From sequence record MZ501075: a stretch of 64,000 bases of DNA; one strand, 5' to 3'. Below, in pieces: positions 1 through 64,000 of the stretch. The position numbers were made by a program, and so were the translations under genes. The DNA is from Escherichia phage IrisVonRoten. Numbering within the stretch: position 1 is the first letter of the stretch; the number at the start of each line of letters is the position of its first letter. Below the pieces are notes generated by a model, which searched no databases, had not been told where the DNA came from, and saw nothing but the letters and a program-made list of their open reading frames with translations.

Positions 1-219
1 ATGAACCGGATCAGCTTTACCACGAACAAAGCTCTCTTTGTCGCGGTTAAAACGGAGACATTCGAAAGGAGCTACGCTACCTTCTTTATTAGTCAGCCAA
101 TAGACATAACGTGGAAGAACACCAGAAACGATACGAACACGAGTGATACCGTTGTTGAACTTCAGGAATTCGATTTTATCGTTAGAACCGCCAGTAGTTT
201 CGCCCCAAGACTTAGCCAT
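1..219 (-). CDS. hypothetical protein, N-terminal part only (gene runs off left edge)
   Basis: Reverse-strand ATG at 219-217 preceded by AAAGAGGAAA SD; open frame to position 1 (MAKSWGETTGGSNDKIEF...); absent from ORF track because no stop in window. Confidence 0.5.
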   Translation of the reverse strand, partial: MAKSWGETTGGSNDKIEFLKFNNGITRVRIVSGVLPRYVYWLTNKEGSVAPFECLRFNRDKESFVRGKADPVH

Positions 220-496
220 ATTTTATTTCCTCTTTAAAGATTAATTTCGATTTGTTAATTGCGATTAGTGGGTTAGTGTCGATTACTAAACGTGGTATCC
301 ATACTGGAACATATTGTATGTCCAAACTAGGATCGTTTGTAAACTTGTATTCGGCATAATTTCGTAGACTTAAAATTCCTAGATATTCTGCCAGTTGTCT
401 ATTAGACAATTTATTTGGATTATCAACTATTGTTGATTCATTCAAAATGAATGAGGAACCGACCAATAATTGGTGAGCATCAGGCTCTGTAAGCAT
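212..496 (-). CDS. hypothetical small protein
   Basis: 94-aa ORF downstream of minus-strand T5-type promoters near 590-640; no strong SD. Confidence 0.25.
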   Translation of the reverse strand: MLTEPDAHQLLVGSSFILNESTIVDNPNKLSNRQLAEYLGILSLRNYAEYKFTNDPSLDIQYVPVWIPRLVIDTNPLIAINKSKLIFKEEIKYG

Positions 497-716
497 TCTT
501 TTGAATAACTTAATAATTAGGTCGGAATTTCCTCTAGCTAGTAAGTATAGCTTTTCATAATCGAAGAATTTAATTTTTGTTTTCTCCTCGAATTTATGTA
601 TATATTATACTAGATTTCGAGAGAATTTAGCAACTAAAATTTTTATTTTTCTGCTTCGGACTTTCTTATCAATCCGAAACTTTCTCTCTCAAATTTATGT
701 ATATATTATACATCAT

Positions 717-2069
717 TTATAAGCTGTTGCCAAATGCAATTTTAGCTAATTGAACTGCTTTCTCCGGAGTCATAGTAATAGTTTTCCATCCGTTGTTACG
801 ATATACTGCCATACGTCCAGAAGCCTGTCTTAGTCCAGTGCCACCTTTCATAATTAGATCTACAACAATAGGGTCGAGTTTACCCTCGACAATACGTTGA
901 ACACGGCCTGCAAGCTGTTCAATGAGAGATTCATTATTAATGAGGCTTCCCATTATTAAACAAGATAGCTCATTAAGGGAAATACCTTCAGAGAAGATAC
1001 TTTGAGCTGCTGCAAGTACACAAGGGGCACCTTTTGCTATATCTTTCTGAATTTTTAACCGATCATCAAGTGGGGTTGCGCCAATAATCTCATAGGTTGT
1101 GACGCCTCGCTGAGATAGTGCTTCTAGTACTGTTTGGATTAACTCTGTTCTATCACTTACAATGAGTACTTTATGTCCCATATTCACATATAAATGTGCT
1201 AGGTTTATAATAGTCTCTCGATATTCAGGATGATTATACACATCGTTAGCACGTAATGCCCACGGTACGTTTTGGTTTCCTGATAGCTCAACAGGCACGG
1301 AGTACCTATGGATTGTAGGTGCAACAGTATTATTAACCGGCGGGCTAAATATCTTATATCCAAAGAAATCTTTGAACATAACTTGCAAGCCATCCTTCCG
1401 TTTTAATGTTCCAGATAGTCCGATCTTATAGCGAGCACAGGATATTTCTAGGAAGTTAGTGAAAGTTGTAGCTACACAATGGTGAACTTCATCAACTATA
1501 ACAGTACCGAATACTTTAGAAAGATTATTCGCATGTTTATTCACTGTTTGAATATTACTGACTACAATTGGTGGATCAATATTATATTTCCCAGAACCTA
1601 TGATACCTGGTTCAAACCCAAACCATTTACGAACTTCTGCCGCCCACATTTCACGAATAGATGTGTTGGTACAAATTACCAAAGTTTTTTGGCCAAATTT
1701 ATACGCAAGTGCAAGGGCTAGGATAGTTTTACCAAATCCAGGCTTACCATTAATAATACAGGTATCATCGCATTCTTCGTATATTGGGAGCTGATCTTCT
1801 TCACGCAGTTTGAACTTAGGTTTTGGTATATCTACAGGAGCTAATGTGCGTTTATCGACTAATTCGTATTTTACTCCTTTAGCATCTAGTAAATCCAGAC
1901 GCGTGATAGGAATCCACTTAATCTCTTTAGCAACAACACCACTATTCTTATACATAATAGGGTATTTACTAGTCATTGTCTCAATGTGATAAGTGGTTTG
2001 CTTACTACAATAATCCCAAAGTTCATCATCGGGCTTGAAATAGGCTTTATTAGATATAACAACCTTCAT
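717..2069 (-). CDS. SF2 DEAD/DEAH-box helicase (T5 D10-like)
   Basis: Walker A GKPGFGKT and DEVH box in translation. Confidence 0.8.
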   Translation of the reverse strand: MKVVISNKAYFKPDDELWDYCSKQTTYHIETMTSKYPIMYKNSGVVAKEIKWIPITRLDLLDAKGVKYELVDKRTLAPVDIPKPKFKLREEDQLPIYEECDDTCIINGKPGFGKTILALALAYKFGQKTLVICTNTSIREMWAAEVRKWFGFEPGIIGSGKYNIDPPIVVSNIQTVNKHANNLSKVFGTVIVDEVHHCVATTFTNFLEISCARYKIGLSGTLKRKDGLQVMFKDFFGYKIFSPPVNNTVAPTIHRYSVPVELSGNQNVPWALRANDVYNHPEYRETIINLAHLYVNMGHKVLIVSDRTELIQTVLEALSQRGVTTYEIIGATPLDDRLKIQKDIAKGAPCVLAAAQSIFSEGISLNELSCLIMGSLINNESLIEQLAGRVQRIVEGKLDPIVVDLIMKGGTGLRQASGRMAVYRNNGWKTITMTPEKAVQLAKIAFGNSL

Positions 2070-2563
2070 AATTTTATTCTAAGTCTAGGAATTTCAGGCT
2101 CCTCTTGATGGACTTGATAAATAACAGGGCTATTATTTATCAGGATATAGCTTATATAAGCTGGAACGTAGGATAATACAAATGGATAAGGGACTTTAGC
2201 CACATAGCATTGGTATTTTCCATTATAAATTCTAGCTGAATGCAAAACTTTAGAGGTGACAACATCATAGAACGTAGTTTTCTTCCAATTAATAAGATTT
2301 CCATCAGAATCTATAAATTGGTTACGCTTTGACCCAACTAATTGAGACAACATTGATATTCTACCCCTAATAGGATAGAGCTTATAGGGTAATTCTTTCC
2401 GTTTCTCAAATAGAATAAGCCTACGTTGAGAAAACGTGCCAGGCAACTTCCTGTTATCTAGCACATATTTATTATATCTTGTTGTAATTACGGAATAATC
2501 ACCTTCTTGCTCAATTGATACAAACGCCCGTAACGCATAGACGGGCAATTTGAAATTAAGCAC
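2066..2563 (-). CDS. hypothetical protein
   Basis: 165-aa ORF, start overlaps polymerase stop. Confidence 0.45.
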   Translation of the reverse strand: MLNFKLPVYALRAFVSIEQEGDYSVITTRYNKYVLDNRKLPGTFSQRRLILFEKRKELPYKLYPIRGRISMLSQLVGSKRNQFIDSDGNLINWKKTTFYDVVTSKVLHSARIYNGKYQCYVAKVPYPFVLSYVPAYISYILINNSPVIYQVHQEEPEIPRLRIKL

Positions 2564-5123
2564 CGAGAATCCTTTTCACGTTATCCAGATCTTTACATAC
2601 AGCAATAAACTTATCATCCTTGTACTTGCTGTGGTCTGGATGCTCTTTATCCATCGCAGCTAATTTCTTATACTCGAAATCTGCATCAAGTAGCATTTCT
2701 TTAACGTAACGAGTATATTCGTCATCATCAATACAAGCGATTGATGGGTGCTGTTTCTTCATCTTACCACAAGAATAGTCACGAGAACCTCCAGCTTCAG
2801 AATCTGAATCAATACCAATCGGACAGCCAGGAATACTGATACCACGGTCTTTCTGAATATTACGAATCAGGATTTCATTGTATTGGTCGATCAAATCCTC
2901 ACGAACAATAGCAACTACGGAGTCATGAACCAGCATAACAATCTTCATCTCTTGTTCTAAACCAAGAGAAATGATTTCATTATCTGCATCTACAGCACCT
3001 AAAAGGAGACTATCAGAAGAAGCAGACTGAATGATTGCGTTAAATCCAGAACGAATTTCTTCACCCTGAACGCCACGGTCCTCGGAGTGGATATTATGTA
3101 GACGACGTTTGCGACCAAAGTGACTATAGATAAATCCATGATTCTTGATCTGATCGTGGCACTTATCAATCCAACGCTTAAGCTGTGGGAATTGACTAAA
3201 GTAAGTCTCAATGTACTCTTTAGCATCTGCAACAGTACATTCAACAAACGGTTCACCAGTTTTGGCTGCTTGTTCGAGCAATGCTTCGTTAACAGAATGT
3301 GCTACTTTAGCCGGGCCAGAACCATACAAAATACCAAAGGTAATTGCCTTAGCTGCCTGACGTAGAGCTGGGAACAGCTTCTTAACATCACGAGGTTCAC
3401 ATTGCAATTTAAATACCATGTGGGCGATGTTAGAGTGGAAGTCAGGGTATTTATCAGGTTCATTTCTCATGTTGATAAATACTTGTTGCATATTTCTATC
3501 ACCAGATAGAACAGCAGCATAATAAACTTCCGCAGTTGTTAAGTCCCATGCGATTACACGGTATCCAGGTGGTGCAACTACACAACCCTTAATGATAGAT
3601 TCATCACGGGGTAACTGTTGCAGGTTCAGTTTACCAGAAGAACTCAGACGACCAGAAGTAGTCATGTGTTCGTGGAAACCAGTACGAATGCAACCATCAG
3701 CATCAATGCTCAGAAGAATCTTCTCAACGTAAGTAGAGATCAGCTTAGTCAGCTTACGAATCTCTAGTAGAGTCTTAGCAATTGGATGCTGTGTAGACAA
3801 TTCGTTCAGAGCTTCTGCGTCTGTAGAGTCTGCTCCAGTATCCGTCAATTTACCCGTTGGAGTTAAGCCAACATAATCAAACAGAAGAACACGGAGTTGT
3901 TTAACAGAGTTTGGGTTAAACGCTTCGTTCTGATCTTTCTCTAGCTGAACGACTTCTGGATAAGTATACAGCTTTTCACGAGCTTTATTCAGATTATGGG
4001 TTAACTGGTACTGAGCTTCTTTTAAACGATCAATAGAAATAGGTACACCACGATCCTCAACACGCTGGAGAAATACACAACCAGGCATTAGGACATCATA
4101 ATACAGACTGCAAAGTTTTTCATTCTTCTCAATTTTTGGTAAGAAGAAGTTGTGCAAACGTATGGTGGCATCGGTATCTTTTGCAGCGTAAGGCCACATA
4201 ATATCAAACGGAATTAAATCATAGGTGAAATCTTCTTTCTTGATTTTATGTGCTTTGCAGTAATCATCTTTGAACTTATCTAGTTCAAAGTCATAGTCAC
4301 CCATATCTGTATACTTCATTGCTAGAGATTTCAAGCCATGAGTACCACGACGCTCATCTAGAACATAATGCTGCAACATTGTATCATGGAGTCTGCGTTC
4401 TTTATGTGCTTTATCAAAAGTAAGTCCCAGATGGTACTTATAAAAGTGCATATCAAACTTCAAGTTGTGAAAAACAATAGTGTGGTTTTCACTATCCAGA
4501 ATTTTCTGGAGATAATATACTGCAACCTCTGTGAGACAATCAGAATCGATATATACACCCTGATACTCTTGGTGAGATATAGAAACACCAAGCAGATAAC
4601 CATCTCGACAGTATAGTGCTGAGGTTTCGGAGTCGAATGCGACAGGTCCGATAACCATATTATACACCATCTTGATATATTCTTCTGCCTCATCAGGGTC
4701 AGTAATAGGGCGGTAATCACCAGCTTTTGCAATCTTCTCACGACCATTGATAATATCGTGGATATTCTCTACTGTTGCATCAAAAACTGGTTTCATTTCA
4801 GGTTTAAAGTGTAACTGGGCTGGGCTGATACTCGCAATCCAGTTAGCATATCCATTATACTCTACACGTTTACCGGTATAATCACCAATACCTTTCTTAC
4901 CTGCAAAGTACAAGAAAGGTTCGGCACCTACCAGTATAACAAAATCATAGTCACTCGGGTCAAATGGGTTTTCCGGAGTCCCGATAGTAATATGCTTTTT
5001 GAGCAAACGACCGGACAACTTCTCGTTACACATATGGAATACATCAACTTCCTCGCCGTATAGCTGGAAATGTTTATCATAACGAGTGTTGTTTAGAGCT
5101 TTATCAACTACTGCGATTTTCAA
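2556..5123 (-). CDS. DNA polymerase, family A, with 3'-5' exonuclease domain
   Basis: Exo I motif FDSETSAL, motif B RQAAKAITFGILYG, motif C LVHDS. Confidence 0.9.
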   Translation of the reverse strand: MKIAVVDKALNNTRYDKHFQLYGEEVDVFHMCNEKLSGRLLKKHITIGTPENPFDPSDYDFVILVGAEPFLYFAGKKGIGDYTGKRVEYNGYANWIASISPAQLHFKPEMKPVFDATVENIHDIINGREKIAKAGDYRPITDPDEAEEYIKMVYNMVIGPVAFDSETSALYCRDGYLLGVSISHQEYQGVYIDSDCLTEVAVYYLQKILDSENHTIVFHNLKFDMHFYKYHLGLTFDKAHKERRLHDTMLQHYVLDERRGTHGLKSLAMKYTDMGDYDFELDKFKDDYCKAHKIKKEDFTYDLIPFDIMWPYAAKDTDATIRLHNFFLPKIEKNEKLCSLYYDVLMPGCVFLQRVEDRGVPISIDRLKEAQYQLTHNLNKAREKLYTYPEVVQLEKDQNEAFNPNSVKQLRVLLFDYVGLTPTGKLTDTGADSTDAEALNELSTQHPIAKTLLEIRKLTKLISTYVEKILLSIDADGCIRTGFHEHMTTSGRLSSSGKLNLQQLPRDESIIKGCVVAPPGYRVIAWDLTTAEVYYAAVLSGDRNMQQVFINMRNEPDKYPDFHSNIAHMVFKLQCEPRDVKKLFPALRQAAKAITFGILYGSGPAKVAHSVNEALLEQAAKTGEPFVECTVADAKEYIETYFSQFPQLKRWIDKCHDQIKNHGFIYSHFGRKRRLHNIHSEDRGVQGEEIRSGFNAIIQSASSDSLLLGAVDADNEIISLGLEQEMKIVMLVHDSVVAIVREDLIDQYNEILIRNIQKDRGISIPGCPIGIDSDSEAGGSRDYSCGKMKKQHPSIACIDDDEYTRYVKEMLLDADFEYKKLAAMDKEHPDHSKYKDDKFIAVCKDLDNVKRILGA

Positions 5124-5185
5124 ATTTAATCTCCTCTTGGTAAGTAAGTATAACTTCAGTGTTTCTTCTCTAACTTACCAATATA

Positions 5186-6076
5186 TTATACCAAATCTTT
5201 AAGCGATTCAGCAACTAAAATTTCAATACGTTTTGCTAACATATCAATCTCTTCTTTATTTAAGTCCCCAGGGTCTTTACCTTCAGGCAGAAGAAAGTTA
5301 GCAACTACAGGTGTTAAACGCGTTTTTGTACGAATTAGCTTGGCCAGTGCTTGTGCAGCTTTATTACCAGAAGCATCATTATCTAGTAAGATAACAACAA
5401 CTTTTACACCGGCAATAATATAAGGACTGAACTTATCTGCAATGTTATCTGAAGTAAACTGATGTGTACCAAAGCAGCAGGAAGCATAGTCTATACCATT
5501 ATCCTCTAGGTTCAGCATATCAAAGATACCTTCAACTAGAATAAGAACTGGAGTATTATATCGTACAGGAAAAATTGGTGGTGAAACTTGTTTTGGTTTT
5601 ACTAAGTATTTAGGAGGGGCAGAACTGTTTATAGAACGACCCAAAAATAGGATATTGCGTCCAACAGCATCTGTGATTGGGAATACAATTCTGCCTTCCC
5701 AGTCTGCTTGGTGTTGGAAAGCAAAATATTTCTTCAAGGTCTTAGAACTTATACCCCGGAAATCACCTTCGAAAAGGTAAGCAGATTCAGGGATTGCAAG
5801 ATTCGTTGATCCATTCCTAATCTCTGAAATCTTTTTACGTACTTGCGATAGCCTTGGGGACTGTCGGTACTGAGTCTCATTAAAATAATGGTAAATGCTC
5901 GGTATACCTTTACCGAAGCCACAACTCAAGCAGTGCATAATACCTGTTTCAGGGTCAATACGCAAACTTGGGTGTTTATCGTCATGATCTGGATTGAGAC
6001 AACAGATGAGGATGTCCCCACCTGTGTCCTTATATTCAATGCCTTTCAGATCAAGTAGTTCTGTTATTCTACTCAT
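5186..6076 (-). CDS. DNA primase (DnaG-like zinc ribbon + TOPRIM)
   Basis: CCLNPDHDDKHPS...HCLSCGFGKG zinc-binding motif; acidic TOPRIM segment VEGIFDMLNLEDNG. Confidence 0.75.
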   Translation of the reverse strand: MSRITELLDLKGIEYKDTGGDILICCLNPDHDDKHPSLRIDPETGIMHCLSCGFGKGIPSIYHYFNETQYRQSPRLSQVRKKISEIRNGSTNLAIPESAYLFEGDFRGISSKTLKKYFAFQHQADWEGRIVFPITDAVGRNILFLGRSINSSAPPKYLVKPKQVSPPIFPVRYNTPVLILVEGIFDMLNLEDNGIDYASCCFGTHQFTSDNIADKFSPYIIAGVKVVVILLDNDASGNKAAQALAKLIRTKTRLTPVVANFLLPEGKDPGDLNKEEIDMLAKRIEILVAESLKDLV

Positions 6077-7545
6077 ATATCGCTGGCCTGTTCACCTGTT
6101 GAATTTTCAGCTTTGTCTTTCTTAGCACGTTTAGATTGAGCCGGCTTATCCTTCTCAATAGGGATAACGAACTCAGCTTCCATTTGAGATATATCTTCCA
6201 TTGCTAGGTTGGTAGTGTTATCCATCCGCAGGGTTTCCCAGTTCATTTTAGGCATAAACTTCACGCTATCAGAAGAACGGGTCTTAACGAAGTCAAACAT
6301 AATAGCACCTTGACCATTATCAGCTTTTGCAGCATTAAGATTAGCAGCCATGTCTGCGGAATCAAGAATCCCCTTTGACATACGTGTTCTACCATCTTGA
6401 TCAATCTGGTAAGGAGCTACACCAGCCACGTTATGCTTCTGGCAGATGGATTTGAAAGACGAGCTAACAACCATCTGTTCTTTCCAGTCGTACATATCAA
6501 TGGTTTTAGAATCTGGAAGTCGGGTTTGGTTAATATAGTCAAGTAAAGCTACTGTAACTTTATCCCCATATCTAGCAACTAATTTATTTAATTCTACGTC
6601 AACTGTTGTAATAGACAGCTCAGGGTCATAAACAATAATCATAGGAGTATGTAGTTCATACCCTTCTATTAGCTTACTTTCCATATCGTAGAAATCACTC
6701 ATCTTAGCCATTGTGTACTGTTTAACGAAGTTATCGAAAAGCTCTTCACCACCGTTAAACATCCTAGCTCTAGTTCTGGCTAATCTCAACAGAGCTGCAC
6801 CTTCTAGAGTATTATTACGCATTGCTAGTGCTGATACACCAGCTAACATGGCTAGATTACGTCTAAATACTTCATGTTCTTTCATCTCAATTGAGAAGTA
6901 TGGAGCAATATCCCCATTCAAATATTGCTGAACCTGTATGTTTGAACAGATAATGGATTTACCAGTACCACGCCAACCACCAAGCAGTAACGTTTCTGTG
7001 CGAGCTAAACCAATTTGAGCGTCGAACTCATTACAAATACCAAGAGCGATTAAGTTCAGTTTGGTATCTTCTTCTCTCTGGAAAATACGCATGTTATCTG
7101 CGTTGAATACTTTTCCAGTATTCGTTACTTTCTCTTCTAATTTTAAGTGAAGGGAGGCAACTCGGTTAAGAATTTCTCCCTGATCCAGCATTGTTAAATC
7201 TTGAAGCACGTCTGTTTCTAGAAGCTTCAGGAATAAATCCTGTGTATACTCGGCCTCTAGGACTTCAAGTGCCTGTTCCATGCTAACTTCTGGAATTTGA
7301 GTGTTAGCTAAAACGACTAGAGCTTGAGAAAGGCGGGCGTTCCTATTAGCCTCAAGCATCAGTGCGTCAATGGACGGCATTGTGTTATATTTTTTATAAT
7401 AATTCTGGACGGCTTGGTAAATTGAGGAGAAAGCGTCACTAAAATGATCTTTATGCAGTTTTGAGAATGTTTCCAATGCTATTTGCTTCTGTTCGGAAGC
7501 TAGAAGCATCTTCAACACTACAGCTTGCACGTTAAACAAGGTCAT
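6073..7545 (-). CDS. replicative helicase (DnaB-like, RecA-fold)
   Basis: Walker A GWRGTGKS; start placed at internal ATG (MTLFNV) preceded by AAAGGAGA SD; track ORF extends to 7596. Confidence 0.7.
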   Translation of the reverse strand: MTLFNVQAVVLKMLLASEQKQIALETFSKLHKDHFSDAFSSIYQAVQNYYKKYNTMPSIDALMLEANRNARLSQALVVLANTQIPEVSMEQALEVLEAEYTQDLFLKLLETDVLQDLTMLDQGEILNRVASLHLKLEEKVTNTGKVFNADNMRIFQREEDTKLNLIALGICNEFDAQIGLARTETLLLGGWRGTGKSIICSNIQVQQYLNGDIAPYFSIEMKEHEVFRRNLAMLAGVSALAMRNNTLEGAALLRLARTRARMFNGGEELFDNFVKQYTMAKMSDFYDMESKLIEGYELHTPMIIVYDPELSITTVDVELNKLVARYGDKVTVALLDYINQTRLPDSKTIDMYDWKEQMVVSSSFKSICQKHNVAGVAPYQIDQDGRTRMSKGILDSADMAANLNAAKADNGQGAIMFDFVKTRSSDSVKFMPKMNWETLRMDNTTNLAMEDISQMEAEFVIPIEKDKPAQSKRAKKDKAENSTGEQASDI

Positions 7546-7575
7546 TCTCCTTTGCACGCTTTCGTGCCTTCTAAA

Positions 7576-7612
7576 TGCAAAAAGGGGAAGGAGCATAGCC
7601 CCCTCCCCTTAG
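7576..7612 (-). terminator. rho-independent terminator (minus strand)
   Basis: AAGGGGA...TCCCCTT hairpin with T-tract on reverse strand. Confidence 0.55.
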
Positions 7613-7627
7613 GTTTAATTTACCAGA

Positions 7628-8395
7628 TTATTCAGCAGCCGCAGCTTTTGCATCCAGTTTAGCACGCTTAGCGGCACCATCATAGTCCTTAGCAACCAGA
7701 CCACGACGAGACAGCATAGATTTAACACCGCGCTCAGACTTACCAGTTTTCTCAGCGATCTCAGCAACAGTCATGTTAGCCAGATCCAGACCTTCTAAAA
7801 GATCTTCACGAGTTTTAGCACTTGAAGTTTCCTGTACCGGCATAGCAGCGATACGACCTTCACGAAGCAGACTCAGAGCTTTACCACGGATCTGCTTGAT
7901 ATTACGACCGAAGTGAGCAGCGATAGCTTCAATAGTAGCTCCAGCAACAACCTGATTAACAAAGTCAGTTTCTTCATCCGGAGTGAAGGAACGAACAGCA
8001 GCAGCTTTTTCGGTCGGCTTAACAGATGCGGTCATTTCCAGACTCAAGATTTTACCCTGTACCTGCTTAGCACCGAACTGACCACCAGCTACAGCAGCAG
8101 CGATTTCAGCATAAGTATACTGACCAGCATGAGCGTTCAGGAAATCAACCAGTTCAGCTTCCTGCTCAGGAGTCCATGGGGATTTCTGTACTTCGTTAGC
8201 TTTCTGTACTTCGAAACCTTCTTTACGCAGCTTAGAGCCAACAGAGCGAGCGGTAACGTCTTTGCCAGTTTCAGCAGCCAGTTCAGCAGCGATAGCAGCT
8301 ACTTGTTCTTGAGAGATTACAGCAACACCCAGAGCAGTGGCTTTTGCTTTCAGAGACTCGGTTACACCTTCTACGTTCCAGTTCAGTTTAGACAT
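7628..8395 (-). CDS. hypothetical Ala-rich protein, possible DNA-binding
   Basis: 255-aa ORF with phage-typical codon usage; function not recognisable. Confidence 0.55.
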   Translation of the reverse strand: MSKLNWNVEGVTESLKAKATALGVAVISQEQVAAIAAELAAETGKDVTARSVGSKLRKEGFEVQKANEVQKSPWTPEQEAELVDFLNAHAGQYTYAEIAAAVAGGQFGAKQVQGKILSLEMTASVKPTEKAAAVRSFTPDEETDFVNQVVAGATIEAIAAHFGRNIKQIRGKALSLLREGRIAAMPVQETSSAKTREDLLEGLDLANMTVAEIAEKTGKSERGVKSMLSRRGLVAKDYDGAAKRAKLDAKAAAAE

Positions 8396-9170
8396 TATTA
8401 TTTTTCTCCAATAGTTCTTTAATCGACAGGATTTCTATCCCATTCGTTTCGGCTTTCTTATAAGATGAGGAAGAACGCTTCGATTCATCCTCACAGATTA
8501 GGTATTTGACGTCTTTGGTAACGGATTTCTTAACCGTATATCCTAGACCTTCTAAATAGTTTGTTGCATCCGTTCTATTTGCAAAATCTTGCAAAGATCC
8601 GGTAATACATACCGTTATTCCGTTTGGTTGGGCTACTAGACCATCAGTGATGATGACCTCAGCTTTAGCACCTTTAATACCAGTTGTGAATTTCCACGGT
8701 AATTCGATAACATCCTTGCCTTGTGGGGAATTTAGCCAGGCTTTATAATTTTCTCCAGCTCTGCCATCAGCTCTCACATCTTGAAAACTGGTGCAATTTT
8801 GGGACAATTTCTTTGCTGCAACCTCTCCGATTAGAGGGATTCCTAAAGAACCGAGAACTGAACCAAAGTCAATGTCTCCGCGAACTTTATTATTTAATTC
8901 GCTAATTAACTTAGCGGCAACCTTGCTACCCACGACTCTAACCAAATCTTCTTCGGTTAGGTAAAATAGTTCTGAAATCTTCGTCAGCTCCAGCTTCTCA
9001 ATAGTTTTTGGGCCAAAGCCCTTTAACTTCATTTTTGTACAGAAGTTCTCAATTAACTTACTTGATTGCGCTGGACAGTTGGACTTATTACGACAGAATA
9101 ATTGTCCGTTGACAAGATCTAGTTTAGAACCACAAGAGGGACATTGTGTTGGAATTTCGATTTTCATCAA
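8388..9170 (-). CDS. NAD-dependent DNA ligase, C-terminal subunit (Zn finger/HhH region)
   Basis: CPSCGS...C...C zinc finger; lies directly after adenylation-domain ORF with a promoter between them. Confidence 0.65.
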   Translation of the reverse strand: MMKIEIPTQCPSCGSKLDLVNGQLFCRNKSNCPAQSSKLIENFCTKMKLKGFGPKTIEKLELTKISELFYLTEEDLVRVVGSKVAAKLISELNNKVRGDIDFGSVLGSLGIPLIGEVAAKKLSQNCTSFQDVRADGRAGENYKAWLNSPQGKDVIELPWKFTTGIKGAKAEVIITDGLVAQPNGITVCITGSLQDFANRTDATNYLEGLGYTVKKSVTKDVKYLICEDESKRSSSSYKKAETNGIEILSIKELLEKNNNV

Positions 9171-9197
9171 ATTTCTTCCTTATCAATTTATATAAAT

Positions 9198-9226
9198 ATT
9201 ATAGCAAGTATTTAAGCATTTAGCAA
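9198..9226 (-). promoter_or_regulatory. T5-type early promoter between the two ligase ORFs
   Basis: Reverse strand TTGCTA, 17-bp spacer, TATAAT. Confidence 0.6.
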
Positions 9227-9369
9227 CTACAATTTTAACTAACTTTGCTTACCCTCGCCATAACTTTCTATCCCTCAACTGAATGATAATAGTATATACC
9301 TAAGCGGCGAAAATGTCAATAACCACTTTATAATTCCGATATGGTAGATGGGTAGCAAAGGGTTGTGTA

Positions 9370-10344
9370 TTAATCGTATACTCGCTCTACTATGCACGGG
9401 ATTACACCACCAGCACGAATCACTCGAATCTGGCAACCGATCTCTAGATCAAGAGAGTTAATATAATCAACGTTATTAAGAGTCGCTTTAACAATTGTAG
9501 CATCATCAATAATTACCGGTTCGAAATAACCAACTGGAGTTACTTTACCAGAAGCCCCTACCTGCCATTCAACTTTAGTAAGAGTTGTAATCTCGCCTTC
9601 TTCATCCTCTTTAATAGCGAATGCTCCACGAGGGAATTTATTAGTCCAGCCTTCGCGGAAGAATTTGTTGTTGTCATTAATACGAACAACTTTACCGTCC
9701 GTTGGAATCCATTTAAAGAAGGAACGCACATTAACAACTGTTAAGAAGTTCTCATTCTCTAGCCAAAGCATATCTTTTAAATATGCTTCTGTAATACCCA
9801 CAGATTCAGCAGAACATTGGATACCATAAGCAACAAAGATTAAACCACCTTCCCCAATACGTTGTACGAAATCATCGCTATCTTTGAGGTTAATAGCACC
9901 AGAGGCAAAGTTACGTTTATTTTCTACTTCTTTTGTAATTAGAACTTCACCAGTGATTTGAGTAGGTACTTTTTGGGAAATCTTTTTAGGAATGTTCAGC
10001 AATCTTACGTTGCTTGTGACATCATTCCCCAGAATACCATTACCACGAGTTAGTGCTTGAACAAATTCACCGTTAATATATAACAGAGAAATTGCACAAC
10101 CATCTAACTTATCGGTTTCCACCTGACCTAAAGGATTGAAGGGTGGTTTATCACCACGGTTATAGTAAACTTTCTGTAAAGAATACATACGATATAGATG
10201 TGGAATATCACCCTTAGGCCCGATCTCTTCCTCTAACGGGAAGCGTTTTACCAGGCAATCATACTCCTCATCAGAGATTAAAGACATGCCTTGATAATAT
10301 GCTTCTTGACAACGCTTAATAAAGCCTTTTACATTATTCATCAT
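9370..10344 (-). CDS. NAD-dependent DNA ligase, adenylation-domain subunit
   Basis: KLDG adenylation motif (KxDG), OB-fold region. Confidence 0.75.
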   Translation of the reverse strand: MMNNVKGFIKRCQEAYYQGMSLISDEEYDCLVKRFPLEEEIGPKGDIPHLYRMYSLQKVYYNRGDKPPFNPLGQVETDKLDGCAISLLYINGEFVQALTRGNGILGNDVTSNVRLLNIPKKISQKVPTQITGEVLITKEVENKRNFASGAINLKDSDDFVQRIGEGGLIFVAYGIQCSAESVGITEAYLKDMLWLENENFLTVVNVRSFFKWIPTDGKVVRINDNNKFFREGWTNKFPRGAFAIKEDEEGEITTLTKVEWQVGASGKVTPVGYFEPVIIDDATIVKATLNNVDYINSLDLEIGCQIRVIRAGGVIPCIVERVYD

Positions 10345-10534
10345 CGGCGATTTCCATCTTGAGTTCTTTATTATATTGTGTAACCATATCCATCAAATCA
10401 GCAGATTCTTTCAGAAACGCATCTTTGTACACCTTTTGATTTACTGTGCCTATGTTATCCTGATAATTAATGCGTGCTGTGGAAAGTAGATTAAGTTTTG
10501 CTTGAATCTTGGGAAGTGTTACTGTCATTGCCAT
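10334..10534 (-). CDS. hypothetical small protein
   Basis: Start moved to ATG after AAGAGGA SD; the upstream ATG lies inside the conserved promoter leader. Confidence 0.5.
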   Translation of the reverse strand: MAMTVTLPKIQAKLNLLSTARINYQDNIGTVNQKVYKDAFLKESADLMDMVTQYNKELKMEIADDE

Positions 10535-10619
10535 GATTGATCCTCTTATCAATTTATATAAATATTATATAACAAAACTGAGTTGAAAGCAAATACATTT
10601 ATAAAGAAAAAGCCAAGAA

Positions 10620-10928
10620 CTAGGCATTCTTGGCTTTGAGTTCTTCAGCTCGTTTCTGTACTTCATGTAAAACCTCAGATTCGCTAAGAATCTGTGTAAA
10701 CGCATAGAAAAGCTGTGATGTTGTTTCTAGGGTGTAAGGAAAAGAGAAGCCAGATTTCGTTGGAAACCATTCATCATTAATATCAAGAAGCCAGTAACGA
10801 ATACCCATGTATAGATTCCCACGAAATTCAGATACTGTTAATCTTACTTGTTCCCCCTCCTTCTCCCAAAGTATGATGGACTGGTCATCAACGTGTCCTT
10901 CATAGTTTTGATTTACCTGTTCGCTCAT
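10620..10928 (-). CDS. hypothetical protein
   Basis: 102-aa ORF. Confidence 0.55.
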   Translation of the reverse strand: MSEQVNQNYEGHVDDQSIILWEKEGEQVRLTVSEFRGNLYMGIRYWLLDINDEWFPTKSGFSFPYTLETTSQLFYAFTQILSESEVLHEVQKRAEELKAKNA

Positions 10929-10978
10929 TTACATATCCCAAATACACAAAAAGCCCCATATAGGGGCTAATTGTTTTC

Positions 10979-11275
10979 TTATCGGCCTACTGGAGAAGCA
11001 CGATCTAACTCTGATTGGAGGCTAGTCACACGACGAACTTTCTCGACAGGAATAAAACGGAAGCTATCATTAGTACGAGAGAAGACAAGGATTTCATCAT
11101 CTTTCGCTTTACGAATACGTTCACGTTTAATACGCTCAGCCAGATATTTATCCTGGGCTGGATCAAATTCCATTGTACCCTGAAGGTACGTGGTTCCTTT
11201 CTGACGAAGTTTCTCGTAATGAAGATAAAACTCACCAAATTTTTCACACTGTGCGATAATTTCAGCTTTGGTCAT
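10979..11275 (-). CDS. hypothetical protein
   Basis: 98-aa ORF. Confidence 0.45.
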   Translation of the reverse strand: MTKAEIIAQCEKFGEFYLHYEKLRQKGTTYLQGTMEFDPAQDKYLAERIKRERIRKAKDDEILVFSRTNDSFRFIPVEKVRRVTSLQSELDRASPVGR

Positions 11276-11312
11276 AACTGTAGTTCCTTTTGTTGGTGGA
11301 TTTATCTAAATA

Positions 11313-11723
11313 TTACTTAGTGATAGCTCGGATTGCTTCTGCCAGATGAGCAGCCGCTTTACCGGTCAGTTTGTCGATAATTGCATCATCCAGAAAATCT
11401 GGTGCTAAGCCAGCATCAGAGAACGCTGAACGAAGGTCGGCATGAGCTTGGGCTTTGGAGGTGCGAGAACCACCGGAAGCTTTTTCTCCAGTAGATGCGC
11501 TAGATTTAGAAGTAGAACCAGCAGCTTTCTTAATATACAAACCTGCTTTAGTCAGCTTCATACGAAAACCGTTCGGAGTTACACCATTTTCCTGGGCAAT
11601 TTCACTAACAATTTCCATGCTAACACTCGGACGTTCATCCTCTGGGAATTGCTCCATACGAGCAACGTATTCGGAAGACATTTTTTCGAACAGTTCATCA
11701 GTCCACTGAGTTGGAGTAGTCAT
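11313..11723 (-). CDS. hypothetical protein
   Basis: 136-aa ORF with Ser/Ala-rich linker. Confidence 0.55.
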   Translation of the reverse strand: MTTPTQWTDELFEKMSSEYVARMEQFPEDERPSVSMEIVSEIAQENGVTPNGFRMKLTKAGLYIKKAAGSTSKSSASTGEKASGGSRTSKAQAHADLRSAFSDAGLAPDFLDDAIIDKLTGKAAAHLAEAIRAITK

Positions 11724-11829
11724 ATTTTATATTTCCTTAATTAAGAATTAAACAGAATAGTTCTTTCAAACTATGAGAATATTATATCAAGAATTGTAGG
11801 ATTAAGCAACTGAAATTTTTAAGTAGTTA

Positions 11830-12102
11830 CTACACCAGGCCAACAGCGAGCATATCATCAATGCTGGCAGCCTCCCAATCGTCCGCAATAGCTTCACATA
11901 CTGTTAATGAAACAACTTCGCTATACGGATAGTTACCAGCTACCCAAGTATGCTGAGTAGCTACATCCGAGTCAGCGTCTAAAGTTAGTAACACTAAGCC
12001 ATTATTGTCATTATCCCAGCTTCTACGATATAGAGTTTTTACTTCTCCATCTTTAAGTAAATCAGTTAGTTTACTCACGGCGTTTTCCTTTTTCTTTATC
12101 AA
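11830..12102 (-). CDS. hypothetical protein
   Basis: 90-aa ORF. Confidence 0.45.
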   Translation of the reverse strand: MIKKKENAVSKLTDLLKDGEVKTLYRRSWDNDNNGLVLLTLDADSDVATQHTWVAGNYPYSEVVSLTVCEAIADDWEAASIDDMLAVGLV

Positions 12103-12775
12103 GTTTCAAGGCAGCCTTAACAGCTTCGTTAATCAACGTAATAACTTCTTCACGAGTCCACTTGTACCCCAGGGATTTTACGTCAACCCCTAACTTTTCC
12201 AGATGTTTAACAGAAGCCAGCTCGTAATTCATATAATGAACGTTCTGTTGTTTGCCTTCTGATAGAAGCCATACACGGTAACAACCAACAGGATTATCCA
12301 TTGCTTTTTTGATTTCACCGATACACTGGTATCCAGGAACCCAAACAAGCTCGCCTATCTCAAATTCTTCTGCTACAGCATCGTCAGGAATAATTGGAGG
12401 ATTCAATGGGTCTACAATATCGTTCAAACGAAGTAGAGCACCATATCGTTCCAGGACAGATTTAACCATTGCTACAGAGCGATAATTACGATCAGCAATC
12501 TCTTCAAAAGAATCACCAGATAAATACTGTTCAATAACGTTAGCTAACTCGATGCCTTCAATGAGTGTACCACGTTTCTTTTTCTTCATCTCGGCAACTT
12601 GAATTTGGCGATCTTGCCATTCTTCAATCATCCTTTCCATAGTTGGATTGGATGATACGCCGAGCATTTCGCATGCTGCTTTCTTAGTACCACCGTTTTC
12701 CAGATGCTCTATAACTTTTTTAAAGACTTCATCCGGGATTTCATGGATATGTTTCTTTCTGCGAGAACCAGCCAT
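12071..12775 (-). CDS. hypothetical protein with N-terminal HTH-like segment, first gene downstream of the PN25-like promoter
   Basis: 234-aa ORF; GAGAGGAG SD of the PN25 leader directly upstream. Confidence 0.6.
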   Translation of the reverse strand: MAGSRRKKHIHEIPDEVFKKVIEHLENGGTKKAACEMLGVSSNPTMERMIEEWQDRQIQVAEMKKKKRGTLIEGIELANVIEQYLSGDSFEEIADRNYRSVAMVKSVLERYGALLRLNDIVDPLNPPIIPDDAVAEEFEIGELVWVPGYQCIGEIKKAMDNPVGCYRVWLLSEGKQQNVHYMNYELASVKHLEKLGVDVKSLGYKWTREEVITLINEAVKAALKLDKEKGKRRE

Positions 12776-12804
12776 ATTTAAACTCCTCTCTCAAATTTAT
12801 GAAT

Positions 12805-12833
12805 CTATTATACAGAAAAATTTTCCTGAAAGC
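12805..12833 (-). promoter_or_regulatory. T5 PN25-like early promoter
   Basis: Reverse strand reads AAATTTATTTGCTTTCAGGAAAATTTTTCTGTATAATAGATTCATAAATTTGAGAGAGGAG, matching the PN25 sequence as recalled. Confidence 0.7.
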
Positions 12834-12843
12834 AAATAAATTT

Positions 12844-13077
12844 TTACGATTCCTTGAGCAAAGAAGAAAGTTCAGCATATACTTTATCTAACTCAAACCC
12901 TATGCGAAGAGATACGTTAGTCCTCCGTTGTTTAAGTAACCACTCGGATATGTTAGGGATACCAGCTAATCTATGTGGTACCACTCTACATAGCTTTTCC
13001 GAAGTATCATAAACAGGAACTTTACGTTCTTTTACTGGAAACTTCCTTGTTTCCCATTTTTTATTCTTCACTGTCAT
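12844..13077 (-). CDS. hypothetical small protein
   Basis: Internal Met start chosen to limit overlap with the HNH ORF. Confidence 0.3.
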   Translation of the reverse strand: MTVKNKKWETRKFPVKERKVPVYDTSEKLCRVVPHRLAGIPNISEWLLKQRRTNVSLRIGFELDKVYAELSSLLKES

Positions 13078-13591
13078 ATCTCTCCGAGGGATTAAATTCA
13101 CCAAACAATTCTTTAACTCCCCTAAGGTATAGCTGATGGGCTTCTTCCGGGGTATCTCGTCTACCAAAAATATGCTGCTTTCCATCGCAGTAAGCGTAGG
13201 CCATATACCTATTACCTCGTTTTACAACTCCAGTGAATCCGGTAGAATTAGTAGAACACTTCTTATTCTTTCCATTTTCGGAATAGGTAGCCTTACGTAA
13301 ATTATCCCACAAGTTGTTTAAACTATCACCGTCTTTATGGTCGATAGTTTTATCTCCAGGATCTTCGCCTGTCTTTATAAACCAGATTATTCTATGGGCT
13401 AAGTAAGCTGTCCGCTCCCCATTTATCGTAAACTCTAACTGTCTCCCAGTTTTCATTTTGGAGCCCGCTACCTTTCCCTTCCTTGGGCCAGATAACCAAA
13501 TTAAGTCCCCAGTACTTTCGTCATACCTAAGCTTTTCTAGGATAAATTCCATAGGAGGCATTGGTTTATGCATCTTCATTAGTTGCTCCAA
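13061..13591 (-). CDS. HNH homing endonuclease
   Basis: IDHKDGDSLNNLWDNLR HNH core in translation. Confidence 0.65.
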   Translation of the reverse strand: MEQLMKMHKPMPPMEFILEKLRYDESTGDLIWLSGPRKGKVAGSKMKTGRQLEFTINGERTAYLAHRIIWFIKTGEDPGDKTIDHKDGDSLNNLWDNLRKATYSENGKNKKCSTNSTGFTGVVKRGNRYMAYAYCDGKQHIFGRRDTPEEAHQLYLRGVKELFGEFNPSERYDSEE

Positions 13592-16352
13592 GTTCGGACA
13601 TTACTTCTTCTGCCATAGCTTTCTCCTCCTCTGTCATGAATTTGAAAGGAATTGGCATACACTCTATTTTACAATAGGTTCTGTACCAGTCTACGATATT
13701 CTCCGTGTTCATATCTTTACCAATACCCATCATACCAAGATACATTCTAGCATATTTTGGGTTCGCACTCTGACCTGTTTTAAGGAAGAAGTCCTTCTTC
13801 TTACCTTTCAGAGCTTCTATGAATGGTTTAATGGTCACATTTGAACATTTCTTAATATCTTCCCAGAACATCTCGTGCATCTTATGGAAGAATGCAGCTC
13901 GATCATTCGGCTTATCTTTGATATATTGTTCAACATGCTCAACTGTTACATCTTTAATAGACTCAAGATGATAGTAGCGAACAAGAAGTAGTTTAGCTTC
14001 ATACGCATCCACATGACGTGGAGCACAATAATCCGGAGTTGAATGTAGAATAGCTTTGATTCGCTCTTCTGTGTACTCTTTACCAGCACCTTCAATAGTT
14101 CCCCAGCTTTCGCTGAAAATATCAATAGTTGCACCCTGATCAAGCAAGTAATAACGTAAGGTACTAGTATAGTTTCTAGATTCCAGCTCCCTGCGACGTG
14201 CATATAATTGCTGTGCTAACTCCAGCCAACCCTCATCAATATTATATTGTTCAGAACCTGCAGAGAATCCACTCGTAGATTTATCAATAAAATAATAGAT
14301 ATTCTGAGCACCACGGTCGCGCCTGATTGCTTGAAAACGCATGTTTGGCGCTTGATTACTAGTTCTCGTAATAACAAATACGTTATCGAAGTAGTTGAAG
14401 TCAACGCCACTCGTTACGGATGGACTACATAATAAGCAATCAATTTGTTGATCAATTAGCTCATTAGTTGTGTAATCCAGAATACGTCTAATATCCACAT
14501 CAGATGTAGAGTTTGAATGGATTTCCTTAACTAACGCACCAGTATTGCGACGTAGTGCCATACCCTTCTCATTAAGCTCATCAGGCCCACAATCAGATAC
14601 TAGAATAGATTTCTCACCCATCTCTAGAGAAGTCTGAAGTGCAACCCAAATACTGGACTCATCAGGGAACTCATAAGCATGAGCTTTTGACAGCATTTTA
14701 CGGTGATGATTGTAAAATGCTACTGGTTTATCGAACTCAATCAAAGAACCATATGCTTCAATTGTTTCAGCACTAATATCACCATCTGATAGTATAATGA
14801 TTTTTGCAGTTGCAAGAATATCACGAAGAACCTGAATACACTCACGACGTTGCTTAACAACCGGGGCGAATAATAGGTCATTCATTACTGCATCACATTC
14901 ATCTATAAAGATTGCATCAATTTGACCAATAAAACTCTTAAACTTATGCAAAGAGTGAATGGTTGTGGACATACGGTCAATAGCACCACGCTTGAAATTA
15001 AGCATATCTACAGACTTATCATATTGTCCTGCACTAAATTTCTTAGCATTTGAAGATACCAGTGCTCTAGTGTTGGTAATTGCTAAGAAATTACCTTTAA
15101 TAACTCCTGAATCCAGCCAACGAACAACAGCTGTTGTTTTACCCGTGCCTAGACTTGCTTTTACAAAAGTCATATAGCCTTCTGGTGGTACAGTATTTAA
15201 TTTCAAGAAGTTGTCGGTCTCTAGTGAATTAGTTTCTAGCTTTTTAAGGGGGATACCTTTTAATATTTCAGGGATCTCACGCTTAGAGTTATTCACAAAG
15301 GCTTTTAATGCCTGCTTCCGTCCGTTATTGAAATAATCCTGAATATTACGGCTATTATCTTTAGTTGCAATATATTCTGATAAAGCTGGGCGGATTTCTT
15401 TTTCTAGCCAACCAAAATCTACCCCATCCTCTAACGCTCGGTGATATAGCTTTGGAATAATACGTAAGTATACCCCATCATCAGCCTCTTCTAGCTCACT
15501 GATAGTTTCCTCTACTTTATCAGAGGCAGCTTTTTTACCTTTAATTTGATCGAGTAAAGAGTAGAATTCCTCTTTAAACTCTCCTCTAGTTGTTTCATAG
15601 TCAACTAGATTATTAGGTAAATTTACTTTTGAGCCTTTAACAAATACCAGACGTGAAGCACCCTCCGCTTTAAACGGATCAACTATACCATCAGTAAATA
15701 AAGGATCTGCAAAATAGTGGAGCTGTACGGAAGAGTAATAAGCTAAGTCGGCAATATCAAAGCCATACTTTTGTCTACTACTTTCGTTGATAGATGTAAA
15801 TAAGAACTTGATCTGACCCTGTGTAACTTTAACATTAGATTCTAGTATTAAGTGCATTCGGATACCTGGTTTTAGTCCAGCCGAAGACGATGCATGAGCA
15901 ATAAACCCTGCATCAAGAGGAAACATATCCTCACTAATACTATTCAACATCCTAATAATAAGACGCGCCATGCCAACAAGATCAAACTTGTTACAACCTC
16001 CTGTATCTACAATACCATCCACATCCATTGCGATTATATGACTTGGATTAGATACATTAAAGTTGCCCTTCTTACGTCGCACATTATTTTTGGGTGCAAG
16101 ACATCGACCTCGCACCGCAACGATATGAGGGTCAGACGTTAAACGTCTCATAAGAGGAAGCATTTCTACTAGGGTTTGAGGATCAACTTCGTCAATTACA
16201 TCAAACTTGAAGGGCATTGAAGCTGGTTTACCTTCAGGATGCTTTGAGGAAAATCTTTTAGCAAAAAGATAATCTTCTGCTTTAACTTCTCGCCAATTGC
16301 CTGTGGCTAAATCGCGATGAAATCCTGCATGACCTTGTAGGATTGAAAACAC
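13566..16352 (-). CDS. large replication-associated P-loop ATPase (putative origin-binding/helicase protein)
   Basis: Walker A GTGKTT, IFIDECD Walker B-like; start placed at GTG after AGGAG SD; track ORF extends to 16430. Confidence 0.65.
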   Translation of the reverse strand: MFSILQGHAGFHRDLATGNWREVKAEDYLFAKRFSSKHPEGKPASMPFKFDVIDEVDPQTLVEMLPLMRRLTSDPHIVAVRGRCLAPKNNVRRKKGNFNVSNPSHIIAMDVDGIVDTGGCNKFDLVGMARLIIRMLNSISEDMFPLDAGFIAHASSSAGLKPGIRMHLILESNVKVTQGQIKFLFTSINESSRQKYGFDIADLAYYSSVQLHYFADPLFTDGIVDPFKAEGASRLVFVKGSKVNLPNNLVDYETTRGEFKEEFYSLLDQIKGKKAASDKVEETISELEEADDGVYLRIIPKLYHRALEDGVDFGWLEKEIRPALSEYIATKDNSRNIQDYFNNGRKQALKAFVNNSKREIPEILKGIPLKKLETNSLETDNFLKLNTVPPEGYMTFVKASLGTGKTTAVVRWLDSGVIKGNFLAITNTRALVSSNAKKFSAGQYDKSVDMLNFKRGAIDRMSTTIHSLHKFKSFIGQIDAIFIDECDAVMNDLLFAPVVKQRRECIQVLRDILATAKIIILSDGDISAETIEAYGSLIEFDKPVAFYNHHRKMLSKAHAYEFPDESSIWVALQTSLEMGEKSILVSDCGPDELNEKGMALRRNTGALVKEIHSNSTSDVDIRRILDYTTNELIDQQIDCLLCSPSVTSGVDFNYFDNVFVITRTSNQAPNMRFQAIRRDRGAQNIYYFIDKSTSGFSAGSEQYNIDEGWLELAQQLYARRRELESRNYTSTLRYYLLDQGATIDIFSESWGTIEGAGKEYTEERIKAILHSTPDYCAPRHVDAYEAKLLLVRYYHLESIKDVTVEHVEQYIKDKPNDRAAFFHKMHEMFWEDIKKCSNVTIKPFIEALKGKKKDFFLKTGQSANPKYARMYLGMMGIGKDMNTENIVDWYRTYCKIECMPIPFKFMTEEEKAMAEEVMSELGATNEDA

Positions 16353-16852
16353 AACAATACTCCTGTGTTGGAAATGAAATAAGTTTTCTTTAGGACTATT
16401 CAGAAAGAATAGAACAACTGTTACTGTCAATTTCTCAACAAATTAATTGCAAATACTGAAGTGGGGTGGCAACTTCCACTTTCACGCTGCGCTGCTGCCT
16501 CATTATATCGCACAAATCCTTGAGGATGGCCGCTAAGCCAGATTTGCTCACCTAATGCTTCATATACTAGCTCATACTAGATGCAATATAACTTACAGAA
16601 TCACGTCTCGGTAGTTTTTCACTCCTCCCATCTCACTTCACAACCACCTCATACTAGGTTGCTTCGAGGCCTTACCAGGGTTCCTATGGGACGCAGATCG
16701 CTAAGTATTCTATTAACTATTTGTTTAAAAACTAACACGTAACAGTTAAAACAACCCTTAATGGGGCAGCCTAACTGTTCCGTATCGCGGATTGTAAACA
16801 AGAAAAATTAGTAAAACCAATTTTTACTAATGTCTCTCAATTCAATATAAAT

Positions 16853-16881
16853 ATTATATCAAGATTTTGAGTATCATGCAA
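16853..16881 (-). promoter_or_regulatory. promoter upstream of long leader of the 954-aa ORF
   Basis: Reverse strand TTGCAT, 17-bp spacer, TATAAT. Confidence 0.5.
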
Positions 16882-16921
16882 GTAAAATTTTCCGGATGGT
16901 GCTATCAGTGTCTTTGAGTAC

Positions 16922-16950
16922 AGAGAAAACCGAGCCAAAATGACTCGGTT
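16922..16950 (-). terminator. rho-independent terminator (minus strand)
   Basis: AACCGAG...CTCGGTT hairpin followed by TTTTCTCTG on reverse strand. Confidence 0.55.
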
Positions 16951-16957
16951 ATACGGA

Positions 16958-17152
16958 TTAATCATAAAAAAGACCACGAATAGTATTAGCAAATTTAAGT
17001 ATAATAGCGCGGTTTGAGCTACTTAACTTTTTAATATCGAAAGTGGGATCAGTCAAATATCTCGCCATAAATTTTACTTGTTTAGCGGAAAGTTGACCCT
17101 TATTCCACTTTTTAATTTTACCATAACATACCCAATATTCTTTATTCATCAT
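16958..17152 (-). CDS. hypothetical small protein
   Basis: 64-aa ORF. Confidence 0.4.
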   Translation of the reverse strand: MMNKEYWVCYGKIKKWNKGQLSAKQVKFMARYLTDPTFDIKKLSSSNRAIILKFANTIRGLFYD

Positions 17153-17534
17153 TTAGTCCCGGAACATAGATTCCAACACGATTTAATTGTTCTTTAGCTT
17201 CTTTGAGAATACCTGGAGTGTACTCCCAAATATCATCTTCCACCTGTAAAAGATGGGGCGAACAACCGTCACCAGGCACACGACATATGGCCAAACCACG
17301 TGGATGGAACAAAGAGAAATTTAGTGCAACAATTAAACCCATAGCAGACAATTCATTCCAATCCAATTCCCATTCCCTAGCGTAGCCTGATAGGAAAACA
17401 CCAACACAGGGATCATCTATTTGCTGCTCTGGAAAAGTGAAGGAGGCTTGTCTTACCCCCAACCAACGTTGTAGCAGCTTCTCCGCACGCTTCACCAAAC
17501 TAGGATCAATCTGACGCCAATATACTTGTTTCAT
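17142..17534 (-). CDS. hypothetical protein, paralogue of 17543-17971
   Basis: Shares G..E..L.EMGL..ALN..LF.P and C-terminal ..VPGL motifs with the adjacent ORF. Confidence 0.55.
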   Translation of the reverse strand: MKQVYWRQIDPSLVKRAEKLLQRWLGVRQASFTFPEQQIDDPCVGVFLSGYAREWELDWNELSAMGLIVALNFSLFHPRGLAICRVPGDGCSPHLLQVEDDIWEYTPGILKEAKEQLNRVGIYVPGLNDE

Positions 17535-17542
17535 TGTGCCCC

Positions 17543-17971
17543 TTAGGCAGTTAAACCCGGAATTTGATAACCAAAACGACGAAGTTTTTGGATACCATCA
17601 TTTACTTCTTCCGGTGAGTAAGACCAACCGTAATGTTCATTAATTTGAAAGCCTGGAGATTCACTGGTTTTATAATTAACAACAATACGGTGTTTATTGG
17701 GCATAAATAGCTTATAGTTTAATGCAAAAACCAAGCCCATTTCATCTAACTCTTTCCAGCCGACAATCTCTTCAAGACCATCCTCTACCTGCACAATTAA
17801 ACCAATACAGGGAGCTTCTTCAATCTCACCTTTAAAAGCAAAGGAGATTTCATTATTCTCACACCATATTTTCAGAGCATTAATAGCCTCATTGTACAGG
17901 TTGTCTGGAAGAGTACGCCAAAAATTAACCAATATTGGGTTAGCTTCTTTAGAGAATACATTATTGAACAT
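17543..17971 (-). CDS. hypothetical protein, paralogue of 17142-17534
   Basis: Tandem duplicate of neighbouring ORF. Confidence 0.55.
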   Translation of the reverse strand: MFNNVFSKEANPILVNFWRTLPDNLYNEAINALKIWCENNEISFAFKGEIEEAPCIGLIVQVEDGLEEIVGWKELDEMGLVFALNYKLFMPNKHRIVVNYKTSESPGFQINEHYGWSYSPEEVNDGIQKLRRFGYQIPGLTA

Positions 17972-17973
17972 AT

Positions 17974-18480
17974 TTACACCTTAAATTGTTGTAGGGCTTT
18001 ACACATTTCAAGATCTGGACTAAATTCTAACATATAGCTAACAGCTTTTAAATCTTGAAGATTTATTCCAGTTCTACCGTTGACTATAACCGTTGGATAC
18101 TGGTACATCATAGCACCAGCGTCATCCAGCACACACCAATGTTTGAGCTTATGCTTTTCAACAAAGCGAAGAACAGAATTACCCCTAGATAGCCCACCAC
18201 CAGTAAAATCCGTTGTACCAAGAAAACGATCGATAAGATCTAATCCGGTCATAATCTGAACGTTCTCCATCTCATTCCTAACAGAGAACCATGAAGATAC
18301 CCCAACAATCATTATTGGAGAAGGACTAATAAAGTCCTGAAAAGCCTTGAGAAGCGGTTTAAAAACCCAGTCACTTCCAAAGAAAATCTTTTCATCATCA
18401 GGTGCATGGTGATGGGAGATGCTCGAGTTGAGCACCCCATCAATATCTAGAAAAATAATTGGAGTATTACTTATTTCCAT
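17974..18480 (-). CDS. HAD-superfamily phosphatase
   Basis: N-terminal FLDIDGVL (DxDG motif I). Confidence 0.6.
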   Translation of the reverse strand: MEISNTPIIFLDIDGVLNSSISHHHAPDDEKIFFGSDWVFKPLLKAFQDFISPSPIMIVGVSSWFSVRNEMENVQIMTGLDLIDRFLGTTDFTGGGLSRGNSVLRFVEKHKLKHWCVLDDAGAMMYQYPTVIVNGRTGINLQDLKAVSYMLEFSPDLEMCKALQQFKV

Positions 18481-18649
18481 TTTTGTTCCTTTCTAAGAAC
18501 GTATCATACTCAACTGTATCAACATATATGACACCATAGTCATCGGATTTATAGTCCATTTCCCATAGCTCACATCGATAGCACCAACTACCATCCGCCC
18601 ATACAAATATATCATCGGGATGTGTATATACAGATTTAACTATGGACAT
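18467..18649 (-). CDS. hypothetical small protein
   Basis: 60-aa ORF. Confidence 0.35.
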   Translation of the reverse strand: MSIVKSVYTHPDDIFVWADGSWCYRCELWEMDYKSDDYGVIYVDTVEYDTFLERNKNGNK

Positions 18650-19464
18650 ATCTGTTTCCCCGGCATATAAGGTCTACCCTCTAGATGAGCTTCCACACGA
18701 GCAATAAAACCAGGGTCACTGAAAGCATCTACCGCACCTTTACTCCAGTAAGGAATACCACGATCTTCCAGTTGGTACATATCACTACGAGTCATACCTT
18801 GATAGCCTGGTTCCGCCGCTAAGGCACTATCGTAGTAGTTAACTACCATAAGTTTCGCAGCAGTCCGATTAAGAACAGGGAATAATTCCCAGTAGAAGTT
18901 AATTACTTGGTTAGAGCAACCAACCACCACAATCATATCTTGACTGGTAATACCATCAAAAACATTGTACATCTCAGCGTATGCTGGAGCACACTCCCCA
19001 AAGAAGATTACATTAGGTTTAACCCATTTATAATCATCAGGGTCAATAGAGCTATACCCAACATCAATAACTCGTTTATTACTACTATTGTAGCTATCAG
19101 CTACAACAACCTCTTTTAAATACCCGTGAATGTGCAGAATGTCACTATGTGGAACGCCAGCACGCTCAATAAGGTCATCAACGTTGGTAGTTAAGTTTAC
19201 TACTTGACCCGGATATTTCTTATACCATTCACCAATACGCAGGTGTGCAAGATTGGGCTCAACAGTTTCTAACTCTTCACGACGTTTGTTGTAAAACATG
19301 TGGGTTTTATGATAAAAGTTACCACGAAAGGCATGAATATTACATACCTCTTCTAAGTCATAATCATCCCACAATGCTTTACCACTAGCAGTATCAGTAC
19401 GAAAAGCTCGTACACCACTTTCAACACTCAAACCCGCACCGCTAATAATAATTAATCTACGCAC
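18640..19464 (-). CDS. Sir2-family (sirtuin-like) NAD-dependent protein
   Basis: GAGLSVESGVRAFR, TTNVDDL and IHG motifs match the sirtuin core. Confidence 0.65.
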   Translation of the reverse strand: MRRLIIISGAGLSVESGVRAFRTDTASGKALWDDYDLEEVCNIHAFRGNFYHKTHMFYNKRREELETVEPNLAHLRIGEWYKKYPGQVVNLTTNVDDLIERAGVPHSDILHIHGYLKEVVVADSYNSSNKRVIDVGYSSIDPDDYKWVKPNVIFFGECAPAYAEMYNVFDGITSQDMIVVVGCSNQVINFYWELFPVLNRTAAKLMVVNYYDSALAAEPGYQGMTRSDMYQLEDRGIPYWSKGAVDAFSDPGFIARVEAHLEGRPYMPGKQICP

Positions 19465-19658
19465 TATACGATTCCTTGCTTAAATCCTTCGATAATATTT
19501 CGGAGTAAAATTGCTTCCTCCGGGCGTACCTTTTCTTGTTTAATAAGCATATCCAATCTAGCAATACAAGTAGCTACACCAGCATTATAACCAAAGTTCC
19601 ACTGCTCAATAAGCATGTTTTCTGGATTACTTTTTAGATTCTGATTCAAGAAGTCCAT
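19464..19658 (-). CDS. hypothetical small protein
   Basis: 64-aa ORF. Confidence 0.4.
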   Translation of the reverse strand: MDFLNQNLKSNPENMLIEQWNFGYNAGVATCIARLDMLIKQEKVRPEEAILLRNIIEGFKQGIV

Positions 19659-19830
19659 AAAGTTTCTCCTCTAGTTCCATAACACGATTTTCATAAGAAG
19701 CACGCAACTTTTCAATTGCCAGTGCACGCACTGTAACCTCATTAGAATTAATAGCTAGTTGGGCCAGATCTTCTGTTTCCATACGTCCGTTGTAAATTAA
19801 GCGATATTTAAGATGTTTTACGTTTTTCAT
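19627..19830 (-). CDS. hypothetical small protein
   Basis: 67-aa ORF. Confidence 0.4.
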   Translation of the reverse strand: MKNVKHLKYRLIYNGRMETEDLAQLAINSNEVTVRALAIEKLRASYENRVMELEEKLYGLLESESKK

Positions 19831-19895
19831 TCTTGTTCCTCAAACATTTCAATTTCTGCATTAGCAATAGAAAGGGCGGGCTCAGATAAGCACAA

Positions 19896-20039
19896 TCACG
19901 CCCTAAGATCAATCTTCTCTTCGTCCATCCAAGTATTTACTAAACATAATTTAGTTATACCCTCACGGAGAATGGAACCATATGCCCCAGAATCCATAAT
20001 AAAATAGATACGTTCTTTATCTACCTTGTGAACTCTCAT
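19896..20039 (-). CDS. hypothetical small protein (47 aa)
   Basis: ATG preceded by GAGGAG SD within a T5-type promoter leader; below ORF-track size cutoff. Confidence 0.4.
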   Translation of the reverse strand: MRVHKVDKERIYFIMDSGAYGSILREGITKLCLVNTWMDEEKIDLRA

Positions 20040-20138
20040 ATCTTTCTCCTCTCAAATTTATAAATCTATTATATATAAATTTTTGGCTGAAAGCAAATAA
20101 AATAAAAGCCAGGTCGACTAGCAACCCGGCTGATTAGC

Positions 20139-22013
20139 TTATTTAGCTCGAATATCCTGATGTTTCACCCTGCCCATAACCTCGTGCTGTTTGCCGGGGT
20201 TAAATGGACGAGCACCTGGATTTCCAAGATACCCACAAACTCGACGAGTTACTTCAAGAGTTTCGGGGTCATGATTACCACAGATAGGGCACTTAAACCC
20301 ATCTTCGGATGCTACTGTTTCACCTAAGAATCCACATTTACCGCAAGAATCCACTGGAGTATTAATACCGAAGTAATGAACTTTACTAGCAGCATAATTA
20401 ATAACCCATTCCAGTGCATCTGGGAATCGTTTCATATCTGGTAGTTCTACATAGGAAATACACCCACCAGAAGCAATAGGAGTAAAGTTAGATTCATAAT
20501 CAAATTTCACGTTAGGAGCAACTTTACGTTCCACATCAAGGTGGTGAGAGTTGGTGTAGTATCCTTTGGACAGAATATCTTCATGCTCCGGGAAATATTC
20601 ACGGTCTAGACGACAAAAGCGATCACATAGGGACTCTGATGGTGTAGCATACAGGCTATAACCTAACTTAGTCTCTTCCTTCTTCTGATCGACCCTATCC
20701 CGCATGTACTGCAATACACGCTGAACAAACTTGATGCAGGTCTCAGACATTGTATCTACATCTTTGCCAAACATGAACTGTAGCATTTCATGGCAACCAA
20801 TATACCCCAGAGATACAGAAGCACGGTTATAGAAATGATCGAATACATATTCATCCGGCCCTAAGCGTAGTCCAAAGGCTCCTGACATATAGAGGATGGG
20901 TGCGGCTTTAGCTTGAATGTACTTTAAGCGATCAACTCTCCACTCCAATGCTTTTAACGCTGTATCCACACGTAGCTCGAGCAAATCAAAGAATAGATCA
21001 ATATTCCCTTCAGCTTCGATAGCAATTCTAGGCAGGTTTACAGAAACAACACCTAAGTTATTACGACCTGCAGTTTCACCATCTTCTGTAGCAGCCAGGA
21101 ATGAACGGCAGCCCATAGAAACTTTATAGTCACCAGTAACTTCCACAACCTTATCGTAGCTGATATAGTCGGGATACATACGTTCAGCAGTACATTTCAT
21201 AGCTAACTTCTTGACGTCATAATTAACATCTCCTGGCTTCATATTTACGCCATCACGCAGAACAAACACCAGTTTCGGGAAGATAGCTGTACGTTTATTG
21301 ATACCTAAACCATCCATGCGTACTTTCAGTATTGCTTTCTGTACTAGACGTGCTTCCCAAGAAGTTCCTAGACCAAAACCAAAGGTAATAAATGGACTCT
21401 GACCATTAGAGTTGAACATGGTATTGATTTCATATTCTAAACCCTGACAAGCGTCATAGACTTCTTTTTCAGTCATCTCCGTAGCCATTACGGATGCTTT
21501 GGCTTCATCCTTAGTCCAACGTTTTGCAAACGCATGATTTTTGTCATAGGATTTACGAACATAAGGGGCTAATACTTCATCAAGGCGATCTACAGAAGTA
21601 CCACCATACTGATGGGAGCTAACCTGAGTGATAATCTGAGCAGTAATAGCCGCCGCAGTAGTGATAGAGTTTGGAGTGCTAATTTCAGCATTACCAACCT
21701 TCATACCATTCTTCAACATATCTTCCAAAGCTACCAGACAACAGTTAGTCATACCTAATGCAGCATAATCAGCATCATGGAAATGAATATCTCCAATCAT
21801 ATGAGCATTTCGAATCTGAATTGGCATTTCTTCTAGAATCAGATATTTACTTAACTCCCCTGCAAGCATATCCCTTTGTGTAGGGAAACGCTCAGAGGGT
21901 TTATTCGCATTATTAAAGAGAAGCTCTTCATCAGCAGAACCCTCAATAATTTCTTTGCAGTTTCTAATCAAGGACTGCATTTCCTTGTATTTTAGTTCAT
22001 CATTGCGATTCAT
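20139..22013 (-). CDS. nrdD: anaerobic ribonucleoside-triphosphate reductase (class III)
   Basis: C-terminal glycyl-radical motif RVCGYLG and Cys-rich zinc ribbon. Confidence 0.9.
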   Translation of the reverse strand: MNRNDELKYKEMQSLIRNCKEIIEGSADEELLFNNANKPSERFPTQRDMLAGELSKYLILEEMPIQIRNAHMIGDIHFHDADYAALGMTNCCLVALEDMLKNGMKVGNAEISTPNSITTAAAITAQIITQVSSHQYGGTSVDRLDEVLAPYVRKSYDKNHAFAKRWTKDEAKASVMATEMTEKEVYDACQGLEYEINTMFNSNGQSPFITFGFGLGTSWEARLVQKAILKVRMDGLGINKRTAIFPKLVFVLRDGVNMKPGDVNYDVKKLAMKCTAERMYPDYISYDKVVEVTGDYKVSMGCRSFLAATEDGETAGRNNLGVVSVNLPRIAIEAEGNIDLFFDLLELRVDTALKALEWRVDRLKYIQAKAAPILYMSGAFGLRLGPDEYVFDHFYNRASVSLGYIGCHEMLQFMFGKDVDTMSETCIKFVQRVLQYMRDRVDQKKEETKLGYSLYATPSESLCDRFCRLDREYFPEHEDILSKGYYTNSHHLDVERKVAPNVKFDYESNFTPIASGGCISYVELPDMKRFPDALEWVINYAASKVHYFGINTPVDSCGKCGFLGETVASEDGFKCPICGNHDPETLEVTRRVCGYLGNPGARPFNPGKQHEVMGRVKHQDIRAK

Positions 22014-22042
22014 TATACTCTCCTTCTCTAACTAAGACTACT

Positions 22043-22071
22043 ATTATAGCTTATTCAAGGGCAAATGTCAA
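22043..22071 (-). promoter_or_regulatory. consensus sigma70 promoter for nrdD
   Basis: Reverse strand TTGACA, 17-bp spacer, TATAAT just upstream of nrdD. Confidence 0.65.
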
Positions 22072-22140
22072 TATAATTTTTCTCTTAGATATTGTATTTT
22101 GATCTGTGCTAAAAGGTTAGCAAATTGTTAAAAAATTTAT

Positions 22141-22169
22141 TTGCTATTTTGTACTTAAAATAGTATAAT
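22141..22169 (+). promoter_or_regulatory. T5-type early promoter (divergent from nrdD promoter)
   Basis: TTGCTA, 17-bp spacer, TATAAT. Confidence 0.6.
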
Positions 22170-22281
22170 CACGCGCCTATGTACGCGGTATAAAATGATT
22201 ATCTAATACCATACATTTCCCATTAAAAGCAAGCAAATTTTTTATTTAAATGCAATATCATAGGCTTATTTAAAATTGTAG

Positions 22282-22310
22282 TTGCTTTTTACTGTATATA
22301 CTGGTATAAT
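22282..22310 (+). promoter_or_regulatory. T5-type early promoter upstream of phoH
   Basis: TTGCTT, 17-bp spacer, TATAAT. Confidence 0.65.
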
Positions 22311-22383
22311 ATATTTGTAAGTTGATAAACAAGATCTTTTTGTTGATCCTCTGTTAGCGAAGTACACTATAGGAGTGTTATTT

Positions 22384-23136
22384 ATGGGAAAAGCACGTCA
22401 AAAAAGAGAGAACCGCAATGGTTCAAGAAAGCGTGGCAACAAATATGAGAATAACGTAATTCAGGCTGATTTTTCTAATGATTACGCTAACCCAGTTGCT
22501 AAATCCCTAGTAGGTAAAAACCGAGAGCAAAAATCATATATCAATATGATCAAGAACAACACAGTGACTGTGGGTATCGGTGAGCCAGGTACTGGTAAAA
22601 CCTTTATCCCGTCTGTTCTTGCAGCTCAGGAACTCGTAGACATTCACTCAGATATTGAGCAAGTGATCCTCGTACGTCCTAACGAACCTCTAGGTAAGTC
22701 TCTTGGTATGCTTCCTGGTGACCTAGCAGAAAAGCTAGAGCCTTGGTTAGAGCCAATAGCTGATGGTATGAAATGGGCCATCGGTGATCATGCCTATAAG
22801 GGATATGTCGAACGTCAGAAAATTAAATTTTTGGCTATAGAACATGCTCGTGGCAGAACTTTCAACAACTCCTATGTAATTGTCGATGAAGCTCAGAATA
22901 TTTCCGTTGAGGCAATGGTTTGTCTCCTAACTCGTGTAGGACAAGACTGCCGTTTAATTATCTGCGGGGATATAGCTCAAAAAGACATTAAAGGTGACTC
23001 AGGTCTAGCACTTCTTATGGAAGTTTATGAGAAATATGAAAATGCTCCATTCTCAATGATCGAATTAATTGATAACGTTCGTTCTGCTGAGTCTAAAGCA
23101 TTCTACGATATTTTTAAAGACATGGGGAAGGTGTAA
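22384..23136 (+). CDS. phoH: PhoH-like ATPase
   Basis: Walker A GEPGTGKT; ATG after AGGAG SD. Confidence 0.85.
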   Translation: MGKARQKRENRNGSRKRGNKYENNVIQADFSNDYANPVAKSLVGKNREQKSYINMIKNNTVTVGIGEPGTGKTFIPSVLAAQELVDIHSDIEQVILVRPNEPLGKSLGMLPGDLAEKLEPWLEPIADGMKWAIGDHAYKGYVERQKIKFLAIEHARGRTFNNSYVIVDEAQNISVEAMVCLLTRVGQDCRLIICGDIAQKDIKGDSGLALLMEVYEKYENAPFSMIELIDNVRSAESKAFYDIFKDMGKV

Positions 23137-23137
23137 T

Positions 23138-23335
23138 ATGGGAGACGTTGTACATCTACACCGAAAAACTAAAATACATCGTACTTCACTGAGTGCTGCT
23201 AATATGATTACACGTAAGGAAGGGGAAGAAAGTCCTAAGACTACCCTAGCGTGGAAAATTGTAACCTCAAATCCAAATCGGCCCTTCAATTATAATGAAC
23301 TAAGTACCTCAATAGATATTCTGCTGAGAACTTAA
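23138..23335 (+). CDS. hypothetical small protein
   Basis: ATG after GGAAGGTG SD immediately after the phoH stop. Confidence 0.4.
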   Translation: MGDVVHLHRKTKIHRTSLSAANMITRKEGEESPKTTLAWKIVTSNPNRPFNYNELSTSIDILLRT

Positions 23336-23479
23336 GTGGCCAAAAACTAGACTGACAACACAGAAGGCCTGGGTATGAAAATACTCGGGCCTTTTCTATC
23401 AGAAAATTTTATTTGCCAAATGACTGAGAATAAAGTAGAATATTCCTTAAATCCTGATAACTATAAAAAGGAAAACCAA

Positions 23480-25810
23480 ATGAGCCATCGCATTGAAAAA
23501 GTAATTAAACGTGACGGTACTGTAGAAGACTTTGCTCCTGAAAAACTCAATGGTTGGGCAGAGTATGGTTGCAAAACAGTTGATGTAAGTTGGTCAGCCA
23601 TTACTATGGCTGCTCAAAAAACTCTGCCTAAAGGGGTTGTAGATTCCGACACTCTGATGGATGCTTTAATTAAGGCTGCTGAAAGTCTTATCAAAGATAA
23701 TCCAGCATACGACGTGCCAGCAAAGGAATTACGTCTTGCGCAAATGCGTAAACGCCTTTATGATTCCTTCGAACCACCTTCTCTGCGCTTTTTCCACGAT
23801 CATATGGTTAGTGTAGGTGCATGGGAAGACATGAGTGCATGGATTACCAATGAGCAATTTGAAGCTCTGAATCAGGTTATCGACCATGATCGCGACCGTC
23901 TTTTCACTAGCGGAGGATTGAAACAATTCTTTGATAAGTATTCTCGTCGTAATATCGCAACTGGCGAAATTTACGAAACCCCGCAATTTGCCTATATGGG
24001 TATGGCAATGGCGATGTTATCTCAACCTAATTGGACAATTCTAGATGCAATCGACCTCTACAACGCAATGTCGCTACACAAAATCAACGTTCCTACGCCG
24101 CCATTGGTTGGCTTGCGCTCTAGTGACCGTGGATTTGCTAGTTGCTGCCTCGTGGATTCCACTGACACGTTGGATTCAATCGACACAGCCGAGCACATCG
24201 TCTTCAAAATGGTCGCAGCCAGAGCGGGAATCGGGTATCATCTTGAAAGCCGATCAATTGCTGATCCGGTGCGAAATGGGGCATTCCCGCATTCCGGAAA
24301 ACTGCCATATTATCGACACATTGACCGATCAGTAAAGGCTAATACTCAGCAAACTCGTGGCGGTTCTGCTACAGTGTCTTATCCTTACTTTGACCCTGAA
24401 ATCATTCAGTTGATGCAGGTTAAGCAACAACGTGCTACAGATGAGAATAAAATCGATAAGATGGATTATTCTCTGAGCTTCAACAATCTTTTGTTAAAAC
24501 GTTATCTGAAAAATGAAGATATTACGCTAATGTCATACTTCTATGCTCCAGAAGTTCATGAAGCGTTTTATAGTGATGACGAGGCTAAATTTGAAGAAAT
24601 CTATGTGGCAGCGGAGAAACGTGTGGCATCTCTTACAAAGATCGACCACGAAGGAAAAACAGTTCCAGCAGCTCCTAAAGTCTCTGCAAAAGAAATCCTA
24701 GATACTTGGCTACGTATCCGAATGGAAACAGGACGTATGTATGCTCACCACATCGGGGAATCTAATCGTCATGGTAACTTCCTTGATCCGATCCGTATGA
24801 CAAACCTTTGTGTTGAAATTACTCAGCCTACACGCCCATTCCACCACATTACAGAGCTGTATAAAACAAAAGAACAACTTGATCAAATGAAGCCGGAGGA
24901 TATTGGGGAAGTATCTCTGTGTAACTTAGGTGGTGTTGTACTAGGACGCATGGAATCTCTGGCTGAGTGGGAAAAGACTTGCTATATTCTTCTGAAATTC
25001 GTTGATACCATCATTGAAATTCAGGACTATCCGTTCCCAACTATGGAATATACAGCTAAGAAACGTCGTAACGTTGGTATTGGCCTTATGAACGCAGCAG
25101 GTGCAATGGCAGCAGAAGGTCTGGCTTATGAAGGCGTTGAAGCACGTAACTGGATCCATCGTGAAGCTGAAAAACTGTCCTACTTCCTGCATAAAGCTTC
25201 TGTACGTCTGGCTAAAGAACAAGGTGCATGTGAATGGTTTAATCGTACTAAACCATCTAAAGGAACTCTGGTAATCGATACGTATAAGAAAACTGTTGAT
25301 GAGCTGGTATCAGTAGGCCTAGAAATGGATTGGGAATCTCTGCGTGCAGATATTCTGAAATACGGTATGCGTAACTCTGTTCTGACGGCACAGATGCCGG
25401 GAGAAAGTTCTTCCGTTCTGTTAGGGGTTACTAACTCTATTGAACCACCTCGTAAGATTGTATCTATCAAGGGTAGTGCAGTGAATAAAGTAATTGCAAT
25501 TGCTCCCGGTGCAACCGATTGGGAAACTTTAATGAGCTATAAACTGGCTTATGATGTGGATCGTATTGAATGGATCAAATGGGTAGCAACTATGCAGAAA
25601 TTCTTCAGCCAGTCTATCAGTACTAATATGTACTACGACTACACCAAGTTTGAGAATGAAATCATTCCTGGCCCAGTAGTAGTTCGTGATTTCATGACTG
25701 CTGTTAAATATGGTTGGAAGACTTGGTACTACGCAAACTTCAACACTGCGAATGGTGGAGGAGCGGGTGAAGAAGCAGCGGGTTGTGCTTCTGGTGGTTG
25801 CCAGTTGTAA
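23480..25810 (+). CDS. nrdA: ribonucleoside-diphosphate reductase alpha subunit (class I)
   Basis: ATP-cone start IEKVIKRDGTVEDF; C-terminal Cys pair; start at ATG after AAGGAAAA. Confidence 0.9.
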   Translation: MSHRIEKVIKRDGTVEDFAPEKLNGWAEYGCKTVDVSWSAITMAAQKTLPKGVVDSDTLMDALIKAAESLIKDNPAYDVPAKELRLAQMRKRLYDSFEPPSLRFFHDHMVSVGAWEDMSAWITNEQFEALNQVIDHDRDRLFTSGGLKQFFDKYSRRNIATGEIYETPQFAYMGMAMAMLSQPNWTILDAIDLYNAMSLHKINVPTPPLVGLRSSDRGFASCCLVDSTDTLDSIDTAEHIVFKMVAARAGIGYHLESRSIADPVRNGAFPHSGKLPYYRHIDRSVKANTQQTRGGSATVSYPYFDPEIIQLMQVKQQRATDENKIDKMDYSLSFNNLLLKRYLKNEDITLMSYFYAPEVHEAFYSDDEAKFEEIYVAAEKRVASLTKIDHEGKTVPAAPKVSAKEILDTWLRIRMETGRMYAHHIGESNRHGNFLDPIRMTNLCVEITQPTRPFHHITELYKTKEQLDQMKPEDIGEVSLCNLGGVVLGRMESLAEWEKTCYILLKFVDTIIEIQDYPFPTMEYTAKKRRNVGIGLMNAAGAMAAEGLAYEGVEARNWIHREAEKLSYFLHKASVRLAKEQGACEWFNRTKPSKGTLVIDTYKKTVDELVSVGLEMDWESLRADILKYGMRNSVLTAQMPGESSSVLLGVTNSIEPPRKIVSIKGSAVNKVIAIAPGATDWETLMSYKLAYDVDRIEWIKWVATMQKFFSQSISTNMYYDYTKFENEIIPGPVVVRDFMTAVKYGWKTWYYANFNTANGGGAGEEAAGCASGGCQL

Positions 25811-25819
25811 TAAAAGACA

Positions 25820-25847
25820 AGGAGATCTTCGGGTCTCCTTTTTCTTT
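25820..25847 (+). terminator. rho-independent terminator after nrdA
   Basis: GGAGATC-TTCG-GGTCTCC hairpin + TTTTTCTTT. Confidence 0.7.
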
Positions 25848-25857
25848 GAAATTTTAC

Positions 25858-25886
25858 TTGCTAATCGCTACCTGATTTGCTATAAT
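25858..25886 (+). promoter_or_regulatory. T5-type early promoter upstream of nrdB
   Basis: TTGCTA, 17-bp spacer, TATAAT. Confidence 0.65.
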
Positions 25887-25917
25887 ATTCCTGAAATAGT
25901 GAGAAAGAGGAAAATCA

Positions 25918-27063
25918 ATGACTACTTTACTAAACCTGAATTGGGATCATACTAACGCTGATCTTTTCCTGGGCGATTCTCTAGGTATCGCAGATTATGT
26001 ACGTGTAGCACATCCAGAACTAGAACGTCTGGCACTTCTGCAACGCTCTCAATTTTGGACTGAGACAGAAATCAGTTTAGAAGCTGATAAGAAACAATGG
26101 CCTAACCTCCCACGTGAAATTCAGGAAATTACACTTCTGAATTTAGCATGGCAGACTCAAACTGATTCCTTTATCAGTCGAGCGCCTGAAGCAGCTATTA
26201 TGCCACTTGTAAGTCGTCCAGAACTAGAGGGTATGCTCAAGCAGTGGAGCTACTTTGAAGACCTGCATAGTCGTGCTTATAGTAATATTATTCGTAATGT
26301 GCTGACTGATCCAGCAGAATTTATTGATTCTGTAACTAAAAACCAAGAAGCATTTGCACGTATTGCAGATTCTGTTGAACTGTTCGATGAACTGTACCAG
26401 TTAGGTCAGTATTTCATCGCAGTACGTGATCATCGTGGTGACAATACATATCCAGAAACTGAGTTCCCTGAAGTTAAGCGTGAAACTCAGGCTAAACTGT
26501 TAGATGCTTATTTTGCAATCTACGGTCTGGAAGCAATGCAGTTCTACGCATCCTTTGCGTGTACTTTTGCTCTAGCAGAGAACGATATTCTGCAGGGTAT
26601 TGCTAAAAATCTGCAATTAATCGCTAAAGATGAGGCTCTGCACACCCAGATGTCTAAAGCAATCATCCAGATTATGTTCCAGCAGTTTGACAAAGATCTG
26701 GTAGATGAAGCAGTGGCTAAAGCACCAGCACAGCTCCTGAAAACTCTGAAAACTGAAATTGAATGGGGTCATTTCATCTTCAAAGGTCGTAGTCTAATCG
26801 GTTTGAATGCAGAACTTCTAGAAGAATACTTGTACTTTGTGGGGCGTAATGCATTTATGCACATTGGTGTAGAATGGCCTAGTCACTTACCAGTAATCAC
26901 TAAAAACCCTATTCCGTGGATCATGAACTGGTTGGATACTACTTCTCTACAGCCTGCTCCACAAGAAATCCAGATTGGCGCAGCCTACCGTGTAGGTCAG
27001 GTAACTGAGACCTCTACTGATACTCTGAAAGATCTGGGCAATGAATTTGGAGATTTCCTATGA
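25918..27063 (+). CDS. nrdB: ribonucleoside-diphosphate reductase beta subunit
   Basis: Immediately follows nrdA; ferritin-like fold signature. Confidence 0.85.
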   Translation: MTTLLNLNWDHTNADLFLGDSLGIADYVRVAHPELERLALLQRSQFWTETEISLEADKKQWPNLPREIQEITLLNLAWQTQTDSFISRAPEAAIMPLVSRPELEGMLKQWSYFEDLHSRAYSNIIRNVLTDPAEFIDSVTKNQEAFARIADSVELFDELYQLGQYFIAVRDHRGDNTYPETEFPEVKRETQAKLLDAYFAIYGLEAMQFYASFACTFALAENDILQGIAKNLQLIAKDEALHTQMSKAIIQIMFQQFDKDLVDEAVAKAPAQLLKTLKTEIEWGHFIFKGRSLIGLNAELLEEYLYFVGRNAFMHIGVEWPSHLPVITKNPIPWIMNWLDTTSLQPAPQEIQIGAAYRVGQVTETSTDTLKDLGNEFGDFL

Positions 27064-27593
27064 TTACAGCAATGTATGCAGTTGGGCCGAATGGGGAGTT
27101 CGGCCTCCGAGGTAAGCTTCCCTGGGGTTCTTTTAAAGAAGAACTAGATGCTTTTTATTCACAATTAGATGTACTAAATCCTGATAATATTATTATTGGG
27201 GCGGGTACTTATTTAGCTCTTCCATATGCCGTTAGGGAACGTATGATTGGAGCTTCTGACCTATTTATTCGTGCTGATCGTCCATTGCCAGACGATATTA
27301 CACATGATATTTACACTCCCATATCAATGATAGGTGATACACTACCTACTTTTCTAAAAGATCAGCAAACAGTAGTTCTAGGTGGAGCTAATCTTCTTCT
27401 AGAAATGTACCAACATGGACATATTGAAAGTGCTTTTGTATCTACAATTTTTAGCGAGCAGAAGCTAGAGGCAGATACACACCTAGATAGTATGATACTG
27501 GATTATAACTATGAATCCACTCGATTAGTCTATGCAGTTGGCGCAAACAGTGATAACAGCCTGCGATTTGTACAGGAATTGGTTACTTATTAA
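27060..27593 (+). CDS. dihydrofolate reductase
   Basis: N-terminal AVGPNGEFGLRGKLPW. Confidence 0.8.
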   Translation: MITAMYAVGPNGEFGLRGKLPWGSFKEELDAFYSQLDVLNPDNIIIGAGTYLALPYAVRERMIGASDLFIRADRPLPDDITHDIYTPISMIGDTLPTFLKDQQTVVLGGANLLLEMYQHGHIESAFVSTIFSEQKLEADTHLDSMILDYNYESTRLVYAVGANSDNSLRFVQELVTY

Positions 27594-28432
27594 TGCAACA
27601 ATACTTAAAAATTTTGACAGATGTAATTTTACTAGGTGAACCCCGTAATGACCGTACAGGAACAGGCACAGTTTCAATTTTTGATTCCTATGCTAAGTTT
27701 GACCTACGTGAAGGGTTCCCGGCTGTAACTACTAAACGCCTGGCCTGGAAATCAGTAGTAGGAGAACTTTTATGGTTCTTGTCTGGCTCCACAAATCTTC
27801 ATGATCTACGTGTATTCACATTTGGGCGTGACGAAGGACAGTGGACCATCTGGACTCCAAATTATGAAGACCAAGCTATAAGTATGGGGTATGATAAGGG
27901 TAATCTAGGACCAGTATATGGTAAACAGTGGCGTAACTTTGGTGGGCGAGATCAGATTCTAGAACTTATTGAAGGACTCAAGAATAATCCTCATGGCCGC
28001 AGACATCTAGTTTCTGCGTGGAACGTAGCTGAACTTGATAAAATGGCATTACCACCTTGTCACTACGGCTTCCAGTGTTATGTAAGTAACGATGGATACC
28101 TAGATCTTAAATGGACACAACGCTCTGTGGATTGTTTCCTCGGTTTACCTTTCAATATTGCTAGTTATGCTTTATTAACGCATATATTAGCAAAACTGAC
28201 AGGATTAAAACCTCGTTATCTTATCTTTAGTGGCGGTGATACTCATATCTATAATGACCACATGGAACAGGTAGAAGAACAGGTAAAACGCAAGCCACGC
28301 CCTCTACCAACTCTAGTAATGCCAGAGTTTGTAGATCTTTACGATTTATTAGAAAACAATACAGCAGCTTGGTCATTCCATTTAGAGGGGTACGATCCTC
28401 ATCCAGCTCTTAAAGCTAAAATGTCCTCTTAA
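27593..28432 (+). CDS. thyA: thymidylate synthase
   Basis: Active-site PPCHYGFQCYV. Confidence 0.9.
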   Translation: MQQYLKILTDVILLGEPRNDRTGTGTVSIFDSYAKFDLREGFPAVTTKRLAWKSVVGELLWFLSGSTNLHDLRVFTFGRDEGQWTIWTPNYEDQAISMGYDKGNLGPVYGKQWRNFGGRDQILELIEGLKNNPHGRRHLVSAWNVAELDKMALPPCHYGFQCYVSNDGYLDLKWTQRSVDCFLGLPFNIASYALLTHILAKLTGLKPRYLIFSGGDTHIYNDHMEQVEEQVKRKPRPLPTLVMPEFVDLYDLLENNTAAWSFHLEGYDPHPALKAKMSS

Positions 28433-28447
28433 CTTAAATAGCCCTTC

Positions 28448-28475
28448 GGGGCTATTATATTTAAATTTCATTTGC
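28448..28475 (+). terminator. terminator hairpin after thyA
   Basis: ATAGCCC-TTCG-GGGCTAT hairpin followed by T-rich tract. Confidence 0.6.
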
Positions 28476-28500
28476 TTATTTAGTGAAATTTAAATATAAT
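28472..28500 (+). promoter_or_regulatory. T5-type early promoter
   Basis: TTGCTT, 17-bp spacer, TATAAT. Confidence 0.65.
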
Positions 28501-28525
28501 ATATTTTATAAATTGGAGGTATACA

Positions 28526-28807
28526 ATGATTTCAGCCAAAGAAGCCCAAGAACTTGCAGGATTAACAGAAGTACCTGCATTTCTAAAGTTTATAGAAGAA
28601 AAGATTGTAGAAGCTGCTAAGTCTGGAAATACAGAAGTAATTATTCGAGATAATCCTTACGCTAGGTGGCTATATAATCCTAGAGAAATGCCAGGAGCCG
28701 CTAAATCGGTACTAAAAACCTTATCGGATAAGGGGTATCATCTCTCACAATACTACCGAGAAGCCACCTTTGTAGACATGGGTCTTAAAATTAGTTGGGA
28801 GGTATAA
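28526..28807 (+). CDS. hypothetical protein
   Basis: 93-aa ORF after T5-type promoter. Confidence 0.55.
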   Translation: MISAKEAQELAGLTEVPAFLKFIEEKIVEAAKSGNTEVIIRDNPYARWLYNPREMPGAAKSVLKTLSDKGYHLSQYYREATFVDMGLKISWEV

Positions 28808-29283
28808 TGTCGGTTTTCCACATTTATACAGATGGTGCTTGTAAGTCTAACCCAGGTCCAGGCGCTTGGGGTTTTATTGTCTATGATGATAACGACGATC
28901 GTTTAGGTTCTAAATCTGGTTATAACCCTAAAACTACAAATAATGAGATGGAACTCACAGCTATCGTAGAAGCCCTACGTTGGTCTGTTAAAAAAGATAA
29001 TAGACCAATTGCTATCTATACTGACTCTGCTTATTGCAAAAATGGCATGGAAAGTTGGATGTTTTCTTGGCAAAGGAAAGGCTGGAAGAAAGCAGATGGT
29101 GAAGTTCCTCTTAATCTAGAACTTTGGCAGGAAGCATTTAAATTAACACAGCAGTATATCAACTTTCATAATACTAACCCTACTTTTATTAAGGTTAAAG
29201 GACATTCTGGTATTAGTGGTAATGAAGCTGTAGACGCCTTATGTAACACAGTTATTACTGAAGCTGAAATGGCTGAGATGTGA
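28807..29283 (+). CDS. ribonuclease H (RNase HI family)
   Basis: HIYTDGACKSNPGPGAWG motif. Confidence 0.8.
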   Translation: MSVFHIYTDGACKSNPGPGAWGFIVYDDNDDRLGSKSGYNPKTTNNEMELTAIVEALRWSVKKDNRPIAIYTDSAYCKNGMESWMFSWQRKGWKKADGEVPLNLELWQEAFKLTQQYINFHNTNPTFIKVKGHSGISGNEAVDALCNTVITEAEMAEM

Positions 29284-29303
29284 TAAATAAGTTAAAAATC
29301 TTC

Positions 29304-29332
29304 TTGCTTAAAGCCCTCTAATTTAGTATAAT
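29304..29332 (+). promoter_or_regulatory. T5-type early promoter
   Basis: TTGCTT, 17-bp spacer, TATAAT. Confidence 0.65.
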
Positions 29333-29359
29333 ATTCGTATTGAAAGTGAGGAGGGCTTT

Positions 29360-29644
29360 ATGCGAATTTATAACTCAAATTCATTAGGATTTAAACCGTT
29401 GAGAAAACGTGCACAATCACCTCGTCAAATAAGAAAGGCTAATATTGGTGAGCCAGAAACACGTCTTCCACCTCCTCCAGAACAACGTTTAGTTTATCTG
29501 GATGAAGAATTAGCTGAACGCGAAGGAAAAGCTCAAGAAGAGATTGAGCGTAAGAAAATGTGTACTGCTCCAGCCTACTCCAAAGGGGCTTATCAGTATA
29601 TCTATACAGCCGAAGAGGCTAAAGATGCGGGGCGTAAAAAATGA
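29360..29644 (+). CDS. hypothetical protein
   Basis: Strong GTGAGGAGG SD. Confidence 0.55.
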   Translation: MRIYNSNSLGFKPLRKRAQSPRQIRKANIGEPETRLPPPPEQRLVYLDEELAEREGKAQEEIERKKMCTAPAYSKGAYQYIYTAEEAKDAGRKK

Positions 29645-30090
29645 AGATTACTGAATTTAAAGGTGCTTATAGTTTCTTATCTAACTTTTATTTATCACCA
29701 ATTACTTTCGAATATCTAAATGAAATATGGCATGCTGATACTGTAGAACATGCTTTTCAGGCTATGAAATCCGACCAAAAAGATGATGTAGCTCATGTAC
29801 TACGCTCCCTAAATGCAGGAGTTGCTAAACGTAGAGGACGTAAATTAACTCTACGCTCTGACTGGGATAAGGTAAAAGATGATGTAATGCTAGAGCTTTT
29901 ACGGTTAAAGTTTGCAATCCCTGATTTGAGAGATAAACTGTTAGCAACAGAAAATGCAACTTTGATTGAAGGAAATACCTGGGGAGATACATATTGGGGT
30001 GTTTGCCGAGGCATCGGGGATAATACTTTAGGAGTTCTTTTGATGCAGGTAAGGTCTGAAATTAAAAGAAGCTTACAGTTAATAAATTAA
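29641..30090 (+). CDS. NADAR / YbiA-like (DUF1768) protein
   Basis: GAYSFLSNFY...HAFQAMK...NTLGVLLMQVR pattern typical of the YbiA/NADAR family. Confidence 0.65.
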   Translation: MKITEFKGAYSFLSNFYLSPITFEYLNEIWHADTVEHAFQAMKSDQKDDVAHVLRSLNAGVAKRRGRKLTLRSDWDKVKDDVMLELLRLKFAIPDLRDKLLATENATLIEGNTWGDTYWGVCRGIGDNTLGVLLMQVRSEIKRSLQLIN

Positions 30091-30098
30091 AAATTCAT

Positions 30099-30127
30099 TT
30101 GCTAAACGCTTCAAATTCTCGTATAAT
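30099..30127 (+). promoter_or_regulatory. T5-type early promoter
   Basis: TTGCTA, 17-bp spacer, TATAAT. Confidence 0.7.
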
Positions 30128-30165
30128 ATACTTCATAAATTGATAAACAAAAAGGAAAACAAATA

Positions 30166-30681
30166 ATGGCTAAGCAGAAAAACGCAAAAACTCAAGCAGC
30201 TACTACAGTTAAAACTTTCCCGCAGACTGAGGCTAACCGCAAAGCTCGTCTGGAACGCCATCTGCGCAAGCACCCTACTGATGCTCAAGCTGCACAGGCA
30301 CTGAATCGTCCGGCTCCGATTCGTCAAAAGCCGAAGGCTAAGAATGCTACTCGTTCTGTAGCCCGCCTTGTGACCTATGTACAGGGTTATGGCCACAAAT
30401 CTGTTCCAGTAACACTGAGTTTCAATGCTGGAGCTGAATTGTTCTCTCGTAATGGCATGGCCATGAAAGATTATGAGAAAGCAGTTAACCAGAAGCGTAA
30501 ACCAACGGCAGATGTACTGCGTGATACTCGCGGACAGTTCGGTTCTGTTAAACCAAATATCTTTGGTGTAGAATATAGCAAAGATAACGTTCGTGCTCTG
30601 TGTTATGGTGTGGGGATTAAATTCACAGGCGATTCTGCTCGTAAATCTGCTAAACCAGCTCGCAAGCGTAAAGCGAAGTAA
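30166..30681 (+). CDS. highly basic protein, possible nucleic-acid binding
   Basis: Lys/Arg-rich 171-aa ORF with preferred codons; own promoter and GNRA hairpin after stop. Confidence 0.6.
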   Translation: MAKQKNAKTQAATTVKTFPQTEANRKARLERHLRKHPTDAQAAQALNRPAPIRQKPKAKNATRSVARLVTYVQGYGHKSVPVTLSFNAGAELFSRNGMAMKDYEKAVNQKRKPTADVLRDTRGQFGSVKPNIFGVEYSKDNVRALCYGVGIKFTGDSARKSAKPARKRKAK

Positions 30682-30687
30682 TAGATA

Positions 30688-30701
30688 GGGGCGAAAGCCC
30701 C
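30688..30701 (+). repeat. GGGGCGAAAGCCCC GNRA-tetraloop hairpin (copy 1)
   Basis: Same hairpin recurs at 30966-30980 after the next gene. Confidence 0.6.
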
Positions 30702-30740
30702 TACAGTCAACTAATTCTCTAACCAATCCAGGATATTTTT

Positions 30741-30956
30741 ATGTTCTCTAAGAAACCACGTTCCGTTACTGAAATCGTTGCTTCCTTTACTACTATTACT
30801 GATGAACTTCAAGCTCGTATTGAGGCTGATCAGAAAATTGCTGCTGATATTCAGAAACAGCAGGAAGAACTCGCTCTGAAGTTGGCTGAAACCAACAAGA
30901 GCGAAAAATCTGCCCAAACTATTATGGAAAATATCCTTAAACTGCTTGGCAAGTAA
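30741..30956 (+). CDS. hypothetical coiled-coil protein
   Basis: 71-aa ORF. Confidence 0.5.
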   Translation: MFSKKPRSVTEIVASFTTITDELQARIEADQKIAADIQKQQEELALKLAETNKSEKSAQTIMENILKLLGK

Positions 30957-30965
30957 TTTAAATCA

Positions 30966-30986
30966 GGGGGCGAAAGCCCCTCTTAT
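30966..30986 (+). terminator. GGGGGCGAAAGCCCC hairpin + T-rich tract (copy 2)
   Basis: Hairpin followed by TCTTATTT. Confidence 0.6.
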
Positions 30987-30997
30987 TTGGAGAAATT

Positions 30998-31234
30998 ATG
31001 CGTAATTTTGTAGCAAAGAATGATTTTAACCGTGCTAGCACTCATAAGTCCGCTAGAGATTATACACGACTTTCTAGTCATGAGGTAATGGATACCTGTT
31101 ATGAAGAGCTGGAAGGTAGTTGGAATGAATGGCCTGACTTCTCTATGGAAGAGAACTGGGATGTCAGTGAGGATATGCTTCCTGGTTTCAAAGACCCCAA
31201 GAAGTGGGAGTCTATTAAAGAGACAGCTCTTTAA
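30998..31234 (+). CDS. hypothetical acidic protein
   Basis: 78-aa ORF. Confidence 0.5.
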   Translation: MRNFVAKNDFNRASTHKSARDYTRLSSHEVMDTCYEELEGSWNEWPDFSMEENWDVSEDMLPGFKDPKKWESIKETAL

Positions 31235-31262
31235 TAGTTTTCTACACAATAAAGGATAAGTT

Positions 31263-31964
31263 ATGAAAGTAAAACCATTTGGTATGCTAGATATTGAATC
31301 TCTAGGAACTCCAGGAGATTGTGGTACTACTCATATCGCAATGCCTTCTTTCGCTTTTGTGGCTATGCACGGAATTGATAAAGACCCTGATCTAGTGTTT
31401 GTTACTTTGGATGTACAAGATCAGCTTAACTCTGGAGCTAAAGTTACGGCATCTACTCTAGCATTCTGGATGGATCAAGCTAAGAATAGCCCATCAGCTC
31501 TACATATTATGGAAGCTATGAAGGAATGCAATCCAAAGCTGATTGCTTTTCAAGATGGTAAACATCACTGTACTAATAAGCTAGGCTCTAACTATGCAGC
31601 TTATTCTATGGCTAAAAACATTATGGAGTTGGCTCTAGGTGAGAATGCTTTGTATTATGGCAATGGCCCAGAGTTTGATATGACTATCTACTCTGCAAAC
31701 ACTTTCCATGCTGGAACCAATGAAGAAATAGTTCCGTGGAAATTCTGGAACTTAGGCAATGTTCGATCTCTCCGCAATCTCTGGATGCAGGCTGGTTATA
31801 GTTACAAAGACCTAGAAGCAGAGGGAATTAGCTGGGCAAAAGCTAAGATGGAGAAGATGGACACTATTCGTTATGGGATCTATCCGGTTAAGCATGATCC
31901 AGCATTCGATGCCTTAGTTGAGAGCTATTGTGTTGCAGCTATGGTCGAAAAAATCAAAATTTGA
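31263..31964 (+). CDS. DEDDh-family 3'-5' exonuclease (DnaQ-like)
   Basis: Exo I MLDIESLG and Exo III HDPAFDA motifs. Confidence 0.6.
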   Translation: MKVKPFGMLDIESLGTPGDCGTTHIAMPSFAFVAMHGIDKDPDLVFVTLDVQDQLNSGAKVTASTLAFWMDQAKNSPSALHIMEAMKECNPKLIAFQDGKHHCTNKLGSNYAAYSMAKNIMELALGENALYYGNGPEFDMTIYSANTFHAGTNEEIVPWKFWNLGNVRSLRNLWMQAGYSYKDLEAEGISWAKAKMEKMDTIRYGIYPVKHDPAFDALVESYCVAAMVEKIKI

Positions 31965-31965
31965 T

Positions 31966-31994
31966 TTGCTTCCAGCTTCAAAATTCTGTATAAT
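31966..31994 (+). promoter_or_regulatory. T5-type early promoter
   Basis: TTGCTT, 17-bp spacer, TATAAT. Confidence 0.7.
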
Positions 31995-32034
31995 ATACTC
32001 ATAAATTTGAGAAAACAACAAAAGGAAAACAAAT

Positions 32035-32217
32035 ATGCCAGTATCTAAAAATGTTCGTAAAAATGGTAAGAAAGCTACTCGTAATCTGGGTATTCGTCGT
32101 ATGGCTGAACGTCAATCAGGTGTCCAGAAAATCTTTGATATGCTAAATCGTGCTAATCCTAAAATTGATAACAGTAAAGATACTGTTCTGCGTACCTTAC
32201 TGGCAATGGGTCTGTAA
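32035..32217 (+). CDS. hypothetical small basic protein
   Basis: 60-aa ORF after promoter and AAAAGGAAAA SD. Confidence 0.5.
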   Translation: MPVSKNVRKNGKKATRNLGIRRMAERQSGVQKIFDMLNRANPKIDNSKDTVLRTLLAMGL

Positions 32218-32269
32218 TAGACCAACTTTAAACAAATTCAAATCTTAAACTTCATATAAGGAAGAAACA

Positions 32270-32908
32270 ATGACCACTCGTATTTCTAAAACTCGTGCTC
32301 TAGCAACTATCAAATCTCTGGAAGCTAAAATCCGTAAAGCTACTGAACAGCAGCTTCTGATCGCTGTTGGTGAAGGTAAGGATAAAAACCAGGTTGTAGT
32401 TGGCGCTGCAATCGAAGTAGCTGATCTGTCTACTCGTATTAAGACTGATTTCCAGTCTCTGCTGGATATGATGTCCCAGCGTGATCGTATCAAAGCTGCT
32501 CTGATTAAGAGCAATGCGGAAACAATCGTTGAGATTGGCTCTCGTAAGATGACTGTTGCGGAAGCAATTGAAGCTAAGCGTTCTATGGAGCTTAAAGCTC
32601 AGCTGCTGGCTAACATGCGTAAGCAGTTCCATGCCGCTACGGTTAAGTTTAATACGCAGAAAGCACAGTTTGATGCTAAATATGAGCGTTTGCAGGATAG
32701 CATGGCTACCCGCGATAAGAAAACTTCCGAAGATGAAGTTAAAATGCAGCTCAACCTGCTGGAACTCAAGAATACTCCATTCTTGATTGATCCGCTGGAA
32801 CTGGAAAAGCTGATTAAGCAGCATGACGAGGAATATCAGGACTTTGCAACAAATGTTGACTTTGTTCTGTCCGAGTCTAACGCCTCTACCTTCATTGAAG
32901 TAGAGTAA
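32270..32908 (+). CDS. hypothetical coiled-coil protein
   Basis: 212-aa ORF. Confidence 0.6.
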   Translation: MTTRISKTRALATIKSLEAKIRKATEQQLLIAVGEGKDKNQVVVGAAIEVADLSTRIKTDFQSLLDMMSQRDRIKAALIKSNAETIVEIGSRKMTVAEAIEAKRSMELKAQLLANMRKQFHAATVKFNTQKAQFDAKYERLQDSMATRDKKTSEDEVKMQLNLLELKNTPFLIDPLELEKLIKQHDEEYQDFATNVDFVLSESNASTFIEVE

Positions 32909-33291
32909 TAATTTAAAAGCTAGTAAATCGGTAGACGAAAGCCCAAGCATCTTACCTCGCAGCAGCGGTTGAAATACGAGGTTAAATAAGACCGCTGACC
33001 ATACTATAAAGTATAATCTATTGGAGATTATGTTTATTACATCAGACATTTAATCTGACACGTAAAAACAAAGCGTCGTTGATATTACCGACACAACTTC
33101 AAAGATCAACATTTAAGTATGAAAGCTGAAAAGTTTAAAGAACTCAAACTTCTAAACTTCTAAAGCTAAAAGATGCAAAGTATTCGTTGATGATTCAAAC
33201 CCTAGATCAAAGGTACATGGCTCATAAGATATGGCCTGTGGCGCCTCTAGGCTGTTTATCGGTTTACTAGTTTCACAATTTAAAAATGTAT

Positions 33292-33320
33292 TTGCTAATT
33301 TATTAAGTTATCTGTATAAT
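33292..33320 (+). promoter_or_regulatory. T5-type early promoter
   Basis: TTGCTA, 17-bp spacer, TATAAT. Confidence 0.7.
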
Positions 33321-33350
33321 ATATTTTTAAATTGATGAAACGAGGCTATT

Positions 33351-33668
33351 ATGACTTTTCATATTTTGATTGATGATGTGCGTAATCTTCACGGAATGGA
33401 CATTATCATTCGAACCCCAGAAGCCGCTGTAGAGTTTCTGAATAAAACTGATACCACAGGCCACTTCGTTTATATGGATAATGACTTGGCTGTAGATGGT
33501 ATGGAAGGTTATCAAATTCTTCGTTTACTCTTAGAATTTGGGCAGAGACCAAAGAAAGTGGTACTAGTAACCTCGAACCCAGTAGCTAAGCAAAATATGC
33601 GTAATGATTTGCTTGACTTAGGGTATAAAGAAAATCCCAATCGTGTTGAATATGATTGGCAGGAGTAA
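33351..33668 (+). CDS. hypothetical protein
   Basis: 105-aa ORF after promoter. Confidence 0.55.
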   Translation: MTFHILIDDVRNLHGMDIIIRTPEAAVEFLNKTDTTGHFVYMDNDLAVDGMEGYQILRLLLEFGQRPKKVVLVTSNPVAKQNMRNDLLDLGYKENPNRVEYDWQE

Positions 33669-33673
33669 AAAGA

Positions 33674-34123
33674 ATGAAGGCAGCGTTGCTTTTAGTAGCT
33701 GCCCTTACCTTCAGCTTTAGTAGTCAGGCATCGCACGATGCAAAAGAAATAGATTGCATTGCTAAAAATATCTATTTCGAAAGTCGTGGTGAGGGCATAA
33801 AGGGAATGACGGCGATTGCACATGTTACTAAAAACCGTGTAAACTCCGGTAAATTCCCAGATTCCTACTGTAAAGTAGTATATCAGTCTAACCAGTTCTC
33901 TTGGGTATCTAAGAGACCAAAAGTTGATAAAACTGATGAGGCTTGGCAAACCGCTAAGAATTTAGCTAGAGTGATATACTACGTTGATTTACCACAAGAT
34001 CCTACATATGGAGCACTTTACTTCCATAGTGGTAAAGATAAACCTTACTGGACAAAGAAGTTTAAGAAAACAACTAAGATTAAGGGACATACGTTTTATA
34101 AACCTGTTGTCACTAAAACTTAA
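33674..34123 (+). CDS. secreted SleB-like cell-wall hydrolase
   Basis: Signal peptide MKAALLLVAALTFSFSSQA; IAKNIYFESRGEG...AHV.KNRV core; ATG after AGGAG SD. Confidence 0.6.
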   Translation: MKAALLLVAALTFSFSSQASHDAKEIDCIAKNIYFESRGEGIKGMTAIAHVTKNRVNSGKFPDSYCKVVYQSNQFSWVSKRPKVDKTDEAWQTAKNLARVIYYVDLPQDPTYGALYFHSGKDKPYWTKKFKKTTKIKGHTFYKPVVTKT

Positions 34124-34131
34124 AAATTTAC

Positions 34132-34160
34132 TTGCTTAAATACTTAAACTTCTGTATAAT
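34132..34160 (+). promoter_or_regulatory. T5-type early promoter
   Basis: TTGCTT, 17-bp spacer, TATAAT. Confidence 0.7.
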
Positions 34161-34191
34161 ACTTTCATAAATTAATGAGAGGAAGCGAAAT

Positions 34192-34356
34192 ATGAAATCA
34201 GTTGTAATTATTGGTGTTAATACTCGCGGTATTCGTACTACGAAAACTGTTAAAACTTCCAACGTTGCTGAGATCACTACGAACCCTAAAAAGTTTGATT
34301 TCGCCAAAGTCTCAGCAGTTATGACAGAACAATCTTTTAACCAAGCGTTAGGAATG
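34192..34356 (+). CDS. hypothetical small protein (54 aa)
   Basis: ATG after GAGAGGAAG SD; below track cutoff. Confidence 0.4.
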
Positions 34357-34361
34357 AAATA

Positions 34362-34805
34362 ATGGAAGAGAATATTTTAGATGTTTTGCGTAGAGCTTTG
34401 CAGGATTCTAAGTTTAATGGTTCTGATAAAGAAGTCGCTAAAAGCTACCAGACCATAATCGGGGATCTTCAGCGTATTGATAAAGATTTCATCACTTCTG
34501 AACAATTTGTGTCTTATCTCAAAGCTCAACTAAAAAGCATTAACCAGATGAAAGCTAAACTTCATGGTCAAGATCTTGATAGTTATAGCTTGCAGTCCGC
34601 TCAGTATGAATACATTCTAAATAAGTGGTTGCAGGAGTATCTGCCTCCTCAGTTATCTGATACTGAGATTCGTAAATACTTTGCAGAATTAGTTAAGCTA
34701 AACCCTGGAATTACAAAAGGTATGCTGATGAAAGCGATTAAGGAAGAATTTCCTGGGCGTTATGATGGTGGTACTGCTGCTCAGATTGCTGGCGAATTTA
34801 ATTAA
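34362..34805 (+). CDS. GatB/YqeY-domain protein
   Basis: C-terminal NPGITKGMLMKAIKEEFPGRYDG pattern. Confidence 0.6.
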   Translation: MEENILDVLRRALQDSKFNGSDKEVAKSYQTIIGDLQRIDKDFITSEQFVSYLKAQLKSINQMKAKLHGQDLDSYSLQSAQYEYILNKWLQEYLPPQLSDTEIRKYFAELVKLNPGITKGMLMKAIKEEFPGRYDGGTAAQIAGEFN

Positions 34806-34813
34806 AAATTTAT

Positions 34814-34842
34814 TTGCTAAATGCCTATAAATTCTGTATAAT
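34814..34842 (+). promoter_or_regulatory. T5-type early promoter driving the ~900-nt untranslated region upstream of the SPFH gene
   Basis: TTGCTA, 17-bp spacer, TATAAT. Confidence 0.7.
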
Positions 34843-35065
34843 ATATTCATAAATTAGAGAACAGCGAGCCGATTACGCTGAGTGCAGAATCCCAACCGGA
34901 GCGCATTGAATAGAGTCGGTGGGTTAGTTGGAAAACTAGTACACAGGGGGCGGCAATCCCGGTTAGTGGCTAGAACGTGTAAAATGGGGCGTCTGAAACC
35001 TCTCCCCTAAACTCTTCTTTAATTTACTGATAGTGGGGTGTGGAAATCACTTATGTAGTAACACT

Positions 35066-35138
35066 GCCGATCTAGTATAAAACGGTATTATCAAGCCGTA
35101 ACTGGTGGAAGATGTAGGTTCGAATCCTACGGTCGGTA
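35066..35138 (+). ncRNA. tRNA-like element (acceptor stem + canonical T-arm, no canonical anticodon arm)
   Basis: GTAGG-TTCGAAT-CCTAC T-arm; 7-bp acceptor pairing GCCGATC/GGTCGGT; no 5-bp/7-nt anticodon stem-loop found. Confidence 0.3.
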
Positions 35139-35640
35139 AGAACTGGATAACTGGTGCTTTTAATGTAAAAGCTTCCGAGGTTAGTTGCGCACTGCCTAAA
35201 CCACGCGGTAGTTGGTTCCAGACTAACCAACCAGTCTGCTGAATAGTTTTATTACGATTTAACTATGTCCAGGCTAAAGAAGAACTTTAGAAGGTATTCT
35301 AGGATAGTGAAGTTCTTTCTCCATATCGGAGTAGTTTTTCAAACTATCCACAAAGTGGGAAATGCTGGCATGAGAGATGCCACTAATGGTGCACAATAGC
35401 ACAGGTAATTCGCGATAACTCCTGTTGAGTAGCAGCAAAAAGGTGGGGAGTCATGACCCTAACCTAACCGAGTCCTCAGTATACCGCAGGACATAACCAC
35501 TAAGTCACCTTGACTTAAACTGGAAAATAATAGACGTTACTGTATTTTGTCTTGAAATACTTAATGAGTGAGACTTATGACTCTCCCGGTATCGTCTGTA
35601 TTTTTAAGAGTTTTTACGAGAGTTCTTAAAAATACTTAAA

Positions 35641-35715
35641 CGGGGTGTAGTCTAAGGGAGAGGCAGGAGTCTTCTAAATTCCTTTATGCAGGTTCGAATC
35701 CTGTCACCTCGGCCA
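35641..35715 (+). tRNA. tRNA-Arg (anticodon UCU)
   Basis: Cloverleaf folded by hand: acceptor CGGGGTG/CACCTCG, anticodon loop CTTCTAA, T-loop TTCGAAT, encoded CCA. Confidence 0.7.
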
Positions 35716-35749
35716 ATTTTATTAACTGTAACTAAAACAAAGGAAATAT

Positions 35750-36697
35750 ATGTCTAATACTAAAAATATGAAAGAACTGACTTCTGAGCAAAAAGTAATT
35801 CGCACTATTAAACGTTGGAGTATTGGTGCTGTAGTTGGTTTAGCAGGTTTAATCCTAGCTTTTAATTCATATACTATTGTTTCTGATGGTACGGTTAAAA
35901 CCCAAACATTTCTAGGTAAAGTAGATCCTAACCCAGTATTACCTGGTTTCCATCTTGTAAACCCATTTGCATCTTTCGATACTTTTAGTACAAAAGATAT
36001 TGCTGTAAAATTAGATAAACTTCAGGTTCCTAGCCAGGATAAGTTTAAATCCACTGTTGACCTGACTGTTATGTTGCAGTTTGATGGTTCTAAGGCACCG
36101 ATCAACCGTATTAATGCGGGTACTCAAGATCAGGCTCTAGATAAGTATGTAACTGAAAAATTACTGTCTACTATTCGTGAGTTTGGTAAGTCTGTACCTA
36201 AAGCACAAGATTTGTTTGATGCTAAAATTCAAGCACAATTGCAAACTGCAATTCAACAGGAAGTTGAAGAGTATGCACGCCCCTATGGTTACACAGTTAA
36301 GCAAGTGTTCCTTCAGGATATTACATTGCCACCGGTAATTATGGAACAGGTACAGAATACCAAAGTTCGCGAAGAACAAGTTAATGCTGCGAAAGCTGAA
36401 TTAGCTCGCGTTGAACAAGAAGCACAGCAGAAGGTTAAACAAGCAGAAGCAGATCGTGAAGCTCGTAACAACCAAGCTATTGCAAACGAACGTGATGCAG
36501 ATGCTAAACTGTATGCAGCTAAGAAAGAAGCTGAAGCTAACGCTGCTCTGCAACGTACCATTACTCCTGAGATGATTCGCTGGAAGCAACTAGAAGTTGA
36601 AATGATTCGTGCTCAGAAGTATCAAGGTGGTGTACCGCAGACTGTGGTTGGCACTGGTTATGATGGCCAGATGATTATGGATATGCGTAACAAGTAA
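35750..36697 (+). CDS. SPFH/band-7 (prohibitin/HflKC-like) membrane protein
   Basis: N-terminal TM helix, SPFH-like core, Ala/Gln-rich coiled-coil C-terminus. Confidence 0.7.
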   Translation: MSNTKNMKELTSEQKVIRTIKRWSIGAVVGLAGLILAFNSYTIVSDGTVKTQTFLGKVDPNPVLPGFHLVNPFASFDTFSTKDIAVKLDKLQVPSQDKFKSTVDLTVMLQFDGSKAPINRINAGTQDQALDKYVTEKLLSTIREFGKSVPKAQDLFDAKIQAQLQTAIQQEVEEYARPYGYTVKQVFLQDITLPPVIMEQVQNTKVREEQVNAAKAELARVEQEAQQKVKQAEADREARNNQAIANERDADAKLYAAKKEAEANAALQRTITPEMIRWKQLEVEMIRAQKYQGGVPQTVVGTGYDGQMIMDMRNK

Positions 36698-36721
36698 TAC
36701 CCACACGTAATATTCGAAGTA

Positions 36722-36757
36722 AGCCCTGCGTTCCCTGGAGAGCGCAGGGCTTTTCTG
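36722..36757 (+). terminator. rho-independent terminator after SPFH gene
   Basis: AGCCCTGCG...CGCAGGGCT hairpin followed by TTTTCT. Confidence 0.7.
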
Positions 36758-36772
36758 TATTTAAGATAAGAG

Positions 36773-36806
36773 AAAAGCCCCTAAGTCTTTCGACTAGGGG
36801 CTTTTT
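36773..36806. terminator. bidirectional terminator hairpin
   Basis: GCCCCTAAG...CTAGGGGC hairpin flanked by A-tract upstream and T-tract downstream. Confidence 0.6.
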
Positions 36807-36818
36807 ATTATTGGTTCT

Positions 36819-37013
36819 TTAGAACCATATACTCTTGTTACAGCAACCACCCATACGGGAGGCCAATCTTGACTGAAAATCTACTCTAGGGGGCAGGATA
36901 AGAGTAGGCTTAAAGGCAAAGGGATTGAACGCCGGTATTTGTGTAAACATTGCTGGAGAGCAACAACGTGCTACAGGCATTGGGCAGCACGAAACAGATT
37001 TTCTGCAACACAT
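36819..37013 (-). CDS. Cys-pair-rich small protein (64 aa)
   Basis: ATG after TAAGGAGGA SD; four CC dipeptides (MCCRK, SCCP, RCCS, GGCCN). Confidence 0.45.
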   Translation of the reverse strand: MCCRKSVSCCPMPVARCCSPAMFTQIPAFNPFAFKPTLILPPRVDFQSRLASRMGGCCNKSIWF

Positions 37014-37022
37014 AATTCCTCC

Positions 37023-37439
37023 TTAGGAGTTATTACCACCATTTTGAGCTTTTGCAACTTGGCTTTGGCAGAAGCTATTAAACTTACCCATAAGTGATAC
37101 AAGCTGCTTCCCATCCTCTGTCTTTGCGAAGTCTTCGAAAAGGGCTAGTACTGCTTGTCCTTCCGTAGAAACCTGCGGTTGTTGGGTTTGCTGCTGAACT
37201 TGCTGCTGAGGCACCTGTTGCTGCATTTGTTGAGGCATTTGCGACTGCCCGCTCATTTGCTGCATCATTTGCATAGGACTCACACTTCCAGGGTTTTGCT
37301 GGAAGTGTTGCTGCATCTGTTGCGCTTCTGCTAAACGCTGTTGCAACTGTTGTAGGTAAGGATTATCCAGACCCGGAACGGGCTGCTGGGAGCCCATTGG
37401 TTGATTAAATCCGTTGTTTACAAAACCATATTTACTCAT
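37023..37439 (-). CDS. Gln/Met-rich low-complexity protein
   Basis: ATG after GGGGAGGAG SD; long PQQ/MQQ tract. Confidence 0.6.
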   Translation of the reverse strand: MSKYGFVNNGFNQPMGSQQPVPGLDNPYLQQLQQRLAEAQQMQQHFQQNPGSVSPMQMMQQMSGQSQMPQQMQQQVPQQQVQQQTQQPQVSTEGQAVLALFEDFAKTEDGKQLVSLMGKFNSFCQSQVAKAQNGGNNS

Positions 37440-37460
37440 AATGGGCTCCTCCCCTTAATT

Positions 37461-38441
37461 TTAAGCCGGCAGTTTAGCCTGCAGACCAGCCAGAGTCTGA
37501 GTGATAGCACCAAGACTTACAGCGATTTGATTAATTACCTGACCGTTAGCACCACTACCTGCAGCGATTGCTTCGCGCAGACGGCATTCATTCAGTTCGT
37601 CCTGGATACGTGCAGTAGTTACACCAGCGATTGCAGTCTGAAGCTCACAGCAACATTCAGCAAGCTGACGTTCGATAGCGTTCTGGTTAGCACACATCTG
37701 AGCCTGAACAGCGGCAAACTGGTTGTTGGTCTGAATAGACTGCTGGAAAGCAATCTGAGCAGAGTCAAACTTATCTTGAGCACGTGCGATCTGGTTAGCA
37801 GCGAAAGATTGATCCATCTGACGAGAAAGATCGAATTGACCCTGAATAACGTTACGAGTTTCAGCACAGATCTGGTTTGACAGATTAGCACCTGTACCAT
37901 AGATAGTAGTCAGAACTTGCTGAGTGCTAGCAGCTTGAGCAGCTCCCACACCGTTTACTGCGCTTAGAACAGCCCCAGTGCCCTGGTTAGCTTCTGTACG
38001 AGTAGTATTGATTGCAGCTAGAATACTTGCAGTATCTTGGTTAGAAAGGATCGCGTCCACAGCAGTCCCTTCAGCGGCAACGCCAGCACCACGGCCAAAA
38101 CCACCAAAACCACCAAATCCGCCCGTTAATAGAGCACCGATTAGGATAGCTCCGAATAGACCCATACCTTCTCCACCGAAAGCACTTGCGTTAGCTGGGA
38201 ATGCACCCATGCCAGGGAAGCCGTTAGTAAATACGTTTACTGGTTCTTGCATTTTATGTTTTCCATATTTATGACAATGTTCATCATAGTCATCTTCTTC
38301 ATCTTTATCATCGTGTTCACGATGTTCTTCTTCGTAGGCTTTGACTTTCTCCCACTTTTTCTTATCTGATTCCTCGTGACGGTGCAGTTCTGCTGCTACG
38401 CTAGCGACGGTTTCAGGACTCTTAGCTACTTCTTCTGTCAT
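37461..38441 (-). CDS. glycine-zipper membrane-associated protein with acidic His-rich N-terminus
   Basis: Start at ATG (MTEEVAK) after AGGAGGTG SD; GLFGAILIGALLTGGFGGFGGFG segment; Ala/Gln/Asn-rich C-terminus with CCC. Confidence 0.6.
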   Translation of the reverse strand: MTEEVAKSPETVASVAAELHRHEESDKKKWEKVKAYEEEHREHDDKDEEDDYDEHCHKYGKHKMQEPVNVFTNGFPGMGAFPANASAFGGEGMGLFGAILIGALLTGGFGGFGGFGRGAGVAAEGTAVDAILSNQDTASILAAINTTRTEANQGTGAVLSAVNGVGAAQAASTQQVLTTIYGTGANLSNQICAETRNVIQGQFDLSRQMDQSFAANQIARAQDKFDSAQIAFQQSIQTNNQFAAVQAQMCANQNAIERQLAECCCELQTAIAGVTTARIQDELNECRLREAIAAGSGANGQVINQIAVSLGAITQTLAGLQAKLPA

Positions 38442-38503
38442 TTTTTGACACCTCCTAGTATATAGAAAATGTGTGTCTCTTTGATCACTCATCCATAACA
38501 TAT

Positions 38504-38532
38504 ACTTTACACTACCCTGGCAAAAATGTCAA
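38504..38532 (-). promoter_or_regulatory. sigma70-like promoter for the opposite-strand cassette
   Basis: TTGACA, 17-bp spacer, TAAAGT about 55 nt upstream of the 37461-38441 start; differs from the T5 early type. Confidence 0.4.
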
Positions 38533-38648
38533 GGGGTCTTTAAAAATTGCCCCCAGATTTTTAGTGGGGTCACAAATTTCGGTCCTGACCACTTACCTGC
38601 TACCCTTAAGCACCCTGTGATTTTCCTCTAAAAAGTTAAAAAATTCAA

Positions 38649-38677
38649 TTGCTTGAATGCTAAATTCTCTGTATAAT
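38649..38677 (+). promoter_or_regulatory. T5-type early promoter
   Basis: TTGCTT, 17-bp spacer, TATAAT, then ATATATTTATAAATTTGAGAGAGG leader. Confidence 0.7.
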
Positions 38678-38707
38678 ATATTTATAAATTTGAGAGAGGA
38701 ATCTAGT

Positions 38708-39226
38708 ATGACTGTTGATGAACTAACAGAACACCTCTTATCTAGAGGGTTTGATGCAGATAAATATCATTGCTGGTTAAGCCCGGAAGGATGGCTAACA
38801 GTACCATTGTATGACTTCTCTGGGATGTTGAGAGGCTATCAGACGTATAATCCTTCTGCTCCAAAAGGTCATGGTAAATCTCCTTTTGAAGCTAAGTATT
38901 TTACTTATTCTACTACACAGTGTGTATGGGGGCTGGAAACTCTCAATGGGGATGAAAAAGTAGTATTGGTTGCGGAATCTGTATTTAAGGCTGTAGCATT
39001 ACATAACGCTGGTTATCCAGCCCTGGCAATGTTGGGTTCTTCTCCAGGAAAAGCGTTGTTAAAGCAATTGAAATTACTACCTTTTAAATTGGTAGCTGTT
39101 GGGGATAATGATCCTGCTGGTGAAAAATTTGCTAGACAATTAAATGGATTTGTTTCTCCTGTAGATGTGGATGAGATGTCTACCGAAAACTTGAAAAATT
39201 TTCTTGCTATGAAGCTAAATTTCTAA
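38708..39226 (+). CDS. small TOPRIM-like domain protein
   Basis: VLVAESVFKAV...VAVGDNDPAGEKFA resembles TOPRIM E...DxD; start placed after GAGAGAGGA SD. Confidence 0.5.
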   Translation: MTVDELTEHLLSRGFDADKYHCWLSPEGWLTVPLYDFSGMLRGYQTYNPSAPKGHGKSPFEAKYFTYSTTQCVWGLETLNGDEKVVLVAESVFKAVALHNAGYPALAMLGSSPGKALLKQLKLLPFKLVAVGDNDPAGEKFARQLNGFVSPVDVDEMSTENLKNFLAMKLNF

Positions 39227-39247
39227 TATAATATATCTTATAAATTC

Positions 39248-39336
39248 GGAAGAATAGCATAACGGTATTGCAGCAGATTGCTAATCTGTCGGTTTGAAAT
39301 ATAGCCTTGTGGGTTCGATTCCCACTTCTTCCGCCA
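39248..39336 (+). tRNA. tRNA-Ser (anticodon GCU)
   Basis: Acceptor GGAAGAA/TTCTTCC, anticodon loop TTGCTAA, long variable arm, T-loop TTCGATT, CCA encoded. Confidence 0.75.
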
Positions 39337-39342
39337 AATTCT

Positions 39343-39420
39343 GGTTCTCAAGCTCATATGGTATGAGCACCCGGCTCATAACCGGAAGGTACGTAGGTTC
39401 GAATCCTCGGGGAGCCACCA
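39343..39420 (+). tRNA. tRNA-Met (anticodon CAU; elongator or Ile2-type)
   Basis: Acceptor GGTTCTC/GGGAGCC, D-stem GCTC/GAGC, anticodon loop CTCATAA, weak T-stem. Confidence 0.6.
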
Positions 39421-39441
39421 TCTTGATTAGAGAGGTTACAA

Positions 39442-39630
39442 GTGGAACTATACCTAGTTTGTGTTGTGTTTATTCCAGATAGGGAATACCCGGATGAATA
39501 TAAAAAAGGATATAGGTTAGCTAGGGCTACCTCTGAAGCTCAGGCTATGGATAAAGTGGCAGATTATATGATTACGGTAGAAAACGTACACTATATCGAC
39601 TCCCTTGAAGCCTCAAAAGTAATTGAATAA
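39442..39630 (+). CDS. hypothetical small protein
   Basis: GTG start after AGAGG. Confidence 0.4.
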   Translation: MELYLVCVVFIPDREYPDEYKKGYRLARATSEAQAMDKVADYMITVENVHYIDSLEASKVIE

Positions 39631-39639
39631 GGAAACTAT

Positions 39640-39825
39640 ATGTCTAAGTTTCAAGAACTCAAGCAAGAGCTAGAAGAATGTGCCTGCCCTGAATGTCGGG
39701 GGATTGGAGAAAGTTCTGATGCAGAAGCAGGGGATACTTTTTGCAATATCTGGGTTTGCCCTACATGCAAAGGCACAGGCATTAATCCTACCTGTGGTAT
39801 TTCTCTAGATATTGAACGAGGTTGA
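39640..39825 (+). CDS. small zinc-ribbon protein
   Basis: CxxC...CxxC pairs (CACPECRG, CPTCKG). Confidence 0.5.
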   Translation: MSKFQELKQELEECACPECRGIGESSDAEAGDTFCNIWVCPTCKGTGINPTCGISLDIERG

Positions 39826-39927
39826 TACCCGTGAAACTAAAAGATTATTATATTGGTTGGTTTGTAGGATTAGTAGTAGGGTTTTCTCTAGGCTATAATA
39901 TGTATCAACTAATAAACTGATTACATG

Positions 39928-40004
39928 GGGGGTGTAATCGAATTGGCATAGGTACTGGACTTAAAATTCAGGTTTTGTGGGTTCGAATCCCACCACCCCT
40001 ACCA
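39928..40004 (+). tRNA. tRNA, probable Leu (anticodon UAA) with short variable loop
   Basis: Acceptor GGGGGTG/CACCCCT, anticodon stem CTGGA/TTCAG with loop CTTAAAA, T-arm GTGGG-TTCGAAT-CCCAC; D-arm irregular. Confidence 0.5.
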
Positions 40005-40019
40005 ACTTAAGGAAATAAG

Positions 40020-40187
40020 ATGTATAGACATCCACCTCCGCCAACACGTCGTTCTAGGGAAGTCATCCTCATGGAATTGACGAAAAACTTCAAGGCGACC
40101 CTTGAGGATAGAGACTTAGGCACAGATGAAGACGTTGATTTCATCTGTAAACTATTAAAAATGAAACTGGAGAAACAACATGGCTAA
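40020..40187 (+). CDS. hypothetical small protein (55 aa)
   Basis: ATG after AAGGAAA SD directly after the tRNA. Confidence 0.4.
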   Translation: MYRHPPPPTRRSREVILMELTKNFKATLEDRDLGTDEDVDFICKLLKMKLEKQHG

Positions 40188-40386
40188 TCCTGAAATTACC
40201 ATGCAACGATTCATGGCTAAAGGCATGATAGCCGAGGCAGGCATTGAACAAGAAGTAAAAAGTTATTACGAACAGATTAAGGATATTATAGACTCTGCTA
40301 AAAACACCGGAGAAAAAGAACACGGTGCGGCAATTATGGCTATAACTCTTATTAGTCTAGACTTGGCCGAAGAATCCGGAGTTTAG
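40180..40386 (+). CDS. hypothetical small protein
   Basis: 68-aa ORF. Confidence 0.45.
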   Translation: MANPEITMQRFMAKGMIAEAGIEQEVKSYYEQIKDIIDSAKNTGEKEHGAAIMAITLISLDLAEESGV

Positions 40387-40476
40387 CTCCTCCAAACAGA
40401 ATTTTTAAAAATGTACTTGCCTTTTGCTTTAAATCTCTGATATAATAGTTATATAAATTGATGAAGGAGTTAACTA

Positions 40477-40752
40477 ATGCAAAATCGTGTTGTAGCAACT
40501 GGTATTGAAAGTGCAATCTGTAAATCCTGGGAAGACTGGGAAGGTGAGATTGAGTGGCTCTATCTCTATAACGTAGAACTCCTGCCGGAAGTTAAAGCTA
40601 AATGTGTTGAAGCTGGCATGGCTCCAGATGCAAAAGCTGATATTGATATTTCAATGCCTGAACTTAAAGGTCGTGTAGTTACCGTTAGTAATGAGGGCGA
40701 AGAAGTTTTTGAACTTCCGTTCTCCTTAACTGTCACTCCTAAGTTCGACTAA
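40477..40752 (+). CDS. hypothetical protein
   Basis: ATG after GAAGGAG SD and promoter. Confidence 0.6.
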   Translation: MQNRVVATGIESAICKSWEDWEGEIEWLYLYNVELLPEVKAKCVEAGMAPDAKADIDISMPELKGRVVTVSNEGEEVFELPFSLTVTPKFD

Positions 40753-40880
40753 CTAATACAGCACTGAGCAAGTTCTTCAAAATCTGACTTGCTCAGTGCC
40801 TTAAAACTTGATATAATAGTTATCTAATTTGGAAACATATTTAAAAGTGTTTAAACAAGTATTTGAATGCTTCTAAATAT

Positions 40881-40968
40881 GGGCGTTTATTCCGTAAGTG
40901 GTAGCGGAGGGGATTGTAAATCCCCGGTCATTGCGACTCGAGTGGTTCGACTCCATTAACGCCCACCA
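40881..40968 (+). tRNA. tRNA-Tyr (anticodon GUA)
   Basis: Acceptor GGGCGTT/AACGCCC, anticodon loop TTGTAAA, long variable arm, T-loop TTCGACT. Confidence 0.7.
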
Positions 40969-40976
40969 AATTTAAT

Positions 40977-41051
40977 ACACCTATCGTCTAAAGGCTAGGA
41001 CATCAGGATTTCAATCTGAGAATCGGAGTTCAATTCTCCGTGGGTGTACCA
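40977..41051 (+). tRNA. tRNA-Glu (anticodon UUC)
   Basis: Acceptor ACACCTA/TGGGTGT, D-stem GTCT/GGAC, anticodon loop ATTTCAA, T-loop TTCAATT. Confidence 0.7.
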
Positions 41052-41059
41052 ATTTCTGC

Positions 41060-41136
41060 ATTCCTAGAGTGTTACTGGACAGCATGTCGGTCTCCAAAAC
41101 CGTACGGTCTAGGTTCGAGTCCTAGTAGGTTTGCCA
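41060..41136 (+). tRNA. tRNA-Trp (anticodon CCA)
   Basis: Anticodon loop CTCCAAA, T-arm CTAGG-TTCGAGT-CCTAG; acceptor stem has mismatches. Confidence 0.5.
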
Positions 41137-41142
41137 AAATTT

Positions 41143-41217
41143 GCACCTTTAGCTGAGATGGATTAGCGCTTGCCTGAAGAGCTTGAGAGGTTCGTTCGAT
41201 ACGAACAGGGTGCACCA
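41143..41217 (+). tRNA. tRNA-Phe (anticodon GAA)
   Basis: Acceptor GCACCTT/AGGGTGC, anticodon loop CTGAAGA, T-loop TTCGATA; anticodon stem has two U-U mismatches. Confidence 0.55.
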
Positions 41218-41234
41218 AATTGAAGGAGATGCTG

Positions 41235-41498
41235 ATGCATCCTGAAAACTTCTTTATTTACTGCGCGGATAAGTCGCTGAAACGTAGAATTAACAAAGTC
41301 TATCATTATCGTGCTAGTCAACAGCCTTATGTATACGCTTTTGACGGCGATCACATTCCACTAGAACAATTATCCTGTGATTACATGATATTGAAGAACT
41401 TTGACGAGACAAAGATCTCAAGCGTTTATAATCGACAAAATCCATTAACGTGGAAATATAAGAAGAAAAAGAAAGGCATCAAATCCTTAAAAATGTAG
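41235..41498 (+). CDS. hypothetical protein
   Basis: ATG after AAGGAG SD. Confidence 0.5.
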   Translation: MHPENFFIYCADKSLKRRINKVYHYRASQQPYVYAFDGDHIPLEQLSCDYMILKNFDETKISSVYNRQNPLTWKYKKKKKGIKSLKM

Positions 41499-41527
41499 TT
41501 GCTTAGTTTCCAAAAGTTCTATATAAT
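41499..41527 (+). promoter_or_regulatory. T5-type early promoter
   Basis: TTGCTT, 17-bp spacer, TATAAT. Confidence 0.65.
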
Positions 41528-41575
41528 AATTACATAAATTGAACTGGAGAAGCAACATGACAGAACAAGATAAAC

Positions 41576-41651
41576 CGACCGTTGGCTGAATGGCTTAGGC
41601 GAAGGATTGCAAATCCTTTTTATGTGAGTTCAAATCTCATGCGGTCGTCCA
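41576..41651 (+). tRNA. tRNA-Cys (anticodon GCA)
   Basis: Acceptor CGACCGT/GCGGTCG, anticodon stem AAGGA/TCCTT loop TTGCAAA, T-loop TTCAAAT. Confidence 0.75.
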
Positions 41652-41653
41652 AT

Positions 41654-41795
41654 TTGCTGAAAGAATTGTTAAATCAATTCAGGCACGCGTAGGAACACTG
41701 TCTCCGTAATTGAAAGATGAGGCACGGTTTGGAGAGGTATGCCGCTACACGCTACGGTGCTAACTCCGTCTAGGTGAAAATCCTAGTCAGCAATA
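41654..41795 (+). ncRNA. long tRNA-like structured RNA (~140 nt)
   Basis: 7-bp terminal pairing TTGCTGA/TCAGCAA, internal hairpin CTAGG-TGAAAAT-CCTAG with non-canonical loop. Confidence 0.3.
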
Positions 41796-41803
41796 TAAAT
41801 TTA

Positions 41804-41886
41804 GGGTCGTTAGCCAAGCGGTTTGGCGGCGGATTGTTAATCCGTGTCGAAAGACAACGTAGGTTCGAATCCTACACGGCCCGCCA
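41804..41886 (+). tRNA. tRNA-Asn (anticodon GUU) with 13-nt variable region
   Basis: Acceptor GGGTCGT/ACGGCCC, anticodon stem GCGGA/TCCGT loop TTGTTAA, T-arm GTAGG-TTCGAAT-CCTAC. Confidence 0.6.
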
Positions 41887-41988
41887 AATTCTGTGTAGAG
41901 TTAAGTAAACCGGTAGCCAACCAGCTATCATTGCTGACATCGAATTCAGCCACAGATACCATTTTCATTAATAACTGAGGAAACAAGC

Positions 41989-42174
41989 ATGTCCAAGAAT
42001 GTGATTGCGCAGCTAGAAGTTCATCGTGATAGTACTATCAACAATATTGAAGTTGAGAAGAAATACATCGAAGAACTTAAACATGATATACTAGTAAGTC
42101 TCAATCGTCTTAATGTACGAAAAGAGTTTCTTAAAGAACTTAATGCAGCTATTGAAAAACTCAAAGCTGAGTAA
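41989..42174 (+). CDS. hypothetical coiled-coil small protein
   Basis: 61-aa ORF with SD. Confidence 0.5.
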   Translation: MSKNVIAQLEVHRDSTINNIEVEKKYIEELKHDILVSLNRLNVRKEFLKELNAAIEKLKAE

Positions 42175-42183
42175 ATAAATTAT

Positions 42184-42260
42184 GCGACCGGGGCTGGCTT
42201 GGTAATGGTACTCCCCTGTCACGGGAGGGAATGTGGGTTCAAATCCCATCGGTCGCGCCA
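42184..42260 (+). tRNA. tRNA-Asp (anticodon GUC)
   Basis: Acceptor GCGACCG/CGGTCGC, anticodon stem CTCCC/GGGAG loop CTGTCAC, T-loop TTCAAAT. Confidence 0.75.
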
Positions 42261-42277
42261 AATAAGGTAGGTTAGCT

Positions 42278-42436
42278 ATGGAACGTAGGGAGTTTACTCC
42301 AGAAGAGATAGAGCAGATAAAAGAATCTGCTATGAAAAATGCTAGAATATCTCTGTCACTGGAAGGTATCATTATTAGTGATGTAAACTTTGAAAAAATC
42401 AAAGCCATAGCTGATGAACTGGAAAAAGTAATTTAA
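42278..42436 (+). CDS. FicA/VbhA-like antitoxin homologue (52 aa)
   Basis: ATG after AAGGTAGG SD; NARISLSLEGI matches the S-x-x-x-E-G inhibitory helix motif recalled for VbhA/YhfG antitoxins; below track cutoff. Confidence 0.5.
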   Translation: MERREFTPEEIEQIKESAMKNARISLSLEGIIISDVNFEKIKAIADELEKVI

Positions 42437-42437
42437 T

Positions 42438-42513
42438 ACATCCATAGCTCAATGGTTAGAGCTACCGCCTCTTAAGCGGAGGGTTCTAGGTTCAAGTCCT
42501 AGTGGGTGTACCA
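42438..42513 (+). tRNA. tRNA-Lys (anticodon CUU)
   Basis: Acceptor ACATCCA/TGGGTGT, D-stem GCTC/GAGC, anticodon loop CTCTTAA, T-loop TTCAAGT. Confidence 0.75.
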
Positions 42514-42539
42514 AATTAAACTAGCACGAGAAATATGCT

Positions 42540-42887
42540 ATGATTAATGCTAAAGAAGAGTTGTTACTTGCCCTAAAGAATACTAAGTCTGAAGTTAAGT
42601 GTATTAAGATAGAATTCGGTTATTATGGGGACAAAGAAGTTTGGGTATTACCAGTAGGTTATACAGAAAAAGATATTGAAGATTTTCTAAATAACCTAGA
42701 CTTTAAATATGATTCTGGTTTTGGTGGACAATTGCTTTATGGTAACGTATGGTTTACTGATGGAACTTGGTTAGAACGTGGTGAATATGATGGTTCTGAA
42801 TGGTGGGAGTATAAGACTACGCCAGCAATCCCAGAAGAATGCCGAACAATTAATGGTGAAGTAGATAATACTTTACGGTTAAACTAA
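42540..42887 (+). CDS. hypothetical protein
   Basis: 115-aa ORF. Confidence 0.6.
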   Translation: MINAKEELLLALKNTKSEVKCIKIEFGYYGDKEVWVLPVGYTEKDIEDFLNNLDFKYDSGFGGQLLYGNVWFTDGTWLERGEYDGSEWWEYKTTPAIPEECRTINGEVDNTLRLN

Positions 42888-42894
42888 TAAAATT

Positions 42895-42999
42895 TCAGTG
42901 CAGAACACGGAGCTAGCAATTCGGAAGTGCTGACTCATGATAAGCTGCCTATGTACTTGCTAAGCGGTCGTGTCCAAGACTCGGACTCTTGCACTGAAA
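42895..42999 (+). ncRNA. structured RNA domain closed by 10-bp long-range helix
   Basis: TTTCAGTGCA at 42895 pairs with TGCACTGAAA at 42990; no ORF. Confidence 0.3.
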
Positions 43000-43009
43000 A
43001 CAATCAAAC

Positions 43010-43130
43010 ATTCTAGCGTGGTTGATGGGGAAACCAGCTTGGCGAGGGCAGAAGCTCGTTCGATTCGAGTGAAAGAATGGTTCTCGTAAGTCCGCACAAG
43101 TGATAACAGGTTCGAGTCCTGTCTAGAATG
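43010..43130 (+). ncRNA. long tRNA-like RNA (~121 nt) with duplicated T-arm
   Basis: Perfect 7-bp acceptor ATTCTAG/CTAGAAT; D-arm TGGT/ACCA; two T-arm hairpins (TTCGATT and TTCGAGT loops); no canonical anticodon arm. Confidence 0.35.
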
Positions 43131-43145
43131 ACACTATAAAGTTTA

Positions 43146-43257
43146 CTTATTATGTAGGTTCCGATAGATCGGCGGGTCTATTCTGGCATTTAAGAGAGGT
43201 CTCGCAAACTTCTTTGTCAGCCGTGGGGTTGGTAGCCTCCAGGTGGCCTACACAATA
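43146..43257 (+). ncRNA. structured RNA domain closed by ~12-bp long-range helix
   Basis: CTTATTATGTAGG pairs with CCTACACAATAAG; internal hairpins; no ORF. Confidence 0.3.
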
Positions 43258-43279
43258 AGTAAATTTATTAAAAATTCAT

Positions 43280-43308
43280 TTGCTATTTTGCTTAATTCTC
43301 TGTATAAT
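43280..43308 (+). promoter_or_regulatory. T5-type early promoter
   Basis: TTGCTA, 17-bp spacer, TATAAT. Confidence 0.7.
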
Positions 43309-43340
43309 ATATCTTATAAAGTGAAGAGAAGGAAAGCTAA

Positions 43341-43499
43341 ATGAAGTATAAAATTGCATCAGTATTCATGTGTACTTGGGTTATTCCTATAGTAATAGTA
43401 GGGTTTAACATAGATAACTTTTCTATCATAGAAAAGTTATTAGGACTAAGTACAGGCTTTACAATGCTAGGATTAAGCATGTTGTGGCTGAAGAAATAA
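43341..43499 (+). CDS. small hydrophobic membrane peptide (52 aa)
   Basis: ATG after GAAGAGAAGGAAAG SD; two predicted TM segments. Confidence 0.5.
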   Translation: MKYKIASVFMCTWVIPIVIVGFNIDNFSIIEKLLGLSTGFTMLGLSMLWLKK

Positions 43500-43503
43500 T
43501 TTT

Positions 43504-43580
43504 CTCCGATTAGCTCAATTGGCTAGAGTACACCGTTTGGGGCGGTGGGGTTGAAGGTTCGAGTCCTTCATTGGAGACCA
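43504..43580 (+). tRNA. tRNA-Pro (anticodon UGG)
   Basis: Acceptor CTCCGAT/ATTGGAG, D-stem GCTC/GAGT, anticodon stem CACCG/CGGTG loop TTTGGGG, T-loop TTCGAGT. Confidence 0.8.
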
Positions 43581-43587
43581 AACAATT

Positions 43588-43662
43588 GCGGGTGGGAGGC
43601 ATAGAGTTCTTCTTAGTCTCATAAGCTAAGTAAGTCCAGGGCAGTACTGGAACCCGCTACCA
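43588..43662 (+). ncRNA. possible tRNA-like hairpin RNA
   Basis: GCGGGTG/ACCCGC terminal pairing with ACCA tail, but no canonical T-loop. Confidence 0.2.
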
Positions 43663-43682
43663 TTTTAATAGGGGATTTCGAA

Positions 43683-43847
43683 ATGAAAGTATTTCGATTA
43701 GTAGTAAGTGATCGACGTTCTAGCAAAGATCGTTCGAAGTATACCTTAGCCCATTATGGTAAAGATGAAAATGAAGTAATGGCTGAATTTGGTATTAACC
43801 ATCCTTACTTAAAAGTCTACTCTATTAAGGAAGTTTATGCTTATTAA
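43683..43847 (+). CDS. hypothetical small protein (54 aa)
   Basis: ATG after AGGGGA. Confidence 0.35.
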   Translation: MKVFRLVVSDRRSSKDRSKYTLAHYGKDENEVMAEFGINHPYLKVYSIKEVYAY

Positions 43848-44310
43848 CAGGGTACTTCAAGCCCTGGATCTTCCAAGGCACTTTACTATTACTGACTCCT
43901 TAATACGTAGGTATATGGAGAAGTATAACGAAATATCTGGTAAAGAAGGTAAACTAAAGTCCTCGGAGTTTAAGTTCTGTTATAGAATGGCAGCGTTAAA
44001 CCTGCTGAAGTATAAAAGGGAGCATAAAATCCCTATAACAGAAGGGTTTGTATATGTAATAGGTAATCCAGCATGGCCTGGACTCTATAAGATAGGTATG
44101 ACAGTAGACGTAAATGAAAGACTGTCTAGTTATCAAACATATTCTCCCTATCGTGATTACAAGTTATACCATTTTAGATTCTCCTCGGACAAGAGAAGAA
44201 CTGAAAAAGCATTACATAGTCTTCTGAAAGACTACAAAGTATCAGGAGAATGGTTTGAAGTACCTCTGTTAGACGCTTTCAAACTATTAGTAGAGAATTT
44301 GGATTGCTAG
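43837..44310 (+). CDS. T5orf172-domain (GIY-YIG-like) protein, putative homing endonuclease
   Basis: GFVYVIGN...LYKIGMT motif; 3' end overlaps start of tRNA-Lys. Confidence 0.6.
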   Translation: MLINRVLQALDLPRHFTITDSLIRRYMEKYNEISGKEGKLKSSEFKFCYRMAALNLLKYKREHKIPITEGFVYVIGNPAWPGLYKIGMTVDVNERLSSYQTYSPYRDYKLYHFRFSSDKRRTEKALHSLLKDYKVSGEWFEVPLLDAFKLLVENLDC

Positions 44311-44378
44311 CTCAACTGGATAAGAGTAGCGGACCTTTAATCCGTCAGTTCTGGGTTCGAATCCCAGGCAATCCACCA
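44301..44378 (+). tRNA. tRNA-Lys (anticodon UUU), C33 in anticodon loop
   Basis: Acceptor GGATTGC/GCAATCC, anticodon stem GCGGA/TCCGT loop CCTTTAA, T-arm CTGGG-TTCGAAT-CCCAG. Confidence 0.6.
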
Positions 44379-44385
44379 AATTTTT

Positions 44386-44459
44386 GCTCGGTTAGTTTAA
44401 TGGGAGAACCCCGTCTTTACACGGCGGTTGCGATAGTTCGATTCTATCACCGAGTACCA
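44386..44459 (+). tRNA. tRNA-Val (anticodon UAC)
   Basis: Acceptor GCTCGGT/ACCGAGT, D-stem GTTT/GAAC, anticodon loop TTTACAC, T-loop TTCGATT. Confidence 0.75.
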
Positions 44460-44484
44460 AGTACAAGAAATTTCAAAAACTCAT

Positions 44485-44513
44485 TTGCTTAATGCTTAAT
44501 TTCTTGTTATAAT
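44485..44513 (+). promoter_or_regulatory. T5-type early promoter driving a ~600-nt ORF-free RNA region
   Basis: TTGCTT, 17-bp spacer, TATAAT. Confidence 0.65.
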
Positions 44514-44551
44514 ATTTATATAAATTGATGAGGAGAAATCCTCATCATAGT

Positions 44552-44738
44552 TCACTAAGGTATTAGCTCGACCTAGGACTGGCTGCCAAAAAGCACGATC
44601 CCTACGATTTGGGAGAAGTTCTAGATTAGTCCACTAGATTCAGCGGCAACTGAATAGTGTATCGGGTTTGCGAGATGACGTAGTTCCTTCCGCTCGAAGC
44701 GAAGGTGCTGTAGTTACGCCGAGCTAATAGCCTTAGTA
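44552..44738 (+). ncRNA. structured RNA domain (~190 nt) closed by long-range helix
   Basis: CTAAGGTATTAGCTCG pairs with CGAGCTAATAGCCTTAG; internal hairpins; no ORF. Confidence 0.3.
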
Positions 44739-44751
44739 AACTAAAGAATTT

Positions 44752-44830
44752 GGGGAATGGGTCTGCATGGAGTGGACACCTCGCTTGCACCGAGGACATC
44801 AGAACGGTTCGATTCCGTTATTCTCCACCA
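44752..44830 (+). tRNA. tRNA-Ala (anticodon UGC)
   Basis: Acceptor GGGGAAT/ATTCTCC with G3-U70 pair, anticodon stem CCTCG/CGAGG loop CTTGCAC, T-loop TTCGATT. Confidence 0.75.
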
Positions 44831-44835
44831 AATAC

Positions 44836-44912
44836 GCGTGATTGATGGAATGGGCATACATACCGTCCTTAGAAGTCGGGTTTTGAGGGTTCGAATCCCT
44901 TGTCACGCACCA
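44836..44912 (+). tRNA. tRNA, probable Leu (anticodon UAG) with short variable loop
   Basis: Acceptor GCGTGAT/GTCACGC, anticodon loop CTTAGAA, T-arm GAGGG-TTCGAAT-CCCTT. Confidence 0.5.
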
Positions 44913-44945
44913 AATTTGATGGTCAGAGTAAATTAAACCTACTAT

Positions 44946-44984
44946 CTCGGTTGAGCTGTTTTAATGGGTTCGAATCCCAGCGAG
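44946..44984 (+). ncRNA. tRNA fragment-like mini-helix
   Basis: CTCG...CGAG stem enclosing TGGG-TTCGAAT-CCCA; no full cloverleaf. Confidence 0.2.
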
Positions 44985-45024
44985 GCGTAACTGCCTGGTG
45001 TGATAGAGGCATCATCTTATTATT

Positions 45025-45115
45025 GGAAGAGCAAATCGAATTGGCGACGAAAACCGCTTGGAAAGCGGCTGACTGGTAAAACGGCTTGAGAGTTCAAATC
45101 TCTCCTCTTCCGCCA
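45025..45115 (+). tRNA. tRNA-Ser (anticodon GGA)
   Basis: Acceptor GGAAGAG/CTCTTCC, anticodon loop TTGGAAA, long variable arm, T-loop TTCAAAT. Confidence 0.75.
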
Positions 45116-45134
45116 AACAATTGAGGTAATAATA

Positions 45135-45482
45135 ATGCTAGCAAAAGATAAAGCTCTAGAGTTTTTAGCATCTTTAGATGAAGATAAGATTATAGATGCA
45201 GCTGAAAAAGCTGGAATGCCTGATTTAACATATCTGGAACGTGCTATTATTGCTCGTGATAAACTACAGAAAGAATTTGCTATTGCTCAGGAGGAGTTTT
45301 ATACTCGCTATAACGCTCTTACTAAGCAAATTGAAAATGAGTGTTCTCATACTTGGGGAGTAACAGAAAACCTAGGTAATGATCACGATGGCTGGTCTAA
45401 AGTAAAAATTACCTATTATCATCGTAGGACTTGTAAAATCTGTGGAAAAGTAGAAAACTTCACTAGTACGAGTGACTATTAG
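45135..45482 (+). CDS. hypothetical protein with C-terminal Cys/His cluster
   Basis: 115-aa ORF. Confidence 0.55.
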   Translation: MLAKDKALEFLASLDEDKIIDAAEKAGMPDLTYLERAIIARDKLQKEFAIAQEEFYTRYNALTKQIENECSHTWGVTENLGNDHDGWSKVKITYYHRRTCKICGKVENFTSTSDY

Positions 45483-45495
45483 TATAATAAATACT

Positions 45496-45585
45496 AGAAG
45501 ATAGGACGTAGTGGTACGTAACTGGTCTTGAAAACCAGCCCGCTGTAGTGATACGGTGATGGTTCGACTCCATTATCTTCTGCCA
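45496..45585 (+). tRNA. tRNA-Ser (anticodon UGA)
   Basis: Acceptor AGAAGAT/ATCTTCT, anticodon stem CTGGT/ACCAG loop CTTGAAA, long variable arm, T-loop TTCGACT. Confidence 0.75.
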
Positions 45586-45601
45586 ACTTATAGGGTAATA
45601 T

Positions 45602-45784
45602 ATGTCTTTAACGAAAACTGTGAAGGTTACACTAACTGATGGCACAGAGTTTAGTGCACAAATAACCTTACTAGAAGACGGTTATTGGGAAGTATATCTT
45701 CCACACGTTAATTCTACTGGTAGAGGATGGACTCAACAACAGGCTATTGTTGATGCTTTAAATGAGGCTTCCGCTGGTTTATAA
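45602..45784 (+). CDS. hypothetical small protein
   Basis: 60-aa ORF. Confidence 0.45.
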   Translation: MSLTKTVKVTLTDGTEFSAQITLLEDGYWEVYLPHVNSTGRGWTQQQAIVDALNEASAGL

Positions 45785-45791
45785 AAATTCT

Positions 45792-45921
45792 TGGAATATG
45801 CCGGAATTGGTAGACGGGACTGCCCAATAGGTTTACTAGGAACATCCACTCCTAGAAATATACCTTAAAAGCGGTTGAGTTAAATGGTCTAACTCATGAA
45901 GGTTCAAGTCCTTCTATTCCT
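45792..45921 (+). ncRNA. long tRNA-like RNA (~128 nt)
   Basis: GGAATA/TATTCC terminal pairing, T-arm GAAGG-TTCAAGT-CCTTC, D-arm-like hairpin with GG loop. Confidence 0.3.
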
Positions 45922-46036
45922 TGATACATCAATGGCTCAAAGTGTAACGGTGCTATTTGATGCGCTTGGAAAGACTTTCCCGACATGCGTTCGGGGGTAA
46001 GCTTCTGAGGCTAGAATAGAAGAGTTTCTGAGAGCC

Positions 46037-46156
46037 GCCACAATTGAAAATTCGTACTCGTCTTGAGCTGCGTGCAATAGGAGATAACTTGATTAGTATT
46101 CTAGAACATGCTAATTGAGGATGGTTTCGCTAACCCTGCGAGTTTTCAATTGTGGC
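46037..46156 (+). repeat. 14-bp perfect inverted repeat pair flanking ~90 nt
   Basis: GCCACAATTGAAAA at 46037-46050 and TTTTCAATTGTGGC at 46143-46156; second arm overlaps the 5' end of tRNA-His. Confidence 0.6.
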
Positions 46157-46228
46157 TATATCATAATTGGTTAATGATCCTGATTGTGAATCAGGCCTAT
46201 GTGGATTCGAATTCCACTAGCCACCCCA
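46152..46228 (+). tRNA. tRNA-His (anticodon GUG)
   Basis: Acceptor GTGGCTA/TAGCCAC, D-stem TCAT/ATGA, anticodon stem CCTGA/TCAGG loop TTGTGAA, T-loop TTCGAAT. Confidence 0.8.
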
Positions 46229-46253
46229 AATTAACTTAAATAGGAAATAAAAT

Positions 46254-46454
46254 ATGGCTGATTTCTGCAAACAATGCTCCATTGATATGTGGGGCAGAGA
46301 TACTGGTGACTTAGCTGGTCTGATTACAGAAGCCGAAGTCAAAGAAGGTTATGGTGCAGTTGTGGTTTGCGAAGGATGCGGAGTCATTCGAGTAGACCAT
46401 GAAGGTAAGCGCCTTGAAGAACCTGAGCCAATCGCAACGGTTCCTGTAGAGTGA
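46254..46454 (+). CDS. small Cys-rich (zinc-ribbon-like) protein
   Basis: CKQC...CEGC pairs. Confidence 0.5.
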   Translation: MADFCKQCSIDMWGRDTGDLAGLITEAEVKEGYGAVVVCEGCGVIRVDHEGKRLEEPEPIATVPVE

Positions 46455-46455
46455 A

Positions 46456-47037
46456 ATGAAATTAGAGAATTTTAAAGTAATCCCAGAATATCCAGAATAC
46501 TTAATCTCTCCATACGGAGAGGTTTACTCTACCAAGAGTAATAAATTACTTACACATCATTTAGGCAGTGCAGGATACCCGTTTGTAACGTTCTATGAAC
46601 AGGGTAAAAATGTTTCTGTTGTACTGCATAGATTATTGGCTAGAGTATTTAAAGATTTACCTTCGCTAGAATCTGAACTAGAGGTGGATCACAAAGATAG
46701 GAATAAATTGAACTTTGCCCTGGATAATCTAGTTGTCATGACCAAGGAAGATCACAGAGTAAAAACTACACTTGAAAGAGGACATATAATAGGTGGTAAC
46801 AAGTGCCCTTATTGTAGTAAACAAATAAATTCTTCAGCTAAAACTTGTTTTAATTGTAAACCTAAGAGTAACCCTGCTATTACAGCAGAGCAAATAGAAT
46901 ATTGGGTAATAAATTATTCGTGGGTTAAAGCATCAAAAGAGCTGGGACTATCTGATAATGGTCTACGTAAACGTTATAAATCCTTAACAGGTAAAGATCC
47001 AAAAAGTATTAAGAAGAAGGTTAGCCAAGTCGGTTAA
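46456..47037 (+). CDS. HNH homing endonuclease
   Basis: LEVDHKDRNKLNFALDNL HNH core; C-terminal zinc ribbon; 3' end overlaps tRNA-Gln. Confidence 0.7.
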   Translation: MKLENFKVIPEYPEYLISPYGEVYSTKSNKLLTHHLGSAGYPFVTFYEQGKNVSVVLHRLLARVFKDLPSLESELEVDHKDRNKLNFALDNLVVMTKEDHRVKTTLERGHIIGGNKCPYCSKQINSSAKTCFNCKPKSNPAITAEQIEYWVINYSWVKASKELGLSDNGLRKRYKSLTGKDPKSIKKKVSQVG

Positions 47038-47090
47038 GGCTGGGGTCTCTGAAATCCTGATCAGTGGTTCAAATCCACTACCTTCTGCCA
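47015..47090 (+). tRNA. tRNA-Gln (anticodon CUG)
   Basis: Acceptor AGAAGGT/ACCTTCT, anticodon loop CTCTGAA, T-loop TTCAAAT. Confidence 0.7.
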
Positions 47091-47096
47091 AACAAT

Positions 47097-47174
47097 TGGG
47101 GATTAGCTTAGCTTGGCCTAAAGCTTCGGCCTTTGAAGTCGAGATCATTGGTTCAAATCCAATATCCCCTGCCA
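47097..47174 (+). tRNA. tRNA-Gln (anticodon UUG)
   Basis: D-stem GCTT/AAGC, anticodon loop CTTTGAA, T-arm ATTGG-TTCAAAT-CCAAT; U1-U72 mismatch. Confidence 0.6.
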
Positions 47175-47185
47175 GCCAAATTAAT

Positions 47186-47260
47186 GCGTGATTAGTTCAG
47201 TGGCTAGAATAACTGGCTTCCAACCAGTAGACACGAGTTCGACTCTCGTATCCCGCACCA
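47186..47260 (+). tRNA. tRNA-Gly (anticodon UCC)
   Basis: Acceptor GCGTGAT/ATCCCGC, anticodon stem ACTGG/CCAGT loop CTTCCAA, T-loop TTCGACT. Confidence 0.75.
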
Positions 47261-47274
47261 AATAAGGAATCTCT

Positions 47275-47526
47275 ATGCACGTTTTTGAGTTTCGTAATAA
47301 AAGTACCGATAAACGAGTTATCATTATTGGGGAAACATACCGAGCTTATGAACAAACTGACGGCTCTGTTATCTTGAATGATGAAAAAGGAGGTTTTAGC
47401 TTTTATCCAGAAGAACCTTACGAAGAGTTTCGAAAACAATTTAACCTAGACTGGAGAAAGCATTTAAACACTGTTGCTTCATCTGTAGTATTGCCAACTA
47501 CCAGTACTGTACTCTCTAATGGCTGA
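47275..47526 (+). CDS. hypothetical protein
   Basis: 83-aa ORF after AAGGAAT SD. Confidence 0.5.
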   Translation: MHVFEFRNKSTDKRVIIIGETYRAYEQTDGSVILNDEKGGFSFYPEEPYEEFRKQFNLDWRKHLNTVASSVVLPTTSTVLSNG

Positions 47527-47683
47527 CAACCTAAAAGTAAAGATTGATAAACAAAAGAAACGTGTAGAAGTAGAGATTGGTGAAGAACGTGTTGCCTTTA
47601 CTTTTGAATTTCTACAGCAAATGGCAATGACAGTTATGACTGATAAGTCCCCTGTTATTGAAAAAGAAATCCCGTTGAAATAA
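47519..47683 (+). CDS. hypothetical small protein (54 aa)
   Basis: ATG overlapping previous stop; followed by hairpin. Confidence 0.3.
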   Translation: MADNLKVKIDKQKKRVEVEIGEERVAFTFEFLQQMAMTVMTDKSPVIEKEIPLK

Positions 47684-47693
47684 CGGGATTATC

Positions 47694-47768
47694 GCTCCTA
47701 AAGCATTGCTGGCGATGCAGTTGCCTTGTAAGCATCTGAACCGGGTTCGATTCCTGGTGGGAGCACCA
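47694..47768 (+). tRNA. tRNA-Thr (anticodon UGU)
   Basis: Acceptor GCTCCTA/TGGGAGC, D-stem GCAT/ATGC, anticodon loop CTTGTAA, T-loop TTCGATT. Confidence 0.7.
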
Positions 47769-47783
47769 AATTTAAAAATTCAT

Positions 47784-47812
47784 TTGCTTTCTCTCTTATT
47801 TATCGCTATAAT
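47784..47812 (+). promoter_or_regulatory. T5-type early promoter
   Basis: TTGCTT, 17-bp spacer, TATAAT. Confidence 0.7.
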
Positions 47813-47842
47813 ATTTATATAAATTAATGAGAGGGAAACCAA

Positions 47843-48136
47843 ATGAAACGTTATCTTTCTGTAGTATTCCAAACTGGTGGCCAAAGATACACCTATGAAT
47901 TTCCATCTTCTTGGAAAATCAAAGAGGGTGATCAAGTAGTAGTGCTAACACCGCGTGAAGAGTATAAAGTAGTAACGGTTAAACAAGTATTTCCAAAAGA
48001 TCATGAACCAGCTAAAGGCATCCGCTATAAGATGATTCATGGTGTGGTTCGTCAAGTACCACGAACTGAGGTAGAAGTAGATAAGACTGGAGAAGCTAAA
48101 TTTCATTATACTTCTTACCTAAACGAGAGGCGATAA
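47843..48136 (+). CDS. hypothetical protein
   Basis: 97-aa ORF. Confidence 0.6.
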   Translation: MKRYLSVVFQTGGQRYTYEFPSSWKIKEGDQVVVLTPREEYKVVTVKQVFPKDHEPAKGIRYKMIHGVVRQVPRTEVEVDKTGEAKFHYTSYLNERR

Positions 48137-48342
48137 TGAGAATTTCTTTTACAGAAAAGATCATGAGTAATGGTGTTATGATCATTACCGCGTGGGATGG
48201 TAATCAGTGGTGCAGTATTTCAGGTATTAAGCCTGCAGATCAAACACCTGAAAACATCCGTAAAGTAAAACGAAAGATGGCGGAATGTGCCCGACTTCCC
48301 GGTGCGCCTAGAAATGGTAAACGTTCTACAATTAAATGTTAA
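48136..48342 (+). CDS. hypothetical small protein
   Basis: 68-aa ORF, ATGA overlap with upstream gene. Confidence 0.5.
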   Translation: MRISFTEKIMSNGVMIITAWDGNQWCSISGIKPADQTPENIRKVKRKMAECARLPGAPRNGKRSTIKC

Positions 48343-48343
48343 T

Positions 48344-48420
48344 GCTTCGGTAGCTTAGCGATCTAAAGCACTCGGCCGATAACCGAGAGATCGGGGGTTT
48401 AAATCCCTCCCGGAGTACCA
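48344..48420 (+). tRNA. tRNA-Ile (anticodon GAU), C33 in anticodon loop
   Basis: Acceptor GCTTCGG/CCGGAGT, anticodon stem CTCGG/CCGAG loop CCGATAA, T-arm GGGGG-TTTAAAT-CCCTC. Confidence 0.65.
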
Positions 48421-48516
48421 AATTTAGGAATTAAGACTATGCGTCCAGGAAAGTTTAAAAAAGCTAATTGGTCTATAGAGTATAAAGAATACTTACTTAG
48501 TCTAATAAAACATAAT

Positions 48517-48592
48517 AGTTAGTTGGCAGAGTGGTTATGCACCTCCTTCATACGGAGCGACTACAGTGGTTCAAATCCACTACTAACTACCA
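48517..48592 (+). tRNA. tRNA-Met (anticodon CAU), second copy
   Basis: Acceptor AGTTAGT/ACTAACT, anticodon loop TTCATAC, T-loop TTCAAAT. Confidence 0.65.
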
Positions 48593-48629
48593 TTAACAGA
48601 GCTAGAGATAGCTAAATATAGGAGCAATT

Positions 48630-48824
48630 ATGTTAACAGTTAAAATAATGTCCACTGATGGTGGTGAGCAGATTCATGTTGGTAAAAGCGTAGGGTTTAA
48701 TCCCAGAAATAAAAGCATAGCTATTTCTGGAATAGATCAAGCAATCTTCTTAAAAGAAGATGAAGTAGCATACGTTATGAACCAAACTGGTAAGACAGTT
48801 TCTGTATATCGTGGTAAACTATAA
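48630..48824 (+). CDS. hypothetical small protein
   Basis: 64-aa ORF after AGGAG SD. Confidence 0.5.
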   Translation: MLTVKIMSTDGGEQIHVGKSVGFNPRNKSIAISGIDQAIFLKEDEVAYVMNQTGKTVSVYRGKL

Positions 48825-48866
48825 AGAATAAAGAGCTGAGCCAATTTCTAACATCGGGGAGAGCTA

Positions 48867-49235
48867 ATGAAAGCATATCAAAATCTTAAGTCTGGCGTAA
48901 TTAATCTTGTTCATGATAATCAGATTATTCAACTATACTCTAAAGATGGTGAACTTAAACAAAAAGTTCTGGTTGAGGATCTAGAAGGTATCACACCACA
49001 TTTTGACCCCGAATCCTTCCGTGAAGTCAAGGTGGAAGTAGTTCCTCAAATCGAGGGAGGTCAGCACCTAAATGTCAATGTGTTAAGTCGTGATCAGCTT
49101 TTGGATGCACAGAAACATCCTGAAAAATACCCTCAATTAACTATCCGTGTTTCAGGGTATGCTGTACGTTTTAACTCACTGACGCGTGAACAGCAGAACG
49201 ACGTTATTAGTCGTACATTTACTCAGGCGATGTAA
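48867..49235 (+). CDS. hypothetical protein
   Basis: 122-aa ORF. Confidence 0.6.
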
Positions 49236-49316
49236 TGGGGCTTGGATACGGTTTCTACGAACTACGTAAGGTAGTCGAGCAAACTCCATTTATCTCCCAA
49301 GTTTTAGGAGAAATGT

Positions 49317-49631
49317 GTGGATCGAGCATTAAGACGTCATCACCGGCAACGTGTAAAGAATAACCGCAAGAAGTATTGGACAGTCTTCCCACATGAAGAA
49401 AGCCCTAAACGGTTAGGTATTATCACTACTACTCCTTGTATCTGTTCTTGTTGGATGTGCGGGAATCCTCGCAAACACTTTAAGAATAGTAAAGCAGGGA
49501 TGAAAACCTCGGAGATTAGGAAAATGGAAGCAATGATTACGGATATTTCAAATGATGAATTTGATGGCTTCGTAGGATTCGGAGAAGGAATTAGCTCAGG
49601 CTGTTTCGAAGATGACCACCCCGATCTGTAA
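49317..49631 (+). CDS. hypothetical basic Cys-rich protein
   Basis: 104-aa ORF followed by rho-independent terminator. Confidence 0.5.
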   Translation: MDRALRRHHRQRVKNNRKKYWTVFPHEESPKRLGIITTTPCICSCWMCGNPRKHFKNSKAGMKTSEIRKMEAMITDISNDEFDGFVGFGEGISSGCFEDDHPDL

Positions 49632-49640
49632 TTAATAACA

Positions 49641-49686
49641 AACCCCAGCTATTGAATAAGTAGTCTGGGGTTTTTCTATATACAGG
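49641..49686 (+). terminator. rho-independent terminator
   Basis: AACCCCAG...CTGGGGTT hairpin + TTTTTCT. Confidence 0.7.
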
Positions 49687-49752
49687 TAAATAATTTATGT
49701 ATAATAAAATTCATCCACATTAGGTTAATTTAAAAGACTTAATGGAGGTAAT

Positions 49753-50100
49753 ATGAGCCGTACTTATCGTAAACAATCTGGTGATCAGTGGTGGAAGTCT
49801 AAAGAACAATTCTCTCAAGAATATTCTTTCCTCAAAGAAAATGGCTACTGGATTCGTGTTACTTATGCTAAATCCTGGGACGACATCAAAAAAGAAATGA
49901 AGGAAGCAACCATTCGTAATGAGAAAAAGGATGGTTATAGCTGGAATTCTGTTAGTAAGAATGTTAAGTGGCATTCTAATAAAATGGTTCGTCAAGGAAA
50001 TCGTCAAGAACTCCACCGCGTGATGAAAGATCCAGAAAATTACGACTATAATCGCGATCATGACATGCGTAAGCGTGGATTATGGTGGTGCTATGACTAA
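49753..50100 (+). CDS. hypothetical protein
   Basis: 115-aa ORF. Confidence 0.6.
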   Translation: MSRTYRKQSGDQWWKSKEQFSQEYSFLKENGYWIRVTYAKSWDDIKKEMKEATIRNEKKDGYSWNSVSKNVKWHSNKMVRQGNRQELHRVMKDPENYDYNRDHDMRKRGLWWCYD

Positions 50101-50117
50101 ATTCTGAAATAATTCAT

Positions 50118-50146
50118 TTGCTAAACCTCTCTTTTCTTGCTATAAT
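50118..50146 (+). promoter_or_regulatory. T5-type early promoter
   Basis: TTGCTA, 17-bp spacer, TATAAT. Confidence 0.7.
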
Positions 50147-50176
50147 ATATTTATAAATTGATGAGAGAGGTTTGAA

Positions 50177-50458
50177 ATGAAAACTCGTCTAGACTGTGCC
50201 ATTCATGTTCTTGAACATGATGTTGCGGGAACCTGTATGTCTTACCACGAAGCAGGTCGTTTAATTAAAGAACGTGTGGCAGATGTGTGCGGATTGAAGA
50301 TTACTGCTGAGGAAGCTGATGATCTTTTAGGTCAAGCACTGGAGAAAACCGAAATGTTTCTCTGCGATTCTTGTTCTTGGTGGTGTGAAGCTCACGAACA
50401 TTCTTTCAACGATTATGATGTATGTCGTGATTGTAGTGGGGAGGATGAAGATGAATAA
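50177..50458 (+). CDS. Cys-rich small protein (putative zinc binding)
   Basis: CDSCSWWC and CRDCSG motifs. Confidence 0.5.
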   Translation: MKTRLDCAIHVLEHDVAGTCMSYHEAGRLIKERVADVCGLKITAEEADDLLGQALEKTEMFLCDSCSWWCEAHEHSFNDYDVCRDCSGEDEDE

Positions 50459-50747
50459 GTTTATTATTGCACTGATGATCTCCGCAGTTAGTTTCGGTTC
50501 TCTGGCATCTACCAAAGTTTCTATGAAAAATGGTAATGTTAAAGTCCAACAGAACGGCATTATTACCGAGTATGGTAAAGTTCGTGATGTTAAAGAACGT
50601 AATGGTAAAGTAGAGGTATACACTAACAAAAATTTCTCTACACCAGCAGTAACTATTCACCGTAATGGTAATATTACTACCCAGCGTTCGAACAATTCAG
50701 ACTCCTTCACTTGCCGTTACGACTGTGATATTGAGATGGAAGAATGA
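50451..50747 (+). CDS. secreted small protein with signal peptide
   Basis: MNKFIIALMISAVSFGSLAS signal peptide; ATG after GAGGATGAAG. Confidence 0.5.
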   Translation: MNKFIIALMISAVSFGSLASTKVSMKNGNVKVQQNGIITEYGKVRDVKERNGKVEVYTNKNFSTPAVTIHRNGNITTQRSNNSDSFTCRYDCDIEMEE

Positions 50748-51253
50748 TTACACAAGAAAGGTTAAAAGAACTGCTGATATATGATCCAGAAACAGGATTA
50801 TTTTCTAGACGTCTAAAAAGTGGTAGAATAAAACCTATAAATAATAAGCCTAATAACTATGGGTATATTCAGATTAGAGTTGGAGATGGACACAGGGAAC
50901 TAGCGCATAGATTAGCCTTCTTGTTTATGGAAGGGTATATTCCTGAATTTGTTGATCATATCAATAGAATTAGGGATGATAATAGGTGGAGTAATCTCAG
51001 AGATAGTTCTAGGCAGGAAAATAATAGAAATAGGACTGCTACTAGCAATTCGGGATACTTAGGAGTATCTTGGGATACTCATCTCCAGAAAGGGAGAGTT
51101 TATACTAATAATAACGAAGGTATTAGAGTTTACGGTGGTCTATTCGATTATGAAGACTTAGAATCTGCAGTATACAAAGCTAATGGATTACGATTAGAAT
51201 TGCACGGAACTCTAGCAGTCATCGAAGAGTTTAATGGGTTTCCTAAAGAATAA
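50744..51253 (+). CDS. HNH homing endonuclease, paralogue 1 of 3
   Basis: N-terminal ITQERLKELL shared with 58152 and 62102 ORFs; HRLAFLFMEGYIPEFVDHINRIRDDNRWSNL core. Confidence 0.7.
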   Translation: MITQERLKELLIYDPETGLFSRRLKSGRIKPINNKPNNYGYIQIRVGDGHRELAHRLAFLFMEGYIPEFVDHINRIRDDNRWSNLRDSSRQENNRNRTATSNSGYLGVSWDTHLQKGRVYTNNNEGIRVYGGLFDYEDLESAVYKANGLRLELHGTLAVIEEFNGFPKE

Positions 51254-51563
51254 CAGAGAGAAGAACGTGAAAAGACTAAACATCAATAGCACAGTGCAGA
51301 TTCCAGCAACTAAGGATGTTTTAACATTCCTACGTAGTGAAAACGCTCAGTTTTGGCATGACTATATTCAGGAAAATAAAAATAATCCAGGTGTAGTTGC
51401 CTTTGCCAAAAAACGTATCGAAGAATATAAAGATCCAGAGATTAAAGATGGGATGATTACTATGCAATTGTGGGTAGCCATGAATACGTTTGGACCCACT
51501 ATGAGTCTAGGAGTTACTCCACTGTTTACTAATATTCTAATTAATGAAAAGGATCTGAAATGA
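51234..51563 (+). CDS. hypothetical protein
   Basis: 109-aa ORF; start uncertain. Confidence 0.45.
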   Translation: MGFLKNNREKNVKRLNINSTVQIPATKDVLTFLRSENAQFWHDYIQENKNNPGVVAFAKKRIEEYKDPEIKDGMITMQLWVAMNTFGPTMSLGVTPLFTNILINEKDLK

Positions 51564-51844
51564 TTATTTCTCCGTTTGCTCTTTGGTTCGTCATTGGCTC
51601 TGTGGTTGCTATTTACAGCTGTGTTGACGATGTGTTCTTCTCGAAAAACAAGGCTGTATTATTAGAGCATCTGTGGCGAACTTCCCCAGATACTTTAATC
51701 TTCTTTGGTGCGGAAAAGGGATACAAGATCGCCCTAGTGATGTTTATTATAATTGACACATTATTAGGGCCAGTAGCTCTCTACGGATTCTATCGTAAAA
51801 CCCGCAAGATGAAACAACTCGAAGCTAAATACTTTGGGAAGTAA
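51560..51844 (+). CDS. hypothetical membrane protein
   Basis: Two hydrophobic segments. Confidence 0.5.
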   Translation: MIISPFALWFVIGSVVAIYSCVDDVFFSKNKAVLLEHLWRTSPDTLIFFGAEKGYKIALVMFIIIDTLLGPVALYGFYRKTRKMKQLEAKYFGK

Positions 51845-51954
51845 AGAACTCGCGTAGGACCGAGTTGCGTCACCTGCAACTGTTACGGATAAGGGAGTCG
51901 TGCCCCTTAGTGCGGTAAGTGGTGAGGTTGCTGCTAGCACTAACTGGAGATAAT

Positions 51955-52299
51955 ATGAGCTTTATTTTATTCATTGTAGCAGCATGGTTTATTATTGGTT
52001 TAGGCTATGCTATTGCAGTTATTCGTCATCTGGATGAATATTCTGCTGAATGGTTTATTAAGTACCTACGTTTAGACGATCAAGAATACGAGTTCGACAG
52101 TGATGAGGAAAGGCAGGCTGTCCAGTCAATGACTCCCAAAGAATGCTTGCTCTACATGCGTGTAATTGGTTTCTTTGGACTGTTGGTAGCAGGACCGCTA
52201 GGTCTTACTATTGCTCCTTACAAAGAAGTTATTGACGACATTAAACTATGGAGAACCGCTGGATCGCTACGCAAAGCTAGAGAAACTAATATTACATAA
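51955..52299 (+). CDS. hypothetical membrane protein
   Basis: Start moved to ATG after GGAGA SD; followed by terminator hairpin. Confidence 0.5.
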   Translation: MSFILFIVAAWFIIGLGYAIAVIRHLDEYSAEWFIKYLRLDDQEYEFDSDEERQAVQSMTPKECLLYMRVIGFFGLLVAGPLGLTIAPYKEVIDDIKLWRTAGSLRKARETNIT

Positions 52300-52392
52300 G
52301 ATTGACACTAAGTCAACTTACTAGCAAAAGCAAATAATGACAAAGCCCAGCCTGCACTTTTGCGACTGGGCTATTTTTATAATAAAATTTTA

Positions 52393-52421
52393 GTTGCTTA
52401 GATGCCCAAACTTTTGTATAA
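52393..52421 (+). promoter_or_regulatory. T5-type early promoter
   Basis: TTGCTT, 17-bp spacer, TATAAT. Confidence 0.7.
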
Positions 52422-52453
52422 TATGTTTATAGATTGAGGCAAGAGGATTAAAT

Positions 52454-53152
52454 ATGAGGATTATTTCTAAGTTCTCCGATGTGTATGATTTGCAGAACAG
52501 TTTGTTTGACCCCGATCGTGTTTGGGAGCGTAAAACTGAAGAGTTACTGGTTAAGGTAACTGATGATGCAGAAAAGAACATTGTGCATACTCGCCAAGTA
52601 TTTCGTGAAGGTTCACTATCTTTCCGTGGCGACTTCGAATACTTTGTAAACCCACTGTTTGTTGCAGGTGAAGTTTACTGGTTACACGAGTTGTACTGCT
52701 GGCATCCAGCGTTTAGCTTTAAAACGTTCGACCTCGACACTATGTTCGATAAAATGAAAGAGATGGGATTGCATGCTCGCTCTTACTTAATGGATAAGAG
52801 TCGCGGAGATGTTCGTGAAACAATGCGTGATCTGCTAGCTGAAGCAAAACCTAAAGCAGAACGTATCTTATCCGAACTACGTGTACCGATTGCATATGTG
52901 AAAGGTATTAAGAAGAACGATAACGATGATGTTCGTAACTTCGTGATTCAGACTAACATTCGTTTTCATCAGTCAGGTATTCCGTGGCAGGAAATTGAAA
53001 GTAACTTATACCGTTTACACCAGATGATCGAGCAATATATCTGGGGCGTGTTAGGAACCGGTGAACCAAATACCATTACGATTTCCGATAAGGATCGCTT
53101 AGCTGCACATGGATTTGATACTGTTACTTCTTTTAGGAATATGAAAAGATGA
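52454..53152 (+). CDS. hypothetical protein
   Basis: 232-aa ORF. Confidence 0.6.
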   Translation: MRIISKFSDVYDLQNSLFDPDRVWERKTEELLVKVTDDAEKNIVHTRQVFREGSLSFRGDFEYFVNPLFVAGEVYWLHELYCWHPAFSFKTFDLDTMFDKMKEMGLHARSYLMDKSRGDVRETMRDLLAEAKPKAERILSELRVPIAYVKGIKKNDNDDVRNFVIQTNIRFHQSGIPWQEIESNLYRLHQMIEQYIWGVLGTGEPNTITISDKDRLAAHGFDTVTSFRNMKR

Positions 53153-53574
53153 TAAAAAACTTTATTAGTTCTCTATGGCAAGGTAAATGGTATATCCTGG
53201 GAGCAGGTCTAGCGATAGGCATCGGGTTCGGTGCTTATCACTTAGTAAATAAAGTGGAGACTTTGGCGGGAGATCTTGCGGTAGCTACTAAAAAGATTTC
53301 TTCTCTAGAGACTTCCCTTAATAAGGTGAAAGCTGAAAGCGAGCTTCGTGAGACTAGAATGAATCAGTATTTCACTATGAATAATATTTCGCAAGCAGAT
53401 CTAGACAAAAAGATTAAGCAGTTAGATAAAGCTCTTAGTCGACAAGATATTATAGCTGCAAAGCCTGGATTGGTAACATTAATTGCTAAAAAGCAGAGTA
53501 AAGAGTTCGAGGAAAGATTAGCATGTCTTTCTGGTAGCCTGGAATACTGTGGGAATGAGCATAAAAATAAATAA
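53149..53574 (+). CDS. hypothetical membrane-anchored coiled-coil protein
   Basis: N-terminal TM segment then coiled coil. Confidence 0.5.
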   Translation: MIKNFISSLWQGKWYILGAGLAIGIGFGAYHLVNKVETLAGDLAVATKKISSLETSLNKVKAESELRETRMNQYFTMNNISQADLDKKIKQLDKALSRQDIIAAKPGLVTLIAKKQSKEFEERLACLSGSLEYCGNEHKNK

Positions 53575-54253
53575 AGAAATCTTTAATAATGATTTAGAAG
53601 CTCAGGGCAGAACAGTAAGATTAGTTGGAGAGTATAAGCATAATAAGACAAAAGCACAATTTAAGTGCCTTATATGTTCTAATATATGGTTAACAGCCCC
53701 TACAAATGTTAGGAATAAGGGTAGAGGGTGTCCAAAGTGTGCTGGCAATGAAAAATTAACCAAAGATAAGATTAACTTACTTCTTAGTCCTAGAAAAATC
53801 ACATTACTAAGTGAATATACTAATTCTGCTTCTAAGTTAAAATTTTTATGTAATACGTGCTCCCATCAATGGGAGACAACTACCAACCATGTTTTACATG
53901 GTAGTGGTTGCCCAAATTGTGCTAAAACAGCTTGGGATACTCAAGGATTTTTATACATATTTATATCTGATAAAGGTATAAAAATAGGAATAAGTAAGAA
54001 TGTACAAAAGAGACTTTTAGAAGTTAGGTCTTGCAGTGGATTTAAAGACTTGAGAATACTATCTTACTATCTTTGTGGTAATGGTTCAAAAGAAGAAACA
54101 GCTAAAATAGAAGCTGACCTACATAGTATCTATAAAGCTAAAAGATGCAATTATACAGGGTTTAGTGGTAGTACAGAGTTTTTCAATGTTCCCCCAAAAG
54201 AAGTAGAACAGTATATAGAAGCACATTATGAGGTGCGTAAATGCGCAAAATAA
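53549..54253 (+). CDS. T5orf172-domain (GIY-YIG-like) protein with zinc ribbons
   Basis: CPKCAG and CPNCAK ribbons; GFLYIFISDKGIKIGIS motif. Confidence 0.55.
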   Translation: MGMSIKINKEIFNNDLEAQGRTVRLVGEYKHNKTKAQFKCLICSNIWLTAPTNVRNKGRGCPKCAGNEKLTKDKINLLLSPRKITLLSEYTNSASKLKFLCNTCSHQWETTTNHVLHGSGCPNCAKTAWDTQGFLYIFISDKGIKIGISKNVQKRLLEVRSCSGFKDLRILSYYLCGNGSKEETAKIEADLHSIYKAKRCNYTGFSGSTEFFNVPPKEVEQYIEAHYEVRKCAK

Positions 54254-54594
54254 AACTTGGAATACTGCTCGCAGCCGCAATCACAATCACAGGCTGTGCA
54301 CAAGAAATAAAGCCAGAACCTACACATGAGCTACCAACAGCCCATGTGGATTGGCCTAAAGGACTTCAGCCTTGTAGCTTTGATTTCAAATTCGAAAAGA
54401 AATTAGCTACAAATGGCGAAGATGGCGTAGTAGTTGTTGTACCATATAAAGATTGGAATATGTTGGCAAAATGCCGGGAGGCAGAATATTCATATATCTC
54501 ACGATTGACTAGTATGGTTTGCTTCTATCGCCAAGATTTACAAGAAAAACGTTGCTTAGTTTACTATCCACCCATTAACAATAGGAAAGATTAA
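54241..54594 (+). CDS. lipoprotein
   Basis: Signal peptide with lipobox ITGC. Confidence 0.55.
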   Translation: MRKIKLGILLAAAITITGCAQEIKPEPTHELPTAHVDWPKGLQPCSFDFKFEKKLATNGEDGVVVVVPYKDWNMLAKCREAEYSYISRLTSMVCFYRQDLQEKRCLVYYPPINNRKD

Positions 54595-55346
54595 TGTCAG
54601 TATTAGTAGGTCTGCATGGTGAAGCTGGTTCGGGAAAAGATACCGTTGCAAAATTAATTATCGATTGGTGTAATTACACGTATCCAACGTGTTTACCCCG
54701 TCGTTATAGTTTTGCTAAGCCCGTTTATGAACTTGCATCCGTAATCCTCGGTGTAACTCCAGAGTTTCTAGGAGAGCGCAGGGGAAAAGAGATTAACCAA
54801 TGGTTTACGGTCACACAATCTCAATTGGAGCGAGCTAGAGACGTATGGTTTAAATACGGTATCGATAAGTTTGAAGACTTCTCGTACGTTTGGCCAATTT
54901 TTGAGGAAAAATATCTTAATCCTCAACAACTTATCTCAGAGAATAAAGAAGACGGACTTTATAGTTTATTTATTTCTACGAGAAAAATGTTACAGCTCGT
55001 AGGAACAGAGCTAGGAAGGCAGCTGGTACATGAACGCATTTGGCTCATAATTCTGGAGCAATCCATCGCTAAAGACGACCCAGATGTCGCCGTAATAACA
55101 GATGTGAGATTCCCCAATGAAGGAGAGTTACTCAGAGAAACGAACCATTTAGATATGGATTCTTTACTAGTAAATGTAGTGCCCGCTGAGCAGAAGTTCA
55201 CTATTAAATCAGATCATCCATCTGAAAGTGGTATTCCTGCAAAATATATCACTCACGAATTAGTTAATAAATTCGATGGTATCAATAACCTTAAACTAGA
55301 AGTGTATAACTTCTGTGACTTAGAGCTAGAACCACTAGTTGGATAA
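54594..55346 (+). CDS. deoxynucleoside monophosphate kinase
   Basis: Walker A GEAGSGKDT near N-terminus. Confidence 0.7.
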   Translation: MSVLVGLHGEAGSGKDTVAKLIIDWCNYTYPTCLPRRYSFAKPVYELASVILGVTPEFLGERRGKEINQWFTVTQSQLERARDVWFKYGIDKFEDFSYVWPIFEEKYLNPQQLISENKEDGLYSLFISTRKMLQLVGTELGRQLVHERIWLIILEQSIAKDDPDVAVITDVRFPNEGELLRETNHLDMDSLLVNVVPAEQKFTIKSDHPSESGIPAKYITHELVNKFDGINNLKLEVYNFCDLELEPLVG

Positions 55347-55358
55347 TCAAGGATCGCT

Positions 55359-55958
55359 ATGACTAATAAAAAAGAAGAAAAGACTAACCTGTTCCACTCC
55401 ATTCGCCAATCTAATGAGTATACCTTCTTCTTTGATGAAGAACTTGGTCCGCCGGATGAATACCGTGATTTATCAATGGTACTTATGCAGGCAAATGAGG
55501 ACGATGAAATTAATCTGATGATTAATGGCCCTGGTGGTTATGTTGATACTGCTGCACAGTTATCTAACTTAATTGCTAATTGCCGTGGAACAGTTATAGG
55601 ACACCTGATTGGCCCTAGTGCTTCTGCTTACTGCACAATTTTTCTATCTTGTCATGGATGGGTAGTACATCCACATGCTACGCTAATGGGACACACGTTC
55701 TCTGGCGGGTTCTGTGAGAAAGGTCAAGAAATCAAGAAAGCCTATGAATCTTACAACAAGTTCGTAGAAGATATGATGCTAGATGTCTACTATCCGTTCT
55801 TCTCAATAGATGAAATCGACGAGATGGTAAAAGACAACAAAAATATCTATCTAGATAGCAAGGAAATCCATAAGCGTATTGAAATCTTGGCAAAATATCG
55901 ATCTGAGCAATATAATAAAGCCCAGTTACCTCAATCCGAGGAGCATAACGAAGAGTAA
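55359..55958 (+). CDS. ClpP-like serine peptidase family protein (tentative)
   Basis: INGPGGYV...GPSASAYC resembles the ClpP core; assignment tentative. Confidence 0.45.
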   Translation: MTNKKEEKTNLFHSIRQSNEYTFFFDEELGPPDEYRDLSMVLMQANEDDEINLMINGPGGYVDTAAQLSNLIANCRGTVIGHLIGPSASAYCTIFLSCHGWVVHPHATLMGHTFSGGFCEKGQEIKKAYESYNKFVEDMMLDVYYPFFSIDEIDEMVKDNKNIYLDSKEIHKRIEILAKYRSEQYNKAQLPQSEEHNEE

Positions 55959-55967
55959 GTAATTTTA

Positions 55968-55998
55968 AGCCAGGGTTAAGTACCCTGGCTTTTCTTTT
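55968..55998 (+). terminator. rho-independent terminator
   Basis: GCCAGGGT...ACCCTGGC hairpin + TTTTCTTTT. Confidence 0.7.
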
Positions 55999-56060
55999 AT
56001 CTAAAATTCTTCTTGACAACGACAAAATTTTGTGCTCCAAAGAAAATCTTTAAAAACACA

Positions 56061-56089
56061 TTGTAATTTTCCTCCAAAATTAGTATAAT
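56061..56089 (+). promoter_or_regulatory. sigma70-type promoter upstream of lysis genes
   Basis: TTGTAA, 17-bp spacer, TATAAT. Confidence 0.55.
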
Positions 56090-56771
56090 GGTACTGGTTA
56101 GAGGAGGTTACAAATTGGAAAAGTTCTTACAATTATTAACAGTACTGCTCCAAGAAGCGAAAGACCCAGCATCGCTTCTTAAACGTCTGCTAACTATCTT
56201 AGTTGCTGTCATTATTTTCTTATTTGTTAGTAATACTAGTGAAGTGATGTCATTCTTAAAGACTTTTTCCACGTCTGCAGTTTTACAAGATTTACAAACC
56301 CAGAGGATAGATAACTTCCCTAATGTGGCGAGGGAAAAGAGCATGGTTCTCTTCTCTCAGACGGGTGCAGATGCTGTTTTTGTAGTCAAGTATAAACCAG
56401 ATGCTATCAATGATTATTCCAATATTATTGCATGGGAAAGTAATGCGCAATTAGATAGGGCTGACTTGGCCGATAAAGCGGTAAATAAAACGTCTGAATT
56501 ATACAGACGTCATTTAGAGGGCTTTAACTACGCATCGGATTTAAGTGTAAGAGTAAATAAATATATGGGGTTAAATATACCTGCGTTTAAGAACGTTACT
56601 TTTAATTACATATACACTTGTCCGTACTTCAATCTAAACAATATCTATGCTGGATATATTGGTATTGCTTGGAAAGATAATCCTGTAGATGCAGCCGATT
56701 CTGAGAAATTTAACGAGTATTTAACAAAGCTCTGTTCCCCACAACAGAGATCTTTAGGTAGATCAATATGA
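56088..56771 (+). CDS. putative holin / lysis membrane protein
   Basis: N-terminal TM helix; stop overlaps endolysin start (ATGA). Confidence 0.5.
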   Translation: MVLVRGGYKLEKFLQLLTVLLQEAKDPASLLKRLLTILVAVIIFLFVSNTSEVMSFLKTFSTSAVLQDLQTQRIDNFPNVAREKSMVLFSQTGADAVFVVKYKPDAINDYSNIIAWESNAQLDRADLADKAVNKTSELYRRHLEGFNYASDLSVRVNKYMGLNIPAFKNVTFNYIYTCPYFNLNNIYAGYIGIAWKDNPVDAADSEKFNEYLTKLCSPQQRSLGRSI

Positions 56772-57181
56772 GTTTTAAATTTGGTAAAAATAGCGAAAAA
56801 CAATTAGCTACCGTTAAGCCAGAGCTACAAAAAGTAGCTCGTAGAGCTTTAGAATTATCTCCTTATGATTTCACGATCGTACAGGGTATTCGTACAGTAG
56901 CACAAAGTGCCCAGAATATTGCTAATGGTACTTCATTCTTAAAAGATCCTAGTAAAAGCAAGCATATTACTGGGGATGCTCTTGATTTTGCTCCATACAT
57001 TAATGGTAAGATTGATTGGAATGATTTAGAAGCATTTTGGGCAGTTAAAAAGGCTTTTGAACAAGCAGGTAAAGAACTAGGCATTAAACTTCGTTTTGGT
57101 GCTGATTGGAATGCTTCGGGAGATTATCACGATGAAATAAAACGTGGTACCTATGATGGCGGTCATGTCGAACTAGTTTAA
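56768..57181 (+). CDS. endolysin, L-alanyl-D-glutamate peptidase (M15 family)
   Basis: SKHITGDALD and GGHVELV zinc-ligand motifs; 137 aa. Confidence 0.8.
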   Translation: MSFKFGKNSEKQLATVKPELQKVARRALELSPYDFTIVQGIRTVAQSAQNIANGTSFLKDPSKSKHITGDALDFAPYINGKIDWNDLEAFWAVKKAFEQAGKELGIKLRFGADWNASGDYHDEIKRGTYDGGHVELV

Positions 57182-57258
57182 TTAATAACTTAGGCGGGAA
57201 TATTCCCGCCTTTTTAGGCAAAGGGGGCTTTAATAACTTTTGAAGATAGGAGAAAGCC

Positions 57259-57675
57259 ATGTTTGCAGAACTATTCACTATGATGCTACTAGGTATCTGG
57301 AAAATAAGTCTAGTAGTATTCGTTTTAATGATAGTCTTTACTATCGTTGCATTAACTACCCGAAATAGCTTATTAATAAAGGTTATTCACGGACTAGAGT
57401 ATATAATTATGGGTTCATTCGGCGTTTGTAAATGCAATTGCCATAGAGATACGAAATATTGTTGGTTATGGATGGAACTAGAGAATCCTATATCCATAGC
57501 TTTGGCTGTTTCATTCGGTATGATTCTTATGGCCCTTACTCTAGCATTAATACCTTTGATGTTAGCTGGGGGAGTTACAGCGTATTTCACCCTTTTCTCC
57601 CCGATACTTATGTACTCAATTTATCCAATAACTATGTATCTAGTTAGGAAAAGATTTATACATGCAGTAGATTAA
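57259..57675 (+). CDS. hypothetical membrane protein (possible lysis accessory)
   Basis: Multiple TM segments; adjacent to endolysin. Confidence 0.5.
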   Translation: MFAELFTMMLLGIWKISLVVFVLMIVFTIVALTTRNSLLIKVIHGLEYIIMGSFGVCKCNCHRDTKYCWLWMELENPISIALAVSFGMILMALTLALIPLMLAGGVTAYFTLFSPILMYSIYPITMYLVRKRFIHAVD

Positions 57676-57688
57676 GATAAAAAAGTAG

Positions 57689-57717
57689 TTGACTTTTAGC
57701 CCTAGTTATTATATAAT
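57689..57717 (+). promoter_or_regulatory. sigma70-type promoter
   Basis: TTGACT, 17-bp spacer, TATAAT. Confidence 0.6.
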
Positions 57718-57750
57718 ATATACATAAATTAGTTAAGAAAGGTATATATT

Positions 57751-58155
57751 ATGTCTGATCGTTTCTACACTCAAATGGCGGAACATTATAACATGGCCCC
57801 ATATGAGTTGAACATCGCATTACGTGACCTCAATTCACCAGAGCGTAAAAAACTTGAGAAGAGGGCAGGAACTACTATGTCTAAAGGCAAGAAACTTACT
57901 CGTATTGATCTTAATAACATGCTGACCGAAATGCTTGGTGTGAATATTGAGGGTGCGAAGTTGCCTCTCAATGTTCTTGAAGCTATGTTGGATAAAGTAA
58001 AGAATAAAACCTACAAAAAGGTAGAAGTCCCTGAAGGGCGTTTAAAAGCGCCTTACCAGGCAGCATTAACAGAATGTTTAGGAACTACTCTAGATCTCAG
58101 CACTGCAACTGTTAGGTGCATGAAAAACTTCTTGGAGGCCATTAATAAATTGTGA
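57751..58155 (+). CDS. hypothetical protein
   Basis: 134-aa ORF. Confidence 0.6.
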   Translation: MSDRFYTQMAEHYNMAPYELNIALRDLNSPERKKLEKRAGTTMSKGKKLTRIDLNNMLTEMLGVNIEGAKLPLNVLEAMLDKVKNKTYKKVEVPEGRLKAPYQAALTECLGTTLDLSTATVRCMKNFLEAINKL

Positions 58156-58691
58156 TAACACAAGAAAGATTAAAGGAATTACTAGATTATAACCCGGAAA
58201 CGGGTGTGTTTACCCGGTTAATAAGTGTTGGAGGCCAAAAAGTAGGTAGTATTGCTGGTACTCTAAGGAAAGATGGATATATACAAATCCGAGTTGATAG
58301 AAATCGTTATTATGCCCATCAGCTAGCTTTTCTTTTTATGGAAGGTTATTTACCAGAAATAGTAGATCATATAAATCGTATACGAAATGATAATAGGTGG
58401 GTCAATCTTAGGGAATCCAATAGTCAGAAGAACAACAGAAATAGGAACACTAAAAGTAAATCTGGCTACTTGGGGGTCTTCTGGGATACCCAAAAACAAA
58501 AGTGGAGAATAACTATTAGAGATTCTACAGGTAAAAATATTCATGGTGGTTATTTTAACTACTTAGACCTAAGATTAGCAGTCCAAAGAGCTAACGAACT
58601 CAGATTAAAATTACACGGACCCGATGCTATTCTAGAAACTTTCAACCCTACCAAGCTATTACCAACTTTAGAGGATTTAAATAATGAGTAA
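58152..58691 (+). CDS. HNH homing endonuclease, paralogue 2 of 3
   Basis: ITQERLKELL N-terminus; HQLAFLFMEGYLPEIVDHINRIRNDNRWVNL. Confidence 0.7.
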   Translation: MITQERLKELLDYNPETGVFTRLISVGGQKVGSIAGTLRKDGYIQIRVDRNRYYAHQLAFLFMEGYLPEIVDHINRIRNDNRWVNLRESNSQKNNRNRNTKSKSGYLGVFWDTQKQKWRITIRDSTGKNIHGGYFNYLDLRLAVQRANELRLKLHGPDAILETFNPTKLLPTLEDLNNE

Positions 58692-58977
58692 TAAATTAGT
58701 CTATCTATTAAAAGGTTCCACGTGTCGTCCTTGTGCTCTTTTTGAGCCAGTATTTGATAAAGTAGTCAATGAATATAATTTGGAAGTCCATAAAGAGACT
58801 GATAATACAGAATTAATGCAGAAGTTCGGAGTAAGAGCTGTTCCTGTAGTAGTTCTGGCGGATCGCTTACCTAATGGTCGAGTAGAAGCTAATCATATTT
58901 TGATTGGACGTCAGCTTCGTAAAGAAACTATGCACGAAGCTATTAAAAATTTCCTGGACGATAATCCAGAGGATTAA
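58684..58977 (+). CDS. thioredoxin/glutaredoxin-like protein
   Basis: CRPC redox motif near N-terminus. Confidence 0.55.
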   Translation: MSNKLVYLLKGSTCRPCALFEPVFDKVVNEYNLEVHKETDNTELMQKFGVRAVPVVVLADRLPNGRVEANHILIGRQLRKETMHEAIKNFLDDNPED

Positions 58978-58983
58978 TAAACC

Positions 58984-59016
58984 AAGCCTGATCTTAGCGG
59001 ATCAGGCTTTTATTTT
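58984..59016 (+). terminator. rho-independent terminator
   Basis: AAGCCTGATC...GATCAGGCTT hairpin + TTTATTTT. Confidence 0.7.
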
Positions 59017-59018
59017 AC

Positions 59019-59047
59019 TTGCTTTTTGCTAAAAATTTTGGTACAAT
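59019..59047 (+). promoter_or_regulatory. T5-type early promoter
   Basis: TTGCTT, 17-bp spacer, TACAAT. Confidence 0.6.
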
Positions 59048-59137
59048 ACTTATATAAATTGATGAGAAGGCTATCTTCGTATGGGTTCTAGTCATACTAA
59101 GGGCTATCTACGCACTACAAGAAATAGGAGTATTCCA

Positions 59138-59515
59138 ATGAACTATGCATATCTTATTATTAATAATAACGTAGTTTGTGGTACTCGCGCTGTTGAGATG
59201 GGTATTACAGAAGAAAAGTATAAGTCACTTCCAGAAAAGGAACAACAATATTATGTTGAAGAAGCTGCTTGGGAGTATGCTGAGGTTTATCCCGAAGAAC
59301 GTGAAGATCGTCTTACTCTTGTTGTGTCTCTGGGTTTGGTTGGCTATGATACCGAAGTTGATACAGACCTAGAGACTTTGGAGGAGTGGGAAGAGTTAGA
59401 TATCTCAGCTAAAAACTCCTTAATCCGTGAAGCCTTTTGGGAAGCTGTAGATTGCCACGTAGTATTTGAGCCTAATGATGAAGAGGCTGAAAAACATACC
59501 AACCATTGGAGATAA
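59138..59515 (+). CDS. hypothetical acidic protein
   Basis: Start moved to ATG after AGGAG SD. Confidence 0.55.
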   Translation: MNYAYLIINNNVVCGTRAVEMGITEEKYKSLPEKEQQYYVEEAAWEYAEVYPEEREDRLTLVVSLGLVGYDTEVDTDLETLEEWEELDISAKNSLIREAFWEAVDCHVVFEPNDEEAEKHTNHWR

Positions 59516-59519
59516 TTAA

Positions 59520-59765
59520 ATGTTAGCAGAGCAAGCAAAACATTTAGCTAGGGTTAATAGAGCTGCTCTTCTCAAGAGCAGAAAGAAACCGTATAGATAC
59601 GTTAAAAGACGGATTATATCTTCTGTAGAATGTGGTGGTTCTTATGTGCAGTTTAACCGTGATGAAATTAGTTATGAGGCCATAAAAGCCATTTATAAAG
59701 AGGGTTATACTCTCAAACTATCTAATAACTATGGTACAACTATTTTAAATGTTATTTGGGAATAA
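59520..59765 (+). CDS. hypothetical small protein
   Basis: 81-aa ORF. Confidence 0.5.
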   Translation: MLAEQAKHLARVNRAALLKSRKKPYRYVKRRIISSVECGGSYVQFNRDEISYEAIKAIYKEGYTLKLSNNYGTTILNVIWE

Positions 59766-59767
59766 TT

Positions 59768-60631
59768 ATGAAAAAAGAATTTAATGTGCATAAAACACTA
59801 GTAGTACCTGATGATGTTAACTTATTTTTTGTTGGTGATATTCATGGATGTAACGATTTACTAGAAGATGCACTACAATTAGCTGGCTATAACGGCAAGA
59901 AAGATTGCGTTGTATGCGTGGGAGATTTAATTGATCGAGGCACGCAGAACCTACAAGTTCTAGCTAAATTCTTATATAATCCACGTTTCTGTAGTGTTCG
60001 TGGAAATCATGACCAGTTTATGATTGTAGGAGATTGGGCTAACTGGATGTATAATGGTGGTATGTGGGCTATGAATGAGCTGGACGCAGATACCATTAAA
60101 AATATTGCCGAAGACATGGCTGAAAAACTTCCAGTATTTCTGACTGTGCTGCATCGTGGCAAGAAGTATGGTGTTGTTCATGGTGGTGTACCTTTTACAT
60201 ACAAAGAATGTGGTAACGAAGTAGAAACTCCAGTATGGGATAACCTTATTGCACAAGTAGAAGCAGCTAAGGAAGACCCACATGACCATCCTGGATACCA
60301 TGTTGAACCATATTTATGGGATCGAGATGTAATACAAGAAATAGGCTTCCATTTGTCCAAAAATGGTGAGGAACACCCCTACTTCCAGCGTTATGCAGGA
60401 TTTAAAGAAAAATACATGGTAGAAGTACCTTCAGTTAGTGGGGTAGACTTTGTGTTTCATGGACATACTGGAGTACCTTACCCTATTTTACACCAAAATC
60501 GTGTTTACCTAGATACTGGCGGTGTCTTCAACGGGCAGTTGACGGTTGCGCAAGTTAATGATGAAACTGGGAAAATCACAACATTTACCACGCTTCGAGA
60601 AGATAGCTGTGGCATACAGAGGATTCTTTAA
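59768..60631 (+). CDS. Ser/Thr protein phosphatase (PPP family, lambda-PPase-like)
   Basis: GDIHGC, GDLIDRG and RGNHD motifs. Confidence 0.8.
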   Translation: MKKEFNVHKTLVVPDDVNLFFVGDIHGCNDLLEDALQLAGYNGKKDCVVCVGDLIDRGTQNLQVLAKFLYNPRFCSVRGNHDQFMIVGDWANWMYNGGMWAMNELDADTIKNIAEDMAEKLPVFLTVLHRGKKYGVVHGGVPFTYKECGNEVETPVWDNLIAQVEAAKEDPHDHPGYHVEPYLWDRDVIQEIGFHLSKNGEEHPYFQRYAGFKEKYMVEVPSVSGVDFVFHGHTGVPYPILHQNRVYLDTGGVFNGQLTVAQVNDETGKITTFTTLREDSCGIQRIL

Positions 60632-61152
60632 TGAAAGTCTGCTTTTGGAGTGATCTACACTTAGGACATGCAAATATTACTAAATTCAGGCCAATCTTTT
60701 CTAGTATGGAAGAGCATGACGAATTTATTATGGATACCATTACATCCATGAAGGATAAGCGTACAGTATTCTATATTTTAGGGGATGCATTTGTATCTAG
60801 AGATGGTTTGGAGAAGTTTGGGAAACTCTTCAGCAATGTTAGAACTACATTAGTTTTGGGGAACCACGACTTAGAACGAGAGGGGTTATCTTTCAAAGAC
60901 TTAGTAGGAGTAGTAGATAGTGTACAATCCCTAGTTAAGTATAAAAACTTTTGGCTTTCCCATGCTCCAGTACATCCAGAAGAGTTAAGAGGCAAGAAGA
61001 ACTTACACGGACATACTCACTTTGAGTTAATGGGAGACCCTCGTTATATTAACGTTTGTGTAGAGTATGCAAAATCACCGGTACGCCTGGAAGACATCAT
61101 GAATGGTAAGTACACTTCTCATGATAAAACTAGCTGGATGTTAAATGTCTAA
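60631..61152 (+). CDS. calcineurin-like metallophosphoesterase
   Basis: SDLHLGH, LGDAF and GNHD motifs. Confidence 0.7.
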   Translation: MKVCFWSDLHLGHANITKFRPIFSSMEEHDEFIMDTITSMKDKRTVFYILGDAFVSRDGLEKFGKLFSNVRTTLVLGNHDLEREGLSFKDLVGVVDSVQSLVKYKNFWLSHAPVHPEELRGKKNLHGHTHFELMGDPRYINVCVEYAKSPVRLEDIMNGKYTSHDKTSWMLNV

Positions 61153-61260
61153 GTATATAGCTGAGGCTATCATTAAACGAGTCATACAAGCAGTAGCAAT
61201 ACTTATAATCATTTGTATTGCTATTGGTACAGGATTAGGCATTTTAATTAAAAGTTTTAT

Positions 61261-61289
61261 TTGCTAAAATGCTTAAGTTTCTGTATAAT
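61261..61289 (+). promoter_or_regulatory. T5-type early promoter
   Basis: TTGCTA, 17-bp spacer, TATAAT. Confidence 0.7.
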
Positions 61290-61319
61290 TACTTTATAAA
61301 TTGATGAGAAGGAAACAAA

Positions 61320-61751
61320 ATGAACAAAGTTGATAAAGCTCTAGTTTTCGCAGCAGCAGATAAGTTTGAACAAGTTAAGGCAACTTTCCGAACCTTGTTT
61401 CAGTCTTACGTTCAGGATAAGTCTAACCCTATCTCTGAACGATTAATGGTCTGGGAATGTCATGCTTGCAATGCCCTGCTAATTGCTGATTACCGTAGTG
61501 ATATAGATAAAGATCTTTGTGAAATCCTTATCCCCGAGGAAGCAGAACGTTATCAGCTAATCTCTTTCCAAGATTTGGCAGAGCAGATCATCCCTGATGA
61601 TCTTTGGGACAAATATTACGGTGATCCTGAAGACGAAGGAATGGCTCCAGAAGCATGTATTGAGTTAATCTGTAAAGATTATCCTGAAATTGCGGAAAAA
61701 TTTGAAAAAGTTTTTGCTTCTGAGTTCTCTGGTGTTGTTAACGATTGGTAA
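61320..61751 (+). CDS. hypothetical acidic protein
   Basis: 143-aa ORF. Confidence 0.6.
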   Translation: MNKVDKALVFAAADKFEQVKATFRTLFQSYVQDKSNPISERLMVWECHACNALLIADYRSDIDKDLCEILIPEEAERYQLISFQDLAEQIIPDDLWDKYYGDPEDEGMAPEACIELICKDYPEIAEKFEKVFASEFSGVVNDW

Positions 61752-61768
61752 GTAATTAAAAAATTCAG

Positions 61769-61797
61769 TTGCTTTAAGCCTTAAAATTCTGTATAAT
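61769..61797 (+). promoter_or_regulatory. T5-type early promoter
   Basis: TTGCTT, 17-bp spacer, TATAAT. Confidence 0.7.
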
Positions 61798-61829
61798 AAG
61801 TTCATAAATTAATGAGAGAGGAAATTCTA

Positions 61830-62108
61830 ATGGAAAACATGACTAAAGACTTCGACGCCTCTAACCTTACCAAGACTGAAATGGCCAATGTATTAGCAAT
61901 TCTCCTCGACATGCAAGGATTTGAGGGGCAACTGATGAAAATGTCTATTCCGGCGATGAAGAAGATGTACGATTCTCTTAACAAGAACGCTATGGCCTTT
62001 AATTTAGCAAAACAAGAGGCACGCTTTGCTAAGGAGCATCAAGCAGTGGCAGAACGCCGAGCAGCTAGCTTTGAGCGTGAAGTCAAGCAATTAAAGAAAA
62101 AATGTTAA
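61830..62108 (+). CDS. hypothetical protein
   Basis: Start placed after GAGAGAGGAAA SD. Confidence 0.55.
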   Translation: MENMTKDFDASNLTKTEMANVLAILLDMQGFEGQLMKMSIPAMKKMYDSLNKNAMAFNLAKQEARFAKEHQAVAERRAASFEREVKQLKKKC

Positions 62109-62638
62109 CACAAGAAAGATTAAAAGAGTTATTTGAATACCGCCCGGAAACGGGCGAGTTTATTAGATTAGTAAGTATAGGTAATCAAAAAGCTGGTAGT
62201 ATTGCTGGCTGTCTAAGAAAGACTGGGTATATAGAAATAAGAGTAGATAAAGTAGGCTACAAAGCACATCGACTAGCCTTCCTCTATATGGAAGGTTATA
62301 TTCCCAAAGTAATAGACCACGTAAATCGTATACGGAGTGATAATAGGTGGTCTAACCTTAGAGAATCTAATAACCAAGAAAATTCTAGAAATAGAACAGC
62401 AAGAAGCAAATCAGGGTATTTGGGAATCTTTTGGCATAAACAAAAGCAAAAATGGGAAGTAAGGGTTGTAGATTCATACAAAAAGTTAGTACATGGCGGG
62501 TATTTTGATTTCCTAGATCTAGAATTAGCGGTTCAAAGAGCTAATGAACTACGTTTAGAACTACAGGGGGCTAACGCTGTTATAGAAACTTTTGACCATA
62601 CAAAACCCTTACCTACTTTAGAGGAATTAAATAAATGA
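62102..62638 (+). CDS. HNH homing endonuclease, paralogue 3 of 3
   Basis: LTQERLKELF N-terminus; HRLAFLYMEGYIPKVIDHVNRIRSDNRWSNL. Confidence 0.7.
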   Translation: MLTQERLKELFEYRPETGEFIRLVSIGNQKAGSIAGCLRKTGYIEIRVDKVGYKAHRLAFLYMEGYIPKVIDHVNRIRSDNRWSNLRESNNQENSRNRTARSKSGYLGIFWHKQKQKWEVRVVDSYKKLVHGGYFDFLDLELAVQRANELRLELQGANAVIETFDHTKPLPTLEELNK

Positions 62639-62916
62639 TTACAGAAATTCTTATTGGGTTACTAATTCTTACTACGCTAGTAGCGATTGGTGGAATTATT
62701 GGGATTGTAAACGCGCGAAAAAACATGGAAAGTATGCTTATTACTAATGATGGACTACACCACCGTTTGCTAGAGCAAGAGCAAGATATTGAAATAGCCC
62801 AAAGACGCTCGGATATTCTTAAGGAAAAACTAAGTAATATAGAAGCAATAGTTGGGAATAATAAATTACCTGCTAAAGTAATGCGTACACAGATAATCAT
62901 GGAGATTAAAAAATGA
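62635..62916 (+). CDS. hypothetical membrane protein
   Basis: N-terminal TM helix. Confidence 0.5.
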   Translation: MITEILIGLLILTTLVAIGGIIGIVNARKNMESMLITNDGLHHRLLEQEQDIEIAQRRSDILKEKLSNIEAIVGNNKLPAKVMRTQIIMEIKK

Positions 62917-63158
62917 TGATGTTTATTCTAGCATTTTATTTGGTTGTGGTAGGGGTTCTAGTTACTAAGTACCATACATGGGCACCAAAGAATATAGCTA
63001 AGGTAGCATTATTTGTTATTCCAGTCCCACTTATTATACTTTCTATGTTACTGGTGATGTTAATCGGTAAAGTGACGAAGACCGATACTAAGCGCATTGC
63101 TGACGAATTGCAACAGTCCTGTGATATGATTGAGGATATTCTTAAAGATGAAACTTAA
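62913..63158 (+). CDS. hypothetical membrane protein
   Basis: Two TM segments. Confidence 0.5.
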   Translation: MMMFILAFYLVVVGVLVTKYHTWAPKNIAKVALFVIPVPLIILSMLLVMLIGKVTKTDTKRIADELQQSCDMIEDILKDET

Positions 63159-63474
63159 TTTTAACGAATTAAATACTTTGCATGAGCTGTTACAGTTTGT
63201 AAATAATAATATTAGTATTCCAGATGACACACTAGAAGTTCTCATGGTAATCGAGAAAAAGGTAGGAATTGCAATTGAGGACTCTTGGAAACCGCTCTCT
63301 GAACTGACACCTCTCAAAATGAAGGTGGTTGTTAAAAATATTGAAACTGGAGAAGAACGTGAGATGGTTCGTACAGAACTGGCGAATAGTTACTCTCCAA
63401 CGTCTGTAGTAATGCAACATGATGATGTTTCCGAAGTTCTACAGACAGCTAATTACGTATGGCGTCTCCCATGA
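63130..63474 (+). CDS. hypothetical protein
   Basis: 114-aa ORF. Confidence 0.5.
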   Translation: MRIFLKMKLNFNELNTLHELLQFVNNNISIPDDTLEVLMVIEKKVGIAIEDSWKPLSELTPLKMKVVVKNIETGEEREMVRTELANSYSPTSVVMQHDDVSEVLQTANYVWRLP

Positions 63475-63573
63475 TTGATTTAGTACCAATTACTGCAGGG
63501 CTAATAGCACTATTAGTGCTCGCAGTTTTCATTATTGTGGAGCAGGCCAAAGTAATAAGGAGACTTAAAAACA

Positions 63574-63774
63574 ATGATAAAACGTCTTGTTTATCAGGCA
63601 CCAAAGATTGTAACTGAGTATTTTGTATTACTTCCCCAGATTGTATTTCTAACAGCATTATTTAATATACTTTTTCGACATCTAGGAATAACGGAAAATA
63701 TATTCTACACTTCTGGGTTACTTCCTTTTATGTACGAAGGCATCATTATGGCAATTAACGGGGTTCGTAAATGA
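63574..63774 (+). CDS. hypothetical small membrane protein
   Basis: ATG after AATAAGGAGA SD. Confidence 0.5.
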   Translation: MIKRLVYQAPKIVTEYFVLLPQIVFLTALFNILFRHLGITENIFYTSGLLPFMYEGIIMAINGVRK

Positions 63775-64000
63775 CAGCACTACAACAACTACAGAATTAT
63801 TGGTTTGATAACCAATTTAACGATCTCTTCATCCAGTTATTTGTCGAAACGAATGGACGCTTCAATTACCGATTCTTTAATAAGTTTCATGAAACAAAGT
63901 TCTCACATACAGAAATTAATGCAGCGATTCAAGACCTAACTGGTTCTAAAGTAATTCAATATCGCGAAGTAGACTTTACACCAGATTGTTTTGGATTTGA
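63771..64000 (+). CDS. hypothetical protein, 5' part only (runs off right edge)
   Basis: ATG overlapping previous stop (ATGA); open to end of window. Confidence 0.45.
   Translation, partial: MTALQQLQNYWFDNQFNDLFIQLFVETNGRFNYRFFNKFHETKFSHTEINAAIQDLTGSKVIQYREVDFTPDCFGF

What the first reader, a model, noticed from the sequence alone, without database searches (positions are those of the whole stretch)
31263..31964. DEDDh 3'-5' exonuclease of unknown substrate
Exo I (MLDIESLG) and Exo III (HDPAFDA) motifs indicate a DnaQ/oligoribonuclease-like exonuclease encoded apart from the polymerase. It could act in nucleotide recycling or degrade host signalling oligonucleotides; the substrate cannot be read from sequence.
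Basis: partly seen in the sequence, partly recalled or inferred. Interest (0 to 1): 0.35.

Follow-up and report, generated by a model that had tools for sequence, protein, structure and literature searches.

The report
Phage T5-type DEDDh 3'-5' exonuclease
The ORF is a real, intact DEDDh 3'-5' exonuclease, the orthologue of phage T5 gene T5.087; the gene is already catalogued (often mislabelled "metallopeptidase"), its substrate is still untested, and it sits behind a conserved RNA hairpin and a small partner peptide.

Summary
Window 31263-31964 (+) is a 233-aa ORF with all five DEDDh catalytic residues.

The window is a T5-like phage (Demerecviridae) and the gene is the orthologue of T5.087. 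The protein passes the Pfam threshold for PF16473 (Rv2179c-like), the family that also holds T4 DexA. It shares non-catalytic family motifs with DexA.

New anatomy:
- A 78-aa ORF (T5.088, weak DUF7230 match) always lies directly upstream and is fused to the exonuclease in Klebsiella T5-like phages.
- A covariation-supported hairpin covers its stop codons about 25 nt before the exonuclease start.
- A few DUF7230 peptides in other phages carry an ArfA-type ribosome-rescue motif, but homology to ArfA was not significant.

Verdict: an ordinary, uncharacterised member of a known nuclease family. The most likely role is an accessory single-strand 3'-end exonuclease.

The parts
31263..31964 (+). Exonuclease gene (233 aa plus stop), the orthologue of phage T5 T5.087 (YP_006915.1)
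   Evidence: ORF list. The region is 95-97% identical at DNA level to T5-like phages, and tblastn gives 94-97% protein identity. T5 annotation. Pfam PF16473 3.1e-8, 34 bits against a 27-bit cut-off. PHROG 255 at 6e-52. AF2 pLDDT 88.4.
31284..31307 (+). Exo I motif MLDIESLG, with catalytic D10 (31290-31292) and E12 (31296-31298)
   Evidence: Invariant in A1. D and E are present in 147 of 147 aligned family members.
31452..31472 (+). Family motif S-T-L-A-F-W-M (T65, F68, W69), non-catalytic and shared with T4 DexA (STIEWW)
   Evidence: Invariant T65, F68 and W69 in A1. In the wider family T is 149/155, [FW] is 155/155 and W is 155/155. Aligned to DexA by hhalign.
31656..31682 (+). Exo II motif YGNGPEFDM, with catalytic D139 (31677-31679)
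   Evidence: G133, N134, G135, F138 and D139 are invariant. D139 is 173/173.
31734..31766 (+). Family motif P-W-K-F-W-N-L-G-N-V-R (P158, W162, R168), shared with DexA (PCKFWNQRDIR). Probably part of the substrate-binding surface (inference).
   Evidence: R168 is 172/173 in the family, and DexA has K, F, W, N and R in the same columns.
31893..31913 (+). Exo III motif HDPAFDA, with general-base H211 (31893-31895) and D216 (31908-31910). This defines the DEDDh rather than the DEDDy subclass.
   Evidence: H211, D216, A217, L218 and E220 are invariant.
30998..31234 (+). Upstream partner ORF (78 aa), the orthologue of T5.088. It has the N-terminal motif RNxVAKxDFNRxxxH followed by an acidic tail. 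It is fused to the exonuclease in Klebsiella T5-like phages.
   Evidence: Weak DUF7230 match, 21.4 bits, below the 27-bit cut-off. It lies directly upstream of the exonuclease in L001, L004, L005 and L007. Fused in P0015, P0017, P0021, P0022 and P0023 and in Roth49. The profile search found 100 relatives, all short peptides with only phage names given.
31204..31245 (+). Conserved RNA hairpin. The core stem is 31212-31222 / 31227-31237 with loop ACAG. Its 3' arm contains the stop codons TAA (31232-31234) and TAG (31235-31237) of the upstream ORF. A T-rich tail follows.
   Evidence: Terminator-like scan. MFE folds in five lineages with different stem sequences. RNAalifold gives 9 of 16 pairs with compensatory changes. 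89.9% of cells are paired against 44-55% when slid, and 0/500 shuffles reach the observed covariation.
31251..31256 (+). Shine-Dalgarno-like AAAGGA, 6 nt before the exonuclease ATG. It is retained as an in-frame ..NKG.. with a downstream ATG inside the fused genes.
   Evidence: Read directly from the sequence.
30099..30127 (+). Sigma-70-type promoter (TTGCTA-17-TATAAT) upstream of the DUF7022 gene. It corresponds to T5 promoter P-H 207 and is the probable source of transcripts reaching the exonuclease (inference).
   Evidence: Promoter scan. T5 annotation. No other + strand promoter-like site lies between 30167 and 31629.
30966..30981 (+). GC-rich terminator-like hairpin GGGGGCGAAAGCCCCT just before the partner ORF. 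Transcription must read through it to reach the exonuclease. A second copy lies at 30685-30704.
   Evidence: Annotated as a putative terminator in phage HASG4. A single copy sits at the same place in T5.

Best explanation
The ORF encodes an active Mg2+-dependent DEDDh 3'-5' exonuclease of the Rv2179c/DexA family (Pfam PF16473). It is the orthologue of phage T5 early gene T5.087.

Mechanism (inferred from the family). D10, E12, D139 and D216 hold two metal ions. H211 activates the attacking water. Nucleoside 5'-monophosphates are removed one at a time from a free single-stranded 3'-OH end. The conserved aromatic and basic residues F68, W69, F161, W162 and R168 hold the terminal nucleotides.

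Most likely biological role. It is a dispensable accessory nuclease of the early DNA-metabolism block (nrdA-nrdB-frd-thy-rnh...). It would trim single-stranded 3' tails and short oligonucleotides, with DNA the favoured substrate by analogy with T4 DexA, for example during recombination or homing-endonuclease repair. Activity on RNA 3' ends is not excluded.

Expression (inferred). It appears to be set by read-through of a GC-rich terminator and of a conserved AU-rich hairpin that overlaps the stop codons of the upstream T5.088-like ORF.

Shown here: gene identity, intact catalytic and family motifs, predicted fold, conserved synteny, the fusion and the hairpin. Inferred: enzymatic activity, substrate, role and the regulatory meaning of the hairpin.
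For: - All five catalytic residues are invariant.
- PF16473 scores above its gathering cut-off, and PHROG 255 'exonuclease' gives 6e-52.
- T4 DexA itself is PF16473 at 2.4e-22. It aligns to this family's profile at E 8.8e-5, including the non-catalytic motifs TxxFW and PxKFWN...R.
- The gene keeps its place downstream of nrdA, nrdB, frd, thy and rnh in Demerecviridae down to 26% identity.
- T5.087 is not among the Fit or named Semi-Fit genes in the T5 CRISPRi-ART screen, which is consistent with an accessory role (10.1101/2023.09.18.558157 supplement).
- The hairpin shows covariation.
Against: - No biochemical or genetic data exist for any member of this subfamily.
- Identity to DexA is only 15%, and hhalign probability is only 60%.
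- Foldseek ranks RNase T first and does not list DexA in its top hits.
- The family's founding member, Rv2179c, is described as an exoribonuclease (Pfam description).
- T5 is reported not to reuse host nucleotides, so DexA's scavenging role does not transfer.
- The partner and fused N-terminal peptide has no known link to DNA metabolism, and its only hint points to the ribosome.
- The CRISPRi-ART authors warn of low precision outside the T5 pre-early region.
Confidence: 0.5

Rival explanations
1. It is a 3'-5' exoribonuclease that works with the upstream T5.088 peptide. In this reading T5.088 is an ArfA-like, ribosome-directed peptide. As a separate subunit, or as the N-terminal domain in Klebsiella T5-like phages, it brings the nuclease to stalled or non-stop ribosomes or to RNA 3' ends, where the nuclease trims mRNA or tRNA 3' ends. 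Such a function would help a phage whose host or competitors cleave mRNAs and tRNAs.
For: - The family is named for the exoribonuclease Rv2179c. Foldseek's best solved matches are RNase T.
- The T5.088-like ORF is always directly upstream. It is fused in-frame to the exonuclease in a clade whose members are only 53-84% identical to each other, so the fusion is maintained.
- Three DUF7230 peptides (P0261, P0273, P0277) join the same N-terminal motif to the ArfA motif KGKGSYxRKxKH. P0261 passes both Pfam cut-offs.
- E. coli ArfA gives a weak in-register DUF7230 match, 13 bits at E 0.11.
- The fused N-terminus is predicted to be disordered and not docked on the nuclease (pLDDT 27-56). From memory, free ArfA behaves the same way.
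- A conserved hairpin lies at the 3' end of the small ORF. From memory (Garza-Sanchez 2011; Schaub 2012), this recalls the arfA mRNA hairpin that yields non-stop mRNA.
- tRNA genes, a cREC domain and a NADAR domain lie nearby.
Against: - Homology of DUF7230 to ArfA is not statistically supported. hmmsearch scores are 0-3 bits, and hhalign gives E 0.2-0.7 and probability below 1%.
- The window's ORF lacks the basic KGKGSY/RK/KH motif (it has KSARDYTR) and continues into an acidic tail, which is poorly suited to an rRNA-lined channel.
- Its own DUF7230 score is below the cut-off.
- In phages outside Demerecviridae, DUF7230 genes are not next to any exonuclease and lack the stop-codon hairpin.
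- Synteny within one phage family is weak evidence for a functional link.
Confidence: 0.2
2. It is an anti-defence nuclease. It would remove a host immune nucleic acid that has a free 3' end, such as linear oligoadenylate or pNpN signalling intermediates, retron msDNA, or primer or guide oligonucleotides.
For: - Neighbouring accessory genes (NADAR at 29641-30090, cREC at 33351-33668) belong to conflict-type domain families.
- A bacterial DexA homologue acts in phage defence (PMC12153337), showing that this family is used in phage-host conflict.
- The apparent dispensability in a laboratory host fits a conditional role.
Against: - There is no PADLOC match, and no literature links T5.087 to any defence system.
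- From established enzymology, DEDDh exonucleases need a free 3'-OH, so cyclic oligonucleotides are not direct substrates.
- The gene is a conserved, fixed-position gene across Demerecviridae rather than a variable accessory gene.
Confidence: 0.1
3. It is a metallopeptidase, as most GenBank records of T5-like phages annotate it.
For: Many records carry the label 'metallopeptidase'. The T5 record's note cites a match to InterPro IPR000834. From memory, that is the peptidase M14 entry.
Against: - No peptidase family appears in the Pfam scan even at E up to 1; the only hit is PF16473.
- The predicted fold matches DEDDh nucleases only.
- The invariant residues are the DEDDh set.
- RefSeq now names T5.087 'exonuclease'.
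Confidence: 0.01

Closest known systems
Phage T5 T5.087 (YP_006915.1, 'exonuclease') and PHROG 255
   Same: It is the same gene. Protein identity to T5-like phages is 94-97%, and length, position and neighbours match. PHROG 255 scores 6e-52.
   Different: There are no differences of substance. This phage has an extra insertion of about 275 bp (a 71-aa ORF) two genes upstream, which T5 lacks. T5.087 itself has never been characterised.
T4 DexA (exonuclease A; PDB 8kel)
   Different: Identity is only 15%, and hhalign probability is 60%. The T5-type protein has an extra beta-hairpin (residues about 92-106) and extra helices (about 181-204). DexA's scavenging and 5hmC-DNA roles have no obvious counterpart, because T5 does not reuse host nucleotides and, from general knowledge, its DNA is unmodified. 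DexA has no DUF7230 partner.
Mycobacterium tuberculosis Rv2179c (PDB 4hec), the founding member of PF16473
   Different: It is a bacterial protein of about 155-170 residues, described as an exoribonuclease. No direct sequence hit to it was found in the PDB searches with the protein or with its profile.
E. coli RNase T and oligoribonuclease / REXO2
   Different: There is no sequence-level match: PF00929 is not hit. TM-scores are only about 0.5. Whether this protein forms the dimer on which those enzymes depend could not be tested.
ArfA (alternative ribosome-rescue factor A, PF03889); this applies to the upstream partner ORF, not to the nuclease
   Same: Both are short and probably disordered peptides. 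Three relatives of the partner carry the ArfA motif KGKGSYxRKxKH. A hairpin lies at the 3' end of the ORF.
   Different: The window's ORF lacks that motif and has an acidic tail. Profile comparisons with ArfA are not significant.

Membership tests
DEDDh (DnaQ-like) 3'-5' exonuclease superfamily | Exo I motif D-x-E | tested here: met
   D10 and E12 are invariant in 25 of 25 sequences and in 147 of 147 aligned family members.
DEDDh (DnaQ-like) 3'-5' exonuclease superfamily | Exo II aspartate | tested here: met
   D139 in GNGPEFD is invariant and is 173/173 in the family.
DEDDh (DnaQ-like) 3'-5' exonuclease superfamily | Exo III motif H-x4-D (histidine rather than tyrosine as general base) | tested here: met
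   H211 and D216 are invariant and are 56/57 where the C-terminus aligned.
DEDDh (DnaQ-like) 3'-5' exonuclease superfamily | RNase H-like alpha/beta fold of the exonuclease domain | tested here: met
DEDDh (DnaQ-like) 3'-5' exonuclease superfamily | Metal-dependent 3'-5' exonuclease activity | not testable with these tools
   This requires a nuclease assay.
Pfam PF16473 (Rv2179c-like; includes T4 DexA) | Profile score above the curated gathering cut-off | tested here: met
   34.0 bits against a 27-bit cut-off, E 3.1e-8, covering residues 8-180. T4 DexA scores 79.9 bits.
Pfam PF16473 (Rv2179c-like; includes T4 DexA) | Non-catalytic family motifs (T-x-x-[FW]-W after Exo I; P-x-K-[FY]-W-N...R after Exo II) | tested here: met
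   T65, F68, W69, P158, K160, F161, W162, N163 and R168 are conserved, and DexA carries K, F, W, N and R in the same columns.
Pfam PF16473 (Rv2179c-like; includes T4 DexA) | Homo-oligomeric (dimer or tetramer) active form, as reported for DexA | not testable with these tools
   Only monomer prediction was available. DexA oligomer states are described in PMC12153337.
T4 DexA-type function (ssDNA exonuclease for host-DNA scavenging and homing) | Close sequence relationship to DexA | tested here: inconclusive
T4 DexA-type function (ssDNA exonuclease for host-DNA scavenging and homing) | A phage that reuses host DNA breakdown products | tested here: not met
   This was a literature check, not a computation. 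T5 is reported to synthesise its nucleotides de novo (10.64898/2026.04.02.716235).
Peptidase M14 / 'metallopeptidase' (the common database label) | Match to a peptidase profile or fold | tested here: not met
   No peptidase family appears at E up to 1 in Pfam. There is no NCBIfam hit. Fold searches return nucleases only.
ArfA (PF03889), for the upstream partner ORF 30998-31234 | Match to the ArfA profile, or the KGKGSYxRKxKH motif | tested here: not met
   The only Pfam hit is a sub-threshold DUF7230 match. The sequence at that place is KSARDYTR.
ArfA (PF03889), for the upstream partner ORF 30998-31234 | Profile-level homology between DUF7230 and ArfA | tested here: inconclusive
   hmmsearch scores are 0-3 bits. 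hhalign gives E 0.18-0.73. However, three mosaic peptides exist, and E. coli ArfA gives a 13-bit in-register DUF7230 hit. The ArfA alignment used held only enterobacterial sequences.
ArfA (PF03889), for the upstream partner ORF 30998-31234 | Binding to the empty mRNA channel of stalled ribosomes and recruitment of RF2 | not testable with these tools
   This requires ribosome-binding or rescue assays.

The most novel reading that the evidence does not exclude
T5.088 and T5.087 form a two-part module, fused into one protein in Klebsiella T5-like phages. An ArfA-derived, ribosome-directed peptide would deliver a DEDDh exoribonuclease to stalled or non-stop translation complexes. The conserved hairpin over the small ORF's stop codons would couple production of the module to the state of translation. 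This would be a phage-encoded ribosome-rescue or mRNA 3'-trimming device of a kind not described before.
Probability: 0.1. Interest if true: 0.75.

Novelty: new member of a known kind. Interest (0 to 1): 0.3.

Why it matters
As it stands, the result mainly corrects the record. A conserved gene of T5-like phages (present in all five lineages examined down to 26% identity) that most GenBank entries call a 'metallopeptidase' is a DEDDh 3'-5' exonuclease of the DexA/Rv2179c family. T5-like phages therefore carry a free-standing 3'-5' exonuclease in addition to the polymerase's proofreading domain.

Its substrate is a fair open question, because the family contains both DNA and RNA enzymes. The conserved hairpin and the split-or-fused partner peptide give concrete handles for experiments. 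If the partner proved to be ribosome-directed, the pair would be a new type of phage translation-rescue or RNA-trimming module. On present evidence that is a minority possibility.

Tried and rejected
- Direct and profile searches of PDB sequences gave only chance hits: designed armadillo repeats through a 27-residue stretch, and PCNA at E about 1. These were rejected.
- NCBIfam and PADLOC gave no hits for the nuclease, the partner ORF or a fused homologue.
- Literature searches for T5.087, DUF7230, phage plus Rv2179c, DEDDh anti-defence, phage-encoded ArfA, and T5 escape mutants found nothing about this gene. The Rv2179c founding paper could not be fetched.
- I asked whether T5.088 and T5.087 could be joined in this phage by a frameshift. 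They cannot. The small ORF ends in TAA TAG, and the nuclease frame has its own TAA two codons before the ATG. The resemblance of the overlapping frame (..FLHNKG*) to the fused linker (..FNNKG..) reflects DNA-level homology around the retained Shine-Dalgarno sequence.
- ArfA homology of the partner ORF was tested three ways and was not significant.
- I asked whether the DUF7230-exonuclease pairing or the stop-codon hairpin recurs outside Demerecviridae. It does not. The DUF7230 genes there sit near terminase or spanin genes and lack the hairpin.
- An Rfam scan of 29800-33400 found no known RNA family; the one match is a sub-threshold chance hit.
- AF2 of a fused homologue did not dock the N-terminal peptide onto the nuclease, so it gives no evidence for a structural complex.
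- The fold searches disagree on the nearest solved structure, so 'closest structure' was not used to assign a substrate.

Full report
**1. The observation**

Window 31263-31964 (+) is an ATG-initiated ORF of 233 codons plus stop. An AAAGGA Shine-Dalgarno sequence lies 6 nt upstream. MLDIESLG is residues 8-15 and HDPAFDA is residues 211-217.

I also aligned 177 proteins, from a word-indexed search and an exhaustive profile search of 1.84 billion representatives, to the family profile. No aligned sequence lacks D10, E12 or D139, and H211 and D216 are present in 56 of 57 sequences whose C-terminus aligned.

The gene is real. tblastn finds it in 580 phage records.

**2. What genome and which gene**

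The 3.5 kb around the ORF is 95-97% identical to Tequintavirus genomes, that is, T5-like Escherichia and Salmonella phages. In the T5 reference the orthologue is T5.087 (YP_006915.1). RefSeq now names it 'exonuclease', and a note records that it was 'identified by match to InterPro family IPR000834'. That note, which from memory is the peptidase M14 entry, is presumably the source of the label 'metallopeptidase' that most T5-like records still carry.

The label is wrong. The only Pfam family hit at E up to 1 is PF16473, 'Rv2179c-like 3'-5' exoribonuclease' (34 bits, cut-off 27). PHROG 255 'exonuclease' scores 6e-52. The predicted fold matches nucleases only.

The phage's family-A DNA polymerase, with its own PF01612 proofreading domain, is 26 kb away on the other strand at 2556-5123. 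The nuclease is therefore indeed free-standing.

**3. Family and fold**

T4 DexA (exonuclease A) scores 2.4e-22 on the same Pfam model. PF16473 thus contains both a phage ssDNA exonuclease and the mycobacterial exoribonuclease Rv2179c.

The T5.087 profile aligns to DexA at E 8.8e-5 with 60% probability. The alignment includes two non-catalytic motifs that are near-invariant across the family. One is T65-x-x-[FW]68-W69. The other is P158-x-K-F-W-N...R168, matching DexA PCKFWNQRDIR.

The T5.087-type subfamily is small. Twelve 50%-identity representatives score below 1e-30 and 33 below 1e-10. It grades into 861 more distant proteins, among the listed ones mostly about 165-250 residues long.

The fold is therefore generic DEDDh. 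It does not discriminate between DNA and RNA substrates.

**4. Surroundings**

The gene lies in the early region, downstream of nrdA, nrdB, frd, thy and an RNase HI gene. Next come a NADAR-domain gene (29641-30090) and a very basic DUF7022 protein (30166-30681). After the nuclease come two small ORFs, a cREC receiver-domain gene (33351-33668) and a cell-wall hydrolase.

The same order holds in Demerecviridae contigs whose nuclease is only 26-40% identical.

A sigma-70-type promoter at 30099-30127 corresponds to T5 promoter P-H 207. No other + strand promoter-like site lies before the nuclease. A GC-rich terminator-like hairpin at 30966-30981 must be read through to reach it.

Compared with T5, this phage has an insertion of about 275 bp. 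It carries a 71-aa ORF (30741-30956) flanked by two copies of that GC hairpin.

**5. A conserved partner ORF that is sometimes fused**

Directly upstream (30998-31234) is a 78-aa ORF, the orthologue of T5.088. Its N-terminus, MRNFVAKNDFNRASTHKSARDYTR, is followed by an acidic tail. It gives a sub-threshold match to Pfam DUF7230 (21.4 bits, cut-off 27).

A homologous small ORF occupies the same position in every Demerecviridae locus examined.

In Klebsiella T5-like phages the two reading frames are one gene of 324-334 codons. Examples are Roth49, annotated '3' exoribonuclease', and clusters P0015, P0017, P0021, P0022 and P0023. No separate DUF7230 ORF is annotated upstream in Roth49. These fused proteins are only 53-84% identical to one another, so the fusion has been maintained over considerable divergence. 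That argues for a functional link.

The internal AAAGGA-N-ATG is retained in frame in the fused genes, so a short form may also be made there (inference).

AlphaFold2 of a fused protein leaves residues 1-84 at pLDDT 27-56 and does not dock them on the nuclease domain.

**6. A conserved hairpin between the two ORFs**

A stem-loop (core 31212-31237, CTATTAAAGAG-ACAG-CTCTTTAATAG; extended 31204-31245) overlaps the end of the small ORF. Its stop codons TAA and TAG lie in the 3' arm, and a T-rich tail follows.

The same hairpin occurs at the same place in ten distinct sequence variants from lineages as far as 26% nuclease identity. The stem sequences differ, for example TCTACCAATA/TATTGGTAGA, TCTAGCAATAAG/CTTATTGCTAGA and GCTTAACAAT/ATTGTTAAGC.

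RNAalifold finds compensatory double changes in 9 of 16 pairs. On that alignment 89.9% of cells pair, against 44-55% when the partner is slid by 1-3 columns. The covariation score is 0.46 against 0.10-0.18, and none of 500 shuffles reaches it.

In the fused genes the hairpin persists, but the TAG is out of frame and the T-tract is absent.

What the hairpin does was not tested. It could be a weak terminator or attenuator sensitive to translation of the small ORF, an RNase III site, or a translational coupling device. No Rfam family matches it.

**7. The ArfA lead**

A profile search with the small ORF found 100 short peptides, all short peptides with only phage names given. Three of them (P0261, P0273, P0277, on contigs with T4-type spanin and NAMPT genes) join the same N-terminal motif to KKGKGSYxRKxKHK. 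That is the signature of the alternative ribosome-rescue factor ArfA. P0261 passes the gathering cut-offs of both PF03889 (ArfA) and DUF7230. E. coli ArfA gives a weak, in-register DUF7230 match of 13 bits at E 0.11.

However, a DUF7230 profile without the three mosaics scores ArfA at only 0-3 bits. hhalign gives E 0.18-0.73. The window's ORF lacks the basic motif.

In phages outside Demerecviridae, DUF7230 genes are not next to an exonuclease and lack the stop-codon hairpin.

The idea that T5.088 is a ribosome-directed peptide that targets the nuclease to RNA is therefore a lead. It is not a finding.

**8. Function**

No paper in the searchable library mentions T5.087. In the genome-wide CRISPRi-ART screen of T5, the neighbours T5.084, T5.089 and T5.090 were 'Fit'. 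T5.087 and T5.088 are not among the Fit or named Semi-Fit genes. The authors caution that precision was low outside the pre-early region. The gene therefore looks dispensable in a laboratory host, as dexA is in T4.

[quoted passage not shown] T5 is reported to make its nucleotides de novo rather than reuse host DNA, so scavenging is unlikely to be the role here.

My best reading, at confidence about 0.5, is an accessory single-strand 3'-end exonuclease of the early DNA-metabolism block. It would trim 3' ssDNA tails and oligonucleotides, for example in recombination or homing repair.

The rivals are:
- An RNA 3' exonuclease, possibly partnered with a ribosome-directed T5.088 (about 0.2).
- An anti-defence nuclease acting on linear immune oligonucleotides or msDNA (about 0.1).
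- A metallopeptidase (about 0.01).

The remainder covers a promiscuous or otherwise unanticipated role.

**9. Verdict**

Its functional suggestions remain untested, and the signalling-nucleotide idea has no support.

The finding is an uncharacterised but catalogued member of a known nuclease family. The added value of this second look is in four points:
- the correction of the widespread 'metallopeptidase' label;
- the placement in the DexA/Rv2179c family;
- the split-or-fused DUF7230 partner;
- the covariation-supported hairpin that precedes the gene.

Noticed in passing
window 31204-31245 (+): A conserved hairpin overlaps the stop codons (TAA TAG) of the T5.088-like ORF, about 25 nt before the exonuclease start. 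Its stem covaries across Demerecviridae. It persists in frame, with the TAG out of frame, inside the fused genes of Klebsiella T5-like phages. It is not annotated in T5 or HASG4.
   Followed up: yes
window 30998-31234 (+); loci L002 3728-4732, L043, L044: The 78-aa T5.088-like ORF (weak DUF7230 match) is always directly upstream of the exonuclease. In a Klebsiella-phage clade it is fused to it into one protein of 324-334 aa.
   Followed up: yes
L008 3599-3721, L009 867-989, L010 1262-1405 (phage contigs with T4-type spanin, NUDIX and NAMPT genes): Phage peptides of 40-47 aa combine the DUF7230 N-terminal motif with the ArfA ribosome-rescue motif KGKGSYxRKxKH. One passes the ArfA Pfam cut-off. 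Two literature searches (DUF7230; ArfA with 'ribosome rescue' and 'phage-encoded') gave no evident report of phage-encoded ArfA-like peptides.
   Followed up: partly
window 30685-30981 (+): An insertion of about 275 bp relative to T5 carries a 71-aa ORF (30741-30956). It is flanked by two copies of the GC-rich hairpin GGGGCGAAAGCCCC, of which T5 has one copy at this place. It looks like a small moron inserted at a terminator. It is also present in phage HASG4.
   Followed up: partly
window 31263-31964 and homologues in GenBank: Most T5-like phage records call this gene 'metallopeptidase'. The label apparently spread from an old InterPro IPR000834 match noted in the T5 record. UniRef even attaches it to the neighbouring small ORF.
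   Followed up: yes
window 29641-30090, 30166-30681, 33351-33668 (+): The neighbours are a NADAR-domain protein, a very basic DUF7022 protein and a cREC (cyclic-phosphate processing receiver) domain protein. The T5 orthologues T5.089 (DUF7022), T5.090 and T5.084 (cREC) were 'Fit' genes of unknown function in the T5 CRISPRi-ART screen.
   Followed up: no
window 32270-32908 (+): The orthologue of T5.085 is annotated 'tail fiber protein' in RefSeq and many records. Yet it lies in the early region, has no Pfam match, and is a 212-aa ORF with no other characterisation here. The annotation looks doubtful.
   Followed up: no
window 31101-31259 (+): A 52-aa ORF lies in the same frame as the exonuclease and overlaps the end of the T5.088-like ORF. 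It ends ...FLHNKG* two codons before the exonuclease ATG. It resembles the linker (...FNNKG..M) of the fused genes, apparently a DNA-level relic of the fused/unfused junction around the Shine-Dalgarno sequence. It is not a coding ORF.
   Followed up: partly

What the first reader, a model, noticed from the sequence alone, without database searches (positions are those of the whole stretch)
34814..36697. SPFH/band-7 protein gene preceded by a ~900-nt promoter-driven untranslated RNA region
A strong T5-type promoter at 34814-34842 is followed by about 900 nt with no credible ORF before the SPFH-domain gene. That region contains one canonical tRNA-Arg(UCU), a tRNA-like element lacking an anticodon arm, and further hairpins. 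SPFH proteins organise membrane microdomains and regulate proteases, and are unusual in a phage early operon. The arrangement suggests a processed polycistronic RNA in which structured RNAs and the membrane-protein mRNA are co-transcribed.
Basis: partly seen in the sequence, partly recalled or inferred. Interest (0 to 1): 0.65.

Follow-up and report, generated by a model that had tools for sequence, protein, structure and literature searches.

The report
Phage T5 RNAX stable-RNA locus
This is the already-annotated T5-phage unit [quoted passage not shown]; the SPFH gene is ordinary, but RNAX is a large, conserved, folded RNA whose function is still unknown.

Summary
There is a consensus early promoter (34814-34842), a 944-nt stretch with no ORF of 60 aa or more, a tRNA-like element (35066-35138), tRNA-Arg(UCU) (35641-35715), a 315-aa SPFH gene (35750-36697) and terminators.

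It is not new. The window is a T5-like phage (99.8% identical to chee24). GenBank records of T5, BF23 and DT57C annotate the same unit as promoter P16-17, misc_RNA rnaX ("stable RNA with unknown functions"), tRNA-Arg and T5.080. The viable T5 st0 mutant lacks the whole unit.

The "leader of the SPFH mRNA" reading is not supported:
- Klebsiella T5-like phages keep an RNAX-like region without the SPFH gene.
- T4-like and ~90-kb phages carry 75-80% identical SPFH genes without RNAX or a tRNA.
- A tRNA gene lies between RNAX and the ORF.
- SPFH proteins are common in phages (phrog_200).

What I add: RNAX is a modular structured RNA.
- In its central domain (35350-35515), 15 of 26 base pairs show compensatory changes (20 of 26 in a model-fitted alignment).
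- The tRNA-like cloverleaf covaries but has only a 3-4-bp, 6-nt-loop mini anticodon arm.
- No Rfam family matches.

Its size and tRNA-island setting resemble GOLLD and ROOL RNAs. Function unknown.

The parts
34814..34842 (+). Early sigma-70 promoter, the homologue of T5/BF23 'P16-17': -35 TTGCTA at 34814-34819, -10 TATAAT at 34837-34842, with an A/T-rich upstream tract
   Evidence: Consensus scan, 10 of 12 matches with a 17-nt spacer. Annotated as promoter P16-17 in T5 AY543070 and BF23 AJ604530. 34806-34860 is 96% identical to T5.
34856..35640 (+). RNAX (rnaX): about 785-nt non-coding stable RNA. The 5' end is taken from the BF23 annotation; by spacing from the -10 the start could be about 34849. 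The 3' end abuts tRNA-Arg.
   Evidence: 97.8% identical over 944 nt to BF23, where misc_RNA rnaX is annotated 'stable RNA with unknown functions'. The same feature is annotated in T5 (719 nt) and DT57C (636 nt). No ORF of 60 aa or more. No Rfam family other than tRNA.
34862..34880 (+). 5'-proximal hairpin CAGCG-AGCCGAUUA-CGCUG
   Evidence: Read directly from the sequence. Conserved in Epseptimavirus 5' regions; the blast match of the promoter-proximal ~70 nt extends to Klebsiella phages. Its role as a 5' stabiliser is inference.
34861..35015 (+). Optional 5' module ('module A'), present in chee24/BF23-type phages and deleted in T5/DT57C-type phages. Contains the conserved motif UGAAUAGAGUCGGUGGGUU (34907-34925).
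   Evidence: Blast maps show query positions 56-204/214 missing in T5, DT57C and others. Comparison of 5' regions.
35030..35065 (+). Highly conserved leader AUAGUGGGGUG...ACUUAUGU...AACACU, immediately 5' of the tRNA-like element
   Evidence: Conserved across Tequintavirus, Epseptimavirus and Klebsiella T5-like phages, even where the tRNA-like cassette is replaced.
35066..35138 (+). tRNA-like element: acceptor, D and T arms, and a 3-4-bp, 6-nt-loop mini-arm (35095-35106) in place of the anticodon arm. No encoded CCA.
   Evidence: Rfam tRNA 34.5 bits with the anticodon arm skipped. ARAGORN odd call. On 24 distinct sequences, 84.8% of cells are paired, with compensatory changes in the T, D and mini-arm stems; acceptor mismatches at 1-72 and 5-68 are chronic. 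Alternative cassettes occur in relatives.
35145..35172 (+). Trailer motif GGAUAACUGG plus hairpin GCUUUUA-AUG-UAAAAGC (35156-35172)
   Evidence: Hairpin kept with different stems in relatives: GGUUC/GAACC, GCUUC/GAAGC, GCUUAU/AUAAGC. Judged by eye, not formally tested.
35278..35331 (+). Middle block: AGAAGAACUU...AAGUUCUU enclosing hairpin UAGAA-GGUA-UUCUA (35288-35301), then CUCC-AUAUC-GGAG (35319-35331)
   Evidence: Shared with Klebsiella phages, where the inner stem is UAGGC-GGUA-GCCUA (two compensatory pairs). Few distinct sequences; not formally tested.
35350..35515 (+). Central domain of RNAX: AGUGGGAAA; H1 35366-35382; H2' 35401-35425 (loop UCGCGAUAAC); H4 35441-35465 (loop holds the invariant palindrome GUCAUGAC, 35450-35457); H5 35472-35492; AUAACCAC; H6 AGUCA-CCU-UGACU 35503-35515
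   Evidence: MAFFT alignment of 18 distinct sequences: 92.3% of cells paired, 15 of 26 pairs with changes on both sides, 0 of 500 shuffles as high, slid controls 25-42%. Covariance model R1 gives a single hit in the window (197 bits) and hits in all 8 Klebsiella-type loci (E about 3e-5). Model-fitted alignment of 30 distinct sequences: 93.9% paired, 20 of 26 pairs compensatory.
35516..35597 (+). Invariant UAAACUGGAA followed by a variable cassette with conserved CUUAAU in the middle
   Evidence: Four cassette variants among lineages. No consistent consensus helices could be established.
35598..35635 (+). Terminal hairpin of about 17 bp, 5 nt upstream of tRNA-Arg. No U-tract follows, so it is not an intrinsic terminator.
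   Evidence: RNAalifold consensus hairpin, nearly invariant. One compensatory U-A to C-G change in Klebsiella phages. Strongest local fold, z about -2.4 to -3.0. Its role as a 3' protector after RNase P cleavage is inference.
35641..35715 (+). tRNA-Arg(UCU), with CCA encoded
   Evidence: ARAGORN. Rfam tRNA 49.3 bits. Annotated tRNA-Arg in T5, BF23 and DT57C.
35741..35745 (+). Ribosome-binding site AGGAA, 4 nt upstream of the ATG (as placed in the BF23 record; AAGGA at 35740-35744 gives a 5-nt spacing)
   Evidence: Sequence. An RBS is annotated at the equivalent place in BF23.
35750..36697 (+). SPFH/band-7 membrane protein, 315 aa, orthologue of T5.080: N-terminal hydrophobic segment (about residues 23-44), SPFH domain 52-225, Ala/Glu/Lys-rich C-terminal region
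   Evidence: Pfam PF01145 E=2e-17, 64.2 bits against a cutoff of 23.6. PDB sequence search: QmcA 8z5g E=1.8e-6, prohibitin-2 E=8.9e-5. phrog_200 E=5.5e-86. No PADLOC match. T5 record notes: 'single transmembrane domain', 'IPR001107 band 7'.
36721..36806 (.). Two G+C-rich hairpins with T-runs (36721-36752 and 36773-36806), the end of the unit. They lie just downstream of the SPFH stop codon, as does the bidirectional terminator annotated in T5/BF23.
   Evidence: Terminator scan. 'Efficient bidirectional rho-independent terminator' is annotated in T5 and BF23 just downstream of the SPFH gene; I did not map those coordinates onto these two hairpins.

Best explanation
The locus is the chee24/BF23-type copy of a known phage T5 early transcription unit: promoter P16-17, rnaX, tRNA-Arg(UCU), T5.080 (SPFH), bidirectional terminator.

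RNAX is an autonomous, modular, structured non-coding RNA gene of about 785 nt here. Related phages carry versions from about 640 nt to about 1.3 kb. It is not a regulatory leader of the SPFH gene.

Proposed mechanism:
- Shown by sequence and annotation: host RNA polymerase starts at the strong early promoter and reads through RNAX, the tRNA and the SPFH ORF, because no terminator intervenes.
- Inferred from standard tRNA processing: RNase P cleavage at the 5' end of tRNA-Arg releases RNAX, and 3' trimming of the tRNA frees the SPFH mRNA.
- Inferred: the 17-bp terminal hairpin 5 nt from the RNAX 3' end, and a 5' hairpin, would protect RNAX from exonucleases. This would explain why the T5 annotators list it as a stable RNA.
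- Shown by covariation: RNAX folds into conserved helices that display invariant single-stranded or loop motifs (AGUGGG, GAUAAC, GGAGUCAUGACC, AUAACCAC, UAAACUGGAA). It carries a swappable tRNA-like module that cannot decode.
- Inferred, low confidence: RNAX acts in trans as a scaffold or decoy for a host or phage RNA-binding factor, such as tRNA-processing or tRNA-targeting proteins. That would give a conditional benefit in natural hosts while being dispensable in laboratory strains.

The SPFH protein is an ordinary, horizontally mobile phage accessory membrane protein that happens to be the next gene.
For: Identity and annotation:
- 99.8% identical to chee24 and 97.8% to BF23 over the RNAX region.
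- rnaX, P16-17, tRNA-Arg and the SPFH ORF are annotated in T5, BF23 and DT57C.

Non-coding:
- No ORF of 60 aa or more.
- Indels of 1-4 nt and module swaps in relatives break all the small ORFs.

Structure:
- Central domain: 92.3% of cells paired, 15 of 26 pairs with compensatory changes, 0 of 500 shuffles as high, slid controls 25-42%.
- With Klebsiella phages added through the covariance model: 93.9% paired and 20 of 26 pairs compensatory.
- G-U/U-G pair types occur on the + strand reading, which fits an RNA-level constraint better than a DNA-level one.
- tRNA-like cloverleaf covaries in the T, D and mini-arm stems.

Autonomy from SPFH:
- RNAX-like region without an SPFH gene in Klebsiella T5-like phages.
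- SPFH without RNAX or a tRNA in other phage families.
- SPFH gene split in bastian while RNAX is kept.
- Homing-endonuclease-sized ORFs are inserted between RNAX modules in relatives and do not interrupt the conserved blocks.

One transcription unit: no terminator-like site between 34842 and 36721 on the + strand.

Dispensable: the T5 st0 mutant lacks the region (no blast or model hit).
Against: - No expression or processing data were available. 'Stable RNA' rests on GenBank annotation, and I found no accessible paper describing RNAX.
- Thermodynamic signal is weak: whole-region z = -1.71, and most 90-nt windows are not distinguishable from shuffles.
- Many conserved pieces are invariant, including H6, the terminal hairpin and the loop motifs. 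They say nothing about structure and could equally be DNA-level signals.
- Modules are lost or swapped in some phages. T5 lacks 34861-35015. L097 and L048 replace the tRNA-like element. L094 has a deletion in the D arm.
- The sequences are closely related and one alignment was fitted to the model, so the covariation statistics are inflated to an unknown degree.
- The trans-acting decoy or scaffold function is speculation.
Confidence: 0.75

Rival explanations
1. One reading: the 900 nt are a processed 5' leader functionally coupled to the SPFH gene. Structured RNAs and the membrane-protein mRNA would form one functional module, with the leader controlling SPFH expression or timing.
For: Same strand, one promoter, and no terminator before the SPFH stop codon. 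The order RNAX, tRNA-Arg, SPFH is conserved in Tequintavirus and most Epseptimavirus genomes.
Against: A complete tRNA gene lies between RNAX and the ORF, so processing should sever them. RNAX is conserved without SPFH in Klebsiella T5-like phages. SPFH homologues elsewhere lack any such leader. Epseptimaviruses insert an extra 201-nt ORF between the tRNA and SPFH. SPFH is disrupted in bastian while RNAX is intact.
Confidence: 0.1
2. RNAX is a graveyard of decayed tRNA genes and spacer DNA with no function of its own. Its conservation reflects recent common ancestry and recombination between T5-like phages.
For: It contains a degenerate tRNA with a mismatched acceptor stem. It shows lineage-specific deletions, duplications and cassette swaps. 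The region is dispensable. Thermodynamic z-scores are weak.
Against: Compensatory changes maintain at least five helices across lineages whose intervening sequence has diverged completely. Short motifs stay invariant inside otherwise variable sequence. Only one tRNA-like remnant is detectable.
Confidence: 0.08
3. The conserved motifs act at the DNA level, as operator-like palindromes, recombination or homing-endonuclease targets, or replication signals, rather than in RNA.
For: Invariant palindromes GTCATGAC (35450-35457) and AGTCA-N3-TGACT (35503-35515). Cassettes are swapped between strongly conserved flanks, and HNH endonuclease genes lie in or near the region in relatives.
Against: The helices around these motifs covary, including through G-U pairs that are complementary only on the + strand transcript. 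The motifs do not recur elsewhere in the window above chance. This reading could coexist with an RNA function.
Confidence: 0.07
4. RNAX is a functional analogue of the giant ornate phage RNAs GOLLD and ROOL: a large RNA of tRNA islands that self-assembles into a higher-order particle, perhaps through its invariant self-complementary loop.
For: GOLLD and ROOL are phage- or prophage-encoded and often near tRNA islands. They are non-essential and of unknown function. GOLLD has a conserved 3' region, a variable 5' region, and sometimes tRNAs in a linker (PMC12286853, PMC5737381). RNAX shares these traits: 0.64-1.3 kb, inside the T5 tRNA island, ends at a tRNA, has a tRNA-like module in the more variable 5' half and a conserved 3' half, and is dispensable. 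The H4 loop carries an invariant 8-nt palindrome.
Against: No Rfam match to GOLLD, ROOL or any other large RNA, even at E up to 10. Only 166 nt have formally supported structure. No pseudoknots or multistem junctions have been established. Oligomerisation is untested.
Confidence: 0.15

Closest known systems
rnaX / RNAX of phages T5 (AY543070), BF23 (AJ604530), phage 5 (AJ604531) and DT57C (KM979354)
   Same: The same locus by homology and synteny: promoter P16-17, RNAX, tRNA-Arg(UCU), SPFH ORF (T5.080 / 'ORF trn 1.1'), bidirectional terminator. 97.8% identical to BF23 over 944 nt.
   Different: The length differs through modules: T5 and DT57C lack 34861-35015, and T5 has an ~87-nt duplication around AGTCACCTTGACT. 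The chee24-type GenBank records do not annotate RNAX.
GOLLD and ROOL large ornate RNAs of phages and prophages
   Same: Large non-coding RNAs encoded by phages next to or inside tRNA islands. Dispensable, function unknown. Conserved core plus variable parts, with tRNA sequences sometimes embedded.
   Different: No match between sequence/structure and the Rfam models. Different hosts and phage type: virulent T5-like siphoviruses of Enterobacteriaceae. No evidence yet for pseudoknots, multistem junctions or nanocage assembly.
Other small stable RNAs of phage tRNA clusters: T5 RNAI, RNAIII, RNAIV, RNA1, RNA2 and RNA2H; also T4 species 1 and 2 RNAs (the T4 RNAs are from my own knowledge)
   Same: Non-tRNA stable RNAs co-transcribed and co-processed with phage tRNAs, with unknown functions (T5 annotation).
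   Different: Those are 100-170 nt. RNAX is 4-8 times larger and multi-domain. The covariance model of its central domain finds no paralogue elsewhere in the window.
tRNA-like modules without decoding function, such as the tRNA-like domains of tmRNA, YrlA (bacterial Y RNA), mascRNA and plant-virus TLS (from my own knowledge)
   Same: Acceptor/T-arm/D-arm mimicry with the anticodon arm truncated or replaced.
   Different: This one is embedded inside a long RNA, with conserved flanks and interchangeable cassettes. No CCA is encoded, and the acceptor stem has chronic mismatches. None of those Rfam families matched.
SPFH/band-7 family (E. coli QmcA, HflK/C, prohibitins) and phage SPFH ORFs (44RR ORF098c, Aeh1 ORF064c, RB43 ORF139c)
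   Same: Pfam Band_7 domain, an N-terminal membrane anchor and a helical C-terminal region. 75-80% identical to proteins of 142-180-kb (T4-like size) and ~90-kb phage contigs. SPFH ORFs in T4-like phages were reported in 2006.
   Different: The function in phage infection is untested. No match to known defence-system models.

Membership tests
T5-type rnaX (RNAX) locus | Sequence homology to an annotated rnaX | tested here: met
   97.8% identity over 944 nt to BF23, whose record annotates rnaX. 92-99% identity to T5 over the shared parts.
T5-type rnaX (RNAX) locus | Synteny: P16-17 promoter upstream, tRNA-Arg(UCU) abutting the 3' end, SPFH ORF next, bidirectional terminator | tested here: met
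T5-type rnaX (RNAX) locus | Accumulates as a stable RNA in infected cells | not testable with these tools
   Only the annotation text 'stable RNA with unknown functions' is available. No paper was found.
tRNA (Rfam RF00005), for 35641-35715 | Score above the gathering threshold, full cloverleaf, anticodon | tested here: met
   49.3 bits against 29. ARAGORN calls Arg(UCU). CCA is encoded.
tRNA (functional decoder), for 35066-35138 | 5-bp anticodon stem with a 7-nt loop | tested here: not met
   The covariance model skips 18 nt at the anticodon-arm positions. Comparative analysis gives a 3-4-bp stem with a 6-nt loop, replaced by a long hairpin or by another cassette in relatives.
tRNA (functional decoder), for 35066-35138 | Regular 7-bp acceptor stem and a CCA end | tested here: not met
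   Pair 1-72 is G-U or unpaired. Pair 5-68 is unpaired in 18 of 24 distinct sequences. No CCA follows the discriminator base.
tRNA-like fold, for 35066-35138 | D and T arms with a conserved T-loop, maintained by covariation | tested here: met
   T stem 99% paired with UA-to-CG and AU-to-GC changes. D stem shows UA-to-GC and AU-to-UA changes. Rfam tRNA 34.5 bits, above the gathering score of 29.
GOLLD / ROOL RNAs | Match to the Rfam covariance model | tested here: not met
   No such hit at E up to 1 on 5.5 kb, nor at E up to 10 on the 891-nt region.
GOLLD / ROOL RNAs | Phage-encoded, at a tRNA island, several hundred nt or more | tested here: met
   About 785 nt, inside a cluster of 25 tRNA genes found by ARAGORN, plus one more at 39343-39417 found only by Rfam, in a T5-like phage.
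GOLLD / ROOL RNAs | Elaborate covarying structure with multistem junctions and pseudoknots | tested here: inconclusive
   Six or seven local helices in the 166-nt central domain and the tRNA-like cloverleaf are supported. No long-range helices or pseudoknots were established.
GOLLD / ROOL RNAs | Homo-oligomeric nanocage | not testable with these tools
   Needs biophysics or cryo-EM.
Cis-regulatory 5' leader of the downstream ORF | Contiguous with the regulated ORF and co-occurring with it across genomes | tested here: not met
   A tRNA gene intervenes. RNAX occurs without SPFH and SPFH without RNAX.
SPFH / band-7 (Pfam PF01145) | Domain score above the Pfam gathering threshold | tested here: met
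   64.2 bits against 23.6, E=2e-17, profile positions 13-176 of 176. Sequence relatives among solved structures are QmcA and prohibitin-2.
SPFH / band-7 (Pfam PF01145) | Membrane anchoring and assembly into a large oligomeric ring or cage | not tested
   A hydrophobic N-terminal segment is visible in the sequence, and T5 notes record it. No structure prediction or oligomer analysis was run.

The most novel reading that the evidence does not exclude
RNAX is the founding member of a third class of giant structured phage RNAs of tRNA islands, functionally analogous to GOLLD and ROOL. It would be carried by the genetically tractable virulent coliphage T5 and several hundred sequenced relatives. 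It has an embedded, interchangeable tRNA-like module and an invariant self-complementary loop (GUCAUGAC) that could drive multimerisation, or docking to the equally invariant AGUCA/UGACU hairpin.
Probability: 0.2. Interest if true: 0.8.

Novelty: already known. Interest (0 to 1): 0.4.

Why it matters
The arrangement itself has been in GenBank for about twenty years, and the SPFH gene is a common phage accessory gene. As stated, the finding adds little.

What remains open is RNAX. It is a 0.64-1.3-kb RNA driven by a strong early promoter and conserved in more than 500 sequenced phage genomes. Its helices are kept by compensatory mutation, it is absent from Rfam, and no function is known.

GOLLD and ROOL pose the same puzzle: large, non-essential phage RNAs beside tRNA genes. 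They lack a convenient genetic system. T5 has deletion mutants and defined hosts, and its tRNA region is already linked to defence evasion (PARIS, DRT9). If RNAX belongs to the same functional world, T5 would make the question directly testable.

Tried and rejected
- Rfam at permissive thresholds, twice: only tRNA matches. The other hits (SpF41, Hrs13, mir-3167, G-CSF SLDE) are far below their gathering scores and were rejected as chance.
- Whole-region and sliding-window thermodynamic folding: weak z-scores, not informative.
- RNAalifold on a MAFFT alignment of the 3' domain: recovered only two almost invariant hairpins. The variable cassette is misaligned between lineages, and single-sequence folds of the four variants do not agree on a closing helix. 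I dropped the long-range helix (35530-35536 with 35593-35599) that I had proposed by eye.
- A possible closing helix AGUGG/CCACU for each 'unit': the residues are invariant, so it cannot be tested.
- Searches for more distant relatives. An IMG/VR pattern scan gave only 29 T5-like contigs. The metagenome scan gave 10 contigs, all T5-like or Klebsiella-type. The signature scan of 185,579 bacterial and archaeal genomes gave 4 hits with no extended similarity, so these are chance. A search for loci related to the neighbouring hydrolase gene gave only close relatives.
- Paralogues of the conserved motifs or of the central domain elsewhere in the window: none above chance.
- Small-protein coding: the 42-54-aa ORFs are not conserved, because of frame-breaking indels and module swaps.
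- SPFH as a defence-system component: no PADLOC match.
- Literature searches for RNAX, T5 stable RNAs or a T5 transcriptome: nothing on RNAX.
- Structure prediction of the SPFH protein was not run. Pfam, PHROG and PDB sequence matches were judged sufficient.


Full report
**Where the window comes from.** The 2.8 kb around the finding is 99.8% identical to Escherichia phage chee24 and its sister isolates. It matches 479 phage records, almost all T5-like (Tequintavirus and Epseptimavirus). The finding lies at the edge of the phage's tRNA island. ARAGORN finds 25 tRNA genes between 35065 and 48592, all on the + strand.

**Check of the observation.**
- A TTGCTA-17-TATAAT promoter lies at 34814-34842.
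- 34806-35749 has no ORF of 60 aa or more in six frames; the largest are 42-54 aa.
- This is the second-longest ORF-free stretch in the window. Random sequence gives far longer gaps, so the stretch is unusual only against the phage's dense coding.
- tRNA-Arg(UCU) is canonical: 35641-35715, Rfam 49.3 bits.
- 35066-35138 scores 34.5 bits as tRNA, but only because the model skips the anticodon-arm positions.
- The 315-aa ORF (35750-36697) has a full-length Band_7/SPFH domain, E=2e-17.
- Its nearest solved relatives by sequence are E. coli QmcA and prohibitin-2.
- No terminator-like site occurs on the + strand before 36721.

**It is already annotated.**
- T5 (AY543070) carries, in the same order and orientation: 'promoter P 16-17'; misc_RNA rnaX 'RNAX, stable RNA with unknown functions' (719 nt); tRNA-Arg; T5.080 ('contains single transmembrane domain'); and an 'efficient bidirectional rho-independent transcription terminator'.
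- A second T5 record calls the ORF a band-7 protein and marks the tRNA-like element as a tRNA pseudogene.
- BF23 (97.8% identical over 944 nt) and DT57C annotate rnaX as well, at 784 and 636 nt.
- The T5 st0 deletion mutant lacks everything between T5p066 and T5p079, including this unit. It gives no blast or covariance-model hit. The unit is therefore dispensable in the laboratory.
- I found no accessible paper describing RNAX.

**RNAX and SPFH are not a functional pair.**
- In Klebsiella T5-like phages (two of the three annotated records are classified as Sugarlandvirus), a ~1.3-kb ORF-free region follows the endolysin gene.
- That region has the same promoter-proximal sequence, tRNA-like element, ordered motifs and terminal hairpin. 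It then runs into unrelated small ORFs, and no SPFH gene is present in the fetched stretch.
- Conversely, proteins 75-80% identical to this SPFH protein are encoded in 142-180-kb (T4-like size) and ~90-kb phage contigs. There they are preceded directly by ORFs, with no tRNA within 3 kb.
- In phage bastian the SPFH gene is split while RNAX is intact.
- Epseptimaviruses insert a 201-nt ORF between the tRNA and SPFH.
- The protein belongs to phrog_200, E=5.5e-86.
- SPFH ORFs in T4-like phages were tabulated in 2006.
- It matches no PADLOC defence model.
- SPFH is therefore a common, mobile phage accessory gene, and RNAX is not its leader.

**RNAX is modular.**
- Blast maps and alignments show conserved blocks separated by lineage-specific cassettes.
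- 34861-35015 is present in chee24 and BF23 and absent in T5 and DT57C.
- T5 has an ~87-nt duplication around AGTCACCTTGACT.
- Some relatives carry 160-190-aa ORFs between modules; one record annotates an H-N-H endonuclease there. These never fall inside the conserved blocks.
- Short motifs stay invariant in otherwise diverged sequence: AUAGUGGGGUG, GAUAAC, AGUGGGAAA, GGAGUCAUGACC, AUAACCAC, AGUCACCUUGACU-UAAACUGGAA and CUUAAU.

**The tRNA-like element.**
- I compared 24 distinct sequences.
- The T stem is 99% paired, with UA-to-CG and AU-to-GC changes.
- The D stem changes from UA to GC and from AU to UA.
- The arm that replaces the anticodon arm is a 3-4-bp stem (CG-to-GC change) closed by a 6-nt loop, GUAACU or UUCACC.
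- The acceptor stem is chronically imperfect: G-U or G-A at 1-72, and U-U at 5-68 in 18 of 24 sequences.
- No CCA is encoded.
- Klebsiella phages and one metagenomic Tequintavirus-like contig replace the mini-arm by a long bipartite hairpin, which itself shows a compensatory variant (GGGGA/UCCCC to GGAGAU/AUCUCC).
- Two Epseptimavirus lineages replace the whole cloverleaf by a different hairpin between the same conserved flanks.
- One metagenomic contig has lost part of the D arm.
- It is thus a tRNA-shaped, non-decoding and exchangeable module.

**The central domain (35350-35515).**
- On a plain MAFFT alignment of 18 distinct Tequintavirus and Epseptimavirus sequences I tested six helices with 26 pairs.
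  - 92.3% of cells are paired, against 83.3% in shuffles; 0 of 500 shuffles reach the observed value.
  - 15 pairs have changes on both sides, against a shuffle mean of 6.5.
  - Sliding the 3' partners by 1-3 columns gives 25-42% paired and 1-4 such pairs.
- Helix H5 (35472-35476 with 35488-35492) covaries at all five pairs.
- Two very divergent Epseptimavirus versions (L031, L099) keep the same order of helices and motifs with almost entirely different stem sequences.
- A covariance model of this domain finds one copy in the window (197 bits). It finds weak but consistent matches (21-22 bits, rough E about 3e-5) in all eight Klebsiella-type loci.
- In the model-fitted alignment of 30 distinct sequences, 93.9% of cells pair and 20 of 26 pairs show compensatory change.
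- That alignment leans towards the model and the sequences are related, so these numbers are upper bounds. The MAFFT-based result stands on its own.
- G-U/U-G pair types on the + strand reading favour an RNA-level constraint over a DNA-level one.

**What could not be shown.**
- The terminal hairpin (35598-35635) and the AGUCA-CCU-UGACU hairpin are nearly invariant and therefore uninformative.
- The cassette between them has four variants with no agreed fold.
- Global and local folding energies are unremarkable.
- No long-range helix or pseudoknot was established.
- No Rfam family other than tRNA matches.
- No homologue was found outside T5-like and Klebsiella T5-like phages.

**Most likely mechanism.**
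- Shown by sequence and annotation: host polymerase starts at the early promoter and transcribes RNAX, tRNA-Arg and the SPFH ORF up to the terminators.
- Inferred from standard tRNA maturation: RNase P cleavage at 35641 gives RNAX a 3' end 5 nt after a 17-bp hairpin. Together with the 5' hairpin (34862-34880), this would make it exonuclease-resistant, which fits its 'stable RNA' label.
- Shown by covariation: RNAX folds into helices that present invariant loops.
- Unknown: what those loops bind.
- My working guess, at low confidence, is a trans-acting scaffold or decoy for tRNA-handling or tRNA-targeting factors. Three observations prompt it:
  - RNAX carries a tRNA-shaped module.
  - It lies in a tRNA island already implicated in evading tRNA-cleaving defence (PARIS; PMC11464382).
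  - It is dispensable in laboratory hosts.

**Comparison with known systems.**
- By homology this is RNAX.
- By analogy the closest things are GOLLD and ROOL: large phage or prophage RNAs near tRNA islands, non-essential, of unknown function, with a conserved core plus variable regions. tRNAs are sometimes embedded in the GOLLD linker, and both form nanocages (PMC12286853, PMC5737381).
- RNAX fails the membership test, because it does not match their models. The resemblance in genomic setting is nonetheless notable.
- The invariant 8-nt palindrome in the H4 loop invites a test for oligomerisation.

**Verdict.** The arrangement is already known, and the SPFH part is ordinary. The residual interest lies in RNAX as an uncharacterised large structured RNA in a classic model phage.

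Noticed in passing
window 33351-33668 (+): The 105-aa protein two genes upstream matches Pfam cREC_REC, 'Cyclic-phosphate processing Receiver domain' (E=3.8e-15). This domain is associated with RNA-repair systems, and here it sits at the edge of the tRNA island.
   Followed up: no
window 34362-34805 (+): The gene ending one base before the ORF-free stretch (34806), 8 nt upstream of the -35 hexamer, encodes a YqeY/GatB-tail-like protein (Pfam E=1.7e-5, just below the cutoff; phrog_1460 'tRNA amidotransferase', E=3e-47). It is syntenic with RNAX in Tequintavirus and Epseptimavirus but not in Klebsiella phages. It is a candidate RNA-binding partner.
   Followed up: partly
window 39343-39417 (+): Rfam finds a tRNA (40.3 bits) that ARAGORN did not list. 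It corresponds to the T5 tRNA annotated Ile(CAU), next to tRNA-Ser(GCU).
   Followed up: no
window 42888-43836: This is the longest ORF-free stretch in the window (949 nt), also inside the tRNA island and containing tRNA-Pro. In T5 the region between tRNA-Asp and tRNA-Pro carries other annotated stable RNAs (rna2, RNAIV) and promoter P13a; I did not align it to this stretch. Not analysed for structure.
   Followed up: no
window 33292-33320, 34814-34842 and 39204-39232 (+): Three promoters have identical hexamers and spacing (TTGCTA-17-TATAAT). About 50 nt around each are 77-87% identical to one another and to further copies in relatives. They form a repeated early-promoter cassette.
   Followed up: partly
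loci L029, L031, L099 (ORF just before tRNA-Arg); L032, L098 (ORF just after the promoter); L028: ORFs of 160-190 aa are inserted between RNAX modules in some relatives. One record annotates 'H-N-H endonuclease P-TflX' here. Cassette swapping between conserved flanks may be driven by homing.
   Followed up: partly
loci L034-L047: The SPFH protein is 75-80% identical between T5-like siphoviruses, 142-180-kb (T4-like size) contigs and ~90-kb phage contigs. This implies recent horizontal transfer of the gene between unrelated virulent phage families.
   Followed up: partly
loci L085/L090, L089, L093, L094 (metagenome contigs): These are natural recombinants within RNAX. L089 is a Tequintavirus-type RNAX carrying the Klebsiella-type long-arm tRNA-like cassette. 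L085/L090 are hybrids whose T stem acquires an A-C mismatch. L094 has a D-arm deletion.
   Followed up: partly
window 37023-37439 (-) and 37461-38501 (-): Convergent genes downstream of the terminator encode a Gln-rich 138-aa protein, mislabelled 'cAMP-dependent protein kinase catalytic subunit' in several records, and a Gly/Ala-rich 346-aa protein. Neither has a Pfam match (phrog_7894 and phrog_8119, unknown function).
   Followed up: no
window 35450-35457 and 35503-35515: The invariant H4 loop AGUCAUGAC is complementary to both strands of the invariant hairpin AGUCA-CCU-UGACU 50 nt downstream. An alternative or tertiary pairing between them is possible, but cannot be tested by covariation.
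   Followed up: no
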